This document shows positions 1 to 42,448 of a stretch of DNA of 42,448 nt, piece after piece. Location of the stretch: positions 1 through 42,448 of the IMG/VR virus record IMGVR_UViG_3300011466_000001. One strand, 5' to 3'. The DNA is from a virus. The translations under genes and the position numbers were made by a program. The notes below the pieces were generated by a model. That model had not been told where the DNA came from. It saw only the letters and a program-made list of their open reading frames with translations, and made no database searches. The first letter of the stretch is position 1; each line of letters opens with the position of its first letter.

Positions 1-79
1 GGACTTGTATCATGATTTCCTCAAGTGTCATTCCCCAATACTCTGTAGAGGGGATTCCTGCTTCAACGGCTTGCGGGTA
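1..79. repeat. Terminal direct repeat copy 1 (identical to 42370..42448)
   Basis: ggacttgtatcatgatttcctcaagtgtcattcccc...ttgcgggta is present at both window ends. It lies inside the tail-chaperone coding region. Confidence 0.95.
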
Positions 80-117
80 CATGTATTCAAGCATTTCGGA
101 AAGATTATCAAAGTTTT

Positions 118-525
118 TTACAGAAGACTGTCTTCGCTGTTCGTTTGATCCAAAGATTCCCCATCTGTCGCTTCGTTCGCCGTTTCTTTCTTTCCGAAAA
201 AACCAGCTTCATCCAAGAAGTCGTTGATTTCCCCAAATAGATCCATCGTTGTTTTACCAGATTCGATATATTGCTCAAAAGCTTCAGTAATCACTTTATC
301 TGTCACACCGCTTGTTTTATTGGCGCCTTGTAAGATAATCAATAGACTGTTGGCTGGTGGTAATTTGATTTCGCCTTGTTTTTTAACAAAAAGACCCATG
401 ATCCCTTCATCCAACCGTTTTTCGATTGCTAAAATCGATTTACCGTCTAAACGAAGTTGTAAAGTTAAGTCTCCTAATTGAAATGATTTAGTGTTTGGCA
501 TTTGTACTACGTTGTTTTTTGACAT
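118..525 (-). CDS. Tail assembly chaperone, zero-frame product (gpG-like)
   Basis: 135-aa acidic ORF between the major tail gene and the tape measure gene. SD aggaggaaac lies upstream of the ATG. A slippery site near its 3' end opens the -1 frame. Confidence 0.7.
   Translation of the reverse strand: MSKNNVVQMPNTKSFQLGDLTLQLRLDGKSILAIEKRLDEGIMGLFVKKQGEIKLPPANSLLIILQGANKTSGVTDKVITEAFEQYIESGKTTMDLFGEINDFLDEAGFFGKKETANEATDGESLDQTNSEDSLL
196..202 (-). promoter_or_regulatory. -1 programmed ribosomal frameshift slippery heptamer (U UUU UUC)
   Basis: The zero frame reads GGU UUU UUC (G F F). The -1 frame is open from 208 down through 80, across the circular junction, to the stop of ORF 42089..42400. 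Confidence 0.6.
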
Positions 526-544
526 GTATGTTTCCTCCTAAGTT

Positions 545-581
545 ATAAAAAATAGAGACCAAGGATTATTCCTCAGTCTCC
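545..581 (-). terminator. Intrinsic terminator after the major tail gene
   Basis: Minus strand: GAGAC..AGGA-uaau-UCCU..GUCUC interrupted hairpin followed by UAUUUUUUAU. Confidence 0.6.
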
Positions 582-621
582 GATTCGTTTGCGTTATCTT
601 CCTCAGTAATATTGAGGGTTG

Positions 622-1041
622 TTACGCCCCCGGCGCTGGTGCCGGAGTGATATCTGGGCCATCGCTCACAACGATAGCTAAGTTAAATCCAATTGCTTGG
701 TTAACTTCTGCTCCGTCAAATTTGTAATAAGGTTCGCCAGTGAATTCGGCTTTCAATCCGTCTGGGTAAGTGATTGTCCAAGTAACGGACTTATCAGCTT
801 CAACCAACGAATGGATATCGCGGAAGTTGTCCCCTTGATAAACGATTGCAAATTCAAAGTTATCTACGTCCTCAATACCCTTGATATAAGCTTTCTTTTC
901 TGATCCCAAGTGTGTAACGTCCACTTTCTCTGGATCACTACCCAATGCTGGGATAGATTTAACTGCTGCTACAGTTTTAGTTGTTTCGCCATCTTTATAA
1001 GTTAAGACAGTGCCTTTTGATAATAGTCCTGCAAAATCCAT
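622..1041 (-). CDS. Major tail protein
   Basis: 139 aa. Position is directly upstream of the G/GT chaperone. The sequence resembles small Gram-positive siphovirus major tail proteins (KGTVLTYKDG..VDVTHLGS). Confidence 0.7.
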   Translation of the reverse strand: MDFAGLLSKGTVLTYKDGETTKTVAAVKSIPALGSDPEKVDVTHLGSEKKAYIKGIEDVDNFEFAIVYQGDNFRDIHSLVEADKSVTWTITYPDGLKAEFTGEPYYKFDGAEVNQAIGFNLAIVVSDGPDITPAPAPGA

Positions 1042-1053
1042 GTGTAATTCCTC

Positions 1054-1419
1054 CTATTTTTTGAATACATATTTTGTATAGTTGTCAACAACCGCTGTTA
1101 CTTCAACGATGATTCGCTTTAGATCAGCCGTGTTAGCATCCTTGGCGGTACCAGAAAAACCAATAGTACCGAATGTGCTTAAAACACTTTCAGCAATACT
1201 GGTCTGGCTTTTGTCTCCGTATAATTCAACCGTGATTGTCCAATCTGTTTGTAACTCATTTCCTAACGAATCAATTTGATGTGGCTTGTTGGCCGTTCGG
1301 TAGATAGCTAATGGGAAAGTATTCCAAGTTGAAGGATAATCGGTTGCAATCTTCTTGATAGCAGTAACGGCTTGTAAAACTTCAACAGTCACTGTCTTCA
1401 TATTCACACGTTCCATCAC
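1054..1419 (-). CDS. Tail completion / tail-terminator-position protein
   Basis: 121-aa ORF. ATGA overlap with the upstream gene. Call rests on synteny between the gp10-like gene and the major tail gene. Confidence 0.45.
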   Translation of the reverse strand: MMERVNMKTVTVEVLQAVTAIKKIATDYPSTWNTFPLAIYRTANKPHQIDSLGNELQTDWTITVELYGDKSQTSIAESVLSTFGTIGFSGTAKDANTADLKRIIVEVTAVVDNYTKYVFKK

Positions 1420-1967
1420 TTCAACTCCTTTAACTTGCGTTGTACATGCTCTTTGTAGATTTCTGGTGCTTCACCAATCAAATCCACTAAAGACGGATAC
1501 AAGAACGGTCGTGCTGGCTGTCCTTTGGTAATGTAGAAGTCTGTACCTTGAACAGTCACACGAGGAATACCGTATATAGCTTCTAAATCGACCGCAACAT
1601 CTTTTGCTGGGATAAACCATGCTGTTTGCGAATACACCGGTGTAATTCCGTCTGGCAAATCTTTAGGACTAGCTTCACCGACTGGACCGGTCCCGAATTC
1701 TCGAAACATAGCCTGTTGCTTATCCGACCACACGCGCCCAACAATTTGATTTTGTGCATTAATCACGACTTCGTTTTTCAAACTACCCAACAATTCACCA
1801 CTAGAATATTTCATGCTAGACGACAATCGCAATTCAGCAGCTTGTTTGATCAACTCAGTGATTTCAAAAGTTGCATCCCACATCGCATCATCTAAGATTT
1901 GCGGTATTGCTTTGACTTTTCGCCGTAAACTTTCAAGGCCTTTGATTTCAACTCCCACGATTATCAT
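1416..1967 (-). CDS. HK97 gp10-like head-tail joining protein
   Basis: 183 aa. The N-terminus (GLESLRRKVKAIPQILDDAM) is typical of the HK97-gp10 family. Synteny supports the call. Confidence 0.6.
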   Translation of the reverse strand: MIIVGVEIKGLESLRRKVKAIPQILDDAMWDATFEITELIKQAAELRLSSSMKYSSGELLGSLKNEVVINAQNQIVGRVWSDKQQAMFREFGTGPVGEASPKDLPDGITPVYSQTAWFIPAKDVAVDLEAIYGIPRVTVQGTDFYITKGQPARPFLYPSLVDLIGEAPEIYKEHVQRKLKELK

Positions 1968-2298
1968 TCCTTTCTAGCATAATGTTCTTGTGCGTCGAAA
2001 ATGTCTGGATAGATTTGATCGTGAAGTCTGGTTCCTCATCTTTACCAACGTAGACGCAAATGCCGTCTAGTTCATTCTGTGACTCGCTAATCTTGTCGCC
2101 TTGGTATTTGCATGCTTTCATTGTTTCAAGCTTGCTACCGTAGATTTGAGCGTTTACTGTACCGCTTGCTGCTTGAACATTCATCCGTAATTCAATCGGA
2201 TCATATGGGTAAGTGATTATTTCTTCTGCTTCTTCGTCAAGGGTAACTTTTCGCTTTTTTAGATAGACTGTTTGTAGGTTATTCTTCAGTAGGCGCAT
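1948..2298 (-). CDS. Head closure / head-tail adaptor protein
   Basis: 116-aa ORF in the head-tail joining block. It overlaps both neighbouring genes. Confidence 0.5.
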   Translation of the reverse strand: MRLLKNNLQTVYLKKRKVTLDEEAEEIITYPYDPIELRMNVQAASGTVNAQIYGSKLETMKACKYQGDKISESQNELDGICVYVGKDEEPDFTIKSIQTFSTHKNIMLERNDNRGS

Positions 2299-2605
2299 AG
2301 TAACTCACAACCTTCCCCTTTCGGAATCTGTTCAAGCCACGTTGAATAGAGACTGGAATGTCGGTCAAGAAAGACTGCGACACGCCGCCTTCAGACCTTG
2401 AAGCTTCACCTTCAGCGCCCTGTTGGTTGTATGCGATTGTTGCAAGTTGTCTTGCATATACCCACATACTGTCGATCATTTCCTGACGACCAGTATAATC
2501 AAGGACGAGTGCGACAGCGTCCTCGATCAATACTGTTGCTGAGATAGGAGATATCTCCAATTGCTCAGCTAGTACTGAAATAACTTCATCTCGTTTCTCG
2601 TCCAT
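2279..2605 (-). CDS. Head-tail connector (gp6-like) protein
   Basis: Start moved to the ATG at 2605, which has SD AAGGAG 7 nt upstream and follows the capsid stop directly. The longer ORF version overlaps the capsid gene. Confidence 0.55.
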   Translation of the reverse strand: MDEKRDEVISVLAEQLEISPISATVLIEDAVALVLDYTGRQEMIDSMWVYARQLATIAYNQQGAEGEASRSEGGVSQSFLTDIPVSIQRGLNRFRKGKVVSYYAPTEE

Positions 2606-2616
2606 GATTTCACTCC

Positions 2617-3651
2617 TTATTCGCCAGTCCCACCAGCGATCGTAGTAGTCGGTGTCCATAATTTATGCTTGAATTGAACGATACGAACATTTTTAGATTC
2701 GTATACACGTTCCCAGTTACCGCCGGTAGATAATTCAGCGTTTGTTGGAGAAGAGCCAGCAACAGATTTGCTAGTGAATTTAACTCCACGAGGATGCAAC
2801 AAGAAATGTTGACGGTTAACCAAGATATCATCGCCAGCTAATGCGTCACGATCTGTTTCTGTTGGAACTGGAGCAGCACCATTACCTAAACCGATAGCCC
2901 CTTGGCCAAAGATGTAAGATGTGAACACGCCACCAGCGTTAGGCATACCGTCATCAACGATCACTCGTTTACCCATGTAAGTCGGGATTTTCGTGTTGTT
3001 TGAATCTAGCAAGAACTCAATCAAGTTTTGCTTACGCAAGTTAGCATATACAGACGAGTGAACAGCAATTGCAGTCAGTTTTTCTTCTGCATCACCCAAT
3101 TTGTATGAAGCATCCAAGAATGTTTCACCAGTGAACGCTGCATCGTTACCTGTTAAAGCAGAAATATCTAAGCTATTGTCGCCCATTTTAGTAGTTGTGG
3201 CACCAAACACACCTTTTAAGACGCTCAACAAAGTAGCTTGTTGACGGCGTGCCCAGTATGCTGCAACCAAATCACCAATAGCACGCATAGGATCGTCACC
3301 AGACAACGCTTTAGATAAATCATTAACTTTCCAAGCTTTACCACGCATCAAGAGAGCAGCGACGTCTTGGCTTGCAACGATTTTATCTGTTGCCAATGAA
3401 TCTGTATCAGATAGCACTTCATCGTCACCTGTTAAATCTTGCCAAAACGGCATGTTGATCAACTTACCACCAGCAGTAGCCAAAGCATCTAATTCTGGGT
3501 CTTTCACAACGATTCCTGATTGATACAACGCTGATAATTCAGCAGTACGTTCAATAACGTAACGATTGAAGACTTCTGGTACAATAACATCTTCGATTTT
3601 TGTTTTAGCAGCAAAATACTGCAAGTTCATTTTCAATAAACTTTTTTTCAT
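2617..3651 (-). CDS. Major capsid protein
   Basis: 344 aa. The N-terminus KMNLQYFA mirrors the scaffold N-terminus. Its position after the scaffold gene fits. The ATG at 3651 is preceded by GGGAG. Confidence 0.8.
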   Translation of the reverse strand: MKKSLLKMNLQYFAAKTKIEDVIVPEVFNRYVIERTAELSALYQSGIVVKDPELDALATAGGKLINMPFWQDLTGDDEVLSDTDSLATDKIVASQDVAALLMRGKAWKVNDLSKALSGDDPMRAIGDLVAAYWARRQQATLLSVLKGVFGATTTKMGDNSLDISALTGNDAAFTGETFLDASYKLGDAEEKLTAIAVHSSVYANLRKQNLIEFLLDSNNTKIPTYMGKRVIVDDGMPNAGGVFTSYIFGQGAIGLGNGAAPVPTETDRDALAGDDILVNRQHFLLHPRGVKFTSKSVAGSSPTNAELSTGGNWERVYESKNVRIVQFKHKLWTPTTTIAGGTGE

Positions 3652-3666
3652 TTTTTCTCCCACTTT

Positions 3667-4317
3667 CTATTTATTCGCTAATGCCTGTAAGGCTTTTGCT
3701 TTTTCTGGATCTTCTCGCAGTAATCTTCCCTGCTCAGTAAGGTTTAAGGTTTCCGCAGCAAACGGATTAGTGTCAGGCAAAGTTGTATTAGAACCTAGTG
3801 GTGAATCAACTGAATTCAATAGCGCTTGATCAACAGCAACTTTTAGCGCTTCATCCCATGCTTTCTTGAATGTTTTGACATCTTCCAAAATTTCTTCTGC
3901 AGTGTCACCCTTGATACGTGCCGCTAACTCTTTGCTGATTCCGATCGACTGTAATTGATTGCCTTTTTCTACGAATAGCTGTTCTTGTCGAAAAGCTTCT
4001 TTTTCCTTTTCGAAGGCAGTCTTTTCTTTGTTTAGCAATTCTTTCTGTCGTTCTTCCTCGCTTAGCTTGGCCAAACGTGCAGCTTCATTCTTTTCTTCCT
4101 CGAATTCTTTCTGCCAGCGTGACTTTTTGCTTTTGACAATAGAGTCAACTTCTTTGTCGTCCTTGAAACCAAACTTCTCTTTGATTGCTGCAATCTCTTC
4201 GTCGCTCAACTCTTCTACATTAATCTGTTTTGATGTCTCAGGATCATCCGGAGTATCTGGTTCATCTTTTTCAGCAAAGAATTGTAGGTTAAGCGGCAAC
4301 AGTTTTTTGTGTTTCAT
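3667..4317 (-). CDS. Capsid scaffolding protein
   Basis: Coiled-coil protein rich in E and K. The N-terminal LPLNLQFFAE motif is typical of DUF4355-type scaffolds. SD GGAAGGAG lies before the ATG at 4317. Confidence 0.75.
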   Translation of the reverse strand: MKHKKLLPLNLQFFAEKDEPDTPDDPETSKQINVEELSDEEIAAIKEKFGFKDDKEVDSIVKSKKSRWQKEFEEEKNEAARLAKLSEEERQKELLNKEKTAFEKEKEAFRQEQLFVEKGNQLQSIGISKELAARIKGDTAEEILEDVKTFKKAWDEALKVAVDQALLNSVDSPLGSNTTLPDTNPFAAETLNLTEQGRLLREDPEKAKALQALANK

Positions 4318-4395
4318 GTTTTGTACTCCTTCCATATCTTTTAGAGTGGATAAATGCTTGCACTTCCGATGCTTTTAATGTCATCACGCTTGGAC

Positions 4396-4424
4396 ATAAT
4401 AAAAAGCCTAGCAACTGCTAGACT
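4396..4424 (-). terminator. Intrinsic terminator upstream of the scaffold gene
   Basis: Minus strand: AGUCUAGC-aguu-GCUAGGCU 8-bp stem followed by UUUUAUUAU. Confidence 0.55.
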
Positions 4425-4429
4425 TCTGA

Positions 4430-4693
4430 TTAATAAGGAACACGAATATTTTCTTGTTTTTTGTATACATCCAAATACATTTCATTCTTATCCCCGTTGT
4501 TAGTTACTTCAAAATAGAGCCCATCACCAGAGCGACTAGTTGATAAGAGCGCCTTGTTGTTTTGTAACGCTTTTACTAGCCAAACCACGTACAACTCTTC
4601 CTCTTTTAGTGGTGGATGTAGCGATCCCTTTCGTTCGTTAAACGCCTTGACGATTGCATTTTTTGCTGCCGTTACAAATTCTTGATCTCCCAT
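4430..4693 (-). CDS. Hypothetical protein (head module)
   Basis: 87-aa ORF starting at the ATG at 4693, with AGAAAGGA upstream. Confidence 0.5.
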   Translation of the reverse strand: MGDQEFVTAAKNAIVKAFNERKGSLHPPLKEEELYVVWLVKALQNNKALLSTSRSGDGLYFEVTNNGDKNEMYLDVYKKQENIRVPY

Positions 4694-4728
4694 TTTACAC
4701 AATCCTTTCTTTTTTAAGTAACTTCTAA

Positions 4729-4959
4729 CTAGACTTCCGTTTCTTGAATCAATTGTTGTTTTGCAATCTCAACCATGCCGATAACCTGAGTTGAACTTAG
4801 TTGAGTGTAAAAGGTGTTGATAAAACCATCTTTATCCATGCCTACAACTATAATGCTGTCAGCGTCTTTGAAGAATTCTTTCGATTTGTCCATAAACTCT
4901 TCGTTGCTAACACCACGCTCTTTCTTGCGTTTCATCTCTCTGAAATCCAAGTGATTCAC
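4729..4959 (-). CDS. Hypothetical protein
   Basis: 76-aa ORF. Its GTG start overlaps the stop of the upstream gene (GTGA). Confidence 0.45.
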   Translation of the reverse strand: MNHLDFREMKRKKERGVSNEEFMDKSKEFFKDADSIIVVGMDKDGFINTFYTQLSSTQVIGMVEIAKQQLIQETEV

Positions 4960-6098
4960 ACTCCCGTTATTTTTCTTTTCTGTTCCCTTATTTCTTCATC
5001 TGAATACTTTTCTTTCAGCTTATCCATCCATTCGTTATAGGTAGTGTCACCTCTAATTGGAATGACTTTACCGCTGATAGGGTCTAGTGCGTTTCTAGGT
5101 AGCTTCAGCGTTCGTTTACTGTACATAACAGCTATTGTTCTGCAAAAAGGGTGGAACGGCGGATACGTACCGCTAGCACCATTTACTTTAGCTTCAGAAA
5201 CTGAATATATTTTATGATCTTTACCTTTGCAGATTTCAGATGTCCGCAAGTCCAGCACAGCAACAAGCATGTACTCTTTTACGCCGTTGTCTTGCCACGC
5301 TTTGAGCTTTGCTTGATTAGCCATGTAATTAGCTTCCGTCCGAATCAAGCGCCTAGCAACACCAATAGAGCGGTCAAACTCATTAGCTATTGCCTTAGCC
5401 ATCTCAAACTCAGACATGCCAGTCATAGACTCAACAGTGAATAGTTCTTCTAACCTTGCTGCTAAAGCTTCAGTATCGCCCCATATCCGTTTAGAATAAT
5501 TCGATCCATGCCAGTGGCTATCAAGGATGTTCTTTGTATACCTGGTCGATAGTTCCTTAAACTGATAATCCTTCTTATTCCATACCTCAATGACTACGCC
5601 ATTCTTGGCATTCTCTTGCGCCTTTCGGATGACTGATTCAGCCGTTGCCTCACGATATGACTCATGAATAGCATCTACATAGAACTCTGTCTGCTTTTCT
5701 AACTGAACATCTGCAATTTGCTTAGAAACTAGAAAAGACTTGGCTTTCAAGTCTTCTGCACGAGTGATACGCTCTTTAAATGCTAATGCTTGCAATCTGT
5801 TTTTTGCTGCAACTTGTAACTCTGGATCTTTGATCTGTTTGGCTAATTTCTTTAATTCAGTAAGTTCATCGATTGATGTCGTTTCGTTGAGTATCCGTTT
5901 TGTCTCTTCTTCAGATAGTCCAGAACGCTGCTGAGAACGGGCGAATAGCTTCCGGACTTTTTCAGTTAAGTAGGATTGAGCTTGGCGGTAGGCTTTTGCT
6001 ACAACTTCCTCAACCTTAATAGCGCCATCGTTTATTTTTTTCTCGGCATCAATGTCCCGTCGTTCCCAGTAAGATAGCTTTCGTTTCTTTTGAGCCAT
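4956..6098 (-). CDS. Minor head protein (SPP1 gp7 / Mu F-like head morphogenesis)
   Basis: 380 aa, located directly after the portal region. The C-terminal block (LVAVLDLRTSEICKGKDHKIY..PPFHPFCRT) is typical of the Phage_Mu_F family. Confidence 0.75.
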   Translation of the reverse strand: MAQKKRKLSYWERRDIDAEKKINDGAIKVEEVVAKAYRQAQSYLTEKVRKLFARSQQRSGLSEEETKRILNETTSIDELTELKKLAKQIKDPELQVAAKNRLQALAFKERITRAEDLKAKSFLVSKQIADVQLEKQTEFYVDAIHESYREATAESVIRKAQENAKNGVVIEVWNKKDYQFKELSTRYTKNILDSHWHGSNYSKRIWGDTEALAARLEELFTVESMTGMSEFEMAKAIANEFDRSIGVARRLIRTEANYMANQAKLKAWQDNGVKEYMLVAVLDLRTSEICKGKDHKIYSVSEAKVNGASGTYPPFHPFCRTIAVMYSKRTLKLPRNALDPISGKVIPIRGDTTYNEWMDKLKEKYSDEEIREQKRKITGV

Positions 6099-6110
6099 TT
6101 AATCAGCTCC

Positions 6111-6362
6111 TCAATCCTCTACAAGTTCATAAGTTTCGTGAAAAATGTCAGGTTTGCAAGGATAGAATTCACCCGCAACACCTTTAATAATATAATCCCC
6201 TGAACTGATTTTCATATCTCCCTCTAAGGTTCTGATGTAATAGGTATCCGTTAATGGATCATAGATAAGCCCTTCATCACCAGTAAATTCTTTTATTTCT
6301 TTCATGTTTTCAACTGTAGCTACTATTGCTTCAACCACTACTGGTTTCTTCCTAGCTTTCAT
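6111..6362 (-). CDS. Hypothetical small protein
   Basis: 83 aa starting at the ATG at 6362, with SD GAGGAGG upstream. The longer ORF version overlaps the portal 3' end. Confidence 0.5.
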
Positions 6363-7770
6363 CCTCTTCGTCCTCCTCTGGCTCATCATCCAAATCAGAA
6401 TGACTATCTTCAGCTTGAACACCTAATGCTTTCTGGTTCATTGCAATAGCTTCCTCTTTTTCAAGGTGCAACTGTTTCAACACCTCGTCCACATCGTCAA
6501 TATCTGGCAACCATCCTAGAAGAACTTTAAGCGGTAAGATGCCAGCTTGGTAAGCACTGACGATTTGATTAATGATATCGCTAGTGTTTACAGGTAAATT
6601 AGGCTTAAGTTTGATCTTCGTTCCTTGCGCATCAATTGAATTGTCTTTGACCTTCAAGATTGTTTCAAACAATTCCATGCGCTTTCTCAAACCTTTAATC
6701 ATATAACGTGATTTAACCGACATAAGCTGAAGCAAGCCAAAGAGTTTGTACTTCATAGCTTCACCAGAAACATTTCCAGAAAACTTCTCATCATTCATAT
6801 CTGGTACATAGGTAATCTTATGGATATCATCAAGGATTGCCGATCGCAATAGATTAACGCCATCTTCATTTAATTCCTTTGTTAAATAATCAGCGTCTAC
6901 TTCGTTAGGTGCTGCTGATGTTTGCAGCATCTTTTCCCTCGCTAACTTCACACCGTCGCCAGCTTCAAGTGTAAACCCACGAATAAAAAGTATTGCGTCA
7001 ACAAATGCTTCTTTGTCGTTTAGTCGATCGGATTGGAGTAGATTGTATGCATCAATCAAAGAAATGGCTTGTTCAAAGTCGCCTTGCTTTTCTTCATTGT
7101 TTCGATACTCAATGACTGGCACTGCTTTGAAGTAATGCGGCTTGGCATCCACTAGTAAGTATTCACCAAATCCTCTTGAACTTGCGTGGTAAGTAATCAC
7201 TCGATTGTCGTTGTAATACTTAACCACATAGTGATCAATGCCGCCTTGCAGCGTTAGTACGGGTTGATAATGAACCGCAAACAAAGGGTTCTTATCTACT
7301 GTATCATCCGTAACTAAGAAGATTCCTCTGGGATCAATACATTTGATTTCTAATTGTGTTCCATCGTTTTCCTTTGTCTTGTTTAGATACACAAGCTCAT
7401 AACCCACACCAAATGTTGATAGGTCTTTCTCCAATTCTGTATCATGAGAAACGATGTCAATCCTGTCGTAAGCATCTAAGATTGGCGATATGTTCTTATC
7501 TGATTCAGATACATAAGAAATCGGATTACCCACCATAAAACCAACGTTCATATCCACTACATATTTCGCATGGTTGATCAACACTTTATTATTTGGCGCT
7601 GCATCATTTTCTTTTTTGCGATTAAGAATGTCGTGCTTACCATCGTAATAATCTGATAGCCTTTCTAGTCTCGCCAATTCCATCATGTGCTGTTGGATAC
7701 AAAAATTAAGTAACTCAGCAGATGGGTTATTTAAGTCACCAGCTATCTGTCTGTTAACTACTATTGCCAC
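6352..7770 (-). CDS. Portal protein (SPP1 gp6-like)
   Basis: 472 aa, directly downstream of TerL, with an acidic C-terminus. GTG start preceded by AGAGAGGTGA. Confidence 0.85.
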
Positions 7771-7783
7771 AATATCACCTCTC

Positions 7784-9016
7784 TTAAAATCCGAATTTAA
7801 CTTTGCTGACGATTTGAGCCTTTTTGCTTTTCTTCAATTCGTGTGAGTAAATTGCATACCTTAATGCATCAAGAACATCATCAAATTCTTTGATCGGTTC
7901 CCCTTTTCGTTTATCCCAGACATATTGATAAATCTCATTTGGAAACTTCTTAACTTTGTCACGACAGATAAAAAGCTTATCCGCTTTAATCTTCTTAGCA
8001 ACAGATTCAACGCCGCTTAATCTGGCTTTGTCTGCATTGAAAGCTTCGATGCGTTCACGTTTGAACCTTGCAACATGTTCTGGTCTAGCAGAATCACAAT
8101 AAAAAGGTATCCTAGAGCCATATCGCTCTTGAATACCTTTGGCAATTTCTACCCAATAATCAATTTCTTCAAACTGTGTAGCATGTTCTTCTATGAGATA
8201 TGCTGTTCCGTTATCTGTTTCACCTATAACAACAATTGATCCCCAGTGTTCATACCCCCAGTCAACTCCACAATAGAAGGAGGATAACTGAGGGATTTCA
8301 TTTGATTGGACGTAATGCTTACTCGCATCAAAGTCTTGATATACCACACCTTCAGCAGATACCCACAAGCCTCTAATGTCTCTATCCCAAAACATACCGC
8401 TTGGCGTGCTCGCCTTTATATTCTCGCGGTAATCATTGCTTAAAAAGGTATTGTCGTCCAACTCAAAGTGGAATGATTGTATTTTTTCGCTTGCATTGTC
8501 GATATATTCCTTTTTTAGCCAATGTTCTGGATTATCTGGGTTGGTGTCGCCCAATATCCTAGCGCCTGTTCCTGAACAACGAGAAACGATTTCAGCAAAT
8601 ACTTCTTGCTTAGCTAATGAAGCTTCATTGATGTATGCACCATGAGCCGTCATACCACGAATAGCACCAACACCGCCAATGTTTCCAGTATATGCTTGAA
8701 CCACCTTCACGCCGAACAAGACAAAGTTATTATGCTTATCAAACTTCGGTTCAATGTTATACATGTTGTAAAGCTCTTGCAGTATGTTTTTTTGTATCGT
8801 TGAGCTGCTGACACCCGCTAAGATATACATTGGCTCTTTTATGCCTTCTCTATCCGCAATCTTGCGCACTCGTCGCAACTCAAACAAAAATAAGTCATTG
8901 TTTATCTTTGTCTTTCCTGATCGCTTAGCTCCATGCAGCAAAGTAATGAACCAATCTTTCTTTACCGTTTCATTCAGAACTTGAATTTGTTTAGCAGTGT
9001 AAACATCACTAATCAT
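7784..9016 (-). CDS. terL: Terminase large subunit
   Basis: 410 aa. Walker A motif GAKRSGKT near the N-terminus. The nuclease half carries acidic motifs. It overlaps the TerS stop. Confidence 0.85.
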   Translation of the reverse strand: MISDVYTAKQIQVLNETVKKDWFITLLHGAKRSGKTKINNDLFLFELRRVRKIADREGIKEPMYILAGVSSSTIQKNILQELYNMYNIEPKFDKHNNFVLFGVKVVQAYTGNIGGVGAIRGMTAHGAYINEASLAKQEVFAEIVSRCSGTGARILGDTNPDNPEHWLKKEYIDNASEKIQSFHFELDDNTFLSNDYRENIKASTPSGMFWDRDIRGLWVSAEGVVYQDFDASKHYVQSNEIPQLSSFYCGVDWGYEHWGSIVVIGETDNGTAYLIEEHATQFEEIDYWVEIAKGIQERYGSRIPFYCDSARPEHVARFKRERIEAFNADKARLSGVESVAKKIKADKLFICRDKVKKFPNEIYQYVWDKRKGEPIKEFDDVLDALRYAIYSHELKKSKKAQIVSKVKFGF

Positions 9017-9536
9017 TCAATTCACCACTAATCTTCTCTAACAACTCATCCAACTTATCTTCAGTAGTCTGAGCTGTGCCATTTTTGAGAGCTTCAGCTT
9101 TAAGTTTAGATAGTTCTGCGTCTGCCTTAGCTTTCTCCAATTGTACTTGTAACAATGGACTAGCATATTTTAGAAATAGGTCTATTGCTTTTAACCTGTT
9201 TTCCAAATCTGGTGTGTACTCATACGTCATATTCTTAACAACTGCATCACCTTGTAAGTGATCTATCTGCTTGCTATGGCTTTCAATGACTTTGCCGTCG
9301 TATATGTCTAGAAGACTATTTAATTGCGACTGTATATCTATTTCTCGCTTTTCTACAATAGGTCTGACTTTGCTAGCGATATAATTGACGATTTCTAGTT
9401 TTTTCAAGTTTTGCCCGGCAATTCTTCCAGCTGTTTTTTCACTGTACCCAGCTTTAATGGCGGCTTGAGTAGCGTTGCCACCGTTTATAATATATTCATC
9501 TGCAAATGCTATTTGTTTTGGTGTTAACTTAGCCAC
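9009..9536 (-). CDS. terS: Terminase small subunit (Terminase_2-like)
   Basis: The N-terminus KLTPKQIAFADEYIINGGNATQAAIKAGYSEKTA is the hallmark HTH of this family. Confidence 0.8.
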   Translation of the reverse strand: MAKLTPKQIAFADEYIINGGNATQAAIKAGYSEKTAGRIAGQNLKKLEIVNYIASKVRPIVEKREIDIQSQLNSLLDIYDGKVIESHSKQIDHLQGDAVVKNMTYEYTPDLENRLKAIDLFLKYASPLLQVQLEKAKADAELSKLKAEALKNGTAQTTEDKLDELLEKISGELND

Positions 9537-9554
9537 ATCAAGCCCACCGCCTTT

Positions 9555-9767
9555 CTATAAATATCTATTTAATCTTTCCGCAATATGCGGGTCACTCTTC
9601 CAACCATGCCCAACATATATAAGCCTATGCCGATCGATATACTCGTCACTAAATTGCCCATAGCATTCAAGCAACGTGTGCTTTGGTTTCAACTCCGCTT
9701 GTCGAATATTCTTATGCCTTAGTATTCCTACTGATAGTTGGATGTAATAGTAATGCATATCAGTCAC
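9555..9767 (-). CDS. Hypothetical protein
   Basis: 70-aa ORF with an ATGA overlap with the upstream gene. Confidence 0.45.
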   Translation of the reverse strand: MTDMHYYYIQLSVGILRHKNIRQAELKPKHTLLECYGQFSDEYIDRHRLIYVGHGWKSDPHIAERLNRYL

Positions 9768-10999
9768 CCCAACTCATAGATTACTTTCAGCTTGTCTGCT
9801 GAATACTCAAAGGCCTGTGTGCTCTTATAGTTCATTGTGTAGCCATTCTCCGACTCATACTGATCGTTAGGTTTTATTGTTCCTAACTGCCGATGAATAA
9901 CTCCTTTAAGGTTTTGGGCTTCCATTGAGTGATAATGCCCTTGGTGAATTTCAAGCCAACTACTCTTGCTCCATACGTCTCGAAACTCGGTAGCGAATAG
10001 CATAGGATAATCGCCCTTCTTGCCGAAGTGTCCATGAGTGAGCATAATGCCTACATTGTCTAGCTGATATGCAATCCTTGGTAGGTTGTGTTTGTTTACC
10101 GTTACTTGTGGATAGAGTGTTTCTAAGTACATTAGGAACAAATACTCAAAGTCACTGTGATTACCACTGGCAAATTCAATCCGCACCTCTGAGCTTTTTC
10201 TTAAAGATTCATCGATCAGCGTAATGAAGAATGTTTTAGCCAACTCAATTGCTTCGACCATATCTACATCTTCAAGTTGAGTACCTTTGATCGTTTGGCT
10301 TGCCTTCATAGCGTTTGAGTGAAAGATATCTCCCAACACTTCTATAACGATTGTCTTATAGCCTTTATTTATGATTGCTAATACATCGGATAGATAGGTT
10401 TCAAACTTTCGTTCCGACAAAATAGGGAAATGCAAATCAGCCAACGGTATGACTAGATTGCACTTCCCTTTGATAATTGGTTGAATTGTAATCGGTTTAG
10501 TACTTTGCAGCAATTTAGTTGCCAACGCTTGAATGCTAACTGCTGCCCTTGGCTTAACAACTATCTTTGATTGATAAAGCTGTATAAGTCCATCTAATTG
10601 GTTGTTCTGTTCCCAAATGTTGTTAGTCGCTTGGACCAGTTCCCAATTTTCGGGATCATATCCGTGTGCTTGTAAAACATAATCAGGATTCTTTGACTGC
10701 TCTTCAGTCATACGCAACTTGATAAGATTTGTCTGAGTACCATCTGATTTGATTTCTGTAGATACTACATTCTTCTTAGTCTTATCAGTTTGCTTAACAC
10801 GCATATTCTTTTCGCTCGGTGGCAACTTCAACCTAGCACGTTTACTTCTAACGCTTGGCCATGAAAACTCTTTGCCGAACTCCTCTGACAGCATAGGCGC
10901 TATCTCTATATTTGTTAGTCCTTCATTTGCCAATTCCGACAATCGTTTGACATGCTGTTCCGTCCATTTAGTTATGTCTGCCACCTCGCTTTTCTGCAA
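9764..10999 (-). CDS. Calcineurin-like metallophosphoesterase with an N-terminal HTH-like domain
   Basis: Ordered motifs DLH, GDIFH, GNHS, THGH and GHYH. The N-terminal ~60 aa look like a helix-turn-helix. Start is ambiguous: TTG at 10999 lies inside the upstream terminator U-tract, and GTG at 10984 is the alternative. Confidence 0.7.
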   Translation of the reverse strand: MQKSEVADITKWTEQHVKRLSELANEGLTNIEIAPMLSEEFGKEFSWPSVRSKRARLKLPPSEKNMRVKQTDKTKKNVVSTEIKSDGTQTNLIKLRMTEEQSKNPDYVLQAHGYDPENWELVQATNNIWEQNNQLDGLIQLYQSKIVVKPRAAVSIQALATKLLQSTKPITIQPIIKGKCNLVIPLADLHFPILSERKFETYLSDVLAIINKGYKTIVIEVLGDIFHSNAMKASQTIKGTQLEDVDMVEAIELAKTFFITLIDESLRKSSEVRIEFASGNHSDFEYLFLMYLETLYPQVTVNKHNLPRIAYQLDNVGIMLTHGHFGKKGDYPMLFATEFRDVWSKSSWLEIHQGHYHSMEAQNLKGVIHRQLGTIKPNDQYESENGYTMNYKSTQAFEYSADKLKVIYELG

Positions 11000-11026
11000 A
11001 ATAAAAAGCCACTCGTTATGAGTGAC
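10998..11026 (-). terminator. Intrinsic terminator closing the structured RNA region
   Basis: Minus strand: GUCACUC-auaac-GAGUGGC (7 bp, one G-U) followed by UUUUUAUUUUG. Confidence 0.65.
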
Positions 11027-11110
11027 TTGGATATGTACGTCCCCGCTTGGGCCACATTACTAAGAGGTGTGCGAGGTTTTACCAGTTTTTGGGATTACTG
11101 TGAACCCTAT

Positions 11111-11183
11111 TGGCGTGACCGGACTCGAACCGGTGCATTCTTGGGTATCGACCCCAACTGCTCTACCTCTGAGCTACACACCA
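11111..11183 (-). tRNA. Near-canonical tRNA-like gene (module C)
   Basis: Minus strand: acceptor UGGUGUG/CACGCCA, D arm GCUC-agaggua-GAGC, anticodon stem UUGGG/CCCAA with loop GUCGAUA, T arm ACCGG-UUCGAGU-CCGGU. There are 2 nt between the D and anticodon stems, and a 6-nt variable region. Confidence 0.45.
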
Positions 11184-11262
11184 ACTTGAGGGAGCTACCC
11201 TCTGCATGCATTGGGCAGGATGCGTATCACACTAGCTTTGTGCGAACAAATATCCTACCTAT

Positions 11263-11394
11263 GTCACTGGAGTGGCACCGCCCCACTCACGAACTGGTTC
11301 TTAAAACATTAGGAGCGAGAGTTTCAACACAGGTAGCTAATCTGATTATGCCAGTTCTATCTCGCCGTGCGTCTTCTACTTCCGCCACAGTGAC
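11263..11394 (-). ncRNA. tRNA-like module B (132 nt)
   Basis: Acceptor GUCACUG/CAGUGAC. Class-II (Leu-like) D arm UGGCGGAAGUAGAAGACGC. A 7-bp arm GGCGAGA/UCUCGCU encloses 39 nt. The T-like arm GAGUGG-ggcggug-CCACUC has a 6-bp stem and a non-canonical loop. Confidence 0.4.
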
Positions 11395-11501
11395 CGAAGC
11401 TTGGTGGTGTACAGATAGCACACTTACTACATTGCCGTATGTAGCACCGTATAGCTTCTTCACGATCTTTTTCGGTGATCGTAACCATCATAGGCATTTA
11501 A

Positions 11502-11605
11502 GTCACTGGCAAGGAATCGAACCTTGCATGTTGAGTTTCACTCCTTAGCAAGTGCACTTGCCTTCCCAACTAGGACTTAGCGTTTACCCTTTCCGCCACA
11601 GTGAC
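11502..11605 (-). ncRNA. tRNA-like module A (104 nt)
   Basis: Same acceptor GUCACUG/CAGUGAC. D arm GCG-gaaaggguaaa-CGC. T arm GCAAGG-UUCGAUU-CCUUGC has a canonical T loop but a 6-bp stem. The anticodon region is replaced by an irregular arm containing the palindrome GCAAGUGCACUUGC. Confidence 0.45.
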
Positions 11606-11717
11606 TATCGCCCACAGAATAATTTTTACGTATCAAAAGGAGGTTGAATGCCGTTGTGCTTGTGGGCGATATCTTACTAATACCATTATAATTCATTATT
11701 TCAATGGTTGCTGTTGC

Positions 11718-12131
11718 TTAATTGTTGCTTTTAGCCTTGATAACATAGTCTTTTTTGAATTGAACTTTTTTCAAAATGGCTGAATGATGTTTTCGGATAT
11801 ACTGGTACGTGTAACCAAGTTCATCTGCAATTTCTTGTAGGGTCAGCCCTTCAACATATTTCATACGCAATATGTGTTGCTCAATTCCTTTGAAAGAGTA
11901 AATAACCTTTCTCAGATCAAAGCGGTAATTCATTTGCACTGCCAGCTCATACTCCAAGTTATCTATAATATCCTCTAATTTACTAGCCTTCGATTCTTTT
12001 ACCAAAGAATATCTTCCCAAGTCATTGGGGTTCTTCCATCTATCAAGTTCTTCTTTGTATGTTTCAAGTTCCCAATCAAGCAAAGCAATTTTTTGTTCCC
12101 ACTCTTGATACTTACTCAGCCATTCGTACAA
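11718..12131 (-). CDS. Late-gene transcriptional activator (ArpU/RinA-like, sigma-70 region-4-type HTH)
   Basis: 137 aa. The C-terminal block ILRMKYVEGLTLQEIADELGYTYQYIRKHHSAILKK is sigma region-4-like. It sits upstream of the packaging genes. TTG start preceded by SD GAGGAGGG. Confidence 0.6.
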   Translation of the reverse strand: MYEWLSKYQEWEQKIALLDWELETYKEELDRWKNPNDLGRYSLVKESKASKLEDIIDNLEYELAVQMNYRFDLRKVIYSFKGIEQHILRMKYVEGLTLQEIADELGYTYQYIRKHHSAILKKVQFKKDYVIKAKSNN

Positions 12132-12230
12132 TCACTTGCCCTCCTCTTTATCTTCCTTACCAAAAATCACGCTTGCGACCACTGTCGCTATGACTGCAAG
12201 AAAAATCGCTACTGCAAATGTCATGGCCAT
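12132..12230 (-). CDS. Candidate 32-aa single-TM peptide
   Basis: MAMTFAVAIFLAVIATVVASVIFGKEDKEEGK. Its ATG overlaps the upstream stop. It is below the 60-aa ORF-track cutoff. Confidence 0.3.
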   Translation of the reverse strand: MAMTFAVAIFLAVIATVVASVIFGKEDKEEGK

Positions 12231-12430
12231 AAATAATCACCTCTATGACCAACTTTCGGGGTTTTCGGTTTTCTTCGACCTCTGAATCGCACTACTTCAT
12301 GATTCTGCTTTCGCTTGTACCCACTCCATAAAATAATTCTTGTGTGTTGCACTGGCAAATACCCATTGTGAGACCAATACTTCTCGTATGTTGATTCTGG
12401 TTCTTCTAAATATTGTGGTCTATACATCAT
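12221..12430 (-). CDS. Hypothetical basic protein
   Basis: 69-aa ORF directly abutting the stop of the upstream gene (12431). Confidence 0.45.
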   Translation of the reverse strand: MMYRPQYLEEPESTYEKYWSHNGYLPVQHTRIILWSGYKRKQNHEVVRFRGRRKPKTPKVGHRGDYLWP

Positions 12431-12643
12431 TCATCCTCCCGCTTCCATCGCTTCCCTAACTAACGGATCATTGATAATAATCTTGTACTTTATCTGCTCA
12501 TGCTGCAGCTGCTGTTCTAGCTTCACAATCTGCTTTTGCTGGTCAATTATTGTATAGGATAGCCAACTAAATGCAATCGAATATATAAGAAGCACAGATT
12601 TCTTCAAAATAAAACATGGATAATTATTAAAATTTAAACCCAT
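12431..12643 (-). CDS. Hypothetical membrane protein
   Basis: 70 aa starting at the ATG at 12643 (SD AAGAAGGTG). One hydrophobic segment followed by a Q-rich helix. Confidence 0.45.
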   Translation of the reverse strand: MGLNFNNYPCFILKKSVLLIYSIAFSWLSYTIIDQQKQIVKLEQQLQHEQIKYKIIINDPLVREAMEAGG

Positions 12644-12662
12644 GGATTTACACCTTCTTTGC

Positions 12663-12671
12663 TGATATAAT
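12663..12671 (+). promoter_or_regulatory. Extended -10 promoter element (TGaTATAAT) for the plus-strand moron
   Basis: tgatataat lies 24 nt upstream of the ATG at 12695. No good -35 element is visible. Confidence 0.45.
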
Positions 12672-12694
12672 TTTATAAAAAAAGAGGTACTCAA

Positions 12695-13498
12695 ATGTCA
12701 GATGAAAAAAAATCCCTAATTAATATTGAACTTATCCCAAAAGAGCTCATAACCAATATCTTTGGCCCTGCATCAAAATCTATCGGCGAAGGATTGGGAG
12801 GAATTGCTAACTATGTGATGGGACCTTTACGTAGGCTCAATATTACAAGCGAAAAATCTTTCCAAGATTTTGTTGACAAAATTAATACAAATACTGATGA
12901 AATACCACCTGAAAATAGAGATATTTCTAAACTCGGTCTGGCTTTGAAAACAATGGAAGATGCTAGATACCAACTTGAAAATGAAGAAATGCGTGAATAC
13001 TTTGCCAATCTTTTAGCGGGTTTAGTTGATAATAGAAAAAACAGTCAATCTTCACCCAGGTTTTCTATGATTTTGTCTGAATTGACCACAAAAGAAGCAA
13101 GACTACTTTCTGAATTTTATAATTTAAAAGGCATTCCTACAGAATCATTAAGAGTTCAGAAATCTAATGGAGATGGTGTGGACCTAATCGAAAATTTACT
13201 CTTAATTGATGAAAACAATTATGTTGATGAGAACTTAGCTATAAAAACTTTGCAATCATATGGACTAATTGACATCGCTCCTTCAGTTCTGCTTAAAGAT
13301 GAAAAAAAATTCGCACTTTATGACATTTTCGAAAATTCAAAGCAATTTTCAGATACCAAGGATCAGTTAATAGAAGATTTTCAGAATCATCCTTATTTTA
13401 TTGGAATTGATTTTGATATTATTAACTCTCGTGGTTCAATAACGATAACAGATTTAGGAGATATATTTTGTTCAATGATTTTCCCAGAAAAAGAGTAG
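12695..13498 (+). CDS. DUF4393 / Abi-alpha-like protein (candidate abortive-infection or exclusion moron)
   Basis: 267 aa on the opposite strand to all neighbours. The N-terminus (GPASKSIGEGLGGIANYVMGPLRR) and the block MREYFANLLAGLVDNRKNSQSSPRFSMILSELTTKEARLL match my recollection of DUF4393 signature regions. It has its own SD, promoter element and terminator. Confidence 0.55.
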   Translation: MSDEKKSLINIELIPKELITNIFGPASKSIGEGLGGIANYVMGPLRRLNITSEKSFQDFVDKINTNTDEIPPENRDISKLGLALKTMEDARYQLENEEMREYFANLLAGLVDNRKNSQSSPRFSMILSELTTKEARLLSEFYNLKGIPTESLRVQKSNGDGVDLIENLLLIDENNYVDENLAIKTLQSYGLIDIAPSVLLKDEKKFALYDIFENSKQFSDTKDQLIEDFQNHPYFIGIDFDIINSRGSITITDLGDIFCSMIFPEKE

Positions 13499-13615
13499 CT
13501 TTTTGTCTACTCTTTTTTCTATTTTTTCTAATTCTTTTGCAATTTCACTTGTATACCACCGATAGAAAATAATGTTAGTTAAACAAGTTATAATAAACGC
13601 CCCTATTAGATACAT
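13472..13615 (-). CDS. Candidate 47-aa membrane peptide
   Basis: MYLIGAFIITCLTNIIFYRWY.. SD GGAGGA lies 5 nt before the ATG. Its 3' end overlaps the convergent plus-strand gene by 27 nt and runs through the terminator, so it is uncertain. Confidence 0.3.
   Translation of the reverse strand: MYLIGAFIITCLTNIIFYRWYTSEIAKELEKIEKRVDKKLLFFWENH
13492..13520. terminator. Bidirectional intrinsic terminator
   Basis: AGAGUAG-cuuuuugu-CUACUCU is flanked by a T-run on the plus strand (ttttttct) and on the minus strand (tttttct). Confidence 0.65.
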
Positions 13616-13653
13616 AATGTTCCTCCATTCATTTAACGCTGACGATTGCGGAA

Positions 13654-13800
13654 TTACTTCTTCCTAATTTCATATTTCATTTCATTCGCATGAATCCACA
13701 TGGATGTCAGTAACCCGATGGAAATCGAAAGATCGGCGTTTCCTCCAAATAGGTATCTGTTAACTCCATATACAATGCATCCTCCAATAAAGGCTGCCAT
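13654..13800 (-). CDS. Candidate 48-aa small protein
   Basis: MAAFIGGCIVYGVNRYLFGG.. Its ATG overlaps the upstream TGA (TGATG). Confidence 0.4.
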   Translation of the reverse strand: MAAFIGGCIVYGVNRYLFGGNADLSISIGLLTSMWIHANEMKYEIRKK

Positions 13801-14009
13801 CACTCTTCCTCCTGTTCTAAAGCTCTGCCACATATTGGGCAGAAATTAACCGGCAGCCAAGACCGTTTCGTTTGTAACATTCCACCTGCGTACTCACGAT
13901 AATTTTCCACAAAGACCAAATTCCTATCAACTATCGTTGCGAATCTGCCTATGCTGTCGTATACAGTTGATTGTTTTTGCCCAGTGTTGCAAAGTCTGCA
14001 GTTTTCCAT
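13800..14009 (-). CDS. Small zinc-ribbon protein
   Basis: 69 aa with CRLC...CPIC. Start at the ATG at 14009, with AGGAGGAAGG upstream. Confidence 0.5.
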   Translation of the reverse strand: MENCRLCNTGQKQSTVYDSIGRFATIVDRNLVFVENYREYAGGMLQTKRSWLPVNFCPICGRALEQEEE

Positions 14010-14392
14010 TATCCTTCCTCCTGTTCCAAAGCCCATTTAGAAAATAATTCTAGGACTTCAAATTGCCCAAGGACTGTCAACTCACCGTATGCTTTGATAT
14101 AGGGTTTATCTTTTTCAATTCGTTTAAATTCTTCATAAGAACCCTTTCCCCAAGCGACATCAAATTGATAGTATAGTGAGTTAATGACTTCAAAAGGAAA
14201 CCAACAATTTTTCTTTCGATCTATCCAAGTTGATTTCAACCACTCCAACACAATCTGCTGATTCTTGTTGAGTTGCGGTTGCTCACATTTCTTTACAATT
14301 CTGAGCACGTCATAAGCAGTCATATTGTCTCCGTATATCTGGGCGTAACCTAATGCACGTTCAATTTCCTGTACTAATTCACTCACATTCAT
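14009..14392 (-). CDS. Hypothetical early protein
   Basis: 127-aa ORF. The conserved junction sequence lies at its start. Confidence 0.5.
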   Translation of the reverse strand: MNVSELVQEIERALGYAQIYGDNMTAYDVLRIVKKCEQPQLNKNQQIVLEWLKSTWIDRKKNCWFPFEVINSLYYQFDVAWGKGSYEEFKRIEKDKPYIKAYGELTVLGQFEVLELFSKWALEQEEG

Positions 14393-14410
14393 TCCTCGCT
14401 TTCTGCTATC

Positions 14411-14716
14411 TCATTTATTTAGAAACTCCTCAATCAAATTCGCGCTTCGATTTTTCCAGTTTATTTCTGTAATGTCTGTGTTTGTGATTATTTGGCAAGG
14501 AATTGCTTTAGGGTCACACTCGTTGACGTATCCCCAGCTTTCTAAATCCCTGTATTTTTTAGGTTTCAAAGAAAAAACCACAAGATGATCACCGTCTAAA
14601 TCACGAACAACATATCTAAAGCCGCGATCAAAATACTTTTTTAGTTCTTTAGTGGCATCTGTTCGGTTTTTCAGTCGTATATACTCATAAAGAGGATTTT
14701 CCCAATCCATTTTCAT
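14411..14716 (-). CDS. Hypothetical early protein
   Basis: 101-aa ORF. The conserved junction sequence lies at its start. Confidence 0.5.
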   Translation of the reverse strand: MKMDWENPLYEYIRLKNRTDATKELKKYFDRGFRYVVRDLDGDHLVVFSLKPKKYRDLESWGYVNECDPKAIPCQIITNTDITEINWKNRSANLIEEFLNK

Positions 14717-14982
14717 TCCTCGCTTTCTGCTATCTCGTCGATAAACTTTATTAAATCATGCGCGTATAGGGATATCGTTCCGTCATTCATTTCAACTACT
14801 GCGTAGAGATTTGACCTTTCTCCATACTCGTTAGCAGCATATTCGGATATCCATTGATGAAATTTTCCTTTTATTTCTGTGTCTGTGTACTCACGAGTAA
14901 CGCAATAAGGAGTATGGGTTGCAGCTGCATAGTCCCACTCTTCTTTTTTCTCACGAATGACTACTGGTCTAAGAATCATCAC
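14713..14982 (-). CDS. Hypothetical early protein
   Basis: 89-aa ORF with ATGA overlaps at both ends. Confidence 0.5.
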   Translation of the reverse strand: MMILRPVVIREKKEEWDYAAATHTPYCVTREYTDTEIKGKFHQWISEYAANEYGERSNLYAVVEMNDGTISLYAHDLIKFIDEIAESEE

Positions 14983-15194
14983 TCTTCCTCCTGTTCCTGC
15001 GCCAAGGCCATCAAAGAGCCTAATAATGCGTTAAATCCGTTTCGAGAAAATTTCATAGTAATAATTTGAACTTTCCTTTTTCTTGTAGGGAAAGCACGAG
15101 CCGTCACTTGATAACTTCCACTCTCTAATTTTTCGACATTGATTACTTTTTCAATGTATTCACTCTCTGGTAGAGCTGAATTCTCTATTTGCAT
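14979..15194 (-). CDS. Hypothetical early protein
   Basis: 71 aa starting at the ATG at 15194 (GGGGGA upstream). The longer version starts at a TTG with no SD. Confidence 0.45.
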   Translation of the reverse strand: MQIENSALPESEYIEKVINVEKLESGSYQVTARAFPTRKRKVQIITMKFSRNGFNALLGSLMALAQEQEEE

Positions 15195-15233
15195 AACTAT
15201 TCCCCCTAGTTGTTTATTTCGTCGGATTATCAA

Positions 15234-15512
15234 CTAAACTACCTGAGCAAGTCCGTCAAACGACCCATCTCCGTTTTCCCAAACCTCAATTTGAAAAACA
15301 GCACCATTTTCTAATTTCTGCTTCAATTTGTAATATCCATCAACAAGTTCTTCAACTTCCTCAATATCTTCTGTCGCATAAATTTTTTCATGTTCAAGAT
15401 TATTTTGTTTTAAGTAATCAACGTAGTGCGATCCCCAAGATTCATCTAAAAATTTCGTATAGGCATGAGATAGAGAATTAGCGCTGAACTCTTTATTTTC
15501 GTAATTAAACAT
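15234..15512 (-). CDS. Hypothetical strongly acidic protein
   Basis: 92 aa. Hand count gives 19 D/E against 7 K/R. Confidence 0.5.
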   Translation of the reverse strand: MFNYENKEFSANSLSHAYTKFLDESWGSHYVDYLKQNNLEHEKIYATEDIEEVEELVDGYYKLKQKLENGAVFQIEVWENGDGSFDGLAQVV

Positions 15513-15561
15513 TAAATATTCCTCTTTTCTTAGTCGTGTATCTCTTCCGATTACAAACTCC

Positions 15562-15864
15562 TTATTCCAAAAATTTCAGCACTTCATCTGTTATGAAACT
15601 GAATCGTTCCTGGTGAAGATTCTTCTTCCATCCTGTTTTGAGATTTAGCCAGTTCATTTCATTTTTTATTTTTTCTGATTCTTCTATGCACAATTCAGCT
15701 TGACTCACTGACTGCCAATACCTTTGAGTTGTATGCTGCGGAGTCAACGCCAATTCCTGAATCGTTTTATCGCACTTTTGTTTTCTTTTCATATACATTT
15801 TCAGATTTCTAGTTTGTTCTTTTAAAATTACAATTTGATATTTCAAGATAAAATCATCATTCAT
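15562..15864 (-). CDS. Hypothetical early protein
   Basis: 100-aa ORF. Confidence 0.45.
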   Translation of the reverse strand: MNDDFILKYQIVILKEQTRNLKMYMKRKQKCDKTIQELALTPQHTTQRYWQSVSQAELCIEESEKIKNEMNWLNLKTGWKKNLHQERFSFITDEVLKFLE

Positions 15865-15869
15865 TCGTC

Positions 15870-16055
15870 TTAGTCCACCTGCTCAAATAAAATGGCGTAA
15901 TCATCAATATCAAGCTTTTCAGCAATTTCTTGAACTGTGGTCAAAGTCACGCCTGCTTTCTTTCTGTATGCAATCATCTGCGTCTTGGTTAGCAGAACAT
16001 TCTTATTCCCCAAATGCCAAGCAACGTTTTTCCAGAAAACATCAACAATGTTCAT
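15870..16055 (-). CDS. Hypothetical small protein (possible HTH)
   Basis: 61-aa ORF overlapping the next gene's start. Confidence 0.45.
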   Translation of the reverse strand: MNIVDVFWKNVAWHLGNKNVLLTKTQMIAYRKKAGVTLTTVQEIAEKLDIDDYAILFEQVD

Positions 16056-16291
16056 GATTCATCCACCCTCTTCATATCTCGCAATTTAACTACTGTCCGA
16101 TCGCTGCCAAACGTCACAATAGCTGAGTTCTCAAGCACTTTGACACACACTGCTTTGAAAGGTTTTGTAAAACGTCCGGTCACGCACCAATACTCGATGC
16201 CTGCTTTTACACTACGTTGCTTTCTGACTACGCGTTGCGGTGGGCTATACTTGCCGTCTTGCACGCCTGTTACTGTGTCTGCTAGTTTCAT
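16052..16291 (-). CDS. Hypothetical early protein
   Basis: 79 aa starting at the ATG at 16291 (SD GGAGGAAG). ATGA overlap with the upstream gene. Confidence 0.45.
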   Translation of the reverse strand: MKLADTVTGVQDGKYSPPQRVVRKQRSVKAGIEYWCVTGRFTKPFKAVCVKVLENSAIVTFGSDRTVVKLRDMKRVDES

Positions 16292-16959
16292 TTGACTTCC
16301 TCCACTGGTACTGCGAATGCCCAATATCTTTCATCGATTGCTTTGATTTCTGATTCGGTAAATGTTGATCCGCTTGTAGTATTTTGAAATATCACTAAAT
16401 CTCCATTATCAGCTTTAGTTAGATATGCGCCCCATGATGTTCCGGGAAGTTCAATTTGATATAGTGGTTCTTTCTCCACCTCATACTCACCTGTTACAAA
16501 AGCTTGAATTGCAATGAGATATCTTCTGTCATTTTCTTTTCCGTCGTTGTCATAAAGCCATTTATCAACTTCATCATCCAATTCATCTGCACTATCATGC
16601 AACCATTCTTCGCTAAAAACGTCAGATGCACATTCACCTTTGTTTTCTTGAATATATTTATCTAAAAACTGCGGCACTGTAATTTTAGGCTGTTCGTCTA
16701 GCTGCTCAACAAATTCTCTAACTTTATTAATTTTTACGTATCGATCTTTTTCACCAGTGTTATGGTCGGTACACCACGCACCCCAAGCTTTTACACTATT
16801 AATCAATTCTTGTTTGTTCATCATTACTCCTCCGCTCCATTTCTTCACAAATCCATTTTTCGCGAAAATCAAATCGCCTTTGCACGCTCCGCACGATTTT
16901 TTTTGTGCTATTAACTCTTTATCCGATAGTTTGCGTATGCTTTCTTGTGTTGGCGTCAT
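16288..16959 (-). CDS. Hypothetical acidic early protein
   Basis: 223 aa starting at the ATG at 16959 (GAGAGGTGAG upstream). Confidence 0.5.
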   Translation of the reverse strand: MTPTQESIRKLSDKELIAQKKSCGACKGDLIFAKNGFVKKWSGGVMMNKQELINSVKAWGAWCTDHNTGEKDRYVKINKVREFVEQLDEQPKITVPQFLDKYIQENKGECASDVFSEEWLHDSADELDDEVDKWLYDNDGKENDRRYLIAIQAFVTGEYEVEKEPLYQIELPGTSWGAYLTKADNGDLVIFQNTTSGSTFTESEIKAIDERYWAFAVPVEEVK

Positions 16960-16970
16960 CAGCTCACCTC

Positions 16971-17417
16971 TCAAAATGGAAGGTCTTGACTATCAATATC
17001 AATGGACGAATTACTGAACGGGTCTGATTGCGTGCTGTTGCGGTTTTTTTGTGCGTTGGCATTATTACTCGTTTGGTTGTTTGAAACGCCACCACCATTG
17101 TTTTTGGCGTCTAAAAACTCAATTCCGCCATATTGATTCGCTACAACCTCGATAACCGTTCGTTTCTGTCCGTCATTCGTTTCATAACTTCTGCTAGTCA
17201 GCTTACCGTTGACAGCAATTTTTGATCCCTTGTTTGTGTAGTTGGCTAGTGATTCGGCTTGTTTCTCCCACACTACAATCGGAATGAAATATGATTTCTT
17301 GTTATCTCCCCAACCATCGTCTAAAGCCAGCGTATTCGTTGCCACCGCTTTGCCAGACTTCGTGTATTTCAATTCGTTATCTCTTACCAATCTGCCGATT
17401 AAATTTACTGTATTCAT
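16971..17417 (-). CDS. ssb: Single-stranded DNA-binding protein
   Basis: The OB-fold N-terminus MNTVNLIGRLVRDNELKYTKSGKAV, the G/N/Q-rich linker and the C-terminal DLPF tail are all canonical. Confidence 0.9.
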   Translation of the reverse strand: MNTVNLIGRLVRDNELKYTKSGKAVATNTLALDDGWGDNKKSYFIPIVVWEKQAESLANYTNKGSKIAVNGKLTSRSYETNDGQKRTVIEVVANQYGGIEFLDAKNNGGGVSNNQTSNNANAQKNRNSTQSDPFSNSSIDIDSQDLPF

Positions 17418-18232
17418 TTGGCTTCCTCCAATATTTCAAATATGTCCATCTGATGTTCTTTCTCATCCCCGATAGGCAGCATTTTGTTTATTGCCTCTTC
17501 GTAAAAAGGTCTGTAAATTTCAAATCCATACGAATGCCGCTCATTTTTTTTAGCTGCTAAAAGTGTAGACCCACTTCCTGCACACGGATCTATAACAACA
17601 TCTCCAGGATCTGTAAAAGTCTTTATTAATTTTTCGAGTAAATTTACTGGTTTTTGAGTCGGATGTATCTTAGGTATCTCTTTTAAACTATCTCTCTTCC
17701 ACTCAAACCAATTTAAAACCATTTTTTTGCCAGTTTCTTCTTGTTGCCACTCGTTGTTAAATTTCGGCAATTTGTCCCTGTAAAATACAATTGCATATTC
17801 AGTCGCTCCAACGATTCTCATATTTGCTTTCAACGCTTGCGAGCTTGTCTTCTTGATAAACAGCAAAGGATAACTTTTTTTAAATCCGTATCGCTTTGCA
17901 ACTTCAATCAGCGGAGCCATTTGCTCAAATGAGCAAAACATTATCATGGCTGGTGCTTTGCCTTTTTCTTTAGGTTCTGGTTTTAGCAACTTGCTACAAA
18001 AGTGCATATATTCAACTAAATTGAAGTTTTTATCACTTGGAAAAAACTGCTTTCCTGCTTTCTTAGATTCTCCTTTTTTGTTGTCTCCACCAACATACCA
18101 ACTAGGGTTGCTTGCAAATGCGTTATTCCCTAAGTTGTAAGGTATATCAGCAATTACTAATTGTGCTTTCGGGATATTATATTTTTTCCTGTTTTGGAAA
18201 TTATCGTTATACAACTCACACTTTATCTTCAC
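17414..18232 (-). CDS. DNA methyltransferase (N6/N4, beta class), orphan
   Basis: The N-terminal DIPY motif (a DPPY variant) and the C-terminal AdoMet motif VIDPCAGSGSTLLAA are in beta-class order. No endonuclease gene is adjacent. Confidence 0.8.
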   Translation of the reverse strand: MKIKCELYNDNFQNRKKYNIPKAQLVIADIPYNLGNNAFASNPSWYVGGDNKKGESKKAGKQFFPSDKNFNLVEYMHFCSKLLKPEPKEKGKAPAMIMFCSFEQMAPLIEVAKRYGFKKSYPLLFIKKTSSQALKANMRIVGATEYAIVFYRDKLPKFNNEWQQEETGKKMVLNWFEWKRDSLKEIPKIHPTQKPVNLLEKLIKTFTDPGDVVIDPCAGSGSTLLAAKKNERHSYGFEIYRPFYEEAINKMLPIGDEKEHQMDIFEILEEAK

Positions 18233-18630
18233 TACGCTTCCTCCAATTCAATTTCAATTCTTGGGCAATCCTTATCCACTTCAAACCGATGCTCAAAGTT
18301 GGCAATCTCGCCCCATCCATCATTTGCGATCACTCTCGCTTCAATCATTCCGTCCAAGATAAACTTGATCCCGAATGCCACGTTGTCTTTATCCTTGCGC
18401 TTGTTTTTGCAGTACCAAGTGATTTTCAAGTTGATCGGCGTTGTCACTCTCAGCCCTGCCGCTTTCGCCATCAAGAATGCATAGCAACATTTTTCCGTGT
18501 TCTCCTTTTTCAACTTGGCTCCTGCATATCGGTTTGTCCGTTGGCTATTGATGAATTTGTTCAGGTCTGTTAGCTCTCCTGGTATCGTGATAATCAGAAC
18601 ATTCCCCTCGCTTTCAAGTATCGTTTGCAA
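18232..18630 (-). CDS. RusA-like Holliday junction resolvase (tentative)
   Basis: 132 aa. LNKFINSQRTNRYAGAKLKKE and KDKDNVAFGIKFILDGMIEA resemble Firmicute phage RusA-family proteins. TTG start, with a 37-nt overlap on the upstream gene, so the start is uncertain. Confidence 0.5.
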   Translation of the reverse strand: MQTILESEGNVLIITIPGELTDLNKFINSQRTNRYAGAKLKKENTEKCCYAFLMAKAAGLRVTTPINLKITWYCKNKRKDKDNVAFGIKFILDGMIEARVIANDGWGEIANFEHRFEVDKDCPRIEIELEEA

Positions 18631-19007
18631 TGCTCTGGGTCCAAAGGTTTGTATTCAACCAGAATTGGCGCCAAATCATATTCGATCATCGTTTTCTTAT
18701 ACGCTTCGTTTGCGCTCATCCATCCTGCCAGATTATGAATGTTTTTCTTAAATTCGCACTGAGATAACGCAACTTGGATATAGGCTTTTCTATGAGCTTC
18801 CCAACATCTAAGCTCCTTTTCCAAATCTATTCCTATGGCTTCGTAATACCGCCTTTCTAAGTCGGTTAAGTTGATTAAATTCGTTATCGTCTGTTGCGAA
18901 CGCCGTACACATTCAAGATATTTTTCCGAAATACAACTTGGCACCATTTCATGCTCTTTCAAATATTCTTGAAATTCTTTGCCTGTGCTAACGTCTTTAT
19001 AGCGCAT
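18594..19007 (-). CDS. Hypothetical protein
   Basis: 137-aa ORF. Confidence 0.45.
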   Translation of the reverse strand: MRYKDVSTGKEFQEYLKEHEMVPSCISEKYLECVRRSQQTITNLINLTDLERRYYEAIGIDLEKELRCWEAHRKAYIQVALSQCEFKKNIHNLAGWMSANEAYKKTMIEYDLAPILVEYKPLDPEHCKRYLKARGMF

Positions 19008-19197
19008 TTCGCTTGTCCAAGTGGTCTAAAGTTATGACCGCTATATCCTTTTCTGTTAGTTTTAGCGTCTTGGCTACCACTGTGGGCATAACTCCCTTAT
19101 CTAGCAACGCAACGGCTCTGGCTACCGTATGTTTAGGGAAATCAAATCTCCATCCGTCAAGACAAATCACATGTTCTTGTATTAATGCTCCAGTCAT
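18997..19197 (-). CDS. Hypothetical small protein
   Basis: 66-aa ORF with an ATGA overlap with the loader gene. Confidence 0.4.
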   Translation of the reverse strand: MTGALIQEHVICLDGWRFDFPKHTVARAVALLDKGVMPTVVAKTLKLTEKDIAVITLDHLDKRNAL

Positions 19198-20036
19198 TGA
19201 TCTACACCTCTTATTCGTTTGTCAGTGGTTCTAGTAAATTGAATGTTATGCCGCTTTGAATTTTTTGATATTCTTGACAATATTCGCTCTCCGTAAGCTT
19301 TTTTGATTTCATCCGATGTTAAATTTGTGTTTACCATTAATGCTTTATTTTGCCTTGCTTCTAAAATTGAGTACAAGATGTCGTTGTTAAAGCTGGTGCT
19401 ATCTTTTATGTTGTTACCACCAAGCTCTGCGCCCAAATCATCAATAACCACGAAGTCTACTGTTTTGATATCTTGTAAAAGGGCTATTTGATTTTTCGAC
19501 TCAGATTGATCGTTAAAAGAAGCCTTGCGCCTTTCCAACAACTCTCTGTAATTGACAAACAATACTTTCTTTGAGTATTGGCTTTCTTGCAGTATCGCCC
19601 AACAAACCGCCATGCATAGATGACTTTTACCAACTCCAGATTTTCCAGATAAAATCATATGCGTAGGGTTTCCATTCAAAACCTCTTTGATAAAGTCCAC
19701 TGCATAAGTCATAGCCACCGCAGTTTCTTCTTCTTTGGTCTGGTAGTTATCTAAAGACTTGTCAAACAAGTCATAATCAGTAATCACGGATCTATACTTG
19801 AATAAATCATGATTCTTCTTTTTCAGACTGGTTTCGTATCGCTTGTTTGTATCTGCATCTACTTTCAGTTTTAAGGCATAATATCCACACACCATGCAAG
19901 TAGGTGCGCATCTATCTGAACCGTCTTTATTTTTCGTTTTCCAACCGTACAGAGCGCCGTTACACTCAGGACAAACTCCTCTGACTTCTAGCGTTTGCTC
20001 TATAAGTCTTGAAATACCTACTGCTACGCTTTCCAA
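19194..20036 (-). CDS. DnaC/DnaI-like helicase loader ATPase
   Basis: N-terminal Zn finger CPECNG..CMVCGY. Walker A GKSGVGKSHL and Walker B FVVIDDLG. Confidence 0.75.
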   Translation of the reverse strand: MESVAVGISRLIEQTLEVRGVCPECNGALYGWKTKNKDGSDRCAPTCMVCGYYALKLKVDADTNKRYETSLKKKNHDLFKYRSVITDYDLFDKSLDNYQTKEEETAVAMTYAVDFIKEVLNGNPTHMILSGKSGVGKSHLCMAVCWAILQESQYSKKVLFVNYRELLERRKASFNDQSESKNQIALLQDIKTVDFVVIDDLGAELGGNNIKDSTSFNNDILYSILEARQNKALMVNTNLTSDEIKKAYGERILSRISKNSKRHNIQFTRTTDKRIRGVDQ

Positions 20037-20040
20037 TAAA

Positions 20041-20811
20041 TCACCATCCTAAATCGTCATATTCGCTAGATCCTGTATTTTCAAGCTTGCCGACAGATTT
20101 GTTTTTAAACCTAACCTCATTTGCTTCGACATCTTTTAGGGTATTGATATTGTTTTTGGACCAATTACGCATAATACCCACAGCATACGAATAAGGTTTA
20201 TTGTCAATCGCTGCTTTTTTCATAGCAGCAGCAACCATTTCAACGCCAATGTCTTCAACCCACATAGATATATCTTCTGAGTTAAGCGGATTTAAGACCC
20301 CGAAGCATTCTTGATAGATATCAAAAGGATTAATACTAGCTTCTTGTTCTAGTTCTAACTCTTTCTCTAACTCTTTCTCTAACTCTTTCTCTAGGCGACA
20401 TTTTCCAGACAATTTCTGGACATTGTCCTCCTTTGCTCTTTGAAGCCTTTTTTGAATAGCATATTCAGTTTCTGAGCCAACTAATTCGTTAAGTTGACTA
20501 AGATAAATTTCTCCGCCGTCCATAATTTGTATCAGTCCAATTTTGTGGAACAGATCCATTGCAACTTTTACGGTGTCGGCGCTAGAATTTGTTAACTTGG
20601 CCAATGACTCTGGATCATAAGGGATCATCATATTGCCAACGTTTCTGACAAGCATTCCCTCAGTCTTCAATGATTTAAGGCAAAGTTTTAAATAAAACAG
20701 GCAGTACTCTTTGCCGTTCGGTTGTTCTTCTAGCCACTCGATGGTGTCTTCTTCAAAAAAATTCTCTTTAAGTTTGAGCCAGTAATATCGTTTTTTTTGC
20801 TTATCAGACAC
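20041..20811 (-). CDS. Phage replisome organizer / DnaD-domain replication initiator
   Basis: The N-terminus KKRYYWLKLKENFFEEDTIEWLE is typical of Phage_rep_org_N. The C-terminal region is DnaD-like. It contains an internal (ELEK)n repeat. Confidence 0.75.
   Translation of the reverse strand: MSDKQKKRYYWLKLKENFFEEDTIEWLEEQPNGKEYCLFYLKLCLKSLKTEGMLVRNVGNMMIPYDPESLAKLTNSSADTVKVAMDLFHKIGLIQIMDGGEIYLSQLNELVGSETEYAIQKRLQRAKEDNVQKLSGKCRLEKELEKELEKELELEQEASINPFDIYQECFGVLNPLNSEDISMWVEDIGVEMVAAAMKKAAIDNKPYSYAVGIMRNWSKNNINTLKDVEANEVRFKNKSVGKLENTGSSEYDDLGW
20357..20392. repeat. Three perfect tandem 12-bp repeats (aactctttctct)
   Basis: Read directly from the sequence. They lie inside the replisome organizer gene and encode ELEKELEKELE. 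Confidence 0.8.
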
Positions 20812-20812
20812 T

Positions 20813-21541
20813 TTATCCCTCCTCTATCGCTTTCTTGAACAGCTCTTCTGTTTCGTATTTTTCATCAAAGCGCATTATTTGAGCGTTACTCATAATGCCA
20901 ATCTTGATCAAAGCTTCTTTATCTAAATAAACAGGTTTGATTTGATATCTCTTTAGAAATTCCTCTTGCCCAAGTTGGTGAGCAATATTGTGTGTTTTCC
21001 AATCCAAAGCCACGAATGGAAATAGCCGATGGTCAACGTTATTTCTATGACGATTTCCAACCGCCGTGACATGATGTATTTGCGCTCCTGGTCTACCAGA
21101 AACTGCGCATTTTCGGTACTTGCAGCAATAGTAGAAAAAGCTATCATGTTCTAGTAGATATGAGTATCTTTGATTGAGTTGGACCCCTTCTCGAATGACA
21201 AATTGAATAAGTTTAGCTATCCAGATGTTGCCCTCATTCTTACTTGCTAAAGCATGAGAGAATGGTTCATCTTCCGTATACTCGTATTCGTACTTGAGCA
21301 TCGATTCTACGTGTCCTGGATCATCAACATACCAATTAGCTATGTCTCGAATTAAAGCGTGAGAAAGAGCATTCTGTTTCGTTGAAAGTGGTTCATTGTC
21401 TATTAGTTTTACTTTGACCAGATTTTCTTTCTCTCGAGCCATCGTTTTTAGGTATTCGGCATTTATTTCCTCTTCAAATTCGATAGTCAATCTTTTCCCT
21501 TGATTATCGATTACTTTACCTAAATGAAACATTTGCATCAC
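20813..21541 (-). CDS. DUF968-like HNH-type protein (recombination module)
   Basis: The C-terminal block C..SGRPGAQIHHVTAVGNRHRNNVDHRLFPFVALDWKTHNIAHQLG resembles the DUF968 Cys/His pattern. Confidence 0.5.
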   Translation of the reverse strand: MMQMFHLGKVIDNQGKRLTIEFEEEINAEYLKTMAREKENLVKVKLIDNEPLSTKQNALSHALIRDIANWYVDDPGHVESMLKYEYEYTEDEPFSHALASKNEGNIWIAKLIQFVIREGVQLNQRYSYLLEHDSFFYYCCKYRKCAVSGRPGAQIHHVTAVGNRHRNNVDHRLFPFVALDWKTHNIAHQLGQEEFLKRYQIKPVYLDKEALIKIGIMSNAQIMRFDEKYETEELFKKAIEEG

Positions 21542-22233
21542 TTCTCTTTGTTTTCTTGAGCAGCTTTCATTTGATCAATACCGTTTTGCGTATACTCTTT
21601 TAGCAACTCATAAAATGATTCGTTTATATCCTCAAATTTTCCAGAATAATTAAAGTGTGCCAAAGCTTGATTCTCAAATGTCTTTGGCGATCGTTTCAGC
21701 AAGCTTGATGCTTCTTCAAACAACGATTTCAGTTCTTCTAACTGCTCTTTACTGGCTGATGGGGATTCAGGCAAATCTTCACCAGCGTAGATATACAATC
21801 CTAATCCAAACATTGCCAAGTTCTTTACTAGGCAACGCATTATCGTTTTGTTAATGTCAAACATGGTAGCTGCATCAACTCTTAACCCTTTGGCTTTCTT
21901 TGTGTCATAGGTATATGGACTAGCTTTCATCGCTTTATTAGCTCCGTCCATCACTGGCAACCACATTTCGTGTGAAAGACCTTCGATTGTGACCTTCGTA
22001 AAAACCATATAGCCAGTGTTGGGATCAAAAACATAAGGAAGGCTATTATCGAATTTTTCTATTTCGTATTCAGCTGTTGGAAATTTCTTTTTCACTTCGG
22101 ACCATGCCCATGCCCAAGAAAGATAGCTGAGTTGTACGCTTCCTGTTTTCTTCTTTTCAACGTGGTTATTGACATCTAAGGTAAACAAGAAGTTAAATAT
22201 CTCATTTTGCTTTTCAGTAAATTCTTTAGCCAT
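21538..22233 (-). CDS. Rad52-like single-strand annealing protein (Sak/DUF1071-like)
   Basis: The LSYLSWAWAWSEVKKKFPTAEYE and MWLPVMDGANKAMK motifs are present. Start at the ATG at 22233 (GGGAAGGA upstream). Confidence 0.6.
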   Translation of the reverse strand: MAKEFTEKQNEIFNFLFTLDVNNHVEKKKTGSVQLSYLSWAWAWSEVKKKFPTAEYEIEKFDNSLPYVFDPNTGYMVFTKVTIEGLSHEMWLPVMDGANKAMKASPYTYDTKKAKGLRVDAATMFDINKTIMRCLVKNLAMFGLGLYIYAGEDLPESPSASKEQLEELKSLFEEASSLLKRSPKTFENQALAHFNYSGKFEDINESFYELLKEYTQNGIDQMKAAQENKEK

Positions 22234-22568
22234 TAAATCAAATCCTTCCCTAAAACTGGTTCGGCGCTCCAAACCAAATCTTTGTCTTTTTCGTCAAATA
22301 TGAATTCACAGATGTCTTCGGCATGGACAAGATATTGTTTTGTTTTTTCGTAAACCTCATCCAATGAAAAGATGATTGTGCCTGGATTGGGCTTCACAAA
22401 AACGATAAACAATTCATCGTCAGCGTTGACTACACGAGGTTTGTAGCTTGTCATGATTCGTTCTTCCTTGTATTCATCAAAACCCTTAAACTGGTGCGTA
22501 TTTGGGAACACATGGCTACTTTCGTCTTGAATCAGGTTGTCGTAATTTGTTGCGATATAATCTGACAT
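22233..22568 (-). CDS. Hypothetical early protein
   Basis: 111 aa starting at the ATG at 22568 (SD GAGAGGAGTGGG). Confidence 0.45.
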   Translation of the reverse strand: MSDYIATNYDNLIQDESSHVFPNTHQFKGFDEYKEERIMTSYKPRVVNADDELFIVFVKPNPGTIIFSLDEVYEKTKQYLVHAEDICEFIFDEKDKDLVWSAEPVLGKDLI

Positions 22569-22617
22569 CTTCCCACTCCTCTCGATTTGTGGTAAACTTA
22601 GGTAAATATTTTTTCGT

Positions 22618-22652
22618 AAGACTCTATGCTTGCCGGCCGGAGTCTTTTTTTG
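22618..22652 (+). terminator. Plus-strand intrinsic terminator inside the minus-strand early region
   Basis: AAGACUC - 15-nt loop (contains CCGGCCGG) - GAGUCUU followed by UUUUUUG on the plus strand. There is no U-tract on the minus strand. Confidence 0.45.
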
Positions 22653-22733
22653 TGTCCATTTTTGCTTGTGCTTCGTAATACATTTCTTTCCAATCAAGCG
22701 TTCGATAGTATAGGTCAAGTACTTCCGCTCTAG

Positions 22734-22916
22734 TCATTTCTTCACCGTCCTTGACCGTAATTCAAATACTGCTTCGTCATAGATCATTAGCAGTAACATT
22801 GCGACACAAGGGAATCCGATGACTAGCCATGTTGGTGGTTCTGATGAAAGCAAGGCTCCCAAAGCGAAGATCACAAGAATAAATGTTGTGCGTCTGATCC
22901 AGTAGATTTTCTTCAT
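22734..22916 (-). CDS. Small two-TM membrane protein
   Basis: 60 aa with two hydrophobic segments. Confidence 0.45.
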   Translation of the reverse strand: MKKIYWIRRTTFILVIFALGALLSSEPPTWLVIGFPCVAMLLLMIYDEAVFELRSRTVKK

Positions 22917-23035
22917 GCTGACTCCTCCTTGAAGTATCGATCAATCAAAGCAAGCGCTTCTTCTCTTGTCGAGACGGTATGCTGCATTGTCGATCCGCTA
23001 TCTTCCTCAACTGATATAGTGATTCTTTTAATCAT
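22913..23035 (-). CDS. Candidate 40-aa protein
   Basis: MIKRITISVEEDSGSTMQHTVSTREEALALIDRYFKEESA. ATGA overlaps at both ends. Confidence 0.35.
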   Translation of the reverse strand: MIKRITISVEEDSGSTMQHTVSTREEALALIDRYFKEESA

Positions 23036-23463
23036 TTCCCTAACTCCCCTACTTTTTGATCCGTATACTGCCGTAACTCGCTCACACGCTGTTCTAACTG
23101 CTCCTTGTCGTTTTGCACCGTGTTTAGTTGTTGGCGCAAGCTGTCGGCTTCCTGTTGCTTTATAGCGATCTCCTGTTGCTTTTGTTCGATCTCACGTTGC
23201 TTGGCCTCAATTTCCTTCTGCTTGTCCGATTTGATTTGCTCGATTTCGGCTTTCAGCTGCTCCTGTGTGCGAGTGTTGTTGGATAGCTGTGATTCGAGTT
23301 CTGACACACGCTGCGATTTTGTTTGTCCGTATTGTAGGACAGTGTTGAAATTTGCCTTGATCGTGTCCAAGTCCTGAAATGCGTTGCTTGCTGCGTAGCC
23401 GATCACGCCGCTACCTAGTGCTAGTCCGATGATTGCTGTTGTTTTTGCTAGTTTGTTTTTCAA
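23032..23463 (-). CDS. Membrane-anchored coiled-coil protein
   Basis: N-terminal TM segment (TTAIIGLALGSGVIGYAAS) followed by a Q/E/K-rich coiled coil. The TTG at 23463 has SD AAAGGAGA. An alternative TTG lies at 23559. Confidence 0.5.
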   Translation of the reverse strand: MKNKLAKTTAIIGLALGSGVIGYAASNAFQDLDTIKANFNTVLQYGQTKSQRVSELESQLSNNTRTQEQLKAEIEQIKSDKQKEIEAKQREIEQKQQEIAIKQQEADSLRQQLNTVQNDKEQLEQRVSELRQYTDQKVGELGK

Positions 23464-23518
23464 TGTTGTTTCTCCTTTGGTATAATTGTTTAAAAACTGG
23501 TGGTGTATTGATGGATAA

Positions 23519-23674
23519 TTATTTTTGATTCCTTTCCTTAATTTTTTCTTTTGTAACAACCAAATCTCCGTTTTTCAATCCGTTCATTATCTTGTATATT
23601 TCTAGCAAGTTTTTGATGTAATCATCATCAACTGTTATAGCTTGATGAATAAAATCCATAATTTTTTCATTCAT
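23519..23674 (-). CDS. Hypothetical small protein
   Basis: 51 aa starting at the ATG at 23674 (AGAAAGGA upstream). Confidence 0.4.
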   Translation of the reverse strand: MNEKIMDFIHQAITVDDDYIKNLLEIYKIMNGLKNGDLVVTKEKIKERNQK

Positions 23675-23704
23675 AGCAACTATCCTTTCTGATTGAGGTG
23701 TAAA

Positions 23705-24079
23705 ATGAGCAACTATAAAAAGACTAAAGACGACTTTTCTAAAGAATTTCAAATGAATGTTCAAATGCTCCAATTAAGCTCTGATACTAATTACCCGGAC
23801 TTATATTCTGAAAAATTACCACTAGTTATACCTCCCTACGAATCAAGAGGTGGTTTCATTGCATTCCATGTAAACGAATTTGATTATCTACCTCTGCAAG
23901 CTAGTTCGTTTAGTTTAGAAATAAATACTTCGAGATCCAAATGGTCGACTGAAATGCAAATTTATTCTGATAATATGAGTGACTTCACGTATACAGGAAA
24001 CGGAGTTATCGGTGATGCGGTCATACAATCAACCAAGCTGCAAAGACTATTATTCCGGTTAAGAAAACGATTGAAATAA
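23705..24079 (+). CDS. Orphan plus-strand protein (moron-like), unknown function
   Basis: 124 aa. SD GAGGTG lies before the ATG at 23705. It is opposite in orientation to its neighbours. A CCCC/GGGG hairpin plus T-run lies at about 24188..24215. Confidence 0.5.
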   Translation: MSNYKKTKDDFSKEFQMNVQMLQLSSDTNYPDLYSEKLPLVIPPYESRGGFIAFHVNEFDYLPLQASSFSLEINTSRSKWSTEMQIYSDNMSDFTYTGNGVIGDAVIQSTKLQRLLFRLRKRLK

Positions 24080-24182
24080 AATATATAATTATTTCTACCC
24101 ACTTCCAGCCAGACAAAGTTCTGAGAAAATATGTCCAAAATAAAAACAATAATCCTAAAATCAAGTATCCCAATAATTTCAC
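24021..24182 (-). CDS. Candidate 53-aa two-TM peptide
   Basis: GTG start preceded by GGAAGGAGGGG. It is very hydrophobic. It overlaps the convergent plus-strand gene by 59 nt, so it is uncertain. Confidence 0.25.
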   Translation of the reverse strand: MKLLGYLILGLLFLFWTYFLRTLSGWKWVEIIIYFISIVFLTGIIVFAAWLIV

Positions 24183-24214
24183 CCTAGCCCCTCCTTCCGT
24201 GTGGGGTTATTTTT

Positions 24215-24403
24215 TTATCCAATACTCCAGTTGTGATCAGTTACTTCATCAATTCCCAATAAATCTGCAATAGCATAGATGTGCTCTTTCATAAGCTCTT
24301 GAAAGTCCTCGTAAGTTGCTGGTTTTCCATCTACTTGTAAATTCGATGATTCGGCAAACTCAGCCGCACTTTTTAACGCATCTTTGACGTTCTCAAATTC
24401 CAT
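24215..24403 (-). CDS. Hypothetical acidic small protein
   Basis: 62-aa ORF, start-stop coupled to the upstream gene. Confidence 0.45.
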   Translation of the reverse strand: MEFENVKDALKSAAEFAESSNLQVDGKPATYEDFQELMKEHIYAIADLLGIDEVTDHNWSIG

Positions 24404-24600
24404 TATTTATCCTCCAATTCCATTACGTTTAATCTTTTTCTTAAATCTTTAATCTTGATCAACATAAGATTAACTTTGTTTAATATTTCGTTTGATGTGT
24501 CCATCCACAAAATAGACATCGCTTCTTTTTCAAGCGAATCTAATTCTTTATGCGCAAGAGTTACTATTGTTTCTGCAGAAATATCAACTTTGATTTTCAA
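24403..24600 (-). CDS. Hypothetical small protein
   Basis: 65 aa. TTG start with SD GGAGGAT 7 nt upstream. Confidence 0.4.
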   Translation of the reverse strand: MKIKVDISAETIVTLAHKELDSLEKEAMSILWMDTSNEILNKVNLMLIKIKDLRKRLNVMELEDK

Positions 24601-24654
24601 GATTGTTGATCCTCCAATTCTAGTCTTTTTTCGAACGTTATTTTCGTCTCATCT

Positions 24655-25419
24655 TTAGGCAGAAATTTCTTCATTTCCTAAAAACTTATTTACAAAATAT
24701 AGTTGCCCTTTACCAGTGATCAACGGAGTAAATTTAGTTACTAATACACCTTGACTGTTTGTTCTTAAGTGCTCTCTTACCTCCATAACTTTCAAATCAA
24801 GAGATCGTTGGGTTGGGTGATTCTTTCGACGTCCATCTTGGCAAAGATACCCATTATCTCTTAACCAATCGAACAAACGATTCTGTCCGATATCAATACC
24901 ATTTTGTTTCAGGATAGTTGCCAATTCTTTGACCAGACACGAATTTCCACTGGCTCTTACTGCATCTGAAAACAGTGCTTTAGGCTGCATTTCTTGGATA
25001 ATCAAATCTTTCTGCTTGAGTTGCTCGCCAGCCTGTAAAAGTAAATCAGCTAATGAATTCGGGTTGTGCGTGATATCATATGCTTTTTGATCAGTTAGGT
25101 ACGCGCCGTGTTTGCGGATTGTTGGTAGAACTTCGCTTGTTACCCAACGTTTGAATTTTTTTGCATTGGGAAGTTTGCTTGATAAAATCAATGAATATAA
25201 ACCTGATTCGTTAATGATTGTTAATCCTCGTGGAGATTCAAAAGTACCGTTTTGGTAGTTTTGACGATCTTCTTCATCAACATGGCGATTAATATCTCGA
25301 CTACCGTTTCGGTACCCTAAAATATCCGCTACATCTTTTCCTACAAAATATGGCTCATCATTTACTAAAACCGTTCGAACTTTGTTTTGTTCGAAATTAA
25401 AAATTTGTGGTGTGTTCAT
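24655..25419 (-). CDS. Bro-N / KilAC-domain antirepressor
   Basis: N-terminal Bro-N signature FNFEQNKVRTVLVNDEPYFVGKDVADILGY. C-terminal KilAC-like block LVKELATILKQNGIDIGQNRLFDWLRDNGYL. Confidence 0.8.
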   Translation of the reverse strand: MNTPQIFNFEQNKVRTVLVNDEPYFVGKDVADILGYRNGSRDINRHVDEEDRQNYQNGTFESPRGLTIINESGLYSLILSSKLPNAKKFKRWVTSEVLPTIRKHGAYLTDQKAYDITHNPNSLADLLLQAGEQLKQKDLIIQEMQPKALFSDAVRASGNSCLVKELATILKQNGIDIGQNRLFDWLRDNGYLCQDGRRKNHPTQRSLDLKVMEVREHLRTNSQGVLVTKFTPLITGKGQLYFVNKFLGNEEISA

Positions 25420-25497
25420 TTTTTTAAATCCTTTCTGTTGTATAATTTCCTTATCAGTCAGTGGTCGGCTGAAATAATGATAAGGAGGTGGAAAATC
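25415..25497 (+). promoter_or_regulatory. Regulatory cassette copy 1 (divergent RBS, TATAAT, 9-bp dyad overlapping the SD)
   Basis: ttcattttt..atcctttctgttgTATAATttCCTTATCAgt..N..TGATAAGGAGGtgg. Dyad arms are at 25448..25456 and 25478..25486. Confidence 0.6.
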
Positions 25498-25677
25498 ATG
25501 TATTTTGTTATCAGAAAAGCTACTAACGGTCAGTACTATTTTGTGATTAAAGCTGGCAATAACGAAGTAGTCGCTACTAGCGAAACCTATTTCTATAAAG
25601 AATCTGCCGAGAAAACTATTGATTCAATTAAGAAAGGAATCAACAGAGAATCAACCGTTGTTGACATGACCGATTAG
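25498..25677 (+). CDS. DUF1508 (YegP-like) small protein
   Basis: MYFVIRKATNGQYYFVIKAGNNEVVATSETYFYKESAEKTIDSIKKG matches the YegP/DUF1508 repeat pattern. SD AAGGAGGTGG. Confidence 0.7.
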   Translation: MYFVIRKATNGQYYFVIKAGNNEVVATSETYFYKESAEKTIDSIKKGINRESTVVDMTD

Positions 25678-25770
25678 CCTATATAATTCATTTGCTAGAG
25701 AAGTCATTTCTGCCGCTTTTTCCAGAAGCTGGTCGGCGATTTTCTCTAGTTCTTTTTCTTTATCATTCAT
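25651..25770 (-). CDS. Candidate 39-aa protein
   Basis: MNDKEKELEKIADQLLEKAAEMTSLANELYRLIGHVNNG. AGAAAGGA lies 8 nt before the ATG. Its 3' end overlaps the plus-strand gene by 27 nt. Confidence 0.35.
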   Translation of the reverse strand: MNDKEKELEKIADQLLEKAAEMTSLANELYRLIGHVNNG

Positions 25771-25845
25771 TTTTATTATCCTTTCTTTGGTATAATTTCC
25801 TTATCAGTGCGACAGACTGAAATAATTGATAAGGAGGTGGAACAT
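25765..25845 (+). promoter_or_regulatory. Regulatory cassette copy 2
   Basis: Same architecture as 25415..25497. TATAAT is at 25791..25796. Dyad arms are at 25798..25806 and 25827..25835. Confidence 0.6.
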
Positions 25846-26055
25846 ATGAACTTTTCTCAAGCTGATGCCGTTTGCGAATCTTTGCAAAATGTTTTAAACA
25901 CCATTAAAGACGGTTTTTATCTAACTGATGATACTGAAAATGAAATTGTTGGATTCAATCCAATTGACTCTTGGATAGTTGAAACCATCTATGACAACGG
26001 CGAATCTAGACTAGTCCATTGTTCAAACGTTTCTATTCTTTCGAAACACTATTAG
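25846..26055 (+). CDS. Orphan plus-strand protein, unknown function
   Basis: 69 aa, acidic. SD AAGGAGGTGG before the ATG at 25846. Confidence 0.55.
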   Translation: MNFSQADAVCESLQNVLNTIKDGFYLTDDTENEIVGFNPIDSWIVETIYDNGESRLVHCSNVSILSKHY

Positions 26056-26155
26056 GATCATGAATAATTTTTACCAACTGTTGCTCTAGGTTGCTTCCGA
26101 CAGCTTGGAGCAATTTTGCTATTTCTTCTGGTGTTGCTTCAATTGTGATTTTCAT
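26033..26155 (-). CDS. Candidate 40-aa protein
   Basis: MKITIEATPEEIAKLLQAVGSNLEQQLVKIIHDPNSVSKE. SD GAAGGAGGA. Its 3' end overlaps the plus-strand gene by 23 nt. Confidence 0.4.
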   Translation of the reverse strand: MKITIEATPEEIAKLLQAVGSNLEQQLVKIIHDPNSVSKE

Positions 26156-26171
26156 TTTGCATCCTCCTTCT

Positions 26172-26315
26172 CTATCGTTTTTTATCGACACAATCCATAA
26201 CAGCCTTTACAGTCCGTTCAGCTACTTCCTTAGGCATTTTGTCGCCATCTTTCACTGGACGACCATCGCTTGACCAGAAGAAATTAATTTTTGGATTTTC
26301 AACTACTTTTGACAT
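26172..26315 (-). CDS. Candidate 47-aa protein
   Basis: MSKVVENPKINFFWSSDGRPVKDG.. SD AAAGGAGG 7 nt before the ATG. Confidence 0.45.
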   Translation of the reverse strand: MSKVVENPKINFFWSSDGRPVKDGDKMPKEVAERTVKAVMDCVDKKR

Positions 26316-26331
26316 TTGAAAACCTCCTTTT

Positions 26332-27081
26332 TTATCTAGCTAATTCATTAGCGAAACTTTCAATGAACGCCTTACCTTTAGCAGTCCATTTTTGCTTGTC
26401 AGCAGTTTTGCCTACACCTCTGTACCCTTTATCCTGGTACTTAGCGTATAAGTGCCATTTGAAGCCTTTGCTCATTCGTTGTGGATAAACAATGCCTAGC
26501 TCGTGAAGCTTCTTACAGAAAAGATAGACACCAGGACCGCCGCTATAACCGAACTGACTTGCAACTTCTTCTGTTGTGTAAAGGACATCTGTTTTAATCT
26601 GTTCCAAAACACCTTGTTCAAAGTCTTGCTGATTCAACTGTGCTTTCAATTTCTCGTTTTCTTCCACGGTATCAGCAAGCTGTCTTAATGCGCTAGCATA
26701 GTTTTGAGGTAAGGAAAGTTTTGGTTGCTTCAACTCTTGTTCCATTTGATTGAATTGAGCGATATACTGAAGTTTGAATTTTGTTGCCTTTTCGCCTTGG
26801 TAGCCCATGACTAACAATGTCCAGCCGTCCTTGTTCATGTAGATCATTGGGTATCTGCGTTTGTTGCCTTCAGCTTGGTAATAATCTTCCAGAAACATTG
26901 ATGTATCAACAGAGCGCAAATCTGCGCTTTCTAAATCTTTCTTGATTTCAACCTTTTTTATATCGCTTCTGAGATTTCTAATATCACGCATGACATCTTT
27001 ATGGTTTTTCTCAAATGTCTCAGCAACTTGCAAACTTGTTGTAACTGGTTGAGCGTTTTTGATTTGTACTAGATTTGTCAT
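26332..27081 (-). CDS. Rha-family phage regulatory protein / antirepressor
   Basis: The N-terminus PVTTSLQVAETFEKNHKDVMRDIRNL is the Phage_pRha signature. It is the second gene of the early rightward-type operon. Confidence 0.7.
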   Translation of the reverse strand: MTNLVQIKNAQPVTTSLQVAETFEKNHKDVMRDIRNLRSDIKKVEIKKDLESADLRSVDTSMFLEDYYQAEGNKRRYPMIYMNKDGWTLLVMGYQGEKATKFKLQYIAQFNQMEQELKQPKLSLPQNYASALRQLADTVEENEKLKAQLNQQDFEQGVLEQIKTDVLYTTEEVASQFGYSGGPGVYLFCKKLHELGIVYPQRMSKGFKWHLYAKYQDKGYRGVGKTADKQKWTAKGKAFIESFANELAR

Positions 27082-27104
27082 TTTGAAACTTCCTTTCTTG
27101 TGGG

Positions 27105-27347
27105 TTATGTTGTTTGTTTATTTTGTAGCGTAAATGCGACTTTACCACCAAAAAAAATTTCGATTGCTTCTTGATCAGTTAACGGAATTTCTAACTTCAT
27201 TTTTTTTGCTTCTTCAATCGAGAAATCTCCACCTTTTTTCATTTTTCGATAAAAAGTACTTCGATCGATTCCGATTGAATCTGCTACTGCTTGTTGAGTA
27301 GTGCCCCGCTCTACGATAAGACCTTTTAATTTGTTTGTGTTGATCAT
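27105..27347 (-). CDS. Cro-like XRE-family HTH regulator
   Basis: 80 aa starting at the ATG at 27347 (SD AAAGGAGTGAGG). HTH TTQQAVADSIGIDRSTFYRKMK. It is divergent from the CI-like gene. Confidence 0.7.
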   Translation of the reverse strand: MINTNKLKGLIVERGTTQQAVADSIGIDRSTFYRKMKKGGDFSIEEAKKMKLEIPLTDQEAIEIFFGGKVAFTLQNKQTT

Positions 27348-27394
27348 GAACCTCACTCCTTTCTTTTGTCGCATTATCGCGACTTGTTAAAACA

Positions 27395-27423
27395 AATATA
27401 CCACCCTATTATTTATTAGTCAA
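27395..27423 (-). promoter_or_regulatory. Early lytic promoter (PR-like)
   Basis: Minus strand: TTGACT - 17 nt - TATATT. Confidence 0.55.
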
Positions 27424-27430
27424 TTAAAAA

Positions 27431-27469
27431 GTTGCATTAATGCGATTTATTTTGTTGCATTTTTGCAAC
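27431..27469. promoter_or_regulatory. Operator half-palindromes in the switch region
   Basis: GTTGCAttaaTGCGAt (27431..27446) and the perfect palindrome GTTGCAttttTGCAAC (27454..27469). The second overlaps the -35 of the repressor promoter. Confidence 0.5.
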
Positions 27470-27483
27470 GTATGTTTTATACT
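27455..27483 (+). promoter_or_regulatory. Repressor maintenance-type promoter (PRM-like)
   Basis: TTGCAT - 17 nt - TATACT, about 20 nt upstream of the CI-like start. Confidence 0.5.
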
Positions 27484-27503
27484 CTTTTTAAGAGGTGAGT
27501 GAA

Positions 27504-28211
27504 ATGGATATAGGAGAGAGAATGAAACTAAGGCGAAAGGAATTAAAATTAAGTGCTGATGTCGTCGCGGAAAAACTTGGAGTTTCTAGATCTACTATCT
27601 TTAGATATGAAAAAGGCGATATTGAAAAATTGCCTACAAATATTCTTGATGATATTGCAGAAGTTTTGAAAACAACCCCAGCTTTTTTAATGGGTTGGGA
27701 AGATGAAAATGTTCCATCCATTGAAACAATCTACAATCAATTAGAAAAACCAAGACAAACAAAAGTCTACAACTTTGCTGAACAGCAACTTGAAGAACAA
27801 AATAGTAAAGTGGTTCAATTCCCTGTTCAAAATAACCATGAAGAAGTGCAAGCTTACCTATCTGCTGGTACTGGTATTTTAAACTACTATGAAGCTGATA
27901 AAGATATAGTGGAAGTTCCAGCAGATGCGCCAGAACATGATTGGATATTTAAAATTGTCGGCGATTCTATGAAGCCGTTGTTTGATACTGGTGATATCGT
28001 GTATGTGGATGAGTTCAAACAAGGCATAGATACTATTCAAAATGGTAGAATTTATGTAGTTGAGGTTGATGGAGAAGCTTATATAAAGAAAGTCTATGTA
28101 TATGAAGAGACTAAAACACTTAGATTGGTTTCCCTTAACAAAGATTATATGGATTTGCTATTTAGATTTGAGGATTCGGATATTAAGTTTATCGGTCGTG
28201 TGATTATATAA
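27504..28211 (+). CDS. CI-like repressor (XRE HTH plus S24 LexA-like autopeptidase)
   Basis: N-terminal HTH LSADVVAEKLGVSRSTIFRYEKG. C-terminal GDSM serine motif and downstream lysine (YIKK). ATG at 27504 preceded by AAGAGGTGAG. Confidence 0.85.
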   Translation: MDIGERMKLRRKELKLSADVVAEKLGVSRSTIFRYEKGDIEKLPTNILDDIAEVLKTTPAFLMGWEDENVPSIETIYNQLEKPRQTKVYNFAEQQLEEQNSKVVQFPVQNNHEEVQAYLSAGTGILNYYEADKDIVEVPADAPEHDWIFKIVGDSMKPLFDTGDIVYVDEFKQGIDTIQNGRIYVVEVDGEAYIKKVYVYEETKTLRLVSLNKDYMDLLFRFEDSDIKFIGRVII

Positions 28212-28294
28212 AAATACCCCAGTCGAAGTTGGCGCTTCGGCTAGGGTTAGTATTTTTACTCAAAATTATTATATCAGAATGGAGAGAAAAAGTT

Positions 28295-28576
28295 ATGGCA
28301 AAATTAAAATGTCCGAGATGTAAGTCACCAAACGTTCAATTGATAGGTTCGAATGCGAATATCAGAAAAACTAAAAAATCGTCCTCATTAAATTTAAATC
28401 CTTTTAAACCGCTTACAGTTTTTAATCATAAAGAAAAACAAATCAAAAAGAAATCAACCGGTAAAATCGCAATGGGAATTGCCACAGGTGGAGTTTCAAC
28501 ACTTTTTACTGGATCGAAGCAAAGTAAAGGAAATGAATTCCATTGTGTGAACTGTGGAACTGTATTCAAGAAATAA
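28295..28576 (+). CDS. Zinc-ribbon protein with a Gly-rich hydrophobic segment (lysogeny operon)
   Basis: 93 aa. CPRC near the N-terminus and CVNC near the C-terminus. Central segment GKIAMGIATGGVSTLFTG. It lies between the repressor and the integrase on the same strand. Confidence 0.5.
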   Translation: MAKLKCPRCKSPNVQLIGSNANIRKTKKSSSLNLNPFKPLTVFNHKEKQIKKKSTGKIAMGIATGGVSTLFTGSKQSKGNEFHCVNCGTVFKK

Positions 28577-28672
28577 TAAAACACGCCCTCCCCTCACAGA
28601 ACGGCGTGCCAAGCAATAAACATATAGGCTTATTCCATACGCCTATTTTAACAATAAATAGGAGCTGATACA

Positions 28673-30049
28673 ATGAAAAAAGCTGGCATCTATATTCGAG
28701 TTTCCACTCCAGAGCAAGAAAAAAATGGATACTCTTTAAATGCTCAAGAGGAAAAACTAAAATCGTTTGCTCTAGCCAAAGATTATGAAGTAACCAAGGT
28801 TTATAGAGACGGCGGTTTCAGCGGCGCTAAACTTGAACGCCCTGCAATGCTAGAAATGATCGACGATATAGAAAATAATAGGCTTGATTTGGTTTTGGTT
28901 TACAAACTTGACCGTCTTTCTCGTAGCCAAAAAAATACAATGTATTTAATTGAGGATGTGTTTCTAAAAAACAATGTTGATTTCATTAGCATGCAGGAGA
29001 GTTTCGACACTACTACCTCTTTTGGCAGAGCTATGATTGGCATTCTATCGGTTTTTGCTCAGCTTGAGAGAGATAATATAAGAGAACGCATGATGCTGGG
29101 TAGAATGGAGCGTATTAAAAGAGGTTTCTATATGGGCGGTGGTAAGGTTTCGTTTGGCTACAGGTATAATCAAGAGTCAAATGTCTTAGAAATTGATGAA
29201 GGCGAAGCTGTGGCTGTTAGGCGTATGTTTGACTTGTTTCTAAGCGGCAAATCGGTTTACGGTTTAATAAATACGTTAAAAAAAGAGTTTCCACAGTATG
29301 AAAAAACTTTCTACGACGCTTCTGTAAGAAGACGATTAGCAAATGAACATTATATCGGAAACAGCCAATACGATGGCAAAACTTACGAAGCTACACACGA
29401 GCCTATAATTGATGATGTAACTTTTAACCAAACTCAAATTATGTTAAGCACTAGGTCGCATGGCAACGCATTTAAGCACAAGTATTTATTTTCTGGCATG
29501 ATCACATGTCAAAAGTGTGGAAAGTCTTACAACGGCTTTGAGAGTGTTTGCGGTAAGTATAGTAACAAATACTATCGGTGCTCCTCTACTACTTACAAAT
29601 TTAAAAAGAAAAACGGATGGGAGTGTTCGGGAAAAAGGTTTCGTTGCGAAGATGTAGACAAGTATATTTTAGATAAAATTAAATCTATCGCTACAGATCA
29701 AATTGTTTCAAAAAAATCCAAACCTAAACTCTTACCGATAAAAAAAGAAATAGATAAACTAAAAGCTCAACAAGCAAAACTTTTAGATTTATACTTGGAT
29801 GACAGAATCGATACTAATGTCCTTGATGAAAAATCAAAGAATATTAAAATTCTACTCGATAAATTAAACAAGCAACTTAAAGAAAAACCAGCAATTGAAA
29901 AGAAAGTCTTTGATGAATCCGTAGACAAGCTAGCGAATAACTTTGAAAGTTTGAGTTTTGAGCAGCAAAGGATTATGATAGGAAATGTAGTTGAAAAAAT
30001 TGAAGTAGTCGGCGATAAAATGGATGTTTATTTTTTTGACACCAAATAA
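28673..30049 (+). CDS. int: Large serine recombinase (integrase)
   Basis: 458 aa. N-terminal resolvase catalytic domain (AGIYIRVSTPEQ, VYKLDRLSRS). Recombinase and Zn-ribbon region (CQKCGK..YYRCSS). C-terminal coiled coil. Confidence 0.9.
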   Translation: MKKAGIYIRVSTPEQEKNGYSLNAQEEKLKSFALAKDYEVTKVYRDGGFSGAKLERPAMLEMIDDIENNRLDLVLVYKLDRLSRSQKNTMYLIEDVFLKNNVDFISMQESFDTTTSFGRAMIGILSVFAQLERDNIRERMMLGRMERIKRGFYMGGGKVSFGYRYNQESNVLEIDEGEAVAVRRMFDLFLSGKSVYGLINTLKKEFPQYEKTFYDASVRRRLANEHYIGNSQYDGKTYEATHEPIIDDVTFNQTQIMLSTRSHGNAFKHKYLFSGMITCQKCGKSYNGFESVCGKYSNKYYRCSSTTYKFKKKNGWECSGKRFRCEDVDKYILDKIKSIATDQIVSKKSKPKLLPIKKEIDKLKAQQAKLLDLYLDDRIDTNVLDEKSKNIKILLDKLNKQLKEKPAIEKKVFDESVDKLANNFESLSFEQQRIMIGNVVEKIEVVGDKMDVYFFDTK

Positions 30050-30088
30050 ACATTGGTTAGTACCAAAGATAAAATGGTCATATAAAAA

Positions 30089-30117
30089 GCTTTGTTTATA
30101 TCAACAAGCCTTTTTTC
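30089..30117 (+). terminator. Intrinsic terminator after the integrase
   Basis: GCuUUGUU-uauauc-AACAAGC (7 bp with one bulge) followed by CUUUUUUCUUU. Confidence 0.55.
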
Positions 30118-30133
30118 TTTACCTTTTGTTCGC

Positions 30134-30162
30134 TTTACAACAGGAACAAACGTTCGTATAAT
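30134..30162 (+). promoter_or_regulatory. Near-consensus sigma-70-type promoter
   Basis: TTTACA - exactly 17 nt - TATAAT, 21 nt upstream of the ATG at 30183. Confidence 0.6.
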
Positions 30163-30182
30163 TCTTGCGAGGAGTGATTGAT

Positions 30183-30473
30183 ATGCAAATACCATTAGCG
30201 CATCAAAGAACCTACGCATTAGAAAGATATTACTACGAGTTTATCGAGAGGATGGGTCCAGCACATTTCATGTATGACCAGTTTGTTAGGACAATGGAAA
30301 ATTTTGGGAAACCCTATTTCACTGTACCCATCAGCTATAGTCATTATTCGGAAGAGCTGGCTTTTGTATTTAAAATAGACGGCGAAAATTATCTGTTCGA
30401 TCACGTTAGGACCCAAGACAAAATTCTCCGAAAATACGATCCGAATATAAAATATAAGCCCGGTGGAAATTAA
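30183..30473 (+). CDS. attP-proximal moron protein, unknown function
   Basis: 96 aa. SD GAGGAGTG. It has its own promoter and terminator, and I recognise no family. Confidence 0.55.
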   Translation: MQIPLAHQRTYALERYYYEFIERMGPAHFMYDQFVRTMENFGKPYFTVPISYSHYSEELAFVFKIDGENYLFDHVRTQDKILRKYDPNIKYKPGGN

Positions 30474-30486
30474 AGCAACAAAAAAG

Positions 30487-30509
30487 CCCCCTACTCAAAC
30501 GAGTAAGGG
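30487..30509 (+). terminator. Hairpin copy 1 (terminator of the moron)
   Basis: CCCUACUC-aaac-GAGUAAGGG followed by AUUUCUCUAUU. 22/23 nt identical to 30746..30768. Confidence 0.5.
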
Positions 30510-30625
30510 ATTTCTCTATTGTGTCATGAATTTACAATTACAATATGCTGAAAAACATAAAAGTATTTTAGACGATATTCTAATCAATAATATCTATTAC
30601 GTTGAAATAATGATAAAATAAACAA

Positions 30626-30676
30626 GAAGAGTAGTTAGGCGCACTTCCCCAAGTTTTCACCGCCTAACTACTCTTC
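30626..30676. repeat. Perfect 16-bp inverted repeat with a 19-nt spacer (51 bp total)
   Basis: gaagagtagttaggcg - cacttccccaagttttcac - cgcctaactactcttc. On the minus strand it is followed by ttgtttatttta. Confidence 0.6.
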
Positions 30677-30745
30677 ATAAAGTATTGCACGCACCTACTA
30701 ATTTATAGTATAAACTTATTTACTGCAAGTAAAATGAATATGATC

Positions 30746-30768
30746 CCCCCTACTCAAAAGAGTAAGGG
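30746..30768. terminator. Hairpin copy 2 (next to the endolysin stop)
   Basis: CCCCUACUC-aaaa-GAGUAAGGGG, 9 nt from the endolysin stop. It is followed by a T-rich stretch on the plus strand. Confidence 0.45.
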
Positions 30769-30777
30769 GTGTTTGTG

Positions 30778-31722
30778 TTATAACTTATTGTTGTTTAGTG
30801 CTTTTTGCAAAGCTTTAACTGCGTTGGATGTTGGGCTGATGATACCATCTTGTGTTGTGCCTAATCGTTTCTGTAATGCCTTGATAGTTGCTTGGCCAAG
30901 AAGTCCATCTTGCGTAACGCCTAACAATTTTTGCAATGCTTTAATTACATTAGATCCTTTTAGTGTAGAATCAAATTGCGCTGCATAAACATTTTGATTG
31001 TACTTTTGCTTGTACTGATGACTAATCACACCATCTTGTGTTGTGCCAAAGTATTGTTGCAATCGTTTTGCAGTAGCAGCGCCGAATTTACCATCCACTG
31101 TTAGCTGGCTATAACTAGGCTTAGCGGTACTCGTTGTTGATCCGTTGTTAGATGTACTAGGTTTAGCAACTGTGGCATCGTTGCTAGTAGATTTTCCAAA
31201 CACCGCTTCTTTAAACCGTTCTAATTCACTTGGTTTACTTACCCATGGCGCTGGACAATTTTTGCCAGTCACATCGTAATGCCGCCAGATTGTATTTCTT
31301 GTAATTGCTGGATATTTGGCAACCAATTCTTTGACTGCTTTTACGGAATTTTGGAAAGTCTTTTCGGTGATATTCCCATTCTTATCCAGACACATTTCCA
31401 AGCCAATAGCGCCGTAGTTAGCATTGCCAATCTTAGAATACAAAGGTTTGTAAATCGTGCCGTCAGCGTTGTATTTTACCGTGTCGTTTGCATGGTAAGC
31501 GACTTCGTCTAACGGAATGATACAAATAGCTTCATTGTCATCTACAAACAAATGAGCAGATGCGTAGATGCCGTTTAGGTTATTGAAATACGTTTTATGG
31601 TTGCGCGCAGTGCCACCGTTGTTTGCTGTATAATGCATGATCAAACCCTTAATGCCATAGTTCTTGATTCCTGGCCGAGAAAACTTGTTGATATTGATGT
31701 ACTCATATTTGATAAAACTCAT
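30778..31722 (-). CDS. Endolysin: N-acetylmuramoyl-L-alanine amidase (Amidase_2/PGRP) plus PG_binding_1 repeats
   Basis: The N-terminus (IMHYTANNGGTARNH..AHLFVDD..AYHAND) is amidase_2-like. The C-terminus has three repeats of the type G(T/V)TQDG(v/l/i)I..xT.KALQK. Confidence 0.85.
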   Translation of the reverse strand: MSFIKYEYININKFSRPGIKNYGIKGLIMHYTANNGGTARNHKTYFNNLNGIYASAHLFVDDNEAICIIPLDEVAYHANDTVKYNADGTIYKPLYSKIGNANYGAIGLEMCLDKNGNITEKTFQNSVKAVKELVAKYPAITRNTIWRHYDVTGKNCPAPWVSKPSELERFKEAVFGKSTSNDATVAKPSTSNNGSTTSTAKPSYSQLTVDGKFGAATAKRLQQYFGTTQDGVISHQYKQKYNQNVYAAQFDSTLKGSNVIKALQKLLGVTQDGLLGQATIKALQKRLGTTQDGIISPTSNAVKALQKALNNNKL

Positions 31723-31758
31723 GTTTATCCCTCCGATTTTGTATTAAAAAAGAGCAGC

Positions 31759-32028
31759 TTATTCAGCCGCTCCAGAGTTGATAATTCTTGTAAATGTTTG
31801 ATGTAACCCTGTAGATGCTAGCCCGCTTACTGCACCATAGACAATTGATTCAACTGTCAGTCCATTCATTACAAGACCTAATACTGCGCCTAGCACTCCG
31901 ACGATCAACGGGATATAATCATTCACCTTGTCTGTTAAAACAGGCGTGTTCTTGATGATATAACCCACAACTAAACATGCTACTAAAATTACTGGTACAA
32001 AGTTTTCTGTGATTACTGATAAATCCAT
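31759..32028 (-). CDS. Holin (phi LC3-type family)
   Basis: 89 aa starting at the ATG at 32028. Three hydrophobic segments. The C-terminal GAVSGLASTGLHQTF motif is typical. It lies directly upstream of the endolysin. Confidence 0.7.
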   Translation of the reverse strand: MDLSVITENFVPVILVACLVVGYIIKNTPVLTDKVNDYIPLIVGVLGAVLGLVMNGLTVESIVYGAVSGLASTGLHQTFTRIINSGAAE

Positions 32029-32033
32029 TTTTA

Positions 32034-32324
32034 TTACCCTCTTTCTTTCCAAAGTGATTTTAATTGTTCCCCGTGTTCAATCAATCGATCATTGTGCTTA
32101 TCCAAGCGCTCATCATGTCGCTTTAATTCATCATGAATTGCTACACGGTCTGATTTACTTGCTTCTAAATCTCTAGTTAATAAATCAAGATTATGAGCAA
32201 GCTTGGTCAGATTATCTGCAATCTTGGTGAAATTAGACATTACTGGTTTGATTACAAATGCCAGCATTCCGACAATTGTCATAATCCAACCCGCCCAAGT
32301 TGCTAATTCCCCTACGTTTAACAT
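32034..32324 (-). CDS. Membrane-anchored coiled-coil protein (lysis-cassette accessory?)
   Basis: 96 aa. N-terminal TM segment followed by a charged helix. Confidence 0.45.
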   Translation of the reverse strand: MLNVGELATWAGWIMTIVGMLAFVIKPVMSNFTKIADNLTKLAHNLDLLTRDLEASKSDRVAIHDELKRHDERLDKHNDRLIEHGEQLKSLWKERG

Positions 32325-32360
32325 ATGCCACCTACTTCCTATAATATAAAAAGAGCAAGC

Positions 32361-32609
32361 CTAAGCTTGCCCTTCTAACTCTGCCAATAAGTCATCTTCT
32401 ACCGCCCAAACTTTATCCTGAAAATCGTCAACATCTTTTCGGCATTCCTCACGGTTTTGACGATACAATGTTTGATTTTCGATTTGTTGATTGATATTCG
32501 TGTTGCCTGCACTATCCGTGGTTACAGTTGCAGAGAAGTAGATTACCCGTTGTCCGTTGATTTTTGAATCTCCTGTGATACTGATTGCTTTTTTTGTTTC
32601 TAATGCCAT
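32361..32609 (-). CDS. Hypothetical tail/lysis-junction protein
   Basis: 82 aa starting at the ATG at 32609 (SD GGAGGAA). Confidence 0.4.
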   Translation of the reverse strand: MALETKKAISITGDSKINGQRVIYFSATVTTDSAGNTNINQQIENQTLYRQNREECRKDVDDFQDKVWAVEDDLLAELEGQA

Positions 32610-32650
32610 GATTGTTTCCTCCAATTTTTTATATTTAAAAAGGACACTGA

Positions 32651-33064
32651 TTATTCAGCATCCTGATTTTCAAATTCATCTAACAAACGATCGTAAATTT
32701 CTGCTTCTTTACCCGACAACATGCCATCATAAGCTTCAAGAATACGGGGAATCTCATCGATATTTCTGGAATACATGCCGCCTTCGATAATTACTTTTTC
32801 TTCCATCAATTCGACTTGTTCTTTGTTAAAAGATGCTATATCGGATTGCAATTGGTCTTTTTGATCCTTTAATTGCCCACCATCATCAAGCAAATTAAAT
32901 TTACCCATCAAGACTTTTTCTTCTTCCGATAACTCCATGAATGCTTTTCGGATTTGCTTTACTAACTTGGTACGGTGACGACTATCTTTATTTGCTGCAA
33001 GTGTCATTCCTTCAAGAAAATTGATTGCTGGTGCCAGTTCGTTGTTCTTTAGTGTGATTTTCAT
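32651..33064 (-). CDS. Hypothetical protein downstream of the tail fibre (DUF1617-like position)
   Basis: 137-aa ORF. Call rests on synteny only. Confidence 0.45.
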   Translation of the reverse strand: MKITLKNNELAPAINFLEGMTLAANKDSRHRTKLVKQIRKAFMELSEEEKVLMGKFNLLDDGGQLKDQKDQLQSDIASFNKEQVELMEEKVIIEGGMYSRNIDEIPRILEAYDGMLSGKEAEIYDRLLDEFENQDAE

Positions 33065-33096
33065 TGATATTCCTCCAATAAAAGAGGAACCAAAAG

Positions 33097-36000
33097 CTAT
33101 GCCGCTTCTAGTTCCTCAACTTTTGTTTTTAGGTTGGATACTTCTTGTTTTAGTCTTTGAATCTCTTGTTCATGTTCGTTCAATATTACATTTTGGTACA
33201 TAGTCAAACGATCGTAAGCCAACCCTTCGACTTGTCCTTTGTCACCGTAGTAAACAACCTCGGTTAAACCCTTCTCATGAAATTCATCTGCGATAAATCC
33301 ATAGAAACGATCAACAGCCGTGCCGTTTGCGTAGTCTTTTTTGTCATACCATGATGCAGGTTGAATAGTTAAGAACTCTTTAGCGTGTGCGATTACATCA
33401 TCTGCAGTCTTGATATCGGCTTTATACTTTCTAGCTGATGTCTTTCGTCCAAGTGTTCCAGCGCTGGTTATACAAACATCTCCATTACCTGTAGCATATG
33501 TTCGATTATAGATACTCATCGACCAAACGCGAGCACTAGAACTGTCACGACCGAAAGTAATACCACCATAGGTTGTAGAGTCTCCTCCACCATTAATATC
33601 AGTTCTTTTAGCATCTAATGTAAGTGTATTATTGGTAACTAAGTCTATGTCATTAACAGCATAAACTTTAAAGGTAGAATTTACACCATTCATTTGTAAG
33701 TACGGCATGTCAGTAAGAGAAGGTGTTCCACCACTAGCTACTTTGTATAACTCTACACCAAAGTTTCCATATCTCGTAGATCCTGACGTATTATGATTAA
33801 CTTTCAGATCTGTAACCATTTGATAATTACTGTTGTATATTTCATCAGTCAAACTTAAACTACTAGATGCATCCTTTGGAACATAACTTCTGATTGCTCC
33901 ATTACCTATAATCTGGACACCTTCAATTCTCTCAGAAACATTAGCTTGCTTAATTGCAGTACGGACAGTACCTCCACGTAAAACAGTTACTGCTTTGTTT
34001 GCTTGACTAGCGGAAGTATCCCCTTCACTGTAATAAGTGTCGTTATCAATATCTATATAGAATGTTTCATTGATATTTTGAATCTTACCTTTTGAGAACA
34101 GTACTGAACCGGTAGCCAAATTAAGGGATAGGTTCGCACCGCTGATCGTCCCTGTGGTTATACTGCTAGCATTCAAGTTTATGATGTTTACATTGGCAGC
34201 GTTCAGGGTCCCGGTGGTAATTTTAGTAGCTGAAAGATTTCCAATTTTGGCATCCGTTATAGCCGCATCTGCAATCTTAGCCGTGCTTACCGCTAAGTTG
34301 CCTATTTTTGCATTCGTTATTGCTGCATCGCCTATCTTACCTTCAGTCACAGCCAGATTCGCAATTTTACCGTTGGAAACTGCTAGGTCAGCTATGTGAG
34401 CTGTTTTTATGATGGCATCTGAAATATTCGATTTTCCTGTCAGATAAATATTCTCAGAAGAAATAGTAACTATCTGATTTTGCATATCAATCTGAGTTAC
34501 GCCGCCATCAGATGAAGTTAGCTTGAAATTCATCTGGTCTGATAGCTGGGTAAATTGACTTGATGTAGTCTCAGACAAACTATTTAAATCTTCTTGAATA
34601 CTAACTACTGTCTGAGTGATCCCGCTTGCTGTAGCCTCAACTTGCAAAGCCTTACTAAGAGCTGAGTTGGCTGTTGTCTCAACGCTTGATATGGTTGTTA
34701 TCAGTCCGTTCGCAGTTGTTTCTGTAGCGACTGCCTTAGATAGTGCCGAATCAGCTGTTGTTTTCGTACTTGCAATCAATTGAGTATGACCATCTACAGT
34801 ACTTGAAACAGTATTGACTTTGCTTAAAGCACTATTTGCAGTAGTTTCTACGCTAGTTAGAGTCTGTGTAACTCCATCAACAGTAGTCTCCAATACGTTT
34901 GCTTTACTCAATGCACTGTCCGCAGTAGTCGTCACAGTCGCTATGGTTTGTTTTTGCCCATCCACTGTGACGACTAATTCATTCAGTTTTTTAGTGGTAC
35001 TTGTTGATGTCGTCTCAATATCTGTCATACGCCCAGTTAGACCAGTAACTGAGGTTTCTAGCGTTGCTGTTCTGCCTTCCACAGCGGCTGCTTTCTCATA
35101 AGCTTCGTTAGCCTTACTGCTGATCGATGATACTGTACTGTTGATAGTAGCTACATCAGAAACAAGACCATTTACATCAACCTGGATCGCATCTGCTTTT
35201 GCTTTAGCTGTTTGGGCATCTAAAGTAGCTTGTGTCGCTAAGTTTGCAGCATTTTCTCCTGCTTGTTTCGCATCCTCCGCGGCTTCTTTAGCGTCTGCTG
35301 CAACTAGTTGGGCTTCTTTACCAGCTTGCTTTGCATCTTCGATAGCTTGCAATAATTCTGGATCACCAGCAGACGAAATTTCCATTGCCCACTTTAAAAC
35401 CCCATCAACATTTTTATAAACCCAAATTTCGGTATCTTGTCCATTTGGCTTGAACCAGATATCGCCTTCTTTAGGGGTTTCGGGTGTTTCAGATCCGTAG
35501 TAGTTCGTATTCCATTTATTCGCACTTAGTACAGAATCCAAATAATCAATTTTTTGATTTAACGACCCTCTGTACTTATACGTTGCTTGCGAAGTAGAAC
35601 TCGTTGTTGCCTTAGATTCAGCAGACATACCACCATTGAAAGTGATACTATAACTAAGATTTGGTACAGAATACTTTGTACCATCTTTATCCTCAATATA
35701 AATCCAATCGCCAGCTTCAAGCGGTGGACATCCTCGCCATTTCAATTCATAAGGAAAATAGTTCAATGTTTTGACTAACTCCCACATTTGATTCAATAGC
35801 GTTTGAGTCATGACTTTATTTTCAAGTTCCACTTGTGAACCATTCGTTGAACCTACTCTAATGACATCTGTTTCTTCTTCGCCAGTTTTTACTGATATAC
35901 CGCCGATTCGGTAACTGGATTCATTTTTGGTGAACCCTTTTAGCAAATAGCTTTCTGGTGTTATCTCGAAAGTAGTTGGTGCCAATCTTCTGATTTCTAA

Positions 36001-36582
36001 TTCACCATTGCGATTGAAACTAGCGAACCCACCTTCAAACTGGGCAATCAAACCTATCGCTTGCCTGTGTGTGTAACCTTCTGGCTGATTGATAGCGCCT
36101 GTTCCTAGTGAAGCAAATGAATTGGCGCTGACCTCCACACCTGCCGAATTCGCAATGTCTAAAGCAACTTCTCTATACGCTTTTGGATAAGTAAGTTTAG
36201 ATACATACTCACCTTCCATAAAACGCATTTTGTCCGTTGCGGTAATACTTGTTGTATTGTTGTTCTTATTACGATCAAAATCATCAACGTAGAAGTGACC
36301 TAGCTTTGTATATTCATATGATCCGTTGACCATTACACCAAGCTCCGGTATCACTTCGATATCTTCAGCAATAGATTCGATAATTGAAGGAAAAACAATC
36401 TGTACCGAATTCATGTAAGTTGACCCTATTTGAAACACTTCGCCAGAAATGCTTCCAGAATCAAAAGAGAGTGAGGTAATTTCCTCACTCCCATAAGTAA
36501 CGTCATTTACTTTTACCCTAATGGATAACTGCCTAGAATGATTCAGCCATGCAGCTATAATTTCATTACTCGTAGCTAGCAA
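33097..36582 (-). CDS. Tail-tip / receptor-binding tail fibre with a C-terminal intramolecular chaperone (peptidase S74-like) domain
   Basis: 1161 aa. N-terminal baseplate/Tal-like domain, Ala-rich coiled coil, tandem TT(A/N)(D/S)ALSK repeats and AKIGNLAV-type repeats. The C-terminus (YGFIADEF..GLAYDRL..LNEHEQEIQRLKQEVSNLKTKVEELE) is typical of auto-cleaving chaperone domains. Confidence 0.7.
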   Translation of the reverse strand: MLATSNEIIAAWLNHSRQLSIRVKVNDVTYGSEEITSLSFDSGSISGEVFQIGSTYMNSVQIVFPSIIESIAEDIEVIPELGVMVNGSYEYTKLGHFYVDDFDRNKNNNTTSITATDKMRFMEGEYVSKLTYPKAYREVALDIANSAGVEVSANSFASLGTGAINQPEGYTHRQAIGLIAQFEGGFASFNRNGELEIRRLAPTTFEITPESYLLKGFTKNESSYRIGGISVKTGEEETDVIRVGSTNGSQVELENKVMTQTLLNQMWELVKTLNYFPYELKWRGCPPLEAGDWIYIEDKDGTKYSVPNLSYSITFNGGMSAESKATTSSTSQATYKYRGSLNQKIDYLDSVLSANKWNTNYYGSETPETPKEGDIWFKPNGQDTEIWVYKNVDGVLKWAMEISSAGDPELLQAIEDAKQAGKEAQLVAADAKEAAEDAKQAGENAANLATQATLDAQTAKAKADAIQVDVNGLVSDVATINSTVSSISSKANEAYEKAAAVEGRTATLETSVTGLTGRMTDIETTSTSTTKKLNELVVTVDGQKQTIATVTTTADSALSKANVLETTVDGVTQTLTSVETTANSALSKVNTVSSTVDGHTQLIASTKTTADSALSKAVATETTANGLITTISSVETTANSALSKALQVEATASGITQTVVSIQEDLNSLSETTSSQFTQLSDQMNFKLTSSDGGVTQIDMQNQIVTISSENIYLTGKSNISDAIIKTAHIADLAVSNGKIANLAVTEGKIGDAAITNAKIGNLAVSTAKIADAAITDAKIGNLSATKITTGTLNAANVNIINLNASSITTGTISGANLSLNLATGSVLFSKGKIQNINETFYIDIDNDTYYSEGDTSASQANKAVTVLRGGTVRTAIKQANVSERIEGVQIIGNGAIRSYVPKDASSSLSLTDEIYNSNYQMVTDLKVNHNTSGSTRYGNFGVELYKVASGGTPSLTDMPYLQMNGVNSTFKVYAVNDIDLVTNNTLTLDAKRTDINGGGDSTTYGGITFGRDSSSARVWSMSIYNRTYATGNGDVCITSAGTLGRKTSARKYKADIKTADDVIAHAKEFLTIQPASWYDKKDYANGTAVDRFYGFIADEFHEKGLTEVVYYGDKGQVEGLAYDRLTMYQNVILNEHEQEIQRLKQEVSNLKTKVEELEAA

Positions 36583-36593
36583 ATTTACCTCAC

Positions 36594-36950
36594 CTACCTT
36601 TCAATAAAACTCATTGTCAGCCCTTCCCACTTGGGAAGTTTGTCATGCCATGAATAAGATGGAGAAGAACGATCACCAACGTAGAATGTTTTTGTAGTGA
36701 TTCCGCCAACCATTGGGTCTGGATATGTGACTTCAAAAAAAGGAGACATCACCGCTTGTAAAATTGGTGAAATCTCCGTATCTGATAACGCACCCCATTC
36801 GAGATCCGCTTTTCTTTTTGTAGTGATATAATCACGAACCATATCACCGTTAGCGTTTCGTCCTGATTCCCCATCAACTGCTTGAATGCCAACAGTAAAC
36901 TTTTTAGGAGTCTTGATTGTGACTCCATTTATTTTCAAATATCCAGCCAT
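36594..36950 (-). CDS. Small distal-tail-position protein
   Basis: 118-aa ORF directly after the tape measure gene. This is shorter than a classical Dit. Confidence 0.45.
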   Translation of the reverse strand: MAGYLKINGVTIKTPKKFTVGIQAVDGESGRNANGDMVRDYITTKRKADLEWGALSDTEISPILQAVMSPFFEVTYPDPMVGGITTKTFYVGDRSSPSYSWHDKLPKWEGLTMSFIER

Positions 36951-36963
36951 TTTATCAGTCCCC

Positions 36964-39900
36964 CTAAATGTTTAACTCGGTATATCCAAGTTGTTGATGG
37001 TATTTGTTGATTTCTTTTACTGCAATACGCCCAAACTCTTTACCGCCGATATTGATAATAATATCCCCATTAGCCGCTTGAGTTGGTGTTGCACCCATTG
37101 CAGAAATTGCGTTCATCAATGTAGTTGCCATTGAAGTTGTGAAGTCTTTCATTCCGCCGCCATCATAGTTCATTTGGTTGTTGTTACTGAACGTACTATT
37201 TGATGGTGTGAACGTTGGCGTTTGGAACATTTCTGGCAACAATATGCTTGAGTTGAACATATCAAGTCCAAGATACTCAACAGCTTGTTGAATCAATTCA
37301 GCGGCACGTTGAGGTTTCTCAAGTGGAATGACCATCTCTTTCTTGTTGCCTTCTCCCATACGATACAAACCGTCTTGGTTTACTAACCCACCGTTTTCAT
37401 AACCGACGATTCTTCGACCAGTTGGTCCCCAACCTCTGCGACCATAAGGGAGGTCATACCGCCAATTTGAATTATTGAAGAAAGCTAACAATTGATGATA
37501 GCCATTAAAAATATTTTCATAGCCGCGAAGTTTATAAGCATTAAACGTGGACGGGATATATTGAAGCAGGCCTCTTGCTGGGTTCCCATTTGCCATGTTT
37601 ATATCCCACACAGCTGAGCTTTGAGTAATACTCTGATTACCGCCAGACTCTCTTTGGATTTGAGCGAGAACGCCGTTAATTTCAGAACTGCTAATCCGCT
37701 GTCCTAGTTTACTTGCCGCTTGTTTGATCTTGGAAGTCCATCCGCCGTTACCAACTGCAGCACCACCGATTGCACCAAAACCTGCGTTCTTATCAATATC
37801 ACTTGCTCCAAGTGAGCCGTTGATATGCAAATGATCGTAATGGTCATTCTGTGGCCATCTCACCCAACTTCCGCTCGATCCAGTACCAGACATTCCTTTT
37901 CGGTCTCGAACTTTACTTTGAGTGATTACGTAAGCTACTTTTGAAGCAAAGTTATCAAACACCCAGTTCGCTGGAGCAAAGTATTTCGAAGATCCGTTCA
38001 TACTTGCTGGATAGGCGACATCAATTGCTTGATGCTTTCCGTGGGAATGTGGATCACCTGGTCTAAAGCCAGAAGTGATTCTCATACCAGGATATCGATC
38101 GACAGTTTTTCTAGCGATATCATATAGGTATTTGTATACACCCCAACTCCCCATTGATCCATCAAACGAACTATTTTGTGCTTCATATCCTGCATTGAAC
38201 TTCGATTTAAACCATTCATAAGAACCTTCTGCGATCGTACCAACGGAACCTTTCGCCATTGATAGAGCCGGTTCAACAGCACCTTTCAAGTTAACGAACT
38301 TAGAAATTGCAGCATTCAAAAGCTTCTTCGGATTTGATGCATAAGACCAAATATCCGATGCAATTTCTTTTGCACCATTCCATTTCTCTTTAAACCATTC
38401 ACCTATACCATTTGCATAGGCTGGTACGCCATACATCGCAGCAGTCTTTGGACCACTTAAGACAGATGTTCCTTTTGGAAGGTTTACCATCAGATTTCTT
38501 TGCGCTGGAAAGATACCAGTACGTCCATCAGGTGTCCGATAAGCTTCTTGATAATTAGATCCTAGTCCGTCATTTACTAGGGCGGGGCCTCCCGGATGAT
38601 AACCAGTACCTTTCGCATACTTTGGAACTTTCCATGGATCTAATGTGCTCTTTCCAGCACCGACCCTTTTCAGTACCCAGTTAATTCCTTCGATAACGCC
38701 GTTAACTCCTTTTCCGATGACACTAACCATGCCAGTGAAGATTTTTCCAGCGCCTTCTTTGACAGATTTGACACCATTGCTCAAACCTTTACCAATCTTG
38801 CTACCTAATCCGGTTGCCCAGCCAGTAATTTTCCCGAAAGCTTCAGAAGCATTTTTCTTCATTGTTTCAAAAGATCCGCCCATACTAGTCTTAAGATTAG
38901 AAAATGCGGTACTTGCCTTAGTTTTAGCAGTTGATGCAGCAGTCGTTACCTTGCTTTGGATTTCTCCCCATTTTTCAGAAGTGTTCTTTTTAACATCTGA
39001 CCACCTATCGGAAACATTGGTTTTTAGATTGCTAAACGCTGTACTTGCTTTATCCTTGGCGGTACTTGCTGCTGTGGATACTTTATTTTTTACTTCGTCC
39101 CATTTCTCAGAAGTGTTTTTCTTAACATCTGACCATTTGTCACTAACATTTTTAGCAATGTCCTTCGCTTTTCCGGTAACAGCATTCTTTGCATCATTCC
39201 ATTTTTCACTAGTCCACTTAGTTACTTTCCCCCAAGCTTCAGATGTGGATGTTTTGATACCATCCCATTTCTCAGATATAACCTTGCCTAGTTTACCAGC
39301 CGCTTCTTTGATCTTATCCCAGTTTTTCCAGAGTAAAACACCAATAGCGATTACAGCCCCCACTGCTAAGATTACTAATCCGATCGGACTTAATAAGAAT
39401 GCAATGGCCGTTCCTAAAGCTGTTGTTATACCGGTTGCTATACCAGCTACGATGTTCCAAGCTGCTAACGCACCATTAACAACAAGAAAGGCAGCGCCAA
39501 ACGATCCGACGATGATTGCAAAGTTTGAGACGCCTTCTGAATGTTCAGAAATCCAGTCGCCTATATTAGTAAGTGCATCACCCAATTTTTCTAATACCGT
39601 TACAGCAATACCACCAGTCCATTCAGCTATAGGTTTCAACATGCTGTCCCACAACCATTTGAATGCTGGTTTAAAGCCTTCGATAACGCCATTCAACAAA
39701 TCAATAGCGCCACGTAACAAATCTAGGAACGCAGGAATTAAATCCTCAATGGCGTAAGAAGCTAACGGCAATAATACATTCTCATAGAACCAAGCTAATC
39801 CGCTGCCTATATTTTCCATAAGAGGTTGCATAGACTGAAGCAAGCCGTCTATTGATTCTAACAAAGGTGTGAAATCCAATTTCTTAGCCCATTCAACTGT

Positions 39901-42078
39901 TGCACCCGTAATCTTGTTGATAGTTGTAAGTATTGTATTGACAATACCCAAAACCCCAGACATGATAGAATCACCCGTTTTGCCAGCATCCCATGCCTTA
40001 CCGAATTGTTCTGCTAATCCGCCAATTACATTGAAAATATTTGTATATATTTCTAAGATATTAGCTGCAATGGCTTCACCAGTTCCGTCATTCCATGCTG
40101 TTCTGAATGATTCACCAATTTTATGCAAGAGAACCAATATATTGTTAAACATGTCAAAAATGGATTGAATCAGCGCCGTTCCTCTGCCGTCCGAAATCCA
40201 TGCATTTTTAAACGCTCGTCCTATATCACCAATGATCCCTAATACATCTGCCAAAAGAATAAGGATGTTTTCGATAAACCTCTGTCCGGTTCCATTTGTC
40301 CAAACTTCCATAAATGACTTGCCGATAGCAGAAGCCAAACCTATTACTTCACCTAATGCATAGTTCCAAGCATCAATGACTTTTTGACCTTGGTTTTTCC
40401 ATGCATCTTGGAAAGGTTTGAAGAAATCCTTCAATATGTTCTGGATGTCTTTCATCCATTTAGGCGTAGAATAGTTACCAGTTGCAGACCCAAAATCAAT
40501 ACCAGGAGCAGGATCTTCTTTCTTTGCATCATCAGTATTCATCGTTAGCTTGTTGATTTGGTCAAATCCCATTAACGATCGTTGCAGCTTTTTGACTTTC
40601 TCATTTGCTTTACTTGCTGCACTACCAGTGTCATCCATGGCTTGTACATTGTCGTATAACCCTTGTGCACCTTGCTTAGCCGCTTGATAGGTTGTACCGA
40701 ACATATTCGCAATGAAAGATGCAAACTGCCCTGTAAGTGTCGCTAAGGCACTCATAAGAGCGTTCAAAGCTGGCATGATAGCTGTGTAGATTGGATAAAA
40801 TGCAGTTAGCAAATTGACTTTAATTTGATTGAGCGAGTTAGCAAATTGTGTGTTGCTATTTAGTGCCTTCATAGTAACGGTTGCTAGGTTCGTAATTGCT
40901 CTAGCTATCAATTGATAAACGATTAACGAGGGAAGTAGGTACCTAAAGGTTTGCCCCCACGCACCAGAATACTTTTTCATATCATGGGAGCCTTTGTTCA
41001 CTTTGTTGGATAAACTAGAAAATAGACTTCCGAACTTTCCAATAAATCCAAGAGAGTTCCTCAAGCCATTTCCGACGCTCCCAAATCCGTGTGAAACTGC
41101 ATTGGACATGCGGTTGAATACACCGCCATATTTAGAAACAGCCCGCTCAGATTGCTTCAGTCCTGTACCCGTCATACTAGCACCGCTAGAAGCGTTGCCT
41201 GTTTGAATGGATGATTGTCCCAAAGCAGAGTTAACTCGTTGCAGAGCCTTTCTCAACGCATCTGCTCTGTCTTCTGTTTGTGCGTATTCTTTTTGCAAAC
41301 GATCGTTGTCGCTAATCAACTTATTCATCTTGATAGATTGCTTTTGAATCTCATTAGACGTTTTTAGTGATTGTGGCGTATCCTCATAGTTTTTAAATCC
41401 AGAACTAAAACTTCCAGTTGGCACACGTTGATCGTTGTACTCAGCTTTTAGTGTTCTTAGTCGCTTACGCATCGCTTCGATCTGCGCTTCATTTTGGCTC
41501 ATGCCCTTTGTTATATTGTCCAAAGATGATGGTACAGCGTCTAGCTCACGCTTGATTGTATTGCCCATACCTTTTGCTTGATCTTGAAACTTCGTCATCT
41601 GTGCTTGGGCTCGTGCGATCTGTTCATCGTATTTAACCACTTGGCCAGTATCGCCTTTACTGGATGCTGATTGTCGTTGCGATTTCAGATAAGCAACCTT
41701 TTCTTGCGCTGCTTTTGCTTGGCCCATTTTCGCATTGATTTCATTGACCATTGCATCGATTTCTTTGGTCACTTTCGGACGGGCTTTGCGGATTCCAGAA
41801 GAAAAGTTATCTCCCACCGTTTCAGATGTTTGTTTTGTTGATTGCTCAAAGTTTGCTAATGTCTTTTCTAGTGCCTGATTCATTTTTTCTAGTTGTTTCG
41901 TGAAATTGCTAGCGCCTTTTTCAATATCCATATTTTTCTCTGTACGATCCATTGAGTTACCGGACATTTGTTGGATTCTACTCATTGCACCCTCAATTTT
42001 TGGCAATACACTCTCTAGGGATTGCTCAACTCGAGCAGTATTGATATCTAATAAGACTTCAAGTGTTTCTAATTCCAT
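36964..42078 (-). CDS. Tape measure protein with C-terminal M23-like peptidase and lytic transglycosylase-like domains
   Basis: 1704 aa. Coiled-coil N-terminus, hydrophobic central segments and an internal tandem duplication. HSHGKHQAIDVA..DHYDHLHI is M23-like. QRESGGN..GLLQYIPSTF is SLT-like. Confidence 0.9.
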   Translation of the reverse strand: MELETLEVLLDINTARVEQSLESVLPKIEGAMSRIQQMSGNSMDRTEKNMDIEKGASNFTKQLEKMNQALEKTLANFEQSTKQTSETVGDNFSSGIRKARPKVTKEIDAMVNEINAKMGQAKAAQEKVAYLKSQRQSASSKGDTGQVVKYDEQIARAQAQMTKFQDQAKGMGNTIKRELDAVPSSLDNITKGMSQNEAQIEAMRKRLRTLKAEYNDQRVPTGSFSSGFKNYEDTPQSLKTSNEIQKQSIKMNKLISDNDRLQKEYAQTEDRADALRKALQRVNSALGQSSIQTGNASSGASMTGTGLKQSERAVSKYGGVFNRMSNAVSHGFGSVGNGLRNSLGFIGKFGSLFSSLSNKVNKGSHDMKKYSGAWGQTFRYLLPSLIVYQLIARAITNLATVTMKALNSNTQFANSLNQIKVNLLTAFYPIYTAIMPALNALMSALATLTGQFASFIANMFGTTYQAAKQGAQGLYDNVQAMDDTGSAASKANEKVKKLQRSLMGFDQINKLTMNTDDAKKEDPAPGIDFGSATGNYSTPKWMKDIQNILKDFFKPFQDAWKNQGQKVIDAWNYALGEVIGLASAIGKSFMEVWTNGTGQRFIENILILLADVLGIIGDIGRAFKNAWISDGRGTALIQSIFDMFNNILVLLHKIGESFRTAWNDGTGEAIAANILEIYTNIFNVIGGLAEQFGKAWDAGKTGDSIMSGVLGIVNTILTTINKITGATVEWAKKLDFTPLLESIDGLLQSMQPLMENIGSGLAWFYENVLLPLASYAIEDLIPAFLDLLRGAIDLLNGVIEGFKPAFKWLWDSMLKPIAEWTGGIAVTVLEKLGDALTNIGDWISEHSEGVSNFAIIVGSFGAAFLVVNGALAAWNIVAGIATGITTALGTAIAFLLSPIGLVILAVGAVIAIGVLLWKNWDKIKEAAGKLGKVISEKWDGIKTSTSEAWGKVTKWTSEKWNDAKNAVTGKAKDIAKNVSDKWSDVKKNTSEKWDEVKNKVSTAASTAKDKASTAFSNLKTNVSDRWSDVKKNTSEKWGEIQSKVTTAASTAKTKASTAFSNLKTSMGGSFETMKKNASEAFGKITGWATGLGSKIGKGLSNGVKSVKEGAGKIFTGMVSVIGKGVNGVIEGINWVLKRVGAGKSTLDPWKVPKYAKGTGYHPGGPALVNDGLGSNYQEAYRTPDGRTGIFPAQRNLMVNLPKGTSVLSGPKTAAMYGVPAYANGIGEWFKEKWNGAKEIASDIWSYASNPKKLLNAAISKFVNLKGAVEPALSMAKGSVGTIAEGSYEWFKSKFNAGYEAQNSSFDGSMGSWGVYKYLYDIARKTVDRYPGMRITSGFRPGDPHSHGKHQAIDVAYPASMNGSSKYFAPANWVFDNFASKVAYVITQSKVRDRKGMSGTGSSGSWVRWPQNDHYDHLHINGSLGASDIDKNAGFGAIGGAAVGNGGWTSKIKQAASKLGQRISSSEINGVLAQIQRESGGNQSITQSSAVWDINMANGNPARGLLQYIPSTFNAYKLRGYENIFNGYHQLLAFFNNSNWRYDLPYGRRGWGPTGRRIVGYENGGLVNQDGLYRMGEGNKKEMVIPLEKPQRAAELIQQAVEYLGLDMFNSSILLPEMFQTPTFTPSNSTFSNNNQMNYDGGGMKDFTTSMATTLMNAISAMGATPTQAANGDIIINIGGKEFGRIAVKEINKYHQQLGYTELNI

Positions 42079-42088
42079 GCTTTCTCAC

Positions 42089-42400
42089 CTACCTTTCTTC
42101 AATGAGTTTTCTTCTTTCTCTTGTTGCTTTGATAGCCTGCGCTTGGGCCAAGAAAATTTCTTGCTCACGCTGCATAGCTTGTTGCTTTGTTTCTTCCTCG
42201 GTCTTCGCTTCTTCAATCGCCTGTTCAATTTGTTTGAGAAACGGATAGGCTTCTTCAAATTTTGGCATATGCTTTGGATCGTTAAATGCGAAAACTGCTA
42301 GTCTTTGCTGCGAGTAGTCGAACATCGCTCTTTCTCGCAACTCATTCTCTTTGATCTTCTTATTTGCTTGGACTTGTATCATGATTTCCTCAAGTGTCAT
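42089..42400 (-). CDS. gpT-like C-terminal part of the G-T frameshift fusion (tail assembly chaperone)
   Basis: The reading frame stays open upstream of the listed ATG to the window end and on through 80..208 after circular closure. There it is the -1 frame of ORF 118..525. Confidence 0.6.
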   Translation of the reverse strand: MTLEEIMIQVQANKKIKENELRERAMFDYSQQRLAVFAFNDPKHMPKFEEAYPFLKQIEQAIEEAKTEEETKQQAMQREQEIFLAQAQAIKATRERRKLIEER

Positions 42401-42448
42401 TCCCCAATACTCTGTAGAGGGGATTCCTGCTTCAACGGCTTGCGGGTA
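42370..42448. repeat. Terminal direct repeat copy 2 (identical to 1..79)
   Basis: Direct comparison of the two window ends. Confidence 0.95.

Follow-up and report, generated by a model that had tools for sequence, protein, structure and literature searches.

The leader of the late (packaging) operon in an Enterococcus prophage or temperate phage was confirmed to be a non-coding structured RNA. We propose, with a probability of roughly 60% for the explanation as a whole, that two tRNA-like modules in this leader are natural 'tRNA scaffolds' that would be cut from it. Both modules lack an anticodon loop and carry unrelated folded inserts in its place. Because the pieces of the region recur independently, and in other combinations, in other phages, its sequence is best read as an array in which small RNA cassettes are combined as a mosaic, and not as one large ornate RNA.

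Organization of the region

The region (11717..10997, minus strand) is a gene-free, structured stretch with a G+C content of 47.0%, compared with 38.9% for the window (i.e., the whole 42,448-nt stretch of DNA that was analyzed). It lies directly downstream of a sigma-like ArpU gene (11718-12131, minus strand; a sigma-70 region-4 / phrog_36 regulator), in agreement with the late activator placed there by the original prediction, and its 3' neighbor encodes a 411-aa product (phrog_704, 'DNA repair exonuclease'). The prediction had also stated that the stretch is free of minus-strand ORFs of at least 60 aa, which is true for 11000-11717 (the longest has 58 aa), and its hand-counted G+C values of 34/60 in 11101-11160 and 17/60 in 12701-12760 were exact. 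On the plus strand, an ORF of 198 aa spans 10952-11548. Pfam and PHROG searches gave zero matches for any ORF of the region on either strand, including this ORF and the small ones, and no RNA enzymes associated with the array were found among the neighboring genes.

When compared with shuffled sequences, the fold of the entire region has a z of -3.6. Five of seven sub-units fold with z between -2.4 and -3.7; module B (z -0.06) and the 3' end (z -1.4) were indistinguishable from shuffles. The cassettes are arranged in the order of an 11-bp 5' hairpin, module A, a spacer, module B, a spacer, an odd tRNA, a conserved hairpin and a terminator, with the following features.

11684..11717, minus strand: leader after the arpU stop, in which a perfect TATAAT precedes the 5' hairpin by 11 nt and no -35 is recognizable.
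11606..11671, minus strand: 5' long-range hairpin (hp5), with an 11-bp stem UAUCGCCCACA/UGUGGGCGAUA and a 44-nt conserved loop containing ACCUCCUUUU; z -2.4.
11501..11605, minus strand: module A, with acceptor GUCACUG/CAGUGAC, T stem GCAAGG/CCUUGC, loop UUCGAUU and discriminator U.
Within 11501..11605, minus strand: 51-nt insert of module A, with hairpins GCAAG-UGCA-CUUGC and GAGU-GAA-ACUC.
11395..11500, minus strand: spacer A-B, with hairpins at 11483-11461, 11446-11425 and 11423-11407, closed by AAGCUU pairing; z -3.7.
11262..11394, minus strand: module B, with the same acceptor as A, D loop AAGUAGAAGA, T stem GAGUGG/CCACUC, loop GGCGGUG and discriminator A.
11366-11360 / 11320-11314 (S1) and 11357-11351 / 11297-11291 (S2), minus strand: candidate pseudoknot stems in the 79-nt insert of module B.
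11185..11261, minus strand: spacer B-tRNA, with a long hairpin at 11259-11214 and GAGGG-UAGCU-CCCUC at 11202-11188; z -3.5.
11110..11183, minus strand: tRNA C, called by ARAGORN and scoring 49 bits with RF00005 (gathering score 29); class-I cloverleaf.
11091..11107, minus strand: 3' slot flank, GGGUUCACAGUAAUCCC, a weak T-arm-like hairpin.
11041..11076, minus strand: hairpin hp3b, with P1 CCUCGC/GCGGGG, P2 ACAC/GUGG, 11-nt loop CUCUUAGUAAU and 3' bulge CCCAA.
10998..11028, minus strand: intrinsic terminator found by a terminator scan, with a 9-bp stem, a 5-nt loop and UUUUUAUUUU.

The structures that had been read by eye were recovered. The perfect long-range helix of 11670-11661 with 11616-11607 extends to 11 bp (11671-11661 with 11616-11606), and the short hairpins UACGAUC/GAUCGUG (11483-11477 / 11467-11461) and UGCUACAU/AUGUAGUA (11446-11439 / 11432-11425) are present in the MFE fold. 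The clean terminator was placed by the scan at 11028..11006, followed by a U-run to 10998, and the three cloverleaf modules turned out to be two tRNA-like modules (A and B) and one tRNA recognized by both ARAGORN and Rfam.

Modules A and B

Modules A and B have in common the exact 15-mer GTCACTGTGGCGGAA, for which the chance expectation is 0.04. They are built in the same way, with a 7-bp acceptor stem in which pair 3:70 is C-G, a D arm of the tRNA-Leu type with a 3-bp stem, and a T arm made of a 6-bp stem and a 7-nt loop. The anticodon loop is absent from both, and the inserts of 51 nt (A) and 79 nt (B) are found there. Neither module was called a tRNA by ARAGORN, nor by Rfam even at E<=10. 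With the covariance model R1, A scored 77 bits and B scored 72 bits, values that are partly by construction since both modules are among its 26 seed sequences.

The MFE structure of module A, which was also found in locus L023, is cloverleaf-like with three inner hairpins. The insert of module B is unique among the fetched loci. The nested MFE of this module (z -0.06) is no better than those of shuffles; from this one sequence we infer that S1 and S2 may form a pseudoknot.

Flanking cassettes and the late-operon leader

The region begins with a leader in which a sigma-70 scan found no canonical promoter. Related loci have a -10-like hexamer (TAAATT, TAAAAT or TATAAA, often after TGn) 10-11 nt upstream of the hairpin, and we regard 11684..11717 as a putative late promoter. 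The hairpin hp5, whose 3' end is one base before module A, is conserved at 96-100% in 12 loci, including phage phiEG37K, which carries no module. When the region was searched with blastn in 50,697 phage records, phiEG37K gave the sole match, in its 5' hairpin; with further array queries of phage records, phage EH-TP1 proved to carry arrays that are not annotated, and single cassettes turned up elsewhere.

The spacers recur in the same manner. Spacer A-B shows 94-100% identity in 12 other loci, where it lies between other module pairs, and spacer B-tRNA is 99% identical in L102. The hairpin GAGGG-UAGCU-CCCUC (11202-11188) in the latter forms the 5' flank of a 'tRNA slot', and this flank (GAGGGUAGCUCCCUCAAGU) recurs ahead of different tRNAs or tRNA-like elements in L002, L023, L041, L079 and L113. 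The 3' slot flank is found after the slot, as AUAGGGUUYAYAGUWAUCCC, in L001, L002, L023, L030, L041, L054, L079 and L113. In our window the slot is occupied by tRNA C, of which a 97% identical copy exists in L034. Its anticodon loop, GUCGAUA, is atypical (G32, and U37 in place of the canonical purine), its CGA (Ser) anticodon sits on a body without a long variable arm, and CCA is not encoded.

The hairpin hp3b belongs to a motif that a loop-pattern scan detected in at least 112 viral contigs; the motif is also present in Lactobacillus phages P1, Nyseid and SA-C12, and it had no Rfam match. In this family the P2 helix ACAC/GUG is invariant, the 11-nt loop has the consensus CUCUUARYAAU, and a 5-nt bulge lies on the 3' side; the window copy fits this description. 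Five of the six P1 pairs covary, with 94% of cells paired and a covariation score of 0.359, as compared with 0.093 in shuffles. The terminator that follows is immediately adjacent to the ribosome-binding site and the start of the gene for the 411-aa product. In 67 of 136 related loci, a terminator of the same family is found downstream of the first module, at a distance of no more than 2.5 kb.

In phiEG37K the hairpin and the terminator are kept and there is no module, so that the modules seem to be dispensable for late transcription. The region might alternatively be primarily a cis-acting leader that controls late-gene transcription or translation by attenuation or antitermination, with the tRNA-like modules serving as accessories or sensors. 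The hairpin-terminator frame conserved even without modules would fit such a role, as would the terminator abutting the first late gene, which leaves no room for another promoter. The hp3b loop is invariant, in many phages hp3b is followed by a U-run and then by a gene, and anti-Shine-Dalgarno-like sequences are present in the loops of hp5 (ACCUCCUUUU) and hp3b (CACCUCUUA). However, no alternative antiterminator pairing was identified. A pairing of CAGUGACU in the module 3' strand with AGUCACUC in the terminator 5' strand was considered, and it was dropped because it has only 5 bp in E. faecalis-type arrays and because the terminator is the same in the module-free phiEG37K. A cis switch also poorly explains the hypervariable inserts described below, and the downstream genes vary among phages. 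We therefore consider a cis-acting leader unlikely as the main account, although it is compatible with the tRNA-scaffold explanation and not exclusive of it.

A scaffold family in Enterococcus phages

To return to the tRNA scaffolds, the family was gathered with the exact 15-mer GTCACTGTGGCGGAA, which yielded at least 120 viral stretches; the invariance of the 5' acceptor strand and of the 5' side of the D arm is thus partly by construction. A full-length module scoring more than 45 bits with R1 was present in 85 of the first 100 among the matches listed. The scaffold occurs in more than 100 Enterococcus phage and prophage contigs, and a 26-nt pattern gave 14 genome hits, 12 of which were Enterococcus prophage loci representing 11 named species or strains. 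Related arrays consistently open with such a module.

It might be supposed that the modules are tRNAs with introns. We ran ARAGORN with introns allowed on 72 unique modules and found one plain tRNA (in L085) and one tRNA 'with intron'; the remaining 70 were not accepted as tRNAs, and the idea was rejected. The plain tRNA in L085 is a real tRNA-Leu(UAA), with a 5-bp T stem and an encoded CCA, located in a cluster of real tRNAs, and it points to the origin of the scaffold. Modules A and B resemble it in their 7-bp acceptor, whose sequence is identical, in their class-II D arm of the Leu type (GUGGCGGAAUAGGUA...) and in their T arm, which has a T-loop-type loop of 7 nt. They differ from it in having neither an anticodon nor a 7-nt anticodon loop, a T stem of 6 instead of 5 bp, no encoded CCA, and middle portions that across the family measure 28-190 nt and are unrelated between members, and they are not seen by ARAGORN or RF00005. 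These sequence features point to derivation of the modules from a phage tRNA-Leu, with the loss of decoding.

Comparison of the intergenic regions of relatives, which had been suggested as a check, showed that the cassettes recur and that changes in the T stem, the acceptor stem and hp3b P1 are compensatory. In the T stem, which is kept at 6 bp across the modules, double-sided changes were found at five of the six pairs and 97% of cells are paired; the covariation score of 0.241 compares with 0.103 in shuffles, and none of 500 shuffles reached it. In the acceptor stem, A4-U69 is replaced by G4-C69 in phage EH-TP1. The type of D loop, one of which lacks GG, shows a near-perfect association with the type of T loop, and the discriminator is U in most modules. 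With these two features in view, leucylation of the modules or a role as LeuRS decoys was considered and set aside. We are highly confident that the modules represent an anticodon-less scaffold family derived from tRNA-Leu, distinct from GOLLD and ROOL.

Interchangeable inserts

About 31 types of insert were distinguished, which are unrelated to one another and often resemble pseudoknots; they measure 28-112 nt among the 72 unique modules and reach about 190 nt in others. An identical insert can sit in different scaffold subtypes and, when our window is compared with L246, arpU, hp5 and the spacer are near-identical and the inserts differ. Compensatory changes are found within insert types (GGUCAA/UUGACC to GGCUGA/UCAGUC, and GAUACC/GGUAUC to GAUAUC/GAUAUC), and the inserts carry stable tetraloops.

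The CI RNA of phage P4 and the C4 RNA of P1/P7 are small regulatory RNAs that are freed by RNase P from an operon leader; their variable loops set specificity, and they act by pairing with sites in the same transcript. In contrast to these RNAs, the array shows no above-chance complementarity to its phage, as complementary 11- to 13-mers on both strands were at chance level. No target of the inserts was found, and the idea of antisense targets by analogy with these systems was dropped. Tentatively, the inserts could instead have a binding or decoy role. In an equally speculative extension of this idea, the array could act as a natural 'tRNA-scaffold display', in which a host-matured tRNA-Leu chassis expresses rapidly swapped RNA domains that act, as aptamers or decoys, in conflicts of the phage with its host or with other phages. 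Such domains might, for example, bind immune sensors or effectors, or sequester signaling molecules.

The same material could be viewed as a decaying tRNA gene cluster that at present has no function and consists of pseudogenes and the debris of recombination. The scaffold does come from a real tRNA-Leu (L085), the tRNAs in slot C have degenerate anticodon loops, related arrays contain T-arm-only remnants and truncated tRNAs (L049, L081, L246), HNH or other ORFs have been inserted in L034 and L067, and phiEG37K manages without modules. Neutral decay, however, should strike the anticodon arm no more than the acceptor, D and T arms, and the scaffold is intact in more than 70 distinct modules, with compensatory changes in the T and acceptor stems. 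The retention of the 6-bp T stem and of the U after the discriminator, the compensatory changes and stable tetraloops of the inserts themselves, and the constant first position of the module in the array are also difficult to reconcile with decay, which we regard as improbable.

Comparison with known RNA classes

The original prediction had proposed a large ornate RNA of the GOLLD or ROOL kind. ROOL and GOLLD occupy a niche in Lactobacillales prophages, where they adjoin or contain tRNAs, span several hundred nucleotides, are highly structured and have no known function (PMC5737381, PMC12286853). The context of our region is indeed similar, in that a tRNA lies inside it in a Lactobacillales phage or prophage, but context alone does not define membership. 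We ran cmscan against all 4227 Rfam 15 families, on the whole window at the gathering score and on 10900-11850 at E<=10. Neither the GOLLD nor the ROOL model matched in either search, and the proposed membership was not borne out. Likewise, 21 related loci gave no match to them at the gathering score, and two more phage loci gave none at E<=0.1. The sole Rfam match in the region was one tRNA (11183-11110, RF00005), and on 23 related loci Rfam found tRNAs only, apart from the core-genome sRNA Ref1C, which is unrelated and 1.4 kb away in L082.

The notion of one large RNA that folds or acts as a unit, e.g., as a multimeric cage, has in its favor the niche shared with ROOL and GOLLD (PMC5737381, PMC12286853) and the whole-region z of -3.6. 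Against it, the pieces recur separately with varying order and number, inserts are swapped between otherwise identical flanks, as in the window and L246, and the only conserved long-range helix is the local hp5. Together with the lack of GOLLD or ROOL matches in the window and in related loci, this makes a single ornate RNA very improbable. The fallback offered by the prediction, an uncharacterized phage RNA, fits: no curated class was matched by this structured non-coding RNA with its three tRNA-like modules. Hardly credible is a DNA-level element (a cos/pac site or a recombination hot spot) or a plus-strand protein-coding gene, in spite of the location just upstream of the packaging genes and the 198-aa ORF, because the T-loop consensus, the tRNA ancestry and G-U pairs that work only on the minus-strand transcript indicate an RNA, and because the ORF is without a Pfam or PHROG match and cannot be conserved across mosaic arrays.

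The scaffold modules also differ from other RNAs that resemble tRNA. No tmRNA was found in the window by ARAGORN or Rfam. As in tmRNA, the ends of a module form a tRNA-like acceptor/T structure and the middle is another, pseudoknotted RNA (in module B as a candidate); unlike tmRNA, the modules have a well-formed D stem, have neither G3:U70 nor a tag reading frame, and are far smaller. Other tRNA mimics include viral tRNA-like elements that are processed by RNase P/Z, and some mimics are phage-encoded. YrlA (PMC4201824) is a non-coding RNA that imitates the elbow and acceptor of tRNA and thereby engages enzymes that bind tRNA, and in this it is similar to the modules; however, it has a Ro-binding stem formed from its ends, which is not evident in the array, and it accompanies the rsr gene. 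There was no Rfam match to YrlA or bacterial Y RNA in the window. No description of the scaffold family was found in Rfam or in the full-text literature searched, and it appears to be undescribed.

Proposed processing and mechanism

In Firmicutes, RNase P acts first and is followed by RNase Z, which works on CCA-less precursors, is inhibited by a C after the discriminator and is indifferent to the identity of the discriminator (PMC1874595, PMC7479834). In the modules, the discriminator is followed by U in 85 of 88 contexts and by C in two, the discriminator base varies, base -1 is U in 61 of the 88 contexts, and CCA is encoded in the module set only by L085 (one context at most). The module flanks thus match the published rules and are compatible with processing by RNase P and RNase Z. 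The 6-bp T stem, on the other hand, gives an acceptor/T stack of 13 bp instead of the canonical 12 bp, which could impair or shift recognition by both enzymes. Judging from sequence, the chances that the modules are processed by RNase P/Z seem evenly balanced.

An engineered counterpart exists in the tRNA scaffold used for recombinant RNA expression, in which the acceptor, T and D arms are kept and a structured insert replaces the anticodon stem-loop, as in the modules (PMC3753655). RNAs of this design are precisely processed and stable in bacteria (PMC3753655). That scaffold is man-made, whereas the phage one is natural and occurs in arrays.

From these comparisons we infer the following course of events. 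Once ArpU is made, transcription would start just upstream of the 5' hairpin. The modules retain what the host maturation machinery reads, namely the 7-bp acceptor, the D arm, and the T arm with its 7-nt loop. RNase P would then cleave the 5' end of each module and RNase Z would cleave after the discriminator, with CCA being added afterwards. The products would be stable RNAs in the shape of a tRNA, about 105 and 133 nt long, that display the insert as the fast-changing functional part, which would most likely bind a factor of the host or of a rival phage. The terminal hairpin hp3b and the terminator would limit read-through into the late genes.

Implications

Non-coding RNAs that mimic tRNA have been known before, in the form of tmRNA, Y RNAs and viral tRNA-like elements. 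The present case is different in that a large natural family keeps the tRNA body as a chassis and has dozens of unrelated folded inserts in place of the anticodon arm. The family is a third, distinct occupant of the niche of structured RNAs next to phage tRNAs, beside GOLLD and ROOL. Unlike these two, for which no covariance model matched, the array is modular and mosaic instead of having a single conserved architecture, even though it likewise lies beside tRNA islands in Lactobacillales phages and prophages (PMC5737381, PMC12286853); its small modules of 90-250 nt are also easy to test. The hp3b hairpin is a second uncatalogued motif, and it may control entry into the late genes. The tRNA chassis of the modules, which occurs in arrays with inserts swapped between phages, mirrors a design that biotechnologists invented for making foreign RNAs stable in bacteria, which suggests that phages deliver fast-evolving functional RNAs by way of the host's tRNA maturation.

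Organization of the region

On the minus strand, read 5′ to 3′, the region consists of a series of separate units.

Units of the region in 5′ to 3′ order
ahead of hp5, minus: short leader
11671-11606, minus: hairpin hp5
11605-11501, minus: tRNA-like module A
11500-11395, minus: structured spacer A-B
11394-11262, minus: tRNA-like module B
11261-11185, minus: second spacer, B-C
11183-11110, minus: tRNA C
11107-11091, minus: weak T-arm-like hairpin
11076-11041, minus: hairpin hp3b
11028-10998, minus: terminator, the last (3′) unit, after hp3b

The original prediction held that no minus-strand ORF here reaches 60 aa, and the longest in 11000-11717 is indeed 58 aa; neither the antisense 198-aa ORF nor the small ORFs of the region have Pfam or PHROG relatives. 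The G+C content is 47.0%, versus 38.9% for the window, and the two hand counts of G+C first used to set the region apart were exact on recount. Folding energy of the whole region gave a z of -3.6, beating 20 of 20 shuffles. The 10-bp long-range helix noticed earlier extends to 11 bp (11671-11661 with 11616-11606), both of the short hairpins quoted with it were found, and the intrinsic terminator was confirmed. The regulator expected upstream is present as a 137-aa protein (sigma-70 region-4, phrog_36); a 411-aa phrog_704 protein, a 70-aa protein, TerS and TerL are encoded downstream.

Several other features were observed nearby. The hp5 loop has ACCUCCUUUU (11635-11644, minus), similar to the 16S rRNA 3′ end; on the plus strand these bases read AAAGGAGG-N5-ATG, followed by just 10 codons. 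At the start of the 411-aa gene (10999-10960, minus), GAGG is followed 8 nt on by an in-frame AUA, which is AUU in the related loci L023, L034 and L113. None of the canonical start codons is well placed, and translation may therefore begin at AUA or AUU, which are non-canonical. A 267-aa gene at 12695-13498 (plus; phrog_2232, a family without assigned function) lies opposite to the surrounding minus-strand early genes in an A+T-rich island of about 30% G+C, a moron-like arrangement.

Comparison with known RNA classes

Rfam 15 (4227 families) gave a single match in the whole window, the tRNA at 11183-11110 (49 bits), and ARAGORN agreed, with one tRNA and no tmRNA. In the region, GOLLD, ROOL, tmRNA, Y RNA and riboswitches gave no Rfam match even at E<=10, and the proposed membership in GOLLD or ROOL was therefore not borne out. 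All tests of curated-family membership failed except that for a plain tRNA, at unit C. The array does occupy the same niche as GOLLD and ROOL (PMC5737381, PMC12286853), and the modules have tRNA mimicry in common with tmRNA and YrlA (PMC4201824). In the literature searched, we found no published description of an anticodon-less tRNA-like family. We rate the modules as tRNA-derived non-coding RNA, a known kind, with an unusual architecture.

A tRNA-like scaffold carrying variable inserts

An identical 15-mer, GUCACUGUGGCGGAA, opens modules A and B (chance expectation, 0.04 copies). In both, the acceptor stem has 7 bp (GUCACUG/CAGUGAC), the D arm, judged by the E. coli sequence, is almost the same as in bacterial tRNA-Leu, and the T arm combines a 6-bp stem and a 7-nt loop. 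No 5-bp stem carrying a 7-nt loop lies between the D arm and the T arm. That place is taken by an insert, of 51 nt with small hairpins in module A and of 79 nt in module B, where two helices cross and form a candidate pseudoknot; such pseudoknot proposals rest on inspection.

A 15-mer pattern scan of IMG/VR returned at least 120 viral stretches, a sample biased to close kin by the use of exact patterns. From 26 diverse modules (alignment A1) we built a covariance model, R1, whose E-values are rough. Among the matches listed, 85 of the first 100 have a full-length module that R1 scores above 45 bits; in the window the model finds exactly two, both of which were in its seed. Several results speak for selection on the RNA structure. 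In A1, 97.3% of cells are paired, and the covariation score was 0.241 versus 0.103 in shuffles, 0 of 500 of which reached it. Two-sided changes occur at five of six T-stem pairs (for example GCAAGG/CCUUGC, GCAAUG/CAUUGC, GAGUGG/CCACUC). Invariance of the acceptor 5′ strand is a product of how the search was constructed; the stem reads GUCGCUG/CAGCGAC in phage EH-TP1, with an A.C intermediate in eight modules. D-loop type is almost perfectly associated with T-loop type even though identical inserts occur in differing scaffold subtypes. This points to a D/T (elbow) partnership that is maintained in the predicted fold.

The inserts fall into about 31 unrelated types, whose length is 28-112 nt in the set of 72 unique modules and reaches about 190 nt in others, and compensatory changes distinguish variants inside one type. 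By inspection, without statistical backing, several types share a crossing topology in which stem 1 directly follows the D arm and stem 2 ends just before the (A/G)UG preceding the T stem.

Host and origin

Of 14 genome matches to a 26-nt pattern, 12 were Enterococcus prophage loci, and flank BLAST pointed to phages of the E. gallinarum/casseliflavus group; we infer that the host is probably Enterococcus. Exact Enterococcus-type modules were also seen in assemblies from unrelated bacteria, a 518-nt contig of Vibrio olivae (L250) and a low-coverage contig of Streptomyces sp. P17 (L254); contamination of these assemblies is the most likely explanation.

When introns were allowed, ARAGORN accepted one of 72 unique modules as a plain tRNA. 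This module, L085, is a tRNA-Leu(UAA) within a true tRNA cluster; its T stem has 5 bp, and CCA is encoded. It has the acceptor stem and D arm of the family, which points to a phage tRNA-Leu as the family's ancestor.

Lactobacillus phage P1 has two unannotated tRNA-like elements (2118-2176 and 2248-2341) between terS and terL, adjoining annotated tRNA-Pro and tRNA-Gly, with weak R1 scores (about 20 bits). One of them, 59 nt long, entirely lacks the anticodon arm but has the acceptor arm, the D arm and a 6-bp T arm.

Mosaic arrays

The units of the window recur elsewhere in other combinations: hp5, spacer A-B and the terminator in 12 loci each, hp3b in 6, module A in L023, spacer B-C in L102 and tRNA C in L034. 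The insert of module B had no second copy in the sampled loci. In an E. entomosocium prophage (L246), arpU, leader, hp5 and spacer are 97-100% identical to the window, whereas the inserts of both modules differ, as do the downstream cassettes. phiEG37K lacks modules altogether but retains hp5 and the terminator. The examined arrays run from a hairpin/promoter region to a terminator abutting the first late gene, and span 213-1121 nt (67 loci with a motif-matching terminator).

Other arrays also hold a GCAACCGAGG...GUGUAGGUUGC cassette, T-arm-only hairpins and an occasional inserted ORF. The recurrent cassette comprises GCAACCGAGG, a G-rich segment, a small covarying hairpin and (G/A)UGUAGGUUGC; it has no Rfam match, is absent from the window and occurs in L002, L007, L009, L018, L023, L034, L041, L054, L079, L081 and L246. 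Protein-coding genes are inserted in L034 (about 2950-2320) and L067 (about 11750-11330; array coordinates); that in L034 is an HNH-type endonuclease, splitting a tRNA-like module directly after GUCACUGUGGCGGAA.

tRNA C folds as a cloverleaf with the loop GUCGAUA and carries a Ser anticodon on a body with a short variable arm. Because of this mismatch and of U at position 37, we doubt that it decodes. In other arrays, true or degenerate tRNAs occupy this slot between conserved flanks. Among the elements compared (window, L030, L003, L049, L018 and L026), L018 and L026 have an apparently normal tRNA-Lys(UUU), with anticodon loops read by eye, the window (11110-11183, minus) and L030 have aberrant anticodon loops, and L049 has a 38-nt remnant.

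Processing signals and proposed function

In 88 unique contexts, the discriminator is followed by U in 85 and by C in two, and CCA is encoded in at most one, the true tRNA-Leu of L085. The discriminator itself is not fixed (59 U, 22 A, 7 G), and U stands at position -1 in 61 contexts. B. subtilis matures CCA-less precursors through RNase P cleavage followed by RNase Z cleavage 3′ of the discriminator, whatever the identity of that base; RNase Z is blocked by cytidines following it (PMC1874595, PMC7479834). An engineered tRNA scaffold has the same design as the natural modules, with acceptor, T and D arms retained and an insert replacing the anticodon stem-loop; E. coli processes this RNA, and it is stable there (PMC3753655).

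We propose that a putative promoter 10-11 nt upstream of hp5, with a good -10 and no -35, would become active once ArpU is present, and that hp5 would form the protected 5′ end of the transcript. RNase P and RNase Z would excise the modules, followed by CCA addition, and the released tRNA-shaped RNAs would present the inserts. Read-through into the late genes would be metered by hp3b and the terminator.

This is the reading to which we commit; on it, selection and exchange act on the inserts. Two alternatives are less probable and fit the data less well, namely that the tRNA cluster is in decay or that the leader acts purely in cis. Insert diversity and swapping resemble conflict loci, so our best guess is a binding or decoy role, although we give it a low probability.

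The hairpin hp3b

A scan for the hp3b loop pattern gave 112 viral contigs; Lactobacillus phages P1, Nyseid and SA-C12 are among them. Its outer helix covaries at five of six pairs, with 94% of cells paired and a score of 0.359 versus 0.093 in shuffles (0 of 500 as high), and the inner helix, 11-nt loop and 3′ bulge are nearly invariant. The consensus has the loop CUCUUARYAAU and the 3′ bulge CCCAN (window 11041-11076, minus; loci L258-L358). In many phages, hp3b is followed directly by a U-run, a ribosome-binding site and a gene; often it is also a terminator immediately before the gene (HNH, Abi-like and others). It had no Rfam match. hp3b resembles a hairpin for specific recognition, sited where downstream genes are entered; it is uncatalogued and possibly worth separate study.

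Follow-up and report, generated by a model that had tools for sequence, protein, structure and literature searches.

The window analysed here is the complete 42,448-nucleotide stretch of viral DNA of IMG/VR record IMGVR_UViG_3300011466_000001. Two tRNA-like modules, A and B, lie on its minus strand between a gene for a sigma-70-region-4 regulator and the packaging genes, and are followed by an odd tRNA and a terminator. The features of this block, with the two modules delimited by reading of the sequence, are listed below in the order of transcription.

12131 to 11718, minus strand: upstream gene of 137 amino acids, Pfam Sigma70_r4 (E 2e-8), phage late-regulator type
11671 to 11606, minus strand: upstream leader with a 10-bp inverted repeat, AUCGCCCACA ... 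UGUGGGCGAU
11605 to 11502, minus strand: module A, 104 nt, type-A shell
11501 to 11395, minus strand: linker between the type-A and type-B modules, 107 nt, conserved, non-coding
11394 to 11263, minus strand: module B, 132 nt, type-B shell
11184 to 11109, minus strand: class-I tRNA with anticodon loop GUCGAUA (CGA), called by ARAGORN and scoring 49 bits with Rfam
11028 to 11006, minus strand: intrinsic-terminator-like hairpin and U run, closing the non-coding RNA block

The inverted repeat of the leader stops one base (A, 11606) short of module A. The tRNA at 11109..11184 is probably in one transcription unit with the modules. A Cys-rich open reading frame of 46 codons (11497-11357), which runs from within the linker into the first part of module B, was rejected as a gene on the basis of a frameshift and stop codons in the related loci L005 and L089. 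The modules themselves are divided as follows.

Module A, acceptor 5' strand: 11605-11599
Module A, U8 and G9: 11598-11597
Module A, D arm: 11596-11580
Module A, variable core (52 nt): 11579-11528
Module A, T arm with loop UUCGAUU: 11527-11509
Module A, acceptor 3' strand: 11508-11502
Module A, discriminator U: 11501
Module B, acceptor 5' strand: 11394-11388
Module B, D arm without a G18 G19 doublet: 11385-11369
Module B, variable core (80 nt): 11368-11289
Module B, T arm with loop GGCGGUG: 11288-11270
Module B, acceptor 3' strand: 11269-11263
Module B, discriminator A: 11262

Both modules begin with the same 15-mer, GUCACUGUGGCGGAA (minus strand, 11605-11591 in A and 11394-11380 in B). With up to two mismatches allowed, these are its only two matches in the window, against 0.04 expected from shuffles, and none of 100 shuffles reached two matches. 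Both modules end with CAGUGAC, and the 7-bp acceptor stems are therefore identical, with a C3-G70 pair and no G3-U70. The D arm is GCG-GAAAGGGUAAA-CGC in module A and GCG-GAAGUAGAAGA-CGC in module B. The T arms, GCAAGG-UUCGAUU-CCUUGC and GAGUGG-GGCGGUG-CCACUC respectively, each have a 6-bp stem directly adjoining the acceptor stem, giving a 7 + 6 = 13-bp stack as opposed to the canonical 7 + 5 = 12. Module A has the elbow nucleotides G18 G19 and U54 U55 C56...A58 (GAAAGGGUAAA; UUCGAUU). The canonical elbow nucleotides are lacking in module B (GAAGUAGAAGA; GGCGGUG), where G19-C56 could persist. At the sequence level, module A has the tertiary core of the leucyl-tRNA synthetase (LeuRS) identity set together with U73, and module B has A73 but lacks G18 and U55. 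The element UGAAACUC occurs in both cores, and the minimum free energy (MFE) z-score of module A is -2.47. Module A recurs as an identical 104-nt sequence in two other loci (L013 and L091). Module B has four close variants (L238 and L241-L243); their core substitutions map to the loop that separates the two helices proposed below, and one more difference is found in the T loop.

An earlier note on this DNA had described A and B as paralogous tRNA-like modules, and the common 15-mer, acceptor stem, D arm and 6-bp T stem bear this out. Its account of the CAGUGAC ends, of a T loop that is canonical in A and not in B, of the 13-bp stack and of UGAAACUC in both modules also agrees with the minus strand. 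It had called the D arm of module B Leu-like, which is correct, and that of module A Tyr/Ser-like, which is not, since by the family consensus both are tRNA-Leu-like.

The anticodon arm is absent from both modules. ARAGORN, run on the window, called only the tRNA at 11109-11184 and no tmRNA, leaving A and B uncalled, and Rfam gave no match over A and B at the gathering score or even at E<=10. A 5-bp anticodon stem with a 7-nt loop (U33, purine 37) starting one base past the D stem is found in neither. In relatives, the Rfam tRNA model aligns the acceptor, D and T arms at 31-41 bits and skips all 17 anticodon-arm positions, opposite 33-68 nt. Anticodon-like hairpins occur in 9 of 99 cores, compared with 5.7 +/- 2.3 in shuffles; they are not enriched and present no consistent anticodon, and no conserved half-stems were found at the core edges. 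A hidden ordinary tRNA was rejected on the negative results of ARAGORN in default mode, of Rfam at both thresholds and of this systematic hairpin search. An intron-containing tRNA was rejected because ARAGORN with the -i option yields discordant anticodons and intron sites. The suggestion that the modules are undecodable therefore stands, and neither ARAGORN, with its tmRNA search included, nor Rfam folded them as ordinary class-II tRNAs. Because the outer shell of a tRNA-Leu is kept and its decoding arm is swapped for an insert, A and B are almost certainly unable to read codons.

Known RNA families (riboswitches, C4-type antisense RNAs, Y RNA, tmRNA, ribozymes, ROOL, and GOLLD) were rejected as the source of the cores or of the intergenic block. 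The scan covered the window and 20 related loci, and its sole match was that of the tRNA model to the shell. Specifically, the cores had no match to an Rfam aptamer or ribozyme, the self-cleaving ribozymes searched (HDV-like/theta, pistol, and twister) had no Rfam match in the window at E<=10 or in the 20 relatives at E<=1, and ROOL (RF03087) and GOLLD had no Rfam match in the window.

The shell of modules A and B was found in 131 Enterococcus phage or prophage loci, which represent 78 distinct sequences and 30 unrelated core families; the A core and the B core are two of these families. This shell consists of the 7-bp acceptor stem, UG, a GCG-GAA...A-CGC D arm, N-U, the T arm and the complementary 3' strand. 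Exact shells came from 96 + 25 viral loci and from 11 contigs of 10 Enterococcus species. There are two shell types, and the cores are exchanged between them: one core is found on different shells, and one shell with different cores. The 78 distinct modules share the shells of A and B exactly or nearly so, and A and B each have a lineage-specific core of the exchangeable 45-110-nt kind between the D and T stems. Pairing of the T stem is kept across GCAAGG/CCUUGC, GCAAUG/CAUUGC, and GAGUGG/CCACUC; the search was designed so that the acceptor stem of this subfamily could not vary. As discriminator, its modules have U in 49 cases, A in 31, and G in 4. The earlier note had allowed that the modules might be absent or degraded in all relatives; they are neither, being conserved in more than 130 loci with a near-identical shell amid mosaic surrounding sequence. 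There is good support for A and B as genuine members of a large phage family in which the tRNA-Leu shell stays constant and the core is hypervariable.

This family of phage genes is apparently undescribed. Literature searches, including full-text searches of about 8 million papers with the exact 15-mer and with descriptors, returned nothing relevant to these RNAs, and we found no curated family (none in Rfam) or paper that describes them. The modules are unannotated in phage CCS1, the one deposited genome inspected. A BLAST search of annotated phages with a shell-only query gave no match because each half of the shell is too short. The only annotated phage record close to the window's own block was phiEG37K, which does not contain the modules.

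A scan specifying the D arm and T loop alone retrieved at least 120 loci from very diverse viral contigs, revealing a superfamily with the D arm and T arm of tRNA-Leu, cores of 45-110 nt, and no anticodon arm. A perfect 7-bp acceptor stem in the tRNA register was present in 69 of 85 distinct matches, in 42 different sequences, where chance would supply one in ~0.2% of matches. The acceptor and T stems covary, with 12/15 and 11/16 pairs changed on both sides, in alignments that were pre-filtered for perfect stems, so that only the 69/85 count is unbiased. Pairing falls to 33-47% in slid controls. All members of the 7/6 class share the extra G-C pair, and the 7/5 relatives have the canonical 12-bp acceptor/T stack. 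In the superfamily consensus U8, A14, G18, G19, and U48 are invariant and the T loop is UUCRANU. Among 131 modules, 88 carry a discriminator A. The family consensus UGGCGGAAUUGGUAGACGC is the D arm of Escherichia coli tRNA-Leu at 19 of 19 positions. At the sequence level, the superfamily consensus contains every element of the bacterial tRNA-Leu identity set.

The cores are structured and under selection. Their mean MFE z-score is -0.73 (p = 1e-8), and whole helices are swapped between related cores (GGUCAA/UUGACC versus GGCUGA/UCAGUC, and GAGCUUU/AAAGCUC versus GUUGUAAU/AUUACAGC). In core B the helix GCGAGA/UCUCGC crosses GAACUGG/CCAGUUC, an arrangement equalled in 0 of 60 shuffles. In core A, UCCU/AGGA crosses GUUGGG/CUCAAC and can be drawn as pseudoknot-like; the best pseudoknot scanned for core A combines GUUGGG/CUCAAC with a different S1 and is not significant (p about 0.1). 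The long irregular arm that, in the earlier note, takes the place of the anticodon arm can be drawn in this way as a pseudoknot-like domain. A crude search restricted to perfect helices found that 28% of cores beat 95% of shuffles for a pseudoknot and 21% for a terminal helix. An H-type pseudoknot is accordingly enriched but not universal across cores and can be taken as a tendency only; a pseudoknot architecture of the cores is moderately supported. No 8-mer is common to more than 3 of the 30 core families, and UGAAACUC was rejected as a family motif, with other core families lacking it. The longest complementarity between the cores and the 42-kb window is 12 nt, which is at chance level, and RNAduplex comparisons with the leader, linkers, tRNA, and downstream ribosome-binding-site region were all non-significant. 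Antisense regulation in cis or within the phage was therefore rejected.

A Sigma70_r4 gene precedes the modules by 110-250 nt in most related loci. The leader at 11606..11671 belongs to a set of about five flank types that recur upstream of modules, and it precedes many different ones. In about 10 loci with tandem A-then-B pairs the two modules are joined by the same linker, 107-110 nt long. tRNAs adjoin the modules in 33 of 115 diverse loci. There are also loci where a tRNA begins 3-5 nt past the module. The tRNAs adjoining modules in this phage group are themselves unusual. In lytic Enterococcus phages of the genus Schiekvirus a module lies 14 nt downstream of ROOL inside a tRNA island; ROOL adjoins modules only in L026, L052, L087, and L240. 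Lytic phages of 150 kb also have modules in their tRNA islands, at a great distance from packaging sites. The proposal that the modules are structural domains of an ornate RNA is unsupported in the window, which has no ROOL or GOLLD match, but the Schiekvirus arrangement does place a module next to such an RNA. Clustering of 1720 neighbouring open reading frames gave no conserved protein neighbour, the best cluster being present in 23 of the 115 loci, and a dedicated protein partner was rejected.

Comparison with known RNAs places the modules closest in form to several partial relatives. They resemble class-II tRNA-Leu in the 7-bp acceptor stem, U8, 3-bp D stem, U48, UUCRANU T arm, frequent A73, and location in tRNA islands, and the D loop of the superfamily consensus, GAAUUGGUAGA, is identical to that of E. 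coli tRNA-Leu. However, they have no anticodon arm and carry 45-110 nt of unrelated, lineage-specific sequence between the D and T stems. The subfamily in the window differs further in its 6-bp T stem (13-bp stack), its mostly U73 discriminator, and the altered D and T loops of the type-B shell. The acceptor stems of the modules also differ from those of the genuine tRNA-Leu genes of the same phages. tRNA-Sec likewise stacks its acceptor and T stems coaxially into a 13-bp helix and has an enlarged extra region. Nevertheless, bacterial tRNA-Sec has an 8/5 split, a 6-bp D stem, and a UCA anticodon arm, whereas A and B are split 7/6, have a D stem of 3 bp, and lack an anticodon arm, and selenoprotein machinery was not found near them. 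tmRNA, the Y RNA YrlA, and the tRNA-like structures of plant viruses combine partial tRNA mimicry (acceptor, T arm, elbow) with non-tRNA structure, perhaps including pseudoknots. In contrast to these, the modules gave no ARAGORN match to tmRNA and no Rfam match to tmRNA, Y RNA, or a plant-virus structure in the window, and they have no tag open reading frame and no G3-U70 pair of the tRNA-Ala-like kind. In YrlA the tRNA-like module is permuted and the 5' and 3' ends make up a Ro-binding stem, whereas the 5' and 3' ends of A and B are the acceptor stem itself, and the modules are free-standing genes of DNA phages.

The species 1 and 2 RNAs of phage T4 (rnaC and rnaD) are, like the modules, small stable RNAs (139 and 119 nt) from a phage tRNA cluster, and the 3' end of rnaC has a canonical T arm, CCGGG-UUCGAAU-CCCGG, followed by an acceptor-like 3' strand. 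They differ from the modules in having no sequence similarity to them (judged by reading only), no Leu-type D arm, imperfect acceptor pairing in rnaC, and no known hypervariable family. The T4 record calls both simply small stable RNAs and gives no function for them, and none is known to have been established.

We consider, with moderate confidence, that A and B are genes for non-decoding, tRNA-Leu-derived small RNAs that are processed as tRNAs and carry a variable structured domain. The block would be co-transcribed from the upstream regulator gene through the modules and the downstream tRNA to the terminator at about 11010, and the modules would be released in the manner of tRNAs, by RNase P at the 5' end and RNase Z at the 3' end, and served by the CCA-adding enzyme. 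The parts kept in the shell (7-bp acceptor stem, U8, 3-bp D stem with Leu-type loop, U48, and T arm) are those of a class-II tRNA-Leu that the tRNA machinery reads, and the 45-110-nt lineage-specific core, often pseudoknot-like, takes the place of the anticodon and variable arms. The shell may confer exact processing and nuclease resistance, and either the variable core, or the shell as a tRNA mimic, may exert a trans effect on a host factor; the shell may in addition define the ends of adjacent RNAs as a side effect. The modules thus probably exploit the tRNA machinery of the cell for another purpose. Their expression, processing, and any trans-acting function, be it as effector carrier, decoy, or processing signal, are predicted from sequence.

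There is an engineered counterpart in the 'tRNA scaffold' of Ponchon and Dardel, in which the acceptor, D, and T arms are kept, a structured insert replaces the anticodon stem-loop, and the product is processed and protected in bacteria (PMC3753655). That scaffold is man-made, is based on tRNA-Lys3 or tRNA-Met, and has a hairpin at the insertion point (PMC3753655), whereas the modules are natural and Leu-derived and have had the variable arm replaced as well. A pure scaffold role leaves unexplained both the tRNA-Leu specificity of the shell and the 13-bp acceptor/T stack of the Enterococcus subfamily. A bolder version, which we offer tentatively, is a natural 'tRNA-scaffold display', run by phages of many lineages, in which the shell hijacks RNase P, RNase Z, the CCA-adding enzyme, and possibly LeuRS, and the cores are swappable, fast-evolving, aptamer-like effector cassettes. 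If so, the cassettes would act against host proteins or immune signals, the modules would rank with the largest classes of phage non-coding RNA so far unrecognised, and in tRNA islands they would be functional partners of ROOL-type RNAs.

Other functions for a non-decoding tRNA-like RNA can be weighed against these data. The modules could be leucine-accepting tRNA mimics, their shell being kept because LeuRS charges it; once charged they would sequester LeuRS or EF-Tu or donate leucine non-ribosomally, and the 13-bp stack would exclude them from the ribosome. Bacterial LeuRS needs A73 together with U8-A14, A15-U48, G18-U55, and G19-C56, the anticodon arm is dispensable, and deletion of the whole arm lowers affinity merely 2.5-fold (PMC2377443). 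These elements are exactly the ones kept in the superfamily consensus, and the E. coli-type D arm and the discriminator A of 88 of 131 modules point the same way. Nevertheless, we regard this role as unlikely. An A73U change cuts leucylation 45-fold in Aquifex aeolicus (PMC2377443), and U outnumbers A among the Enterococcus discriminators and is present in module A. Neither the G18 G19 doublet nor the U54 U55 C56 loop is present in module B. Moreover, no gene for an aminoacyl-tRNA-using enzyme is linked, and leucine acceptance would not explain the conservation of elaborate cores. The modules could also be abundant decoys, tRNA-shaped but lacking an anticodon, that soak up tRNA-directed nucleases or acceptor-end modifiers, or that are invisible to anticodon nucleases, with PrrC/RloC-like, PARIS, retron-Septu, CapRel, and MenT types as candidate targets. 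For a decoy the shell alone would suffice, yet the cores are long, structured, and conserved within lineages, and no defence or anti-defence gene is consistently linked. Many defence systems act by cleaving or modifying tRNAs, and phages respond with tRNA variants of their own (bioRxiv 10.64898/2026.07.10.737580); the modules occupy the genomic niches of phage tRNAs, and the unusual character of the adjoining tRNAs would also suit such a role. On balance we judge decoys, against these targets or others of the kind, to be quite improbable.

It is very unlikely that the modules are pure processing punctuation, discarded after their fold has recruited RNase P and RNase Z to form the ends of an mRNA, ROOL, element X, or tRNAs. 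RNase P requires just the acceptor and T arm, leaving the D arm, U8, U48, and structured core unexplained; an ordinary tRNA could serve equally; and the tandem A-B pairs with their conserved linker have nothing obvious to release. Punctuation would accord with the embedding of modules among other non-coding elements and tRNAs and with the module that begins 14 nt past the 3' end of ROOL. The latter recalls MALAT1, from whose 3' end the tRNA-like mascRNA is processed (bioRxiv 10.64898/2026.01.19.700226). Like mascRNA, the Schiekvirus module is a tRNA-like, non-decoding fold directly past a large non-coding RNA, and in a similar role it would direct RNase P cleavage. However, mascRNA is eukaryotic, 58 nt long, and without a large core, and the window has no large RNA upstream of the modules. 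A position just upstream of packaging genes, where pac or cos sites are frequent, together with the mosaic flanks and the constant acceptor stem of the Enterococcus subfamily, might instead suggest a DNA site (pac, cos, or att) that resembles a tRNA, a recombination scar, or a decaying tRNA-Leu pseudogene. This reading is disfavoured, and in our view highly improbable, given the compensatory changes that preserve stems over 42 acceptor variants, the near-identity of the shell amid mosaic neighbours, and the modules in tRNA islands distant from packaging sites. Disfavoured too, and scarcely credible, is a decoding tRNA with an intron or an unconventional anticodon arm missed by the tools. With introns allowed, ARAGORN can be made to fit a tRNA to most relatives; a hairpin with loop CUGGUAA is present in one core type; and a gene with an AGUCAGG shell in L139 has a near-normal Leu(CAA) arm. 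However, the forced calls comprise about 20 anticodons at arbitrary intron positions although the shells are all Leu-type, anticodon-like hairpins are no commoner than in shuffles, and the cores lack conserved flanking half-stems. We know of no route by which bacteria could splice 50-100-nt tRNA inserts of unrelated sequence.

Both tRNA mimicry and phage tRNA genes are well known; what is apparently undescribed is a widespread phage gene family in which a tRNA-Leu shell is kept and dozens of unrelated structured cores are swapped. If the modules are expressed, phages would have evolved the solution that RNA engineers themselves use for stable RNAs in bacteria. The modules would then be fresh candidates for anti-defence or host-takeover RNAs, would give a handle on the unexplained link between ROOL/GOLLD and tRNA islands, and would provide natural test cases for RNase P, RNase Z, the CCA-adding enzyme, LeuRS, and EF-Tu, including the 7/6 13-bp stack. 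There is also a consequence for annotation, as intron-tolerant tRNA finders miscall these genes, making of them spurious tRNAs with random anticodons.

Modules A and B both open with the 15-mer GUCACUGUGGCGGAA and close with CAGUGAC on the minus strand, as the earlier note had read them; the D arms, the T arms, whose 6-bp stems abut the acceptor stem, and the element UGAAACUC common to both modules also agreed with its description. Even with 2 mismatches allowed, the 15-mer occurred at only two sites in the whole window, the starts of A and B (0.04 matches expected by shuffling; two matches in 0 of 100 shuffles). The modules lie within a non-coding block of ~720 nt with the following order on the minus strand.

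5' of the modules, minus strand: regulator gene, an ORF of 137 aa in which Pfam finds a sigma-70 region 4 domain (E 2e-8)
11606-11671, minus strand: leader before module A, with the 10-bp inverted repeat AUCGCCCACA ... UGUGGGCGAU
11605..11502, minus strand: module A, 104 nt, read from the sequence; followed by a 107-nt linker
11394..11263, minus strand: module B, 132 nt, read from the sequence; followed by a 78-nt spacer
11109-11184, minus strand: tRNA of class-I shape, anticodon loop GUCGAUA (CGA)
11028-11006, minus strand: terminator-like hairpin, end of the block
9764-10999, minus strand: 411-aa ORF 3' of the RNA block, followed by the terminase small and large subunits

ARAGORN with tmRNA search included called one gene in the window, the tRNA at 11109-11184, leaving A and B uncalled, in line with the earlier view of them as non-decodable; no tmRNA was found in the whole window. 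The same tRNA was the sole Rfam match in the window at the gathering score, with none for A or B, and a permissive scan of 10700-12000 (E ≤ 10) gave no match over either module.

Viral contigs were scanned for the 15-mer followed, after a gap, by CAGTGAC; this gave 96 loci, and a rescan with longer gaps added 25. Applied to one genome per prokaryotic species, the pattern matched 11 contigs from 10 Enterococcus species; two further matches look like chance (rough expectation ~2 for a pattern of this size). The pooled Enterococcus family comprises 131 loci and 78 distinct modules of 98 to 161 nt, with two types of shell (acceptor stem, D arm and T arm). The type-A shell, that of module A, has GG in the D loop and the T arm GCAAGG-U[UG]C[GA]A[AU]U-CCUUGC. 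The type-B shell, that of module B, has the D loop GAAGUAGAAGA and the T arm GAGUGG-GGCAGUR-CCACUC or GUGUGG-UGCGAUU-CCACUC. Type B alters the D and T loops jointly, from G18 G19/U54 U55 C56...A58 to A18 G19/G54 G55 C56...G58 (in the window, 11385-11369 for D and 11288-11270 for T), and the joint change suggests an alternative elbow that co-evolved, more than decay.

The cores between the D and T stems form 30 families, among which no similarity was detected; any given hexamer occurs in at most 6 of the families. Cores and shells swap as modules: cores of one family (in modules of 127-135 nt) sit on three variants of the shell, and every shell occurs with many cores. Exact module A occupies the first position in L091 and the second, after the conserved linker, in L013 (L-numbers denote related loci or contigs gathered in the searches). 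Tandem pairs, present at ~10 loci, are always type A followed by type B, 107-110 nt apart. The 5' and 3' flanks are of few recurring types in mosaic combination, and a 137-139-aa ORF resembling the window regulator is found 110-250 nt 5' of the module at most loci. Module B has four close variants, with core substitutions in the loop between two proposed helices and one more difference in the T loop; no sequence variant of module A was present in the collected data.

A scan using only a Leu-type D arm and T loop, 46-76 nt apart (beyond normal tRNA-Leu spacing), found at least 120 loci from many unrelated metagenomes. Among the matches listed, 69 of 85 distinct ones had a perfect 7-bp acceptor stem in the exact tRNA register, with 42 different acceptor sequences. 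Since the pattern placed no demand on acceptor pairing, for which chance is ~0.2% per match, this is unbiased evidence of selection for an RNA helix. In shell-only alignments both sides had changed in 12 of 15 pairs among modules with 7-bp acceptor and 5-bp T stems (7/5 class; 100% of cells paired, slid partners 33-44%) and in 11 of 16 pairs in the 7/6 class of the window modules (99.7% paired, slid partners 32-47%); the alignments were filtered for perfect stems, so the percentage paired is partly built in and the diversity of pair types alone is informative. Neither class varies at U8, G10, A14, G19, A21 or U48; G18 never varies in the 7/5 class and is conserved to at least 90% when the classes are aligned together. 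A 19-nt D-arm segment from E. coli tRNA-Leu appears without change within the 7/5 consensus GUGGCGGAAUUGGUAGACGC. The 7/6 geometry recurs on at least 7 other acceptor sequences, with the extra G-C pair invariant throughout. Five unrelated metagenomic phage contigs (L105, L107, L116, L139 and L162) carry an AGUCAGG.../...CCUGACU shell (A1-U72) with five different cores. This shell is not that of the genuine tRNA-Leu genes on those contigs, indicating that the modules are a separate lineage and not recent copies of the resident tRNA-Leu. L139 has three genes with this shell, one with a near-normal Leu(CAA) arm.

Modules A and B and their relatives have no anticodon arm. The Rfam tRNA model scored 31-41 bits on 7/5 relatives, matching the acceptor, D and T arms and skipping all 17 anticodon-arm positions against 33-68 nt of module. 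ARAGORN called 6 of 115 diverse loci in default mode; its intron mode forced most of the 115 into tRNAs, with ~20 anticodons and arbitrary intron positions. Anticodon-like hairpins (5-bp stem, 7-nt loop, U at loop position 2, purine at 6) numbered 9 in 99 non-redundant cores versus 5.7 ± 2.3 in shuffled ones, with no recurring anticodon. The skipped arm, the shuffle-level hairpin count and the inconsistent intron-mode calls disfavor a cryptic tRNA. The random-anticodon "intron-containing tRNAs" that intron mode reports on L098-L212 are a likely source of spurious phage annotations.

On average, the cores fold more stably than their dinucleotide-shuffled versions (mean z = -0.73, p = 1e-8, n = 99). 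Two families keep a helix through a full swap: GGUCAA/UUGACC versus GGCUGA/UCAGUC in the 108-nt family, and GAGCUUU/AAAGCUC versus GUUGUAAU/AUUACAGC in the ACGAYGAGUAC family. In single-sequence folding the nested fold was modestly significant for module A (z = -2.47) and not significant for module B (z = +0.42). Many cores can be drawn as a putative H-type pseudoknot, in which helix 1 begins a few bases past the D stem and the 3' strand of helix 2 stops ~2 nt short of the T stem, at the position of the class-II variable arm; the invariant U48 comes after the drawn helix 2. Module B suits this drawing well (GCGAGA/UCUCGC crossing GAACUGG/CCAGUUC, equalled by 0 of 60 shuffles), and the same drawing of module A (UCCU/AGGA crossing GUUGGG/CUCAAC, with the inserted hairpin GGCAAGUGCACUUGCU) was not significant. 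A crude perfect-helix search over all cores gave p ≤ 0.05 in 28% for the pseudoknot and 21% for a terminal helix; the pseudoknot is thus enriched yet far from universal, a tendency and not a defining feature.

A simple scan of the minus strand from the regulator gene to the terminator found no sigma-70-like promoter, so co-transcription of the RNA block with the regulator gene is the simplest reading. The conserved part of the modules comprises the features read by the tRNA maturation and recognition machinery, and the deleted part is the decoding part. The laboratory "tRNA scaffold" shares this exchange of the decoding arm for an insert: the anticodon stem-loop is replaced, the acceptor, T and D arms stay, and a scaffold chimera in E. 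coli was correctly processed and protected from nucleases (PMC3753655). On the basis of the retained shell, the missing decoding part and this precedent, we propose tRNA-like processing of A and B. RNase P and RNase Z would excise them from the transcript, CCA would be added, and they would accumulate as stable L-shaped RNAs whose variable domain or tRNA-like shell might then act on host factors. Our confidence is high in the identity of the modules as tRNA-Leu-like, non-decoding elements and low in their function.

The Leu identity of the shell raises a second possibility, leucylation: bacterial LeuRS dispenses with the anticodon arm and reads A73 and the tertiary core (PMC2377443), and the superfamily consensus keeps every element so read. 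However, 58% of window-subfamily modules have U as the discriminator, module A itself has U73, and module B lacks both G18 and the T-loop UUC, making leucylation doubtful in the window subfamily. A decoy role is possible, as is a role purely as processing punctuation. Pairing, covariation and the family evidence disfavor reading the modules as pseudogenes or DNA sites. A coding reading is also disfavored: the 46-codon Cys-rich ORF that reaches from the linker into the start of B is interrupted by a frameshift and stops in the L005 and L089 homologues of the linker, and was rejected as a gene.

The nearest natural parallel is a pair of phage T4 RNAs, species 1 and species 2 (rnaC and rnaD; L213, 1909-2172). 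T4 rnaC (species 1) is encoded within the tRNA cluster and has at its end a canonical T arm followed by an acceptor-like strand, conceptually like the modules; the T4 record labels the two as no more than small stable RNAs and gives no function. The modules share one aspect each with mascRNA, the tmRNA and YrlA tRNA-like domains, viral TLS and tRNA-Sec, and fail the defining tests of all five. We class them with the non-decoding tRNA mimics, as a tRNA-Leu shell carrying hypervariable cores. No Rfam family of their own was found, nor any annotation of a module in the one deposited genome inspected (CCS1), nor a description of such a shell in a literature search that misses most subscription journals, so that an earlier description is possible.

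For both cores, complementarity did not exceed chance, whether to other parts of the window, to the leader and linkers, to the tRNA or to the ribosome-binding region downstream. Rfam gave no aptamer or ribozyme match in the window block or in 20 related loci, and no neighboring protein family was consistent across the 115 diverse loci (the best one in 23). A same-strand tRNA lay within 300 nt at 33 of the 115, and at some Enterococcus loci a tRNA starts 3-5 nt past the module. ROOL and GOLLD RNAs occur near tRNA islands (PMC12286853, PMC5737381). A ROOL RNA ends 14 nt 5' of a type-B module in L026 (ROOL 1140-1726, Rfam 265 bits; module 1740-1851), L052, L087 and L240, which suggests that the module could set the ROOL 3' end via RNase P. 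This arrangement is that of lytic 150-kb Enterococcus Schiekvirus phages (EFP01, CCS1, phiSHEF16; 68 annotated records). In CCS1 (L250, ON113170), the record inspected in detail, ROOL and module (~1603-2313) lie unannotated inside a tRNA island, with a promoter-like TTTACA-17-TATATT, read by eye, 5' of ROOL.

The leader repeat of the window encloses AACCUCCUUUU, which resembles the 16S rRNA 3' end and not a Shine-Dalgarno sequence; the same leader stands 5' of many different modules at other loci. The tRNA at 11109-11184 is unusual in its own right: it is "Ser" by its CGA yet lacks a long variable arm; it has G32 and U37, and if an eighth acceptor pair, U(-1)-A73, forms, its stack too would reach 13 bp. 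In relatives (L035, ~686-763; L083, ~584-661; L065, L093, L032) its slot is occupied variously by a "tRNA-Stop(UUA)" that has G33, a tRNA whose anticodon loop is 6 nt long, and a class-II Ser(CGA). The slot tRNAs of the window and relatives all begin UUG... and finish ...CAAU. The 411-aa ORF has a weak GcrA-like N-terminal match (E 0.0045) and, by eye, metallophosphoesterase-like motifs (DLHFP, GDIFH, GNHS, THGH, GHYH); its phiEG37K annotation is "phage protein (ACLAME 456)" and no more.

A conserved element of ~85 nt, "X" (AGCAACY GAGGGUUGGAAAUGGGCGCUCAAAGUACACGAGCAAGGCGAGGUCGAUAGUAAUCGAUGGAAUCGGUGUA GGUUGCU, with a 7-bp closing stem), lies directly 3' of modules in L014, L016, L022, L030, L043, L051 and others, and is also present in L250 (~2460-2545). 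It follows modules in most of 28 matching loci, a count that includes at least one chance match (L003, coding-like sequence), and occurs in temperate and lytic Enterococcus phages. Among the matches listed it has no ORF and no Rfam match, and it is a candidate for another non-coding RNA cassette. In L094, an Enterococcus phage locus, the stretch 32-345 holds an Rfam match to rli28 (99 bits) together with matches to toxin-antitoxin RNAs of RatA/BsrG type, ~1.1 kb 5' of a module.

Follow-up and report, generated by a model that had tools for sequence, protein, structure and literature searches.

Morons, a concept associated with Juhala and Hendrix, are promoter-gene-terminator units of lambdoid and other temperate phages that are expressed from the prophage. 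In the insertion sequences IS10 and IS50, the element's own transcript is translatable and read-through transcripts are silenced. This fold-back inhibition of the transposase mRNA was reportedly the subject of work by Davis, Simons and Kleckner in 1985 and by Schulz and Reznikoff in 1991. In T4-type phages, composite regulatory elements with a promoter and an early stem-loop have been described as PeSL cassettes (Arbiol et al. 2010, PMC2839356; Comeau et al. 2014, PMC4122927). In Bacillus subtilis, a 5' stem-loop or a strong ribosome-binding site (RBS) stabilises mRNAs, and BsRppH needs at least two unpaired 5' nucleotides and prefers G at +2; known stabilisers include Escherichia coli ompA and, in B. 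subtilis, the aprE leader, the SP82 polypurine stabiliser and hbs (PMC3997798).

Here we describe a repeated element that shares traits with all of these systems. The window analysed is the whole of IMG/VR virus record IMGVR_UViG_3300011466_000001 (42,448 nt), and it contains two ~80-nt cassettes with 84% column identity in their alignment. Our analysis suggests that each repeat is probably a portable module for the constitutive expression and the shuffling of morons, widespread in temperate phages of the Enterococcaceae.

The cassette pair in the window

Sequence reading and alignment confirmed that both cassettes contain a TATAAT hexamer, a dyad and a Shine-Dalgarno (SD) sequence, as a sequence-only reading of this DNA had described (Table 1). 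An exact search for the 9-mer TCCTTATCA found it in the window only at the four dyad arms, on the plus strand at the left arms and on the minus strand at the right arms. The right arm merges into the consensus SD AAGGAGGTGG, 7–8 nt 5' of the ATGs at 25498 and 25846. The divergent minus-strand starts noted earlier are also present: the ATG of the ant gene (Bro-N+ANT) at 25419 adjoins cassette 1, and the ATG of a putative 39-aa gene lies at the left edge of cassette 2. The 39-aa ORF is similar to the N-terminus of an ORF in the L137 sequence, which we take to be EF2034.

The first cassette precedes a DUF1508 gene and the second an ORFan, for which Pfam and PHROG gave no family. The GC contents of the two cargoes are 0.35 and 0.34, compared with 0.37–0.39 for ant, rha and the whole window, a small gap in short genes. 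A terminator scan of the interval between cargo 1 and cassette 2 found none. Downstream of cargo 2, a conserved 3' island (26080–26173) holds a terminator-like hairpin and the N-terminus of a 41-aa minus-strand ORF.

Table 1. Features of the cassette pair and its neighbourhood, in window coordinates
Feature	Position	Strand	Remarks	Basis
Cassette copy 1, whole homology island	25417..25500	+	From the start codon of the divergent ant gene to the cargo ATG	Alignment, nhmmer match
RBS AGAAAGGA of divergent ant gene	25429..25436	-	In the conserved left part of cassette 1
−10 hexamer TATAAT, cassette 1	25441..25446	+	Without TGn and without recognisable −35
Left dyad arm TCCTTATCA, copy 1	25448..25456	+	−6 to +4 relative to the predicted +1
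Predicted transcription start A, cassette 1	25453	+	7th nt after the −10, within the left dyad arm	Homology to V583 promoter
Inner hairpin, copy 1	25454..25472	+	TCAGTC / loop AGTGGTC / GGCTGA	Folds, covariation at two inner pairs
Linker GAAATAA, conserved, single-stranded	25471..25477	+	Columns 40-46 invariant in A2, in part because the search patterns fixed them
Right dyad arm TGATAAGGA running into consensus SD AAGGAGGTGG, copy 1	25478..25491	+	Arm at 25478-25486
Cargo 1, 59-aa DUF1508 protein	25498..25677	+	phrog_1422	Pfam E=3.5e-14
39-aa ORF, putative gene	25651..25770	-	ATG at 25770; supplies, with its RBS and start, the left edge of cassette 2
Cassette copy 2, whole homology island	25767..25848	+		Alignment, nhmmer match, blastn HSPs
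Extended −10 TGgTATAAT, cassette 2	25788..25796	+	TATAAT itself at 25791-25796
Left dyad arm, copy 2	25798..25806	+	Exact 9-mer TCCTTATCA
Predicted transcription start A, cassette 2	25803	+		Same V583 homology as for 25453
Inner hairpin, copy 2 (type B)	25804..25820	+	TCAGT / loop GCGACAG / ACTGA	Folds
Right dyad arm and SD, copy 2	25827..25840	+	Arm at 25827-25835
Cargo 2, 69-aa ORFan	25846..26055	+	ATG at 25846; no Pfam or PHROG family
Intrinsic-terminator-like hairpin, T-rich tail	26080..26124	+	Ends the cargo-2 unit	Terminator scan, alignment, alifold

Spread, cargo and mosaic joints

The sequence-only reading had proposed looking for the cassette in related phages. Our census, drawn from 100 IMG/VR loci and 32 loci in species-representative genomes, counts 144 copies in 120 loci, which rules out a local duplication without wider conservation. 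The hosts comprise at least 18 Enterococcus species, Vagococcus and Pisciglobus, and the cassette also occurs in the published phages phiFL1-3, 4995_1, EG-TP1 and vB_ElaS_B1578. Among the plasmids of PLSDB, only two Enterococcus records carry it, and both are predicted to be non-mobilizable. A literal sequence search of the literature found the cassette in no paper.

Behind the cassettes stand small genes of 43 unrelated families, for the most part DUFs, whose products have a median length of 80 aa, in agreement with the earlier proposal of a shared portable module that drives different cargo. A divergent gene start adjoins the cassette in 119/137 instances, mostly within ~16 nt. Two or more copies are found at 22 loci; adjacent pairs lie on the same strand in 24/24 cases, and tandem direct copies are 349–572 bp apart. 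Cassettes and lysogeny genes are co-oriented in 146 of 148 pairs: the cassettes almost always have the orientation of the repressor and the integrase and lie antisense within the early lytic operon.

In blastn comparisons, HSPs from many loci that cover copy 1 start at 25408–25441 and stop at 25488–25505, and those that cover copy 2 start at 25763–25786 and stop at 25837–25850. The cassettes are sharp homology islands with differing flanks, which makes them mosaic joints. Chimeric cassettes were also detected; for example, L025 combines an A-type hairpin with a C-type right arm, and L097 has a D/A hybrid stem. The 3' island, for its part, lies 200–670 nt downstream of a same-strand cassette in 34/36 cases, and the intervening cargo differs. 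Collectively, the module supplies autonomous expression signals to any gene behind it, the cassette is a homology patch at which phages exchange cargo genes, and a subset of the units has a second conserved patch at the 3' side, a putative terminator.

Promoter, inner hairpin and outer dyad

The evidence supports the earlier reading of TATAAT as a real promoter element. The 91 distinct copies display the −10 variants TATAAT, TATACT, TAAAAT, TATAGT, TATTAT and GATAAT, in which A2 and T6 are always kept, and TGn is present in 58 of them; no recognisable −35 was found upstream of the cassette −10. The distance from the −10 to the stem is 7 nt in 82/91 copies; of the other nine, eight have 8 nt and one has 6 nt. 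In the window, the extended −10 is confined to copy 2, and copy 1 reads TTgTATAAT. Because copy 1 has neither TGn nor a −35, its promoter strength is uncertain.

A transcription start site (TSS) has been mapped on a homologous promoter. In the dRNA-seq data of E. faecalis V583 (Michaux 2020), a strong primary TSS was assigned to the last A of ...TTTTGGTATACTCTCCTTA, with a stepHeight of 5805 and an enrichment of >100. This V583 promoter reads ...GGTATACTCTCCTTA, with the mapped TSS at the A of CCTTA, and its −10, discriminator and +1 context are identical to those of cassette variants, the locus having been checked in L137. It represents a half cassette in a V583 prophage, after which follows a different, terminated short RNA flagged as antisense. 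Among the matches listed in the Michaux 2020 tables, none is a TSS on a complete cassette; the V583 TSS table contains entries 1957458 and 1957724, and 1957724 drives a DUF1508 homologue. By homology to the V583 half cassette, we infer that transcription in the window would start at 25453 and 25803. The cultures behind the V583 TSS table were presumably uninduced, in which case these entries, like the co-orientation with lysogeny genes, would be indirect evidence for expression from the repressed prophage. Since the predicted +1 falls inside the left arm, the cassette's own mRNA would lack most of that arm. A second, internal promoter, TTATCA-16-TGaAATAAT, was rejected: its −35 spacing drops to 14 nt in B-type copies, several variants (CTGAAATCTG, CTGAAATTTGG and CTGAAATGAA) have lost its putative −10, and it would also initiate within the SD.

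The only covarying element is an inner 5–6-bp hairpin, CAGNN-AGUGGUC-NNCUG, located in what had been called a variable spacer. The spacer does differ in sequence between copies, but an invariant CTGAAATAA lies within it, together with the inner hairpin, of which there are two types. Pairing in the inner helix amounts to 97.6%. Across 35 distinct sequences, pair 28-36 is AU in 12, CG in 12 and GC in 9, and pair 27-37 is UG in 14, UA in 10 and CG in 9. The covariation score of the inner helix was 0.225, compared with 0.131 in shuffles; none of 500 shuffles reached 0.225, and slid partners scored at most 0.10. The genome matches, for which the search left these four positions as N, are paired in 32/32 cases; from them, pair 27-37 gains C-G and pair 28-36 gains U-A, its fourth Watson-Crick type. 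Even copies within one phage show covariation of the inner palindrome. The earlier argument that conserved arms around a diverged spacer speak for a functional dyad is therefore reversed, as the best-supported structure sits in the spacer.

The assignment of the hairpin to a strand rests mainly on the U.G pairs. Energies differ only mildly between the strands, the plus strand giving the stabler whole element in 60/91 copies and the stabler inner hairpin in 47 vs 44. The stem is less conserved than the 7-nt loop and GAAAUAA, a difference for which the search patterns are partly responsible. An intrinsic terminator role of the cassette hairpin was rejected, a U-tract being absent on both strands. 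A preQ1-I-like or tRNA D-arm-like hairpin was likewise discarded, inspection by eye having shown no convincing loop-tail pairing. Rfam searches of 25300–25950 with E up to 10 returned chance hairpin matches only (mir-184 at 23 bits, against a gathering score of 54), and PreQ1 was absent from them. As for a kissing partner of the loop, GACCACT/AGTGGTC occurs in the window only at chance frequency.

The full elements of the window fold on the plus strand with dG of −17.0 and −14.8 kcal/mol, better than shuffled sequences (z = −3.3 and −3.5), and a 12-bp lower stem then buries the SD. The SD is predicted to be open in the cassette's own transcript, with a median P(unpaired) of 0.95, versus 0.01 in read-through RNA; when the left arm is included, it is <20% accessible in 62/90 distinct cassettes. 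In the outer helix, only one cell of 35, at pair 16-57, carries a compensatory change; the other changes are one-sided or mismatched, and 17/35 sequences leave pair 17-56 unpaired. About one in three distinct arm combinations gives an outer duplex of ~0 to −3 kcal/mol, and the arms are 26, 27, 28 and 29 nt apart in 1, 18, 7 and 44 distinct copies, respectively. A left arm without a right arm is found in 21/92 distinct copies. Cognate and non-cognate arm pairings were compared by energies only, the independent sub-families being too few for statistics.

The 9-bp dyad is thus probably not the switch it was taken for. With the predicted +1 it cannot form in the cassette's own mRNA and so would not act as a switch on the cargo mRNA. 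Instead, it would be the lower stem of a bipartite hairpin that forms only in RNAs begun upstream of the cassette, where it would bury the SD in a fold-back geometry like that of IS10/IS50, and it appears to be dispensable in several sub-families. The outer dyad is nevertheless retained in ~70% of distinct copies and reaches 12 perfect bp in some (EG-TP1, L125/L129); this persistence and extension suggest some selected role outside our preferred explanation.

Readings of the element and known systems

According to our preferred explanation, a sigma-A −10 or extended −10 promoter would fire on the lysogeny strand, antisense to the early lytic operon, and transcription would begin at the A of CCTTATCAG, within the left dyad arm. 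The resulting mRNA would carry one unpaired nucleotide and then a stem-loop of the form CAGNN-AGUGGUC-NNCUG or CAGU-GYGACAG-RCUG. The linker GAAAUAAU, rich in A/U, would connect this to a near-perfect SD AAGGAGGUG, followed by the start codon of a small moron gene. Given the inferred +1, the hairpin lies within 0–2 nt of the 5' end, with one nucleotide unpaired. By analogy with protected leaders, the 5'-terminal hairpin and the strong SD would act together as an mRNA stabiliser and expression enhancer; with a single unpaired 5' nucleotide and no G at +2, the transcript would be a poor substrate for RppH/RNase J1. In addition, some factor may recognise the conserved loop. Selection on function is indicated by the −10 variants, the fixed distance from −10 to stem and the compensatory inner-stem changes. 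A pure stabiliser leaves the conservation of the loop and GAAAUAA above that of the stem unexplained.

A bolder extension, which we regard as unlikely, is that the cassette defines a regulon. The AGUGGUC loop and GAAAUAA would then be the site of a dedicated trans-factor (a host or phage protein, an RNase or an RNA) that controls dozens of lysogeny-strand genes across Enterococcaceae prophages. The bipartite hairpin would leave expression from its own promoter on and keep read-through or lytic RNA off, possibly coupled to antisense control of ant/rha.

Other readings place the function of the element in an RNA structure of a different kind. That the dyad is an SD-sequestering hairpin controlling cargo translation, as a switch or a thermometer, was one of two roles suggested by the sequence-only reading and appears quite unlikely to us. 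The stable fold with its buried SD (z about −3.4), the low SD accessibility of most cassettes when the left arm is included, the complementarity of up to 12 perfect bp in some variants and the right-arm transitions that yield G.U pairs (GATGAGG, GGTAAGG) would all suit such a hairpin. However, the left arm spans promoter positions −6 to +4 and the homologous start is at A, so that the cargo's own mRNA would not include this arm and its SD is predicted to be open. Further arguing against sequestration, the outer helix is almost without compensation and in many arm combinations contributes little energy, and the upstream gene lies on the other strand in most instances, so plus-strand read-through RNA with both arms should be rare. 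Both arms are certain only in minus-strand transcripts, which favours a reading that assigns the function to the early lytic mRNA of the minus strand or to a duplex between it and the cassette RNA. The complete hairpin, which precedes the RBS of the next early gene (ant, rha and others) by ~20 nt, would then be a processing or stabilising site of the RNase III type, as in T7 early RNA; alternatively, it would be a contact point for antisense control and for interference between transcription from the moron promoter and that of the lytic operon. In line with this, the minus-strand gene has its RBS and start within the conserved left part of the cassette, nearly all co-orientation tests show a promoter that converges with the early operon, the V583 half cassette drives an RNA flagged as antisense, and plus-strand A.C mismatches (GACAAGG, AATAAGG) become G.U on the minus strand. 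Conversely, the U.G at pair 27-37, present in 14/35 distinct copies and in every B-type copy, becomes A.C there, and the minus-strand fold is weaker (−12.0 and −9.4 kcal/mol, compared with −17.0 and −14.8 on the plus strand; means −10.0 vs −12.2). The minus strand also has no U-tract or other recognisable signal after the hairpin, and we consider a minus-strand function quite improbable.

The dyad could also act as double-stranded DNA. The second role suggested earlier was an operator for a dimeric regulator such as CI, Cro or another phage or host protein, and its site at −6..+34, over a start located within the left arm as that proposal required, is a classical repressor position. The arms are moreover conserved in sequence and not by covariation, as protein contacts would predict. 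Nonetheless, no half-site (with at most one mismatch) was found in the cI/cro intergenic region (27375–27494), which has its own TTGCA-type palindromes, and the cassette is common to phages with unrelated immunity modules (S24-type CI here, ImmR/ImmA in 4995_1, phiFL3A). The variable spacing of 26–29 nt would rotate the half-sites by up to ~100 degrees, some distinct copies keep the left arm only, and covariation of the inner palindrome within one phage would not be explained by a single protein specificity. A conserved host factor could still be the binding protein; as a whole, the operator reading is very doubtful. Finally, the cassette might be a recombination patch only, kept alike by exchange and gene conversion, with no regulatory role for hairpin or dyad. 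The homology islands, the chimeric cassettes, the tandem direct copies and the presence of RecT/RecE-type recombinases in these phages are all consistent with exchange, but the inner-stem compensation, the promoter-preserving −10 variants, the fixed distance from −10 to stem and the conservation across genera, in Vagococcus and Pisciglobus, make a role in recombination alone extremely unlikely.

If the reading as a module for moron expression and shuffling holds, enterococcal prophage accessory genes, those of VRE lineages included, can be flagged by a ~75-nt sequence. A cassette search would then retrieve >40 small-protein families, among them DUF1508, DUF1883, DUF2513, DUF2321, KTSC and one PADLOC candidate; these proteins are mostly uncharacterised and likely expressed in lysogens, and would be candidates for defence, anti-defence or host modulation. 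The module would also provide a Gram-positive, temperate example of gene shuffling at regulatory cassettes, so far described in T4-type phages, and, for expression work in Enterococcus, a natural promoter/5'-hairpin/SD part of compact size.

The Enterococcus cassette resembles PeSL in function and composition; the two share no sequence similarity. Both are ~60–80-nt composite cassettes with a promoter that is, or here appears to be, of the sigma-70 type, a stem-loop, and an SD and start codon at the 3' edge, and both are repeated before small, mostly ORFan accessory genes. Both coincide with indels and gene replacements between related phages, and both occur as tandem direct copies from which the intervening gene might be excised. 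In PeSL, however, the promoter is preceded by the stem-loop, which acts as a terminator (PMC4122927), whereas here the stem-loop is in the leader, 7 nt past the −10, and has no U-tract. The Enterococcus cassette further differs in having no recognisable −35, in its Gram-positive hosts and temperate phages, and in running against the surrounding operon.

The predicted leader resembles the stabilisers in that it joins a near-perfect SD to a hairpin no more than one nucleotide away from the predicted 5' end, a combination known to be protective in B. subtilis; it differs in the sequence conservation of its loop and 3' flank, which simple stabilisers do not need. With IS10/IS50 it shares a 5' arm upstream of its own TSS and a 3' arm over the RBS, a geometry seen in the window and in the cassettes whose SD becomes poorly accessible once the left arm is included. 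Unlike IS10/IS50, the phage cassette is not an insertion sequence, upstream transcription on the same strand is probably uncommon, and roughly one variant in three has no fold-back helix. Like morons, the units are autonomous, lie between phage genes in the lysogeny orientation and carry small accessory cargo, and the cargo-2 unit has a predicted promoter, a gene and a terminator-like hairpin. Whereas classical morons each have an unrelated promoter, more than 40 cargoes here share a near-identical promoter-leader and often one 3' terminator island.

The two cassettes and their genome

Reading the sequence at 25100-26400 and aligning the two stretches confirmed that two near-identical cassettes, each with a TATAAT, a dyad, a Shine-Dalgarno sequence (SD) and a divergent minus-strand start, precede consecutive plus-strand genes. 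Column identity is 84%, and both share one feature order: divergent minus-strand start and RBS, TATAAT, left arm, spacer, right arm/SD and ATG. The exact 9-mer of the arms has no further occurrence across the 42.4-kb window. Against shuffled controls, both full elements folded more favourably (z = -3.3 and -3.5). The small genes behind the cassettes, hereafter cargoes, encode a 59-aa DUF1508 protein (copy 1) and a 69-aa protein with no family match (copy 2).

Features of the two cassettes in the window
Feature	Copy 1	Copy 2	Strand
ATG of divergent gene	25419 (ant, Bro-N+ANT)	25770 (39-aa ORF)	-
TATAAT	25441-25446	25791-25796	+
Left dyad arm TCCTTATCA	25448-25456	25798-25806	
Spacer between arms	21 nt	20 nt	
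Right dyad arm TGATAAGGA, continuing into AAGGAGGTGG	25478-25486	25827-25835	
Cargo ATG	25498	25846	+

The genome in the window is that of a temperate Enterococcus phage; it is circularly permuted and has a capsid module related to that of phiFL3. An identical 79-bp direct repeat at 1-79 and 42370-42448 is most simply explained by overlapping ends of a phage assembly of ~42,369 bp that is circular or circularly permuted. The plus strand carries the serine integrase, an S24-type CI and both cassette genes; the minus strand carries a cro-like gene, endolysin, holin and the early genes examined (rha, ant and small ORFs). A plus-strand ORF (23693-24079, 128 aa) with no cassette upstream also lies within the minus-strand block. 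Additionally, a tandem direct repeat of 131/132 nt (72% identity) spans 38888-39150, with part of a third unit near 39252, and is possibly contained in a minus-strand gene. A G+C-rich hairpin, CCCCCTACTCAAACGAGTAAGGG, occurs in two copies (82%) at 30487-30520 and 30746-30779. The copies enclose ~225 bp, located between the endolysin gene and a small plus-strand ORF (30165-30473) that follows the integrase; the pair may represent bidirectional terminators around the attachment site.

A cassette family at mosaic joints

Searching with a pattern built around CTGAAATAA and a portion of the left arm gave 100 IMG/VR loci, within which an nhmmer profile found additional diverged copies. A second pattern, with N at four inner-stem positions, yielded 32 loci from one-genome-per-species contigs, covering at least 18 Enterococcus species, two Vagococcus species and Pisciglobus. 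The cassette is therefore a family of 144 instances in 120 loci rather than a local duplication without conservation elsewhere, a possibility that the sequence-only reading had raised. In 22 loci two or three cassettes are present; within a locus they invariably share one strand, and many lie 349-572 bp from each other. Unannotated cassettes occur in phiFL1A/B/C, phiFL2A/B, phiFL3A/B (before gp05 and gp11), 4995_1, EG-TP1 and vB_ElaS_B1578, and the cassette is essentially absent from plasmids. Three more cassette contigs, labelled Stenotrophomonas (L110, 1.2 kb), Streptomyces (L111, 34 kb) and Flavobacterium (L128, 0.6 kb), are probably contamination with Enterococcus phage DNA. The host assignment of GenBank PQ554527, 'Acinetobacter phage D2SVT', looks doubtful; the matches of this record to an Enterococcus-type ant segment and to the cassette equal those of Enterococcus phage vB_ElaS_B1578 in identity and span.

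The search in related phages bore out the proposal of a shared portable module for different cargo genes, as 43 unrelated cargo families lie behind the cassette (median length 80 aa, with start codons called crudely). Most of the 41 cargo representatives have no Pfam match, and the domains matched are mostly uncharacterised (DUF2513, DUF2321, DUF2188, DUF1883, DUF1508, KTSC, YjzC and zinc ribbons); one cargo matches the PADLOC candidate PDC-S16. The upstream gene is on the opposite strand in 119 of 137 instances, its start codon mostly within ~16 nt of the cassette, and 146 of 148 pairs of cassette and lysogeny gene are co-oriented (70 loci that also hold homologues of a repressor, ImmA or an integrase). 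It follows that the cassette is a marker of lysogeny-strand genes lying antisense within the early lytic operon.

When 24000-27500 was compared with all loci by blastn, homology to most of them was limited to the cassettes. The matches start at 25408-25441 or 25763-25786 and end sharply at the SD or start codon (25488-25505 or 25837-25850), with or without homology in the left-hand ant gene. One locus carries a chimeric cassette with an A-type hairpin and a C-type right arm (L025), and three others have hybrid stems (L097, L044 and L115). A second conserved island, at 26080-26173, is common to about 35 other phage loci. In 34 of 36 occurrences a same-strand cassette precedes it by 200-670 nt, with differing cargo in between. 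Within the island, the plus strand carries a terminator-like hairpin (TTGCTCC...GGAGCAA), after which comes TTTTGCTATTT. The hairpin lies within the coding sequence for the conserved N-terminus of a 41-aa minus-strand ORF (MKITIEATPEEIAKLLQA...), whose C-terminus varies together with the cargo gene that it overlaps. Conserved patches thus lie on both sides of many cargoes, the arrangement that would be expected for exchange via homologous recombination. Collectively, our results establish the cassette as a mosaic joint.

Promoter, leader hairpin and outer dyad

The -10 hexamer of the 91 distinct copies reads TATAAT in 76, TATACT in 7 and TAAAAT in 5, the remainder being TATAGT, TATTAT or GATAAT. 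A2 and T6 are retained in every variant, and 58 copies have TGn in front of the hexamer; no -35 is recognisable in the cassette. The dRNA-seq table of Michaux et al. 2020, whose entries give 50 nt upstream plus the TSS, contains an E. faecalis V583 primary TSS at 1957458(+) (stepHeight 5805, enrichment >100; string ending ...ATCGTTCATTTTGGTATACTCTCCTTA), which is one of the stronger TSSs among the matches listed and is annotated there as a putative antisense RNA to EF2034 (PMC7724050). Its promoter, discriminator and +1 context are those of the cassette (compare GATATACTCTCCTTATCAG in L089/L097, two of the collected loci), and the start nucleotide is an A, the 7th nt after the -10. The promoter and discriminator recur in a 'half cassette' of a V583-like prophage from IMG/VR (L137, 7896-7975), where a ~55-nt RNA with an intrinsic terminator, CCTAATCGTTGGCAGACGATTGGGG+TTTTTATTTT, replaces the hairpin and SD downstream of +1. 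A second V583 TSS, 266 nt downstream, has a simpler promoter and drives a DUF1508 homologue. By homology to the V583 half cassette, +1 in the window is predicted at 25453 and 25803. A start inside the left arm, to which the operator reading had been tied, is therefore supported by a mapped V583 start and predicted for the window itself. The cassette's own mRNA would therefore begin A-UCAG..., with one unpaired nt before the hairpin.

This hairpin, of 5-6 bp, lies in the 'spacer', its first base 7 nt from the -10 in 82 copies, 8 nt in 8 and 6 nt in 1. In a gapless alignment of 35 distinct copies, 97.6% of the inner helix is paired. Pair 28-36 occurs as A-U in 12, C-G in 12 and G-C in 9, and pair 27-37 as U.G in 14, U-A in 10 and C-G in 9. 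None of 500 shuffles and no slid control reached the covariation score of this helix. In the genome set, for which the search pattern had N at these positions, all 32 hits are paired; this set contributes C-G at 27-37 and, at 28-36, U-A as a fourth Watson-Crick type. Covariation driven by a co-evolving protein specificity is disfavoured, because single phages carry different stem variants (A and B in the window; B, C' and C in locus L066), which argues for a hairpin constraint. U.G pairs are frequent, which points to plus-strand RNA as the functional strand, although the energies of the two strands differ only mildly. Conservation is higher in the 7-nt loop (AGUGGUC; GYGACAG in the B type) and GAAAUAA than in the stem, a difference partly imposed by the search patterns, since these fix several alignment columns. 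A conserved host factor may bind cassette DNA or RNA, as the conserved loop hints.

The outer dyad is 88% paired in the 35 copies, among which double-sided change is essentially absent (a single cell, pair 16-57) and pair 17-56 is unpaired in 17. Whichever strand is considered, single substitutions are an even mixture of G.U-compatible and disruptive changes; arm-to-arm spacing is 26-29 nt, and 21 of 92 distinct copies have a left arm without a right arm. Outer duplex energies run from -11 kcal/mol (L125/L129, 12 perfect bp) to about 0, the likewise perfect 12 bp of EG-TP1 giving -8.4 kcal/mol; some diverged sub-families have alternative A/U-rich outer pairings with weak z-scores (-1.3 to -2.3). 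The SD is predicted to be closed in RNA that includes the left arm (P(unpaired) 0.01; <0.2 in 62/90 distinct copies) and open in the cassette's own mRNA (median 0.95). Translational control of the cargo mRNA by an SD-sequestering dyad, as proposed in the sequence-only reading, conflicts with the predicted TSS position and the missing covariation. Its other proposal, a CI/Cro operator, is likewise disfavoured: no dyad half-site was found in the cI/cro intergenic region (27375-27494), unrelated immunity modules share the cassette, and arm spacing is variable. This region holds TTGCA-type palindromes of its own (agTTGCAttaaTGCGAtt; tgTTGCAtttttGCAAcg) as well as divergent promoters, with TTGACT-17-TATATT on the minus strand; these elements, which have no relation to the dyad of the cassette, probably represent the actual immunity operators.

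Proposed expression and known systems

The alignments and neighbouring genes establish a conserved promoter/hairpin/SD module with its orientation and context. B. subtilis mRNAs are guarded from RppH/RNase J1-dependent decay by features of the 5' hairpin/strong-SD type (review PMC3997798). A hairpin 1 nt from the 5' end, no G at +2 and a near-perfect SD would give cassette mRNAs such protective features. We propose that the module provides autonomous, probably constitutive, expression from the prophage strand, and that its antisense orientation would prevent a constitutive promoter from driving lytic genes. The lower stem of the dyad would form only in RNAs starting upstream of the cassette, the same fold-back geometry as in IS10/IS50. 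Selection of this geometry is in doubt, because plus-strand read-through into the cassette should be uncommon and the outer helix is dispensable in several sub-families.

We found no description of the cassette in the searchable literature and no matching Rfam family. The cassette units are morons in the classical sense; unlike classical morons, they share a nearly identical promoter-leader. The closest functional analogue is the PeSL cassette of T4-type phages, which is likewise composite, lies near small ORFan genes and has a role in modular shuffling. However, in PeSL cassettes a terminator stem-loop lies upstream of the promoter, which has a -35, and the phages that carry them are virulent and infect Gram-negative hosts.
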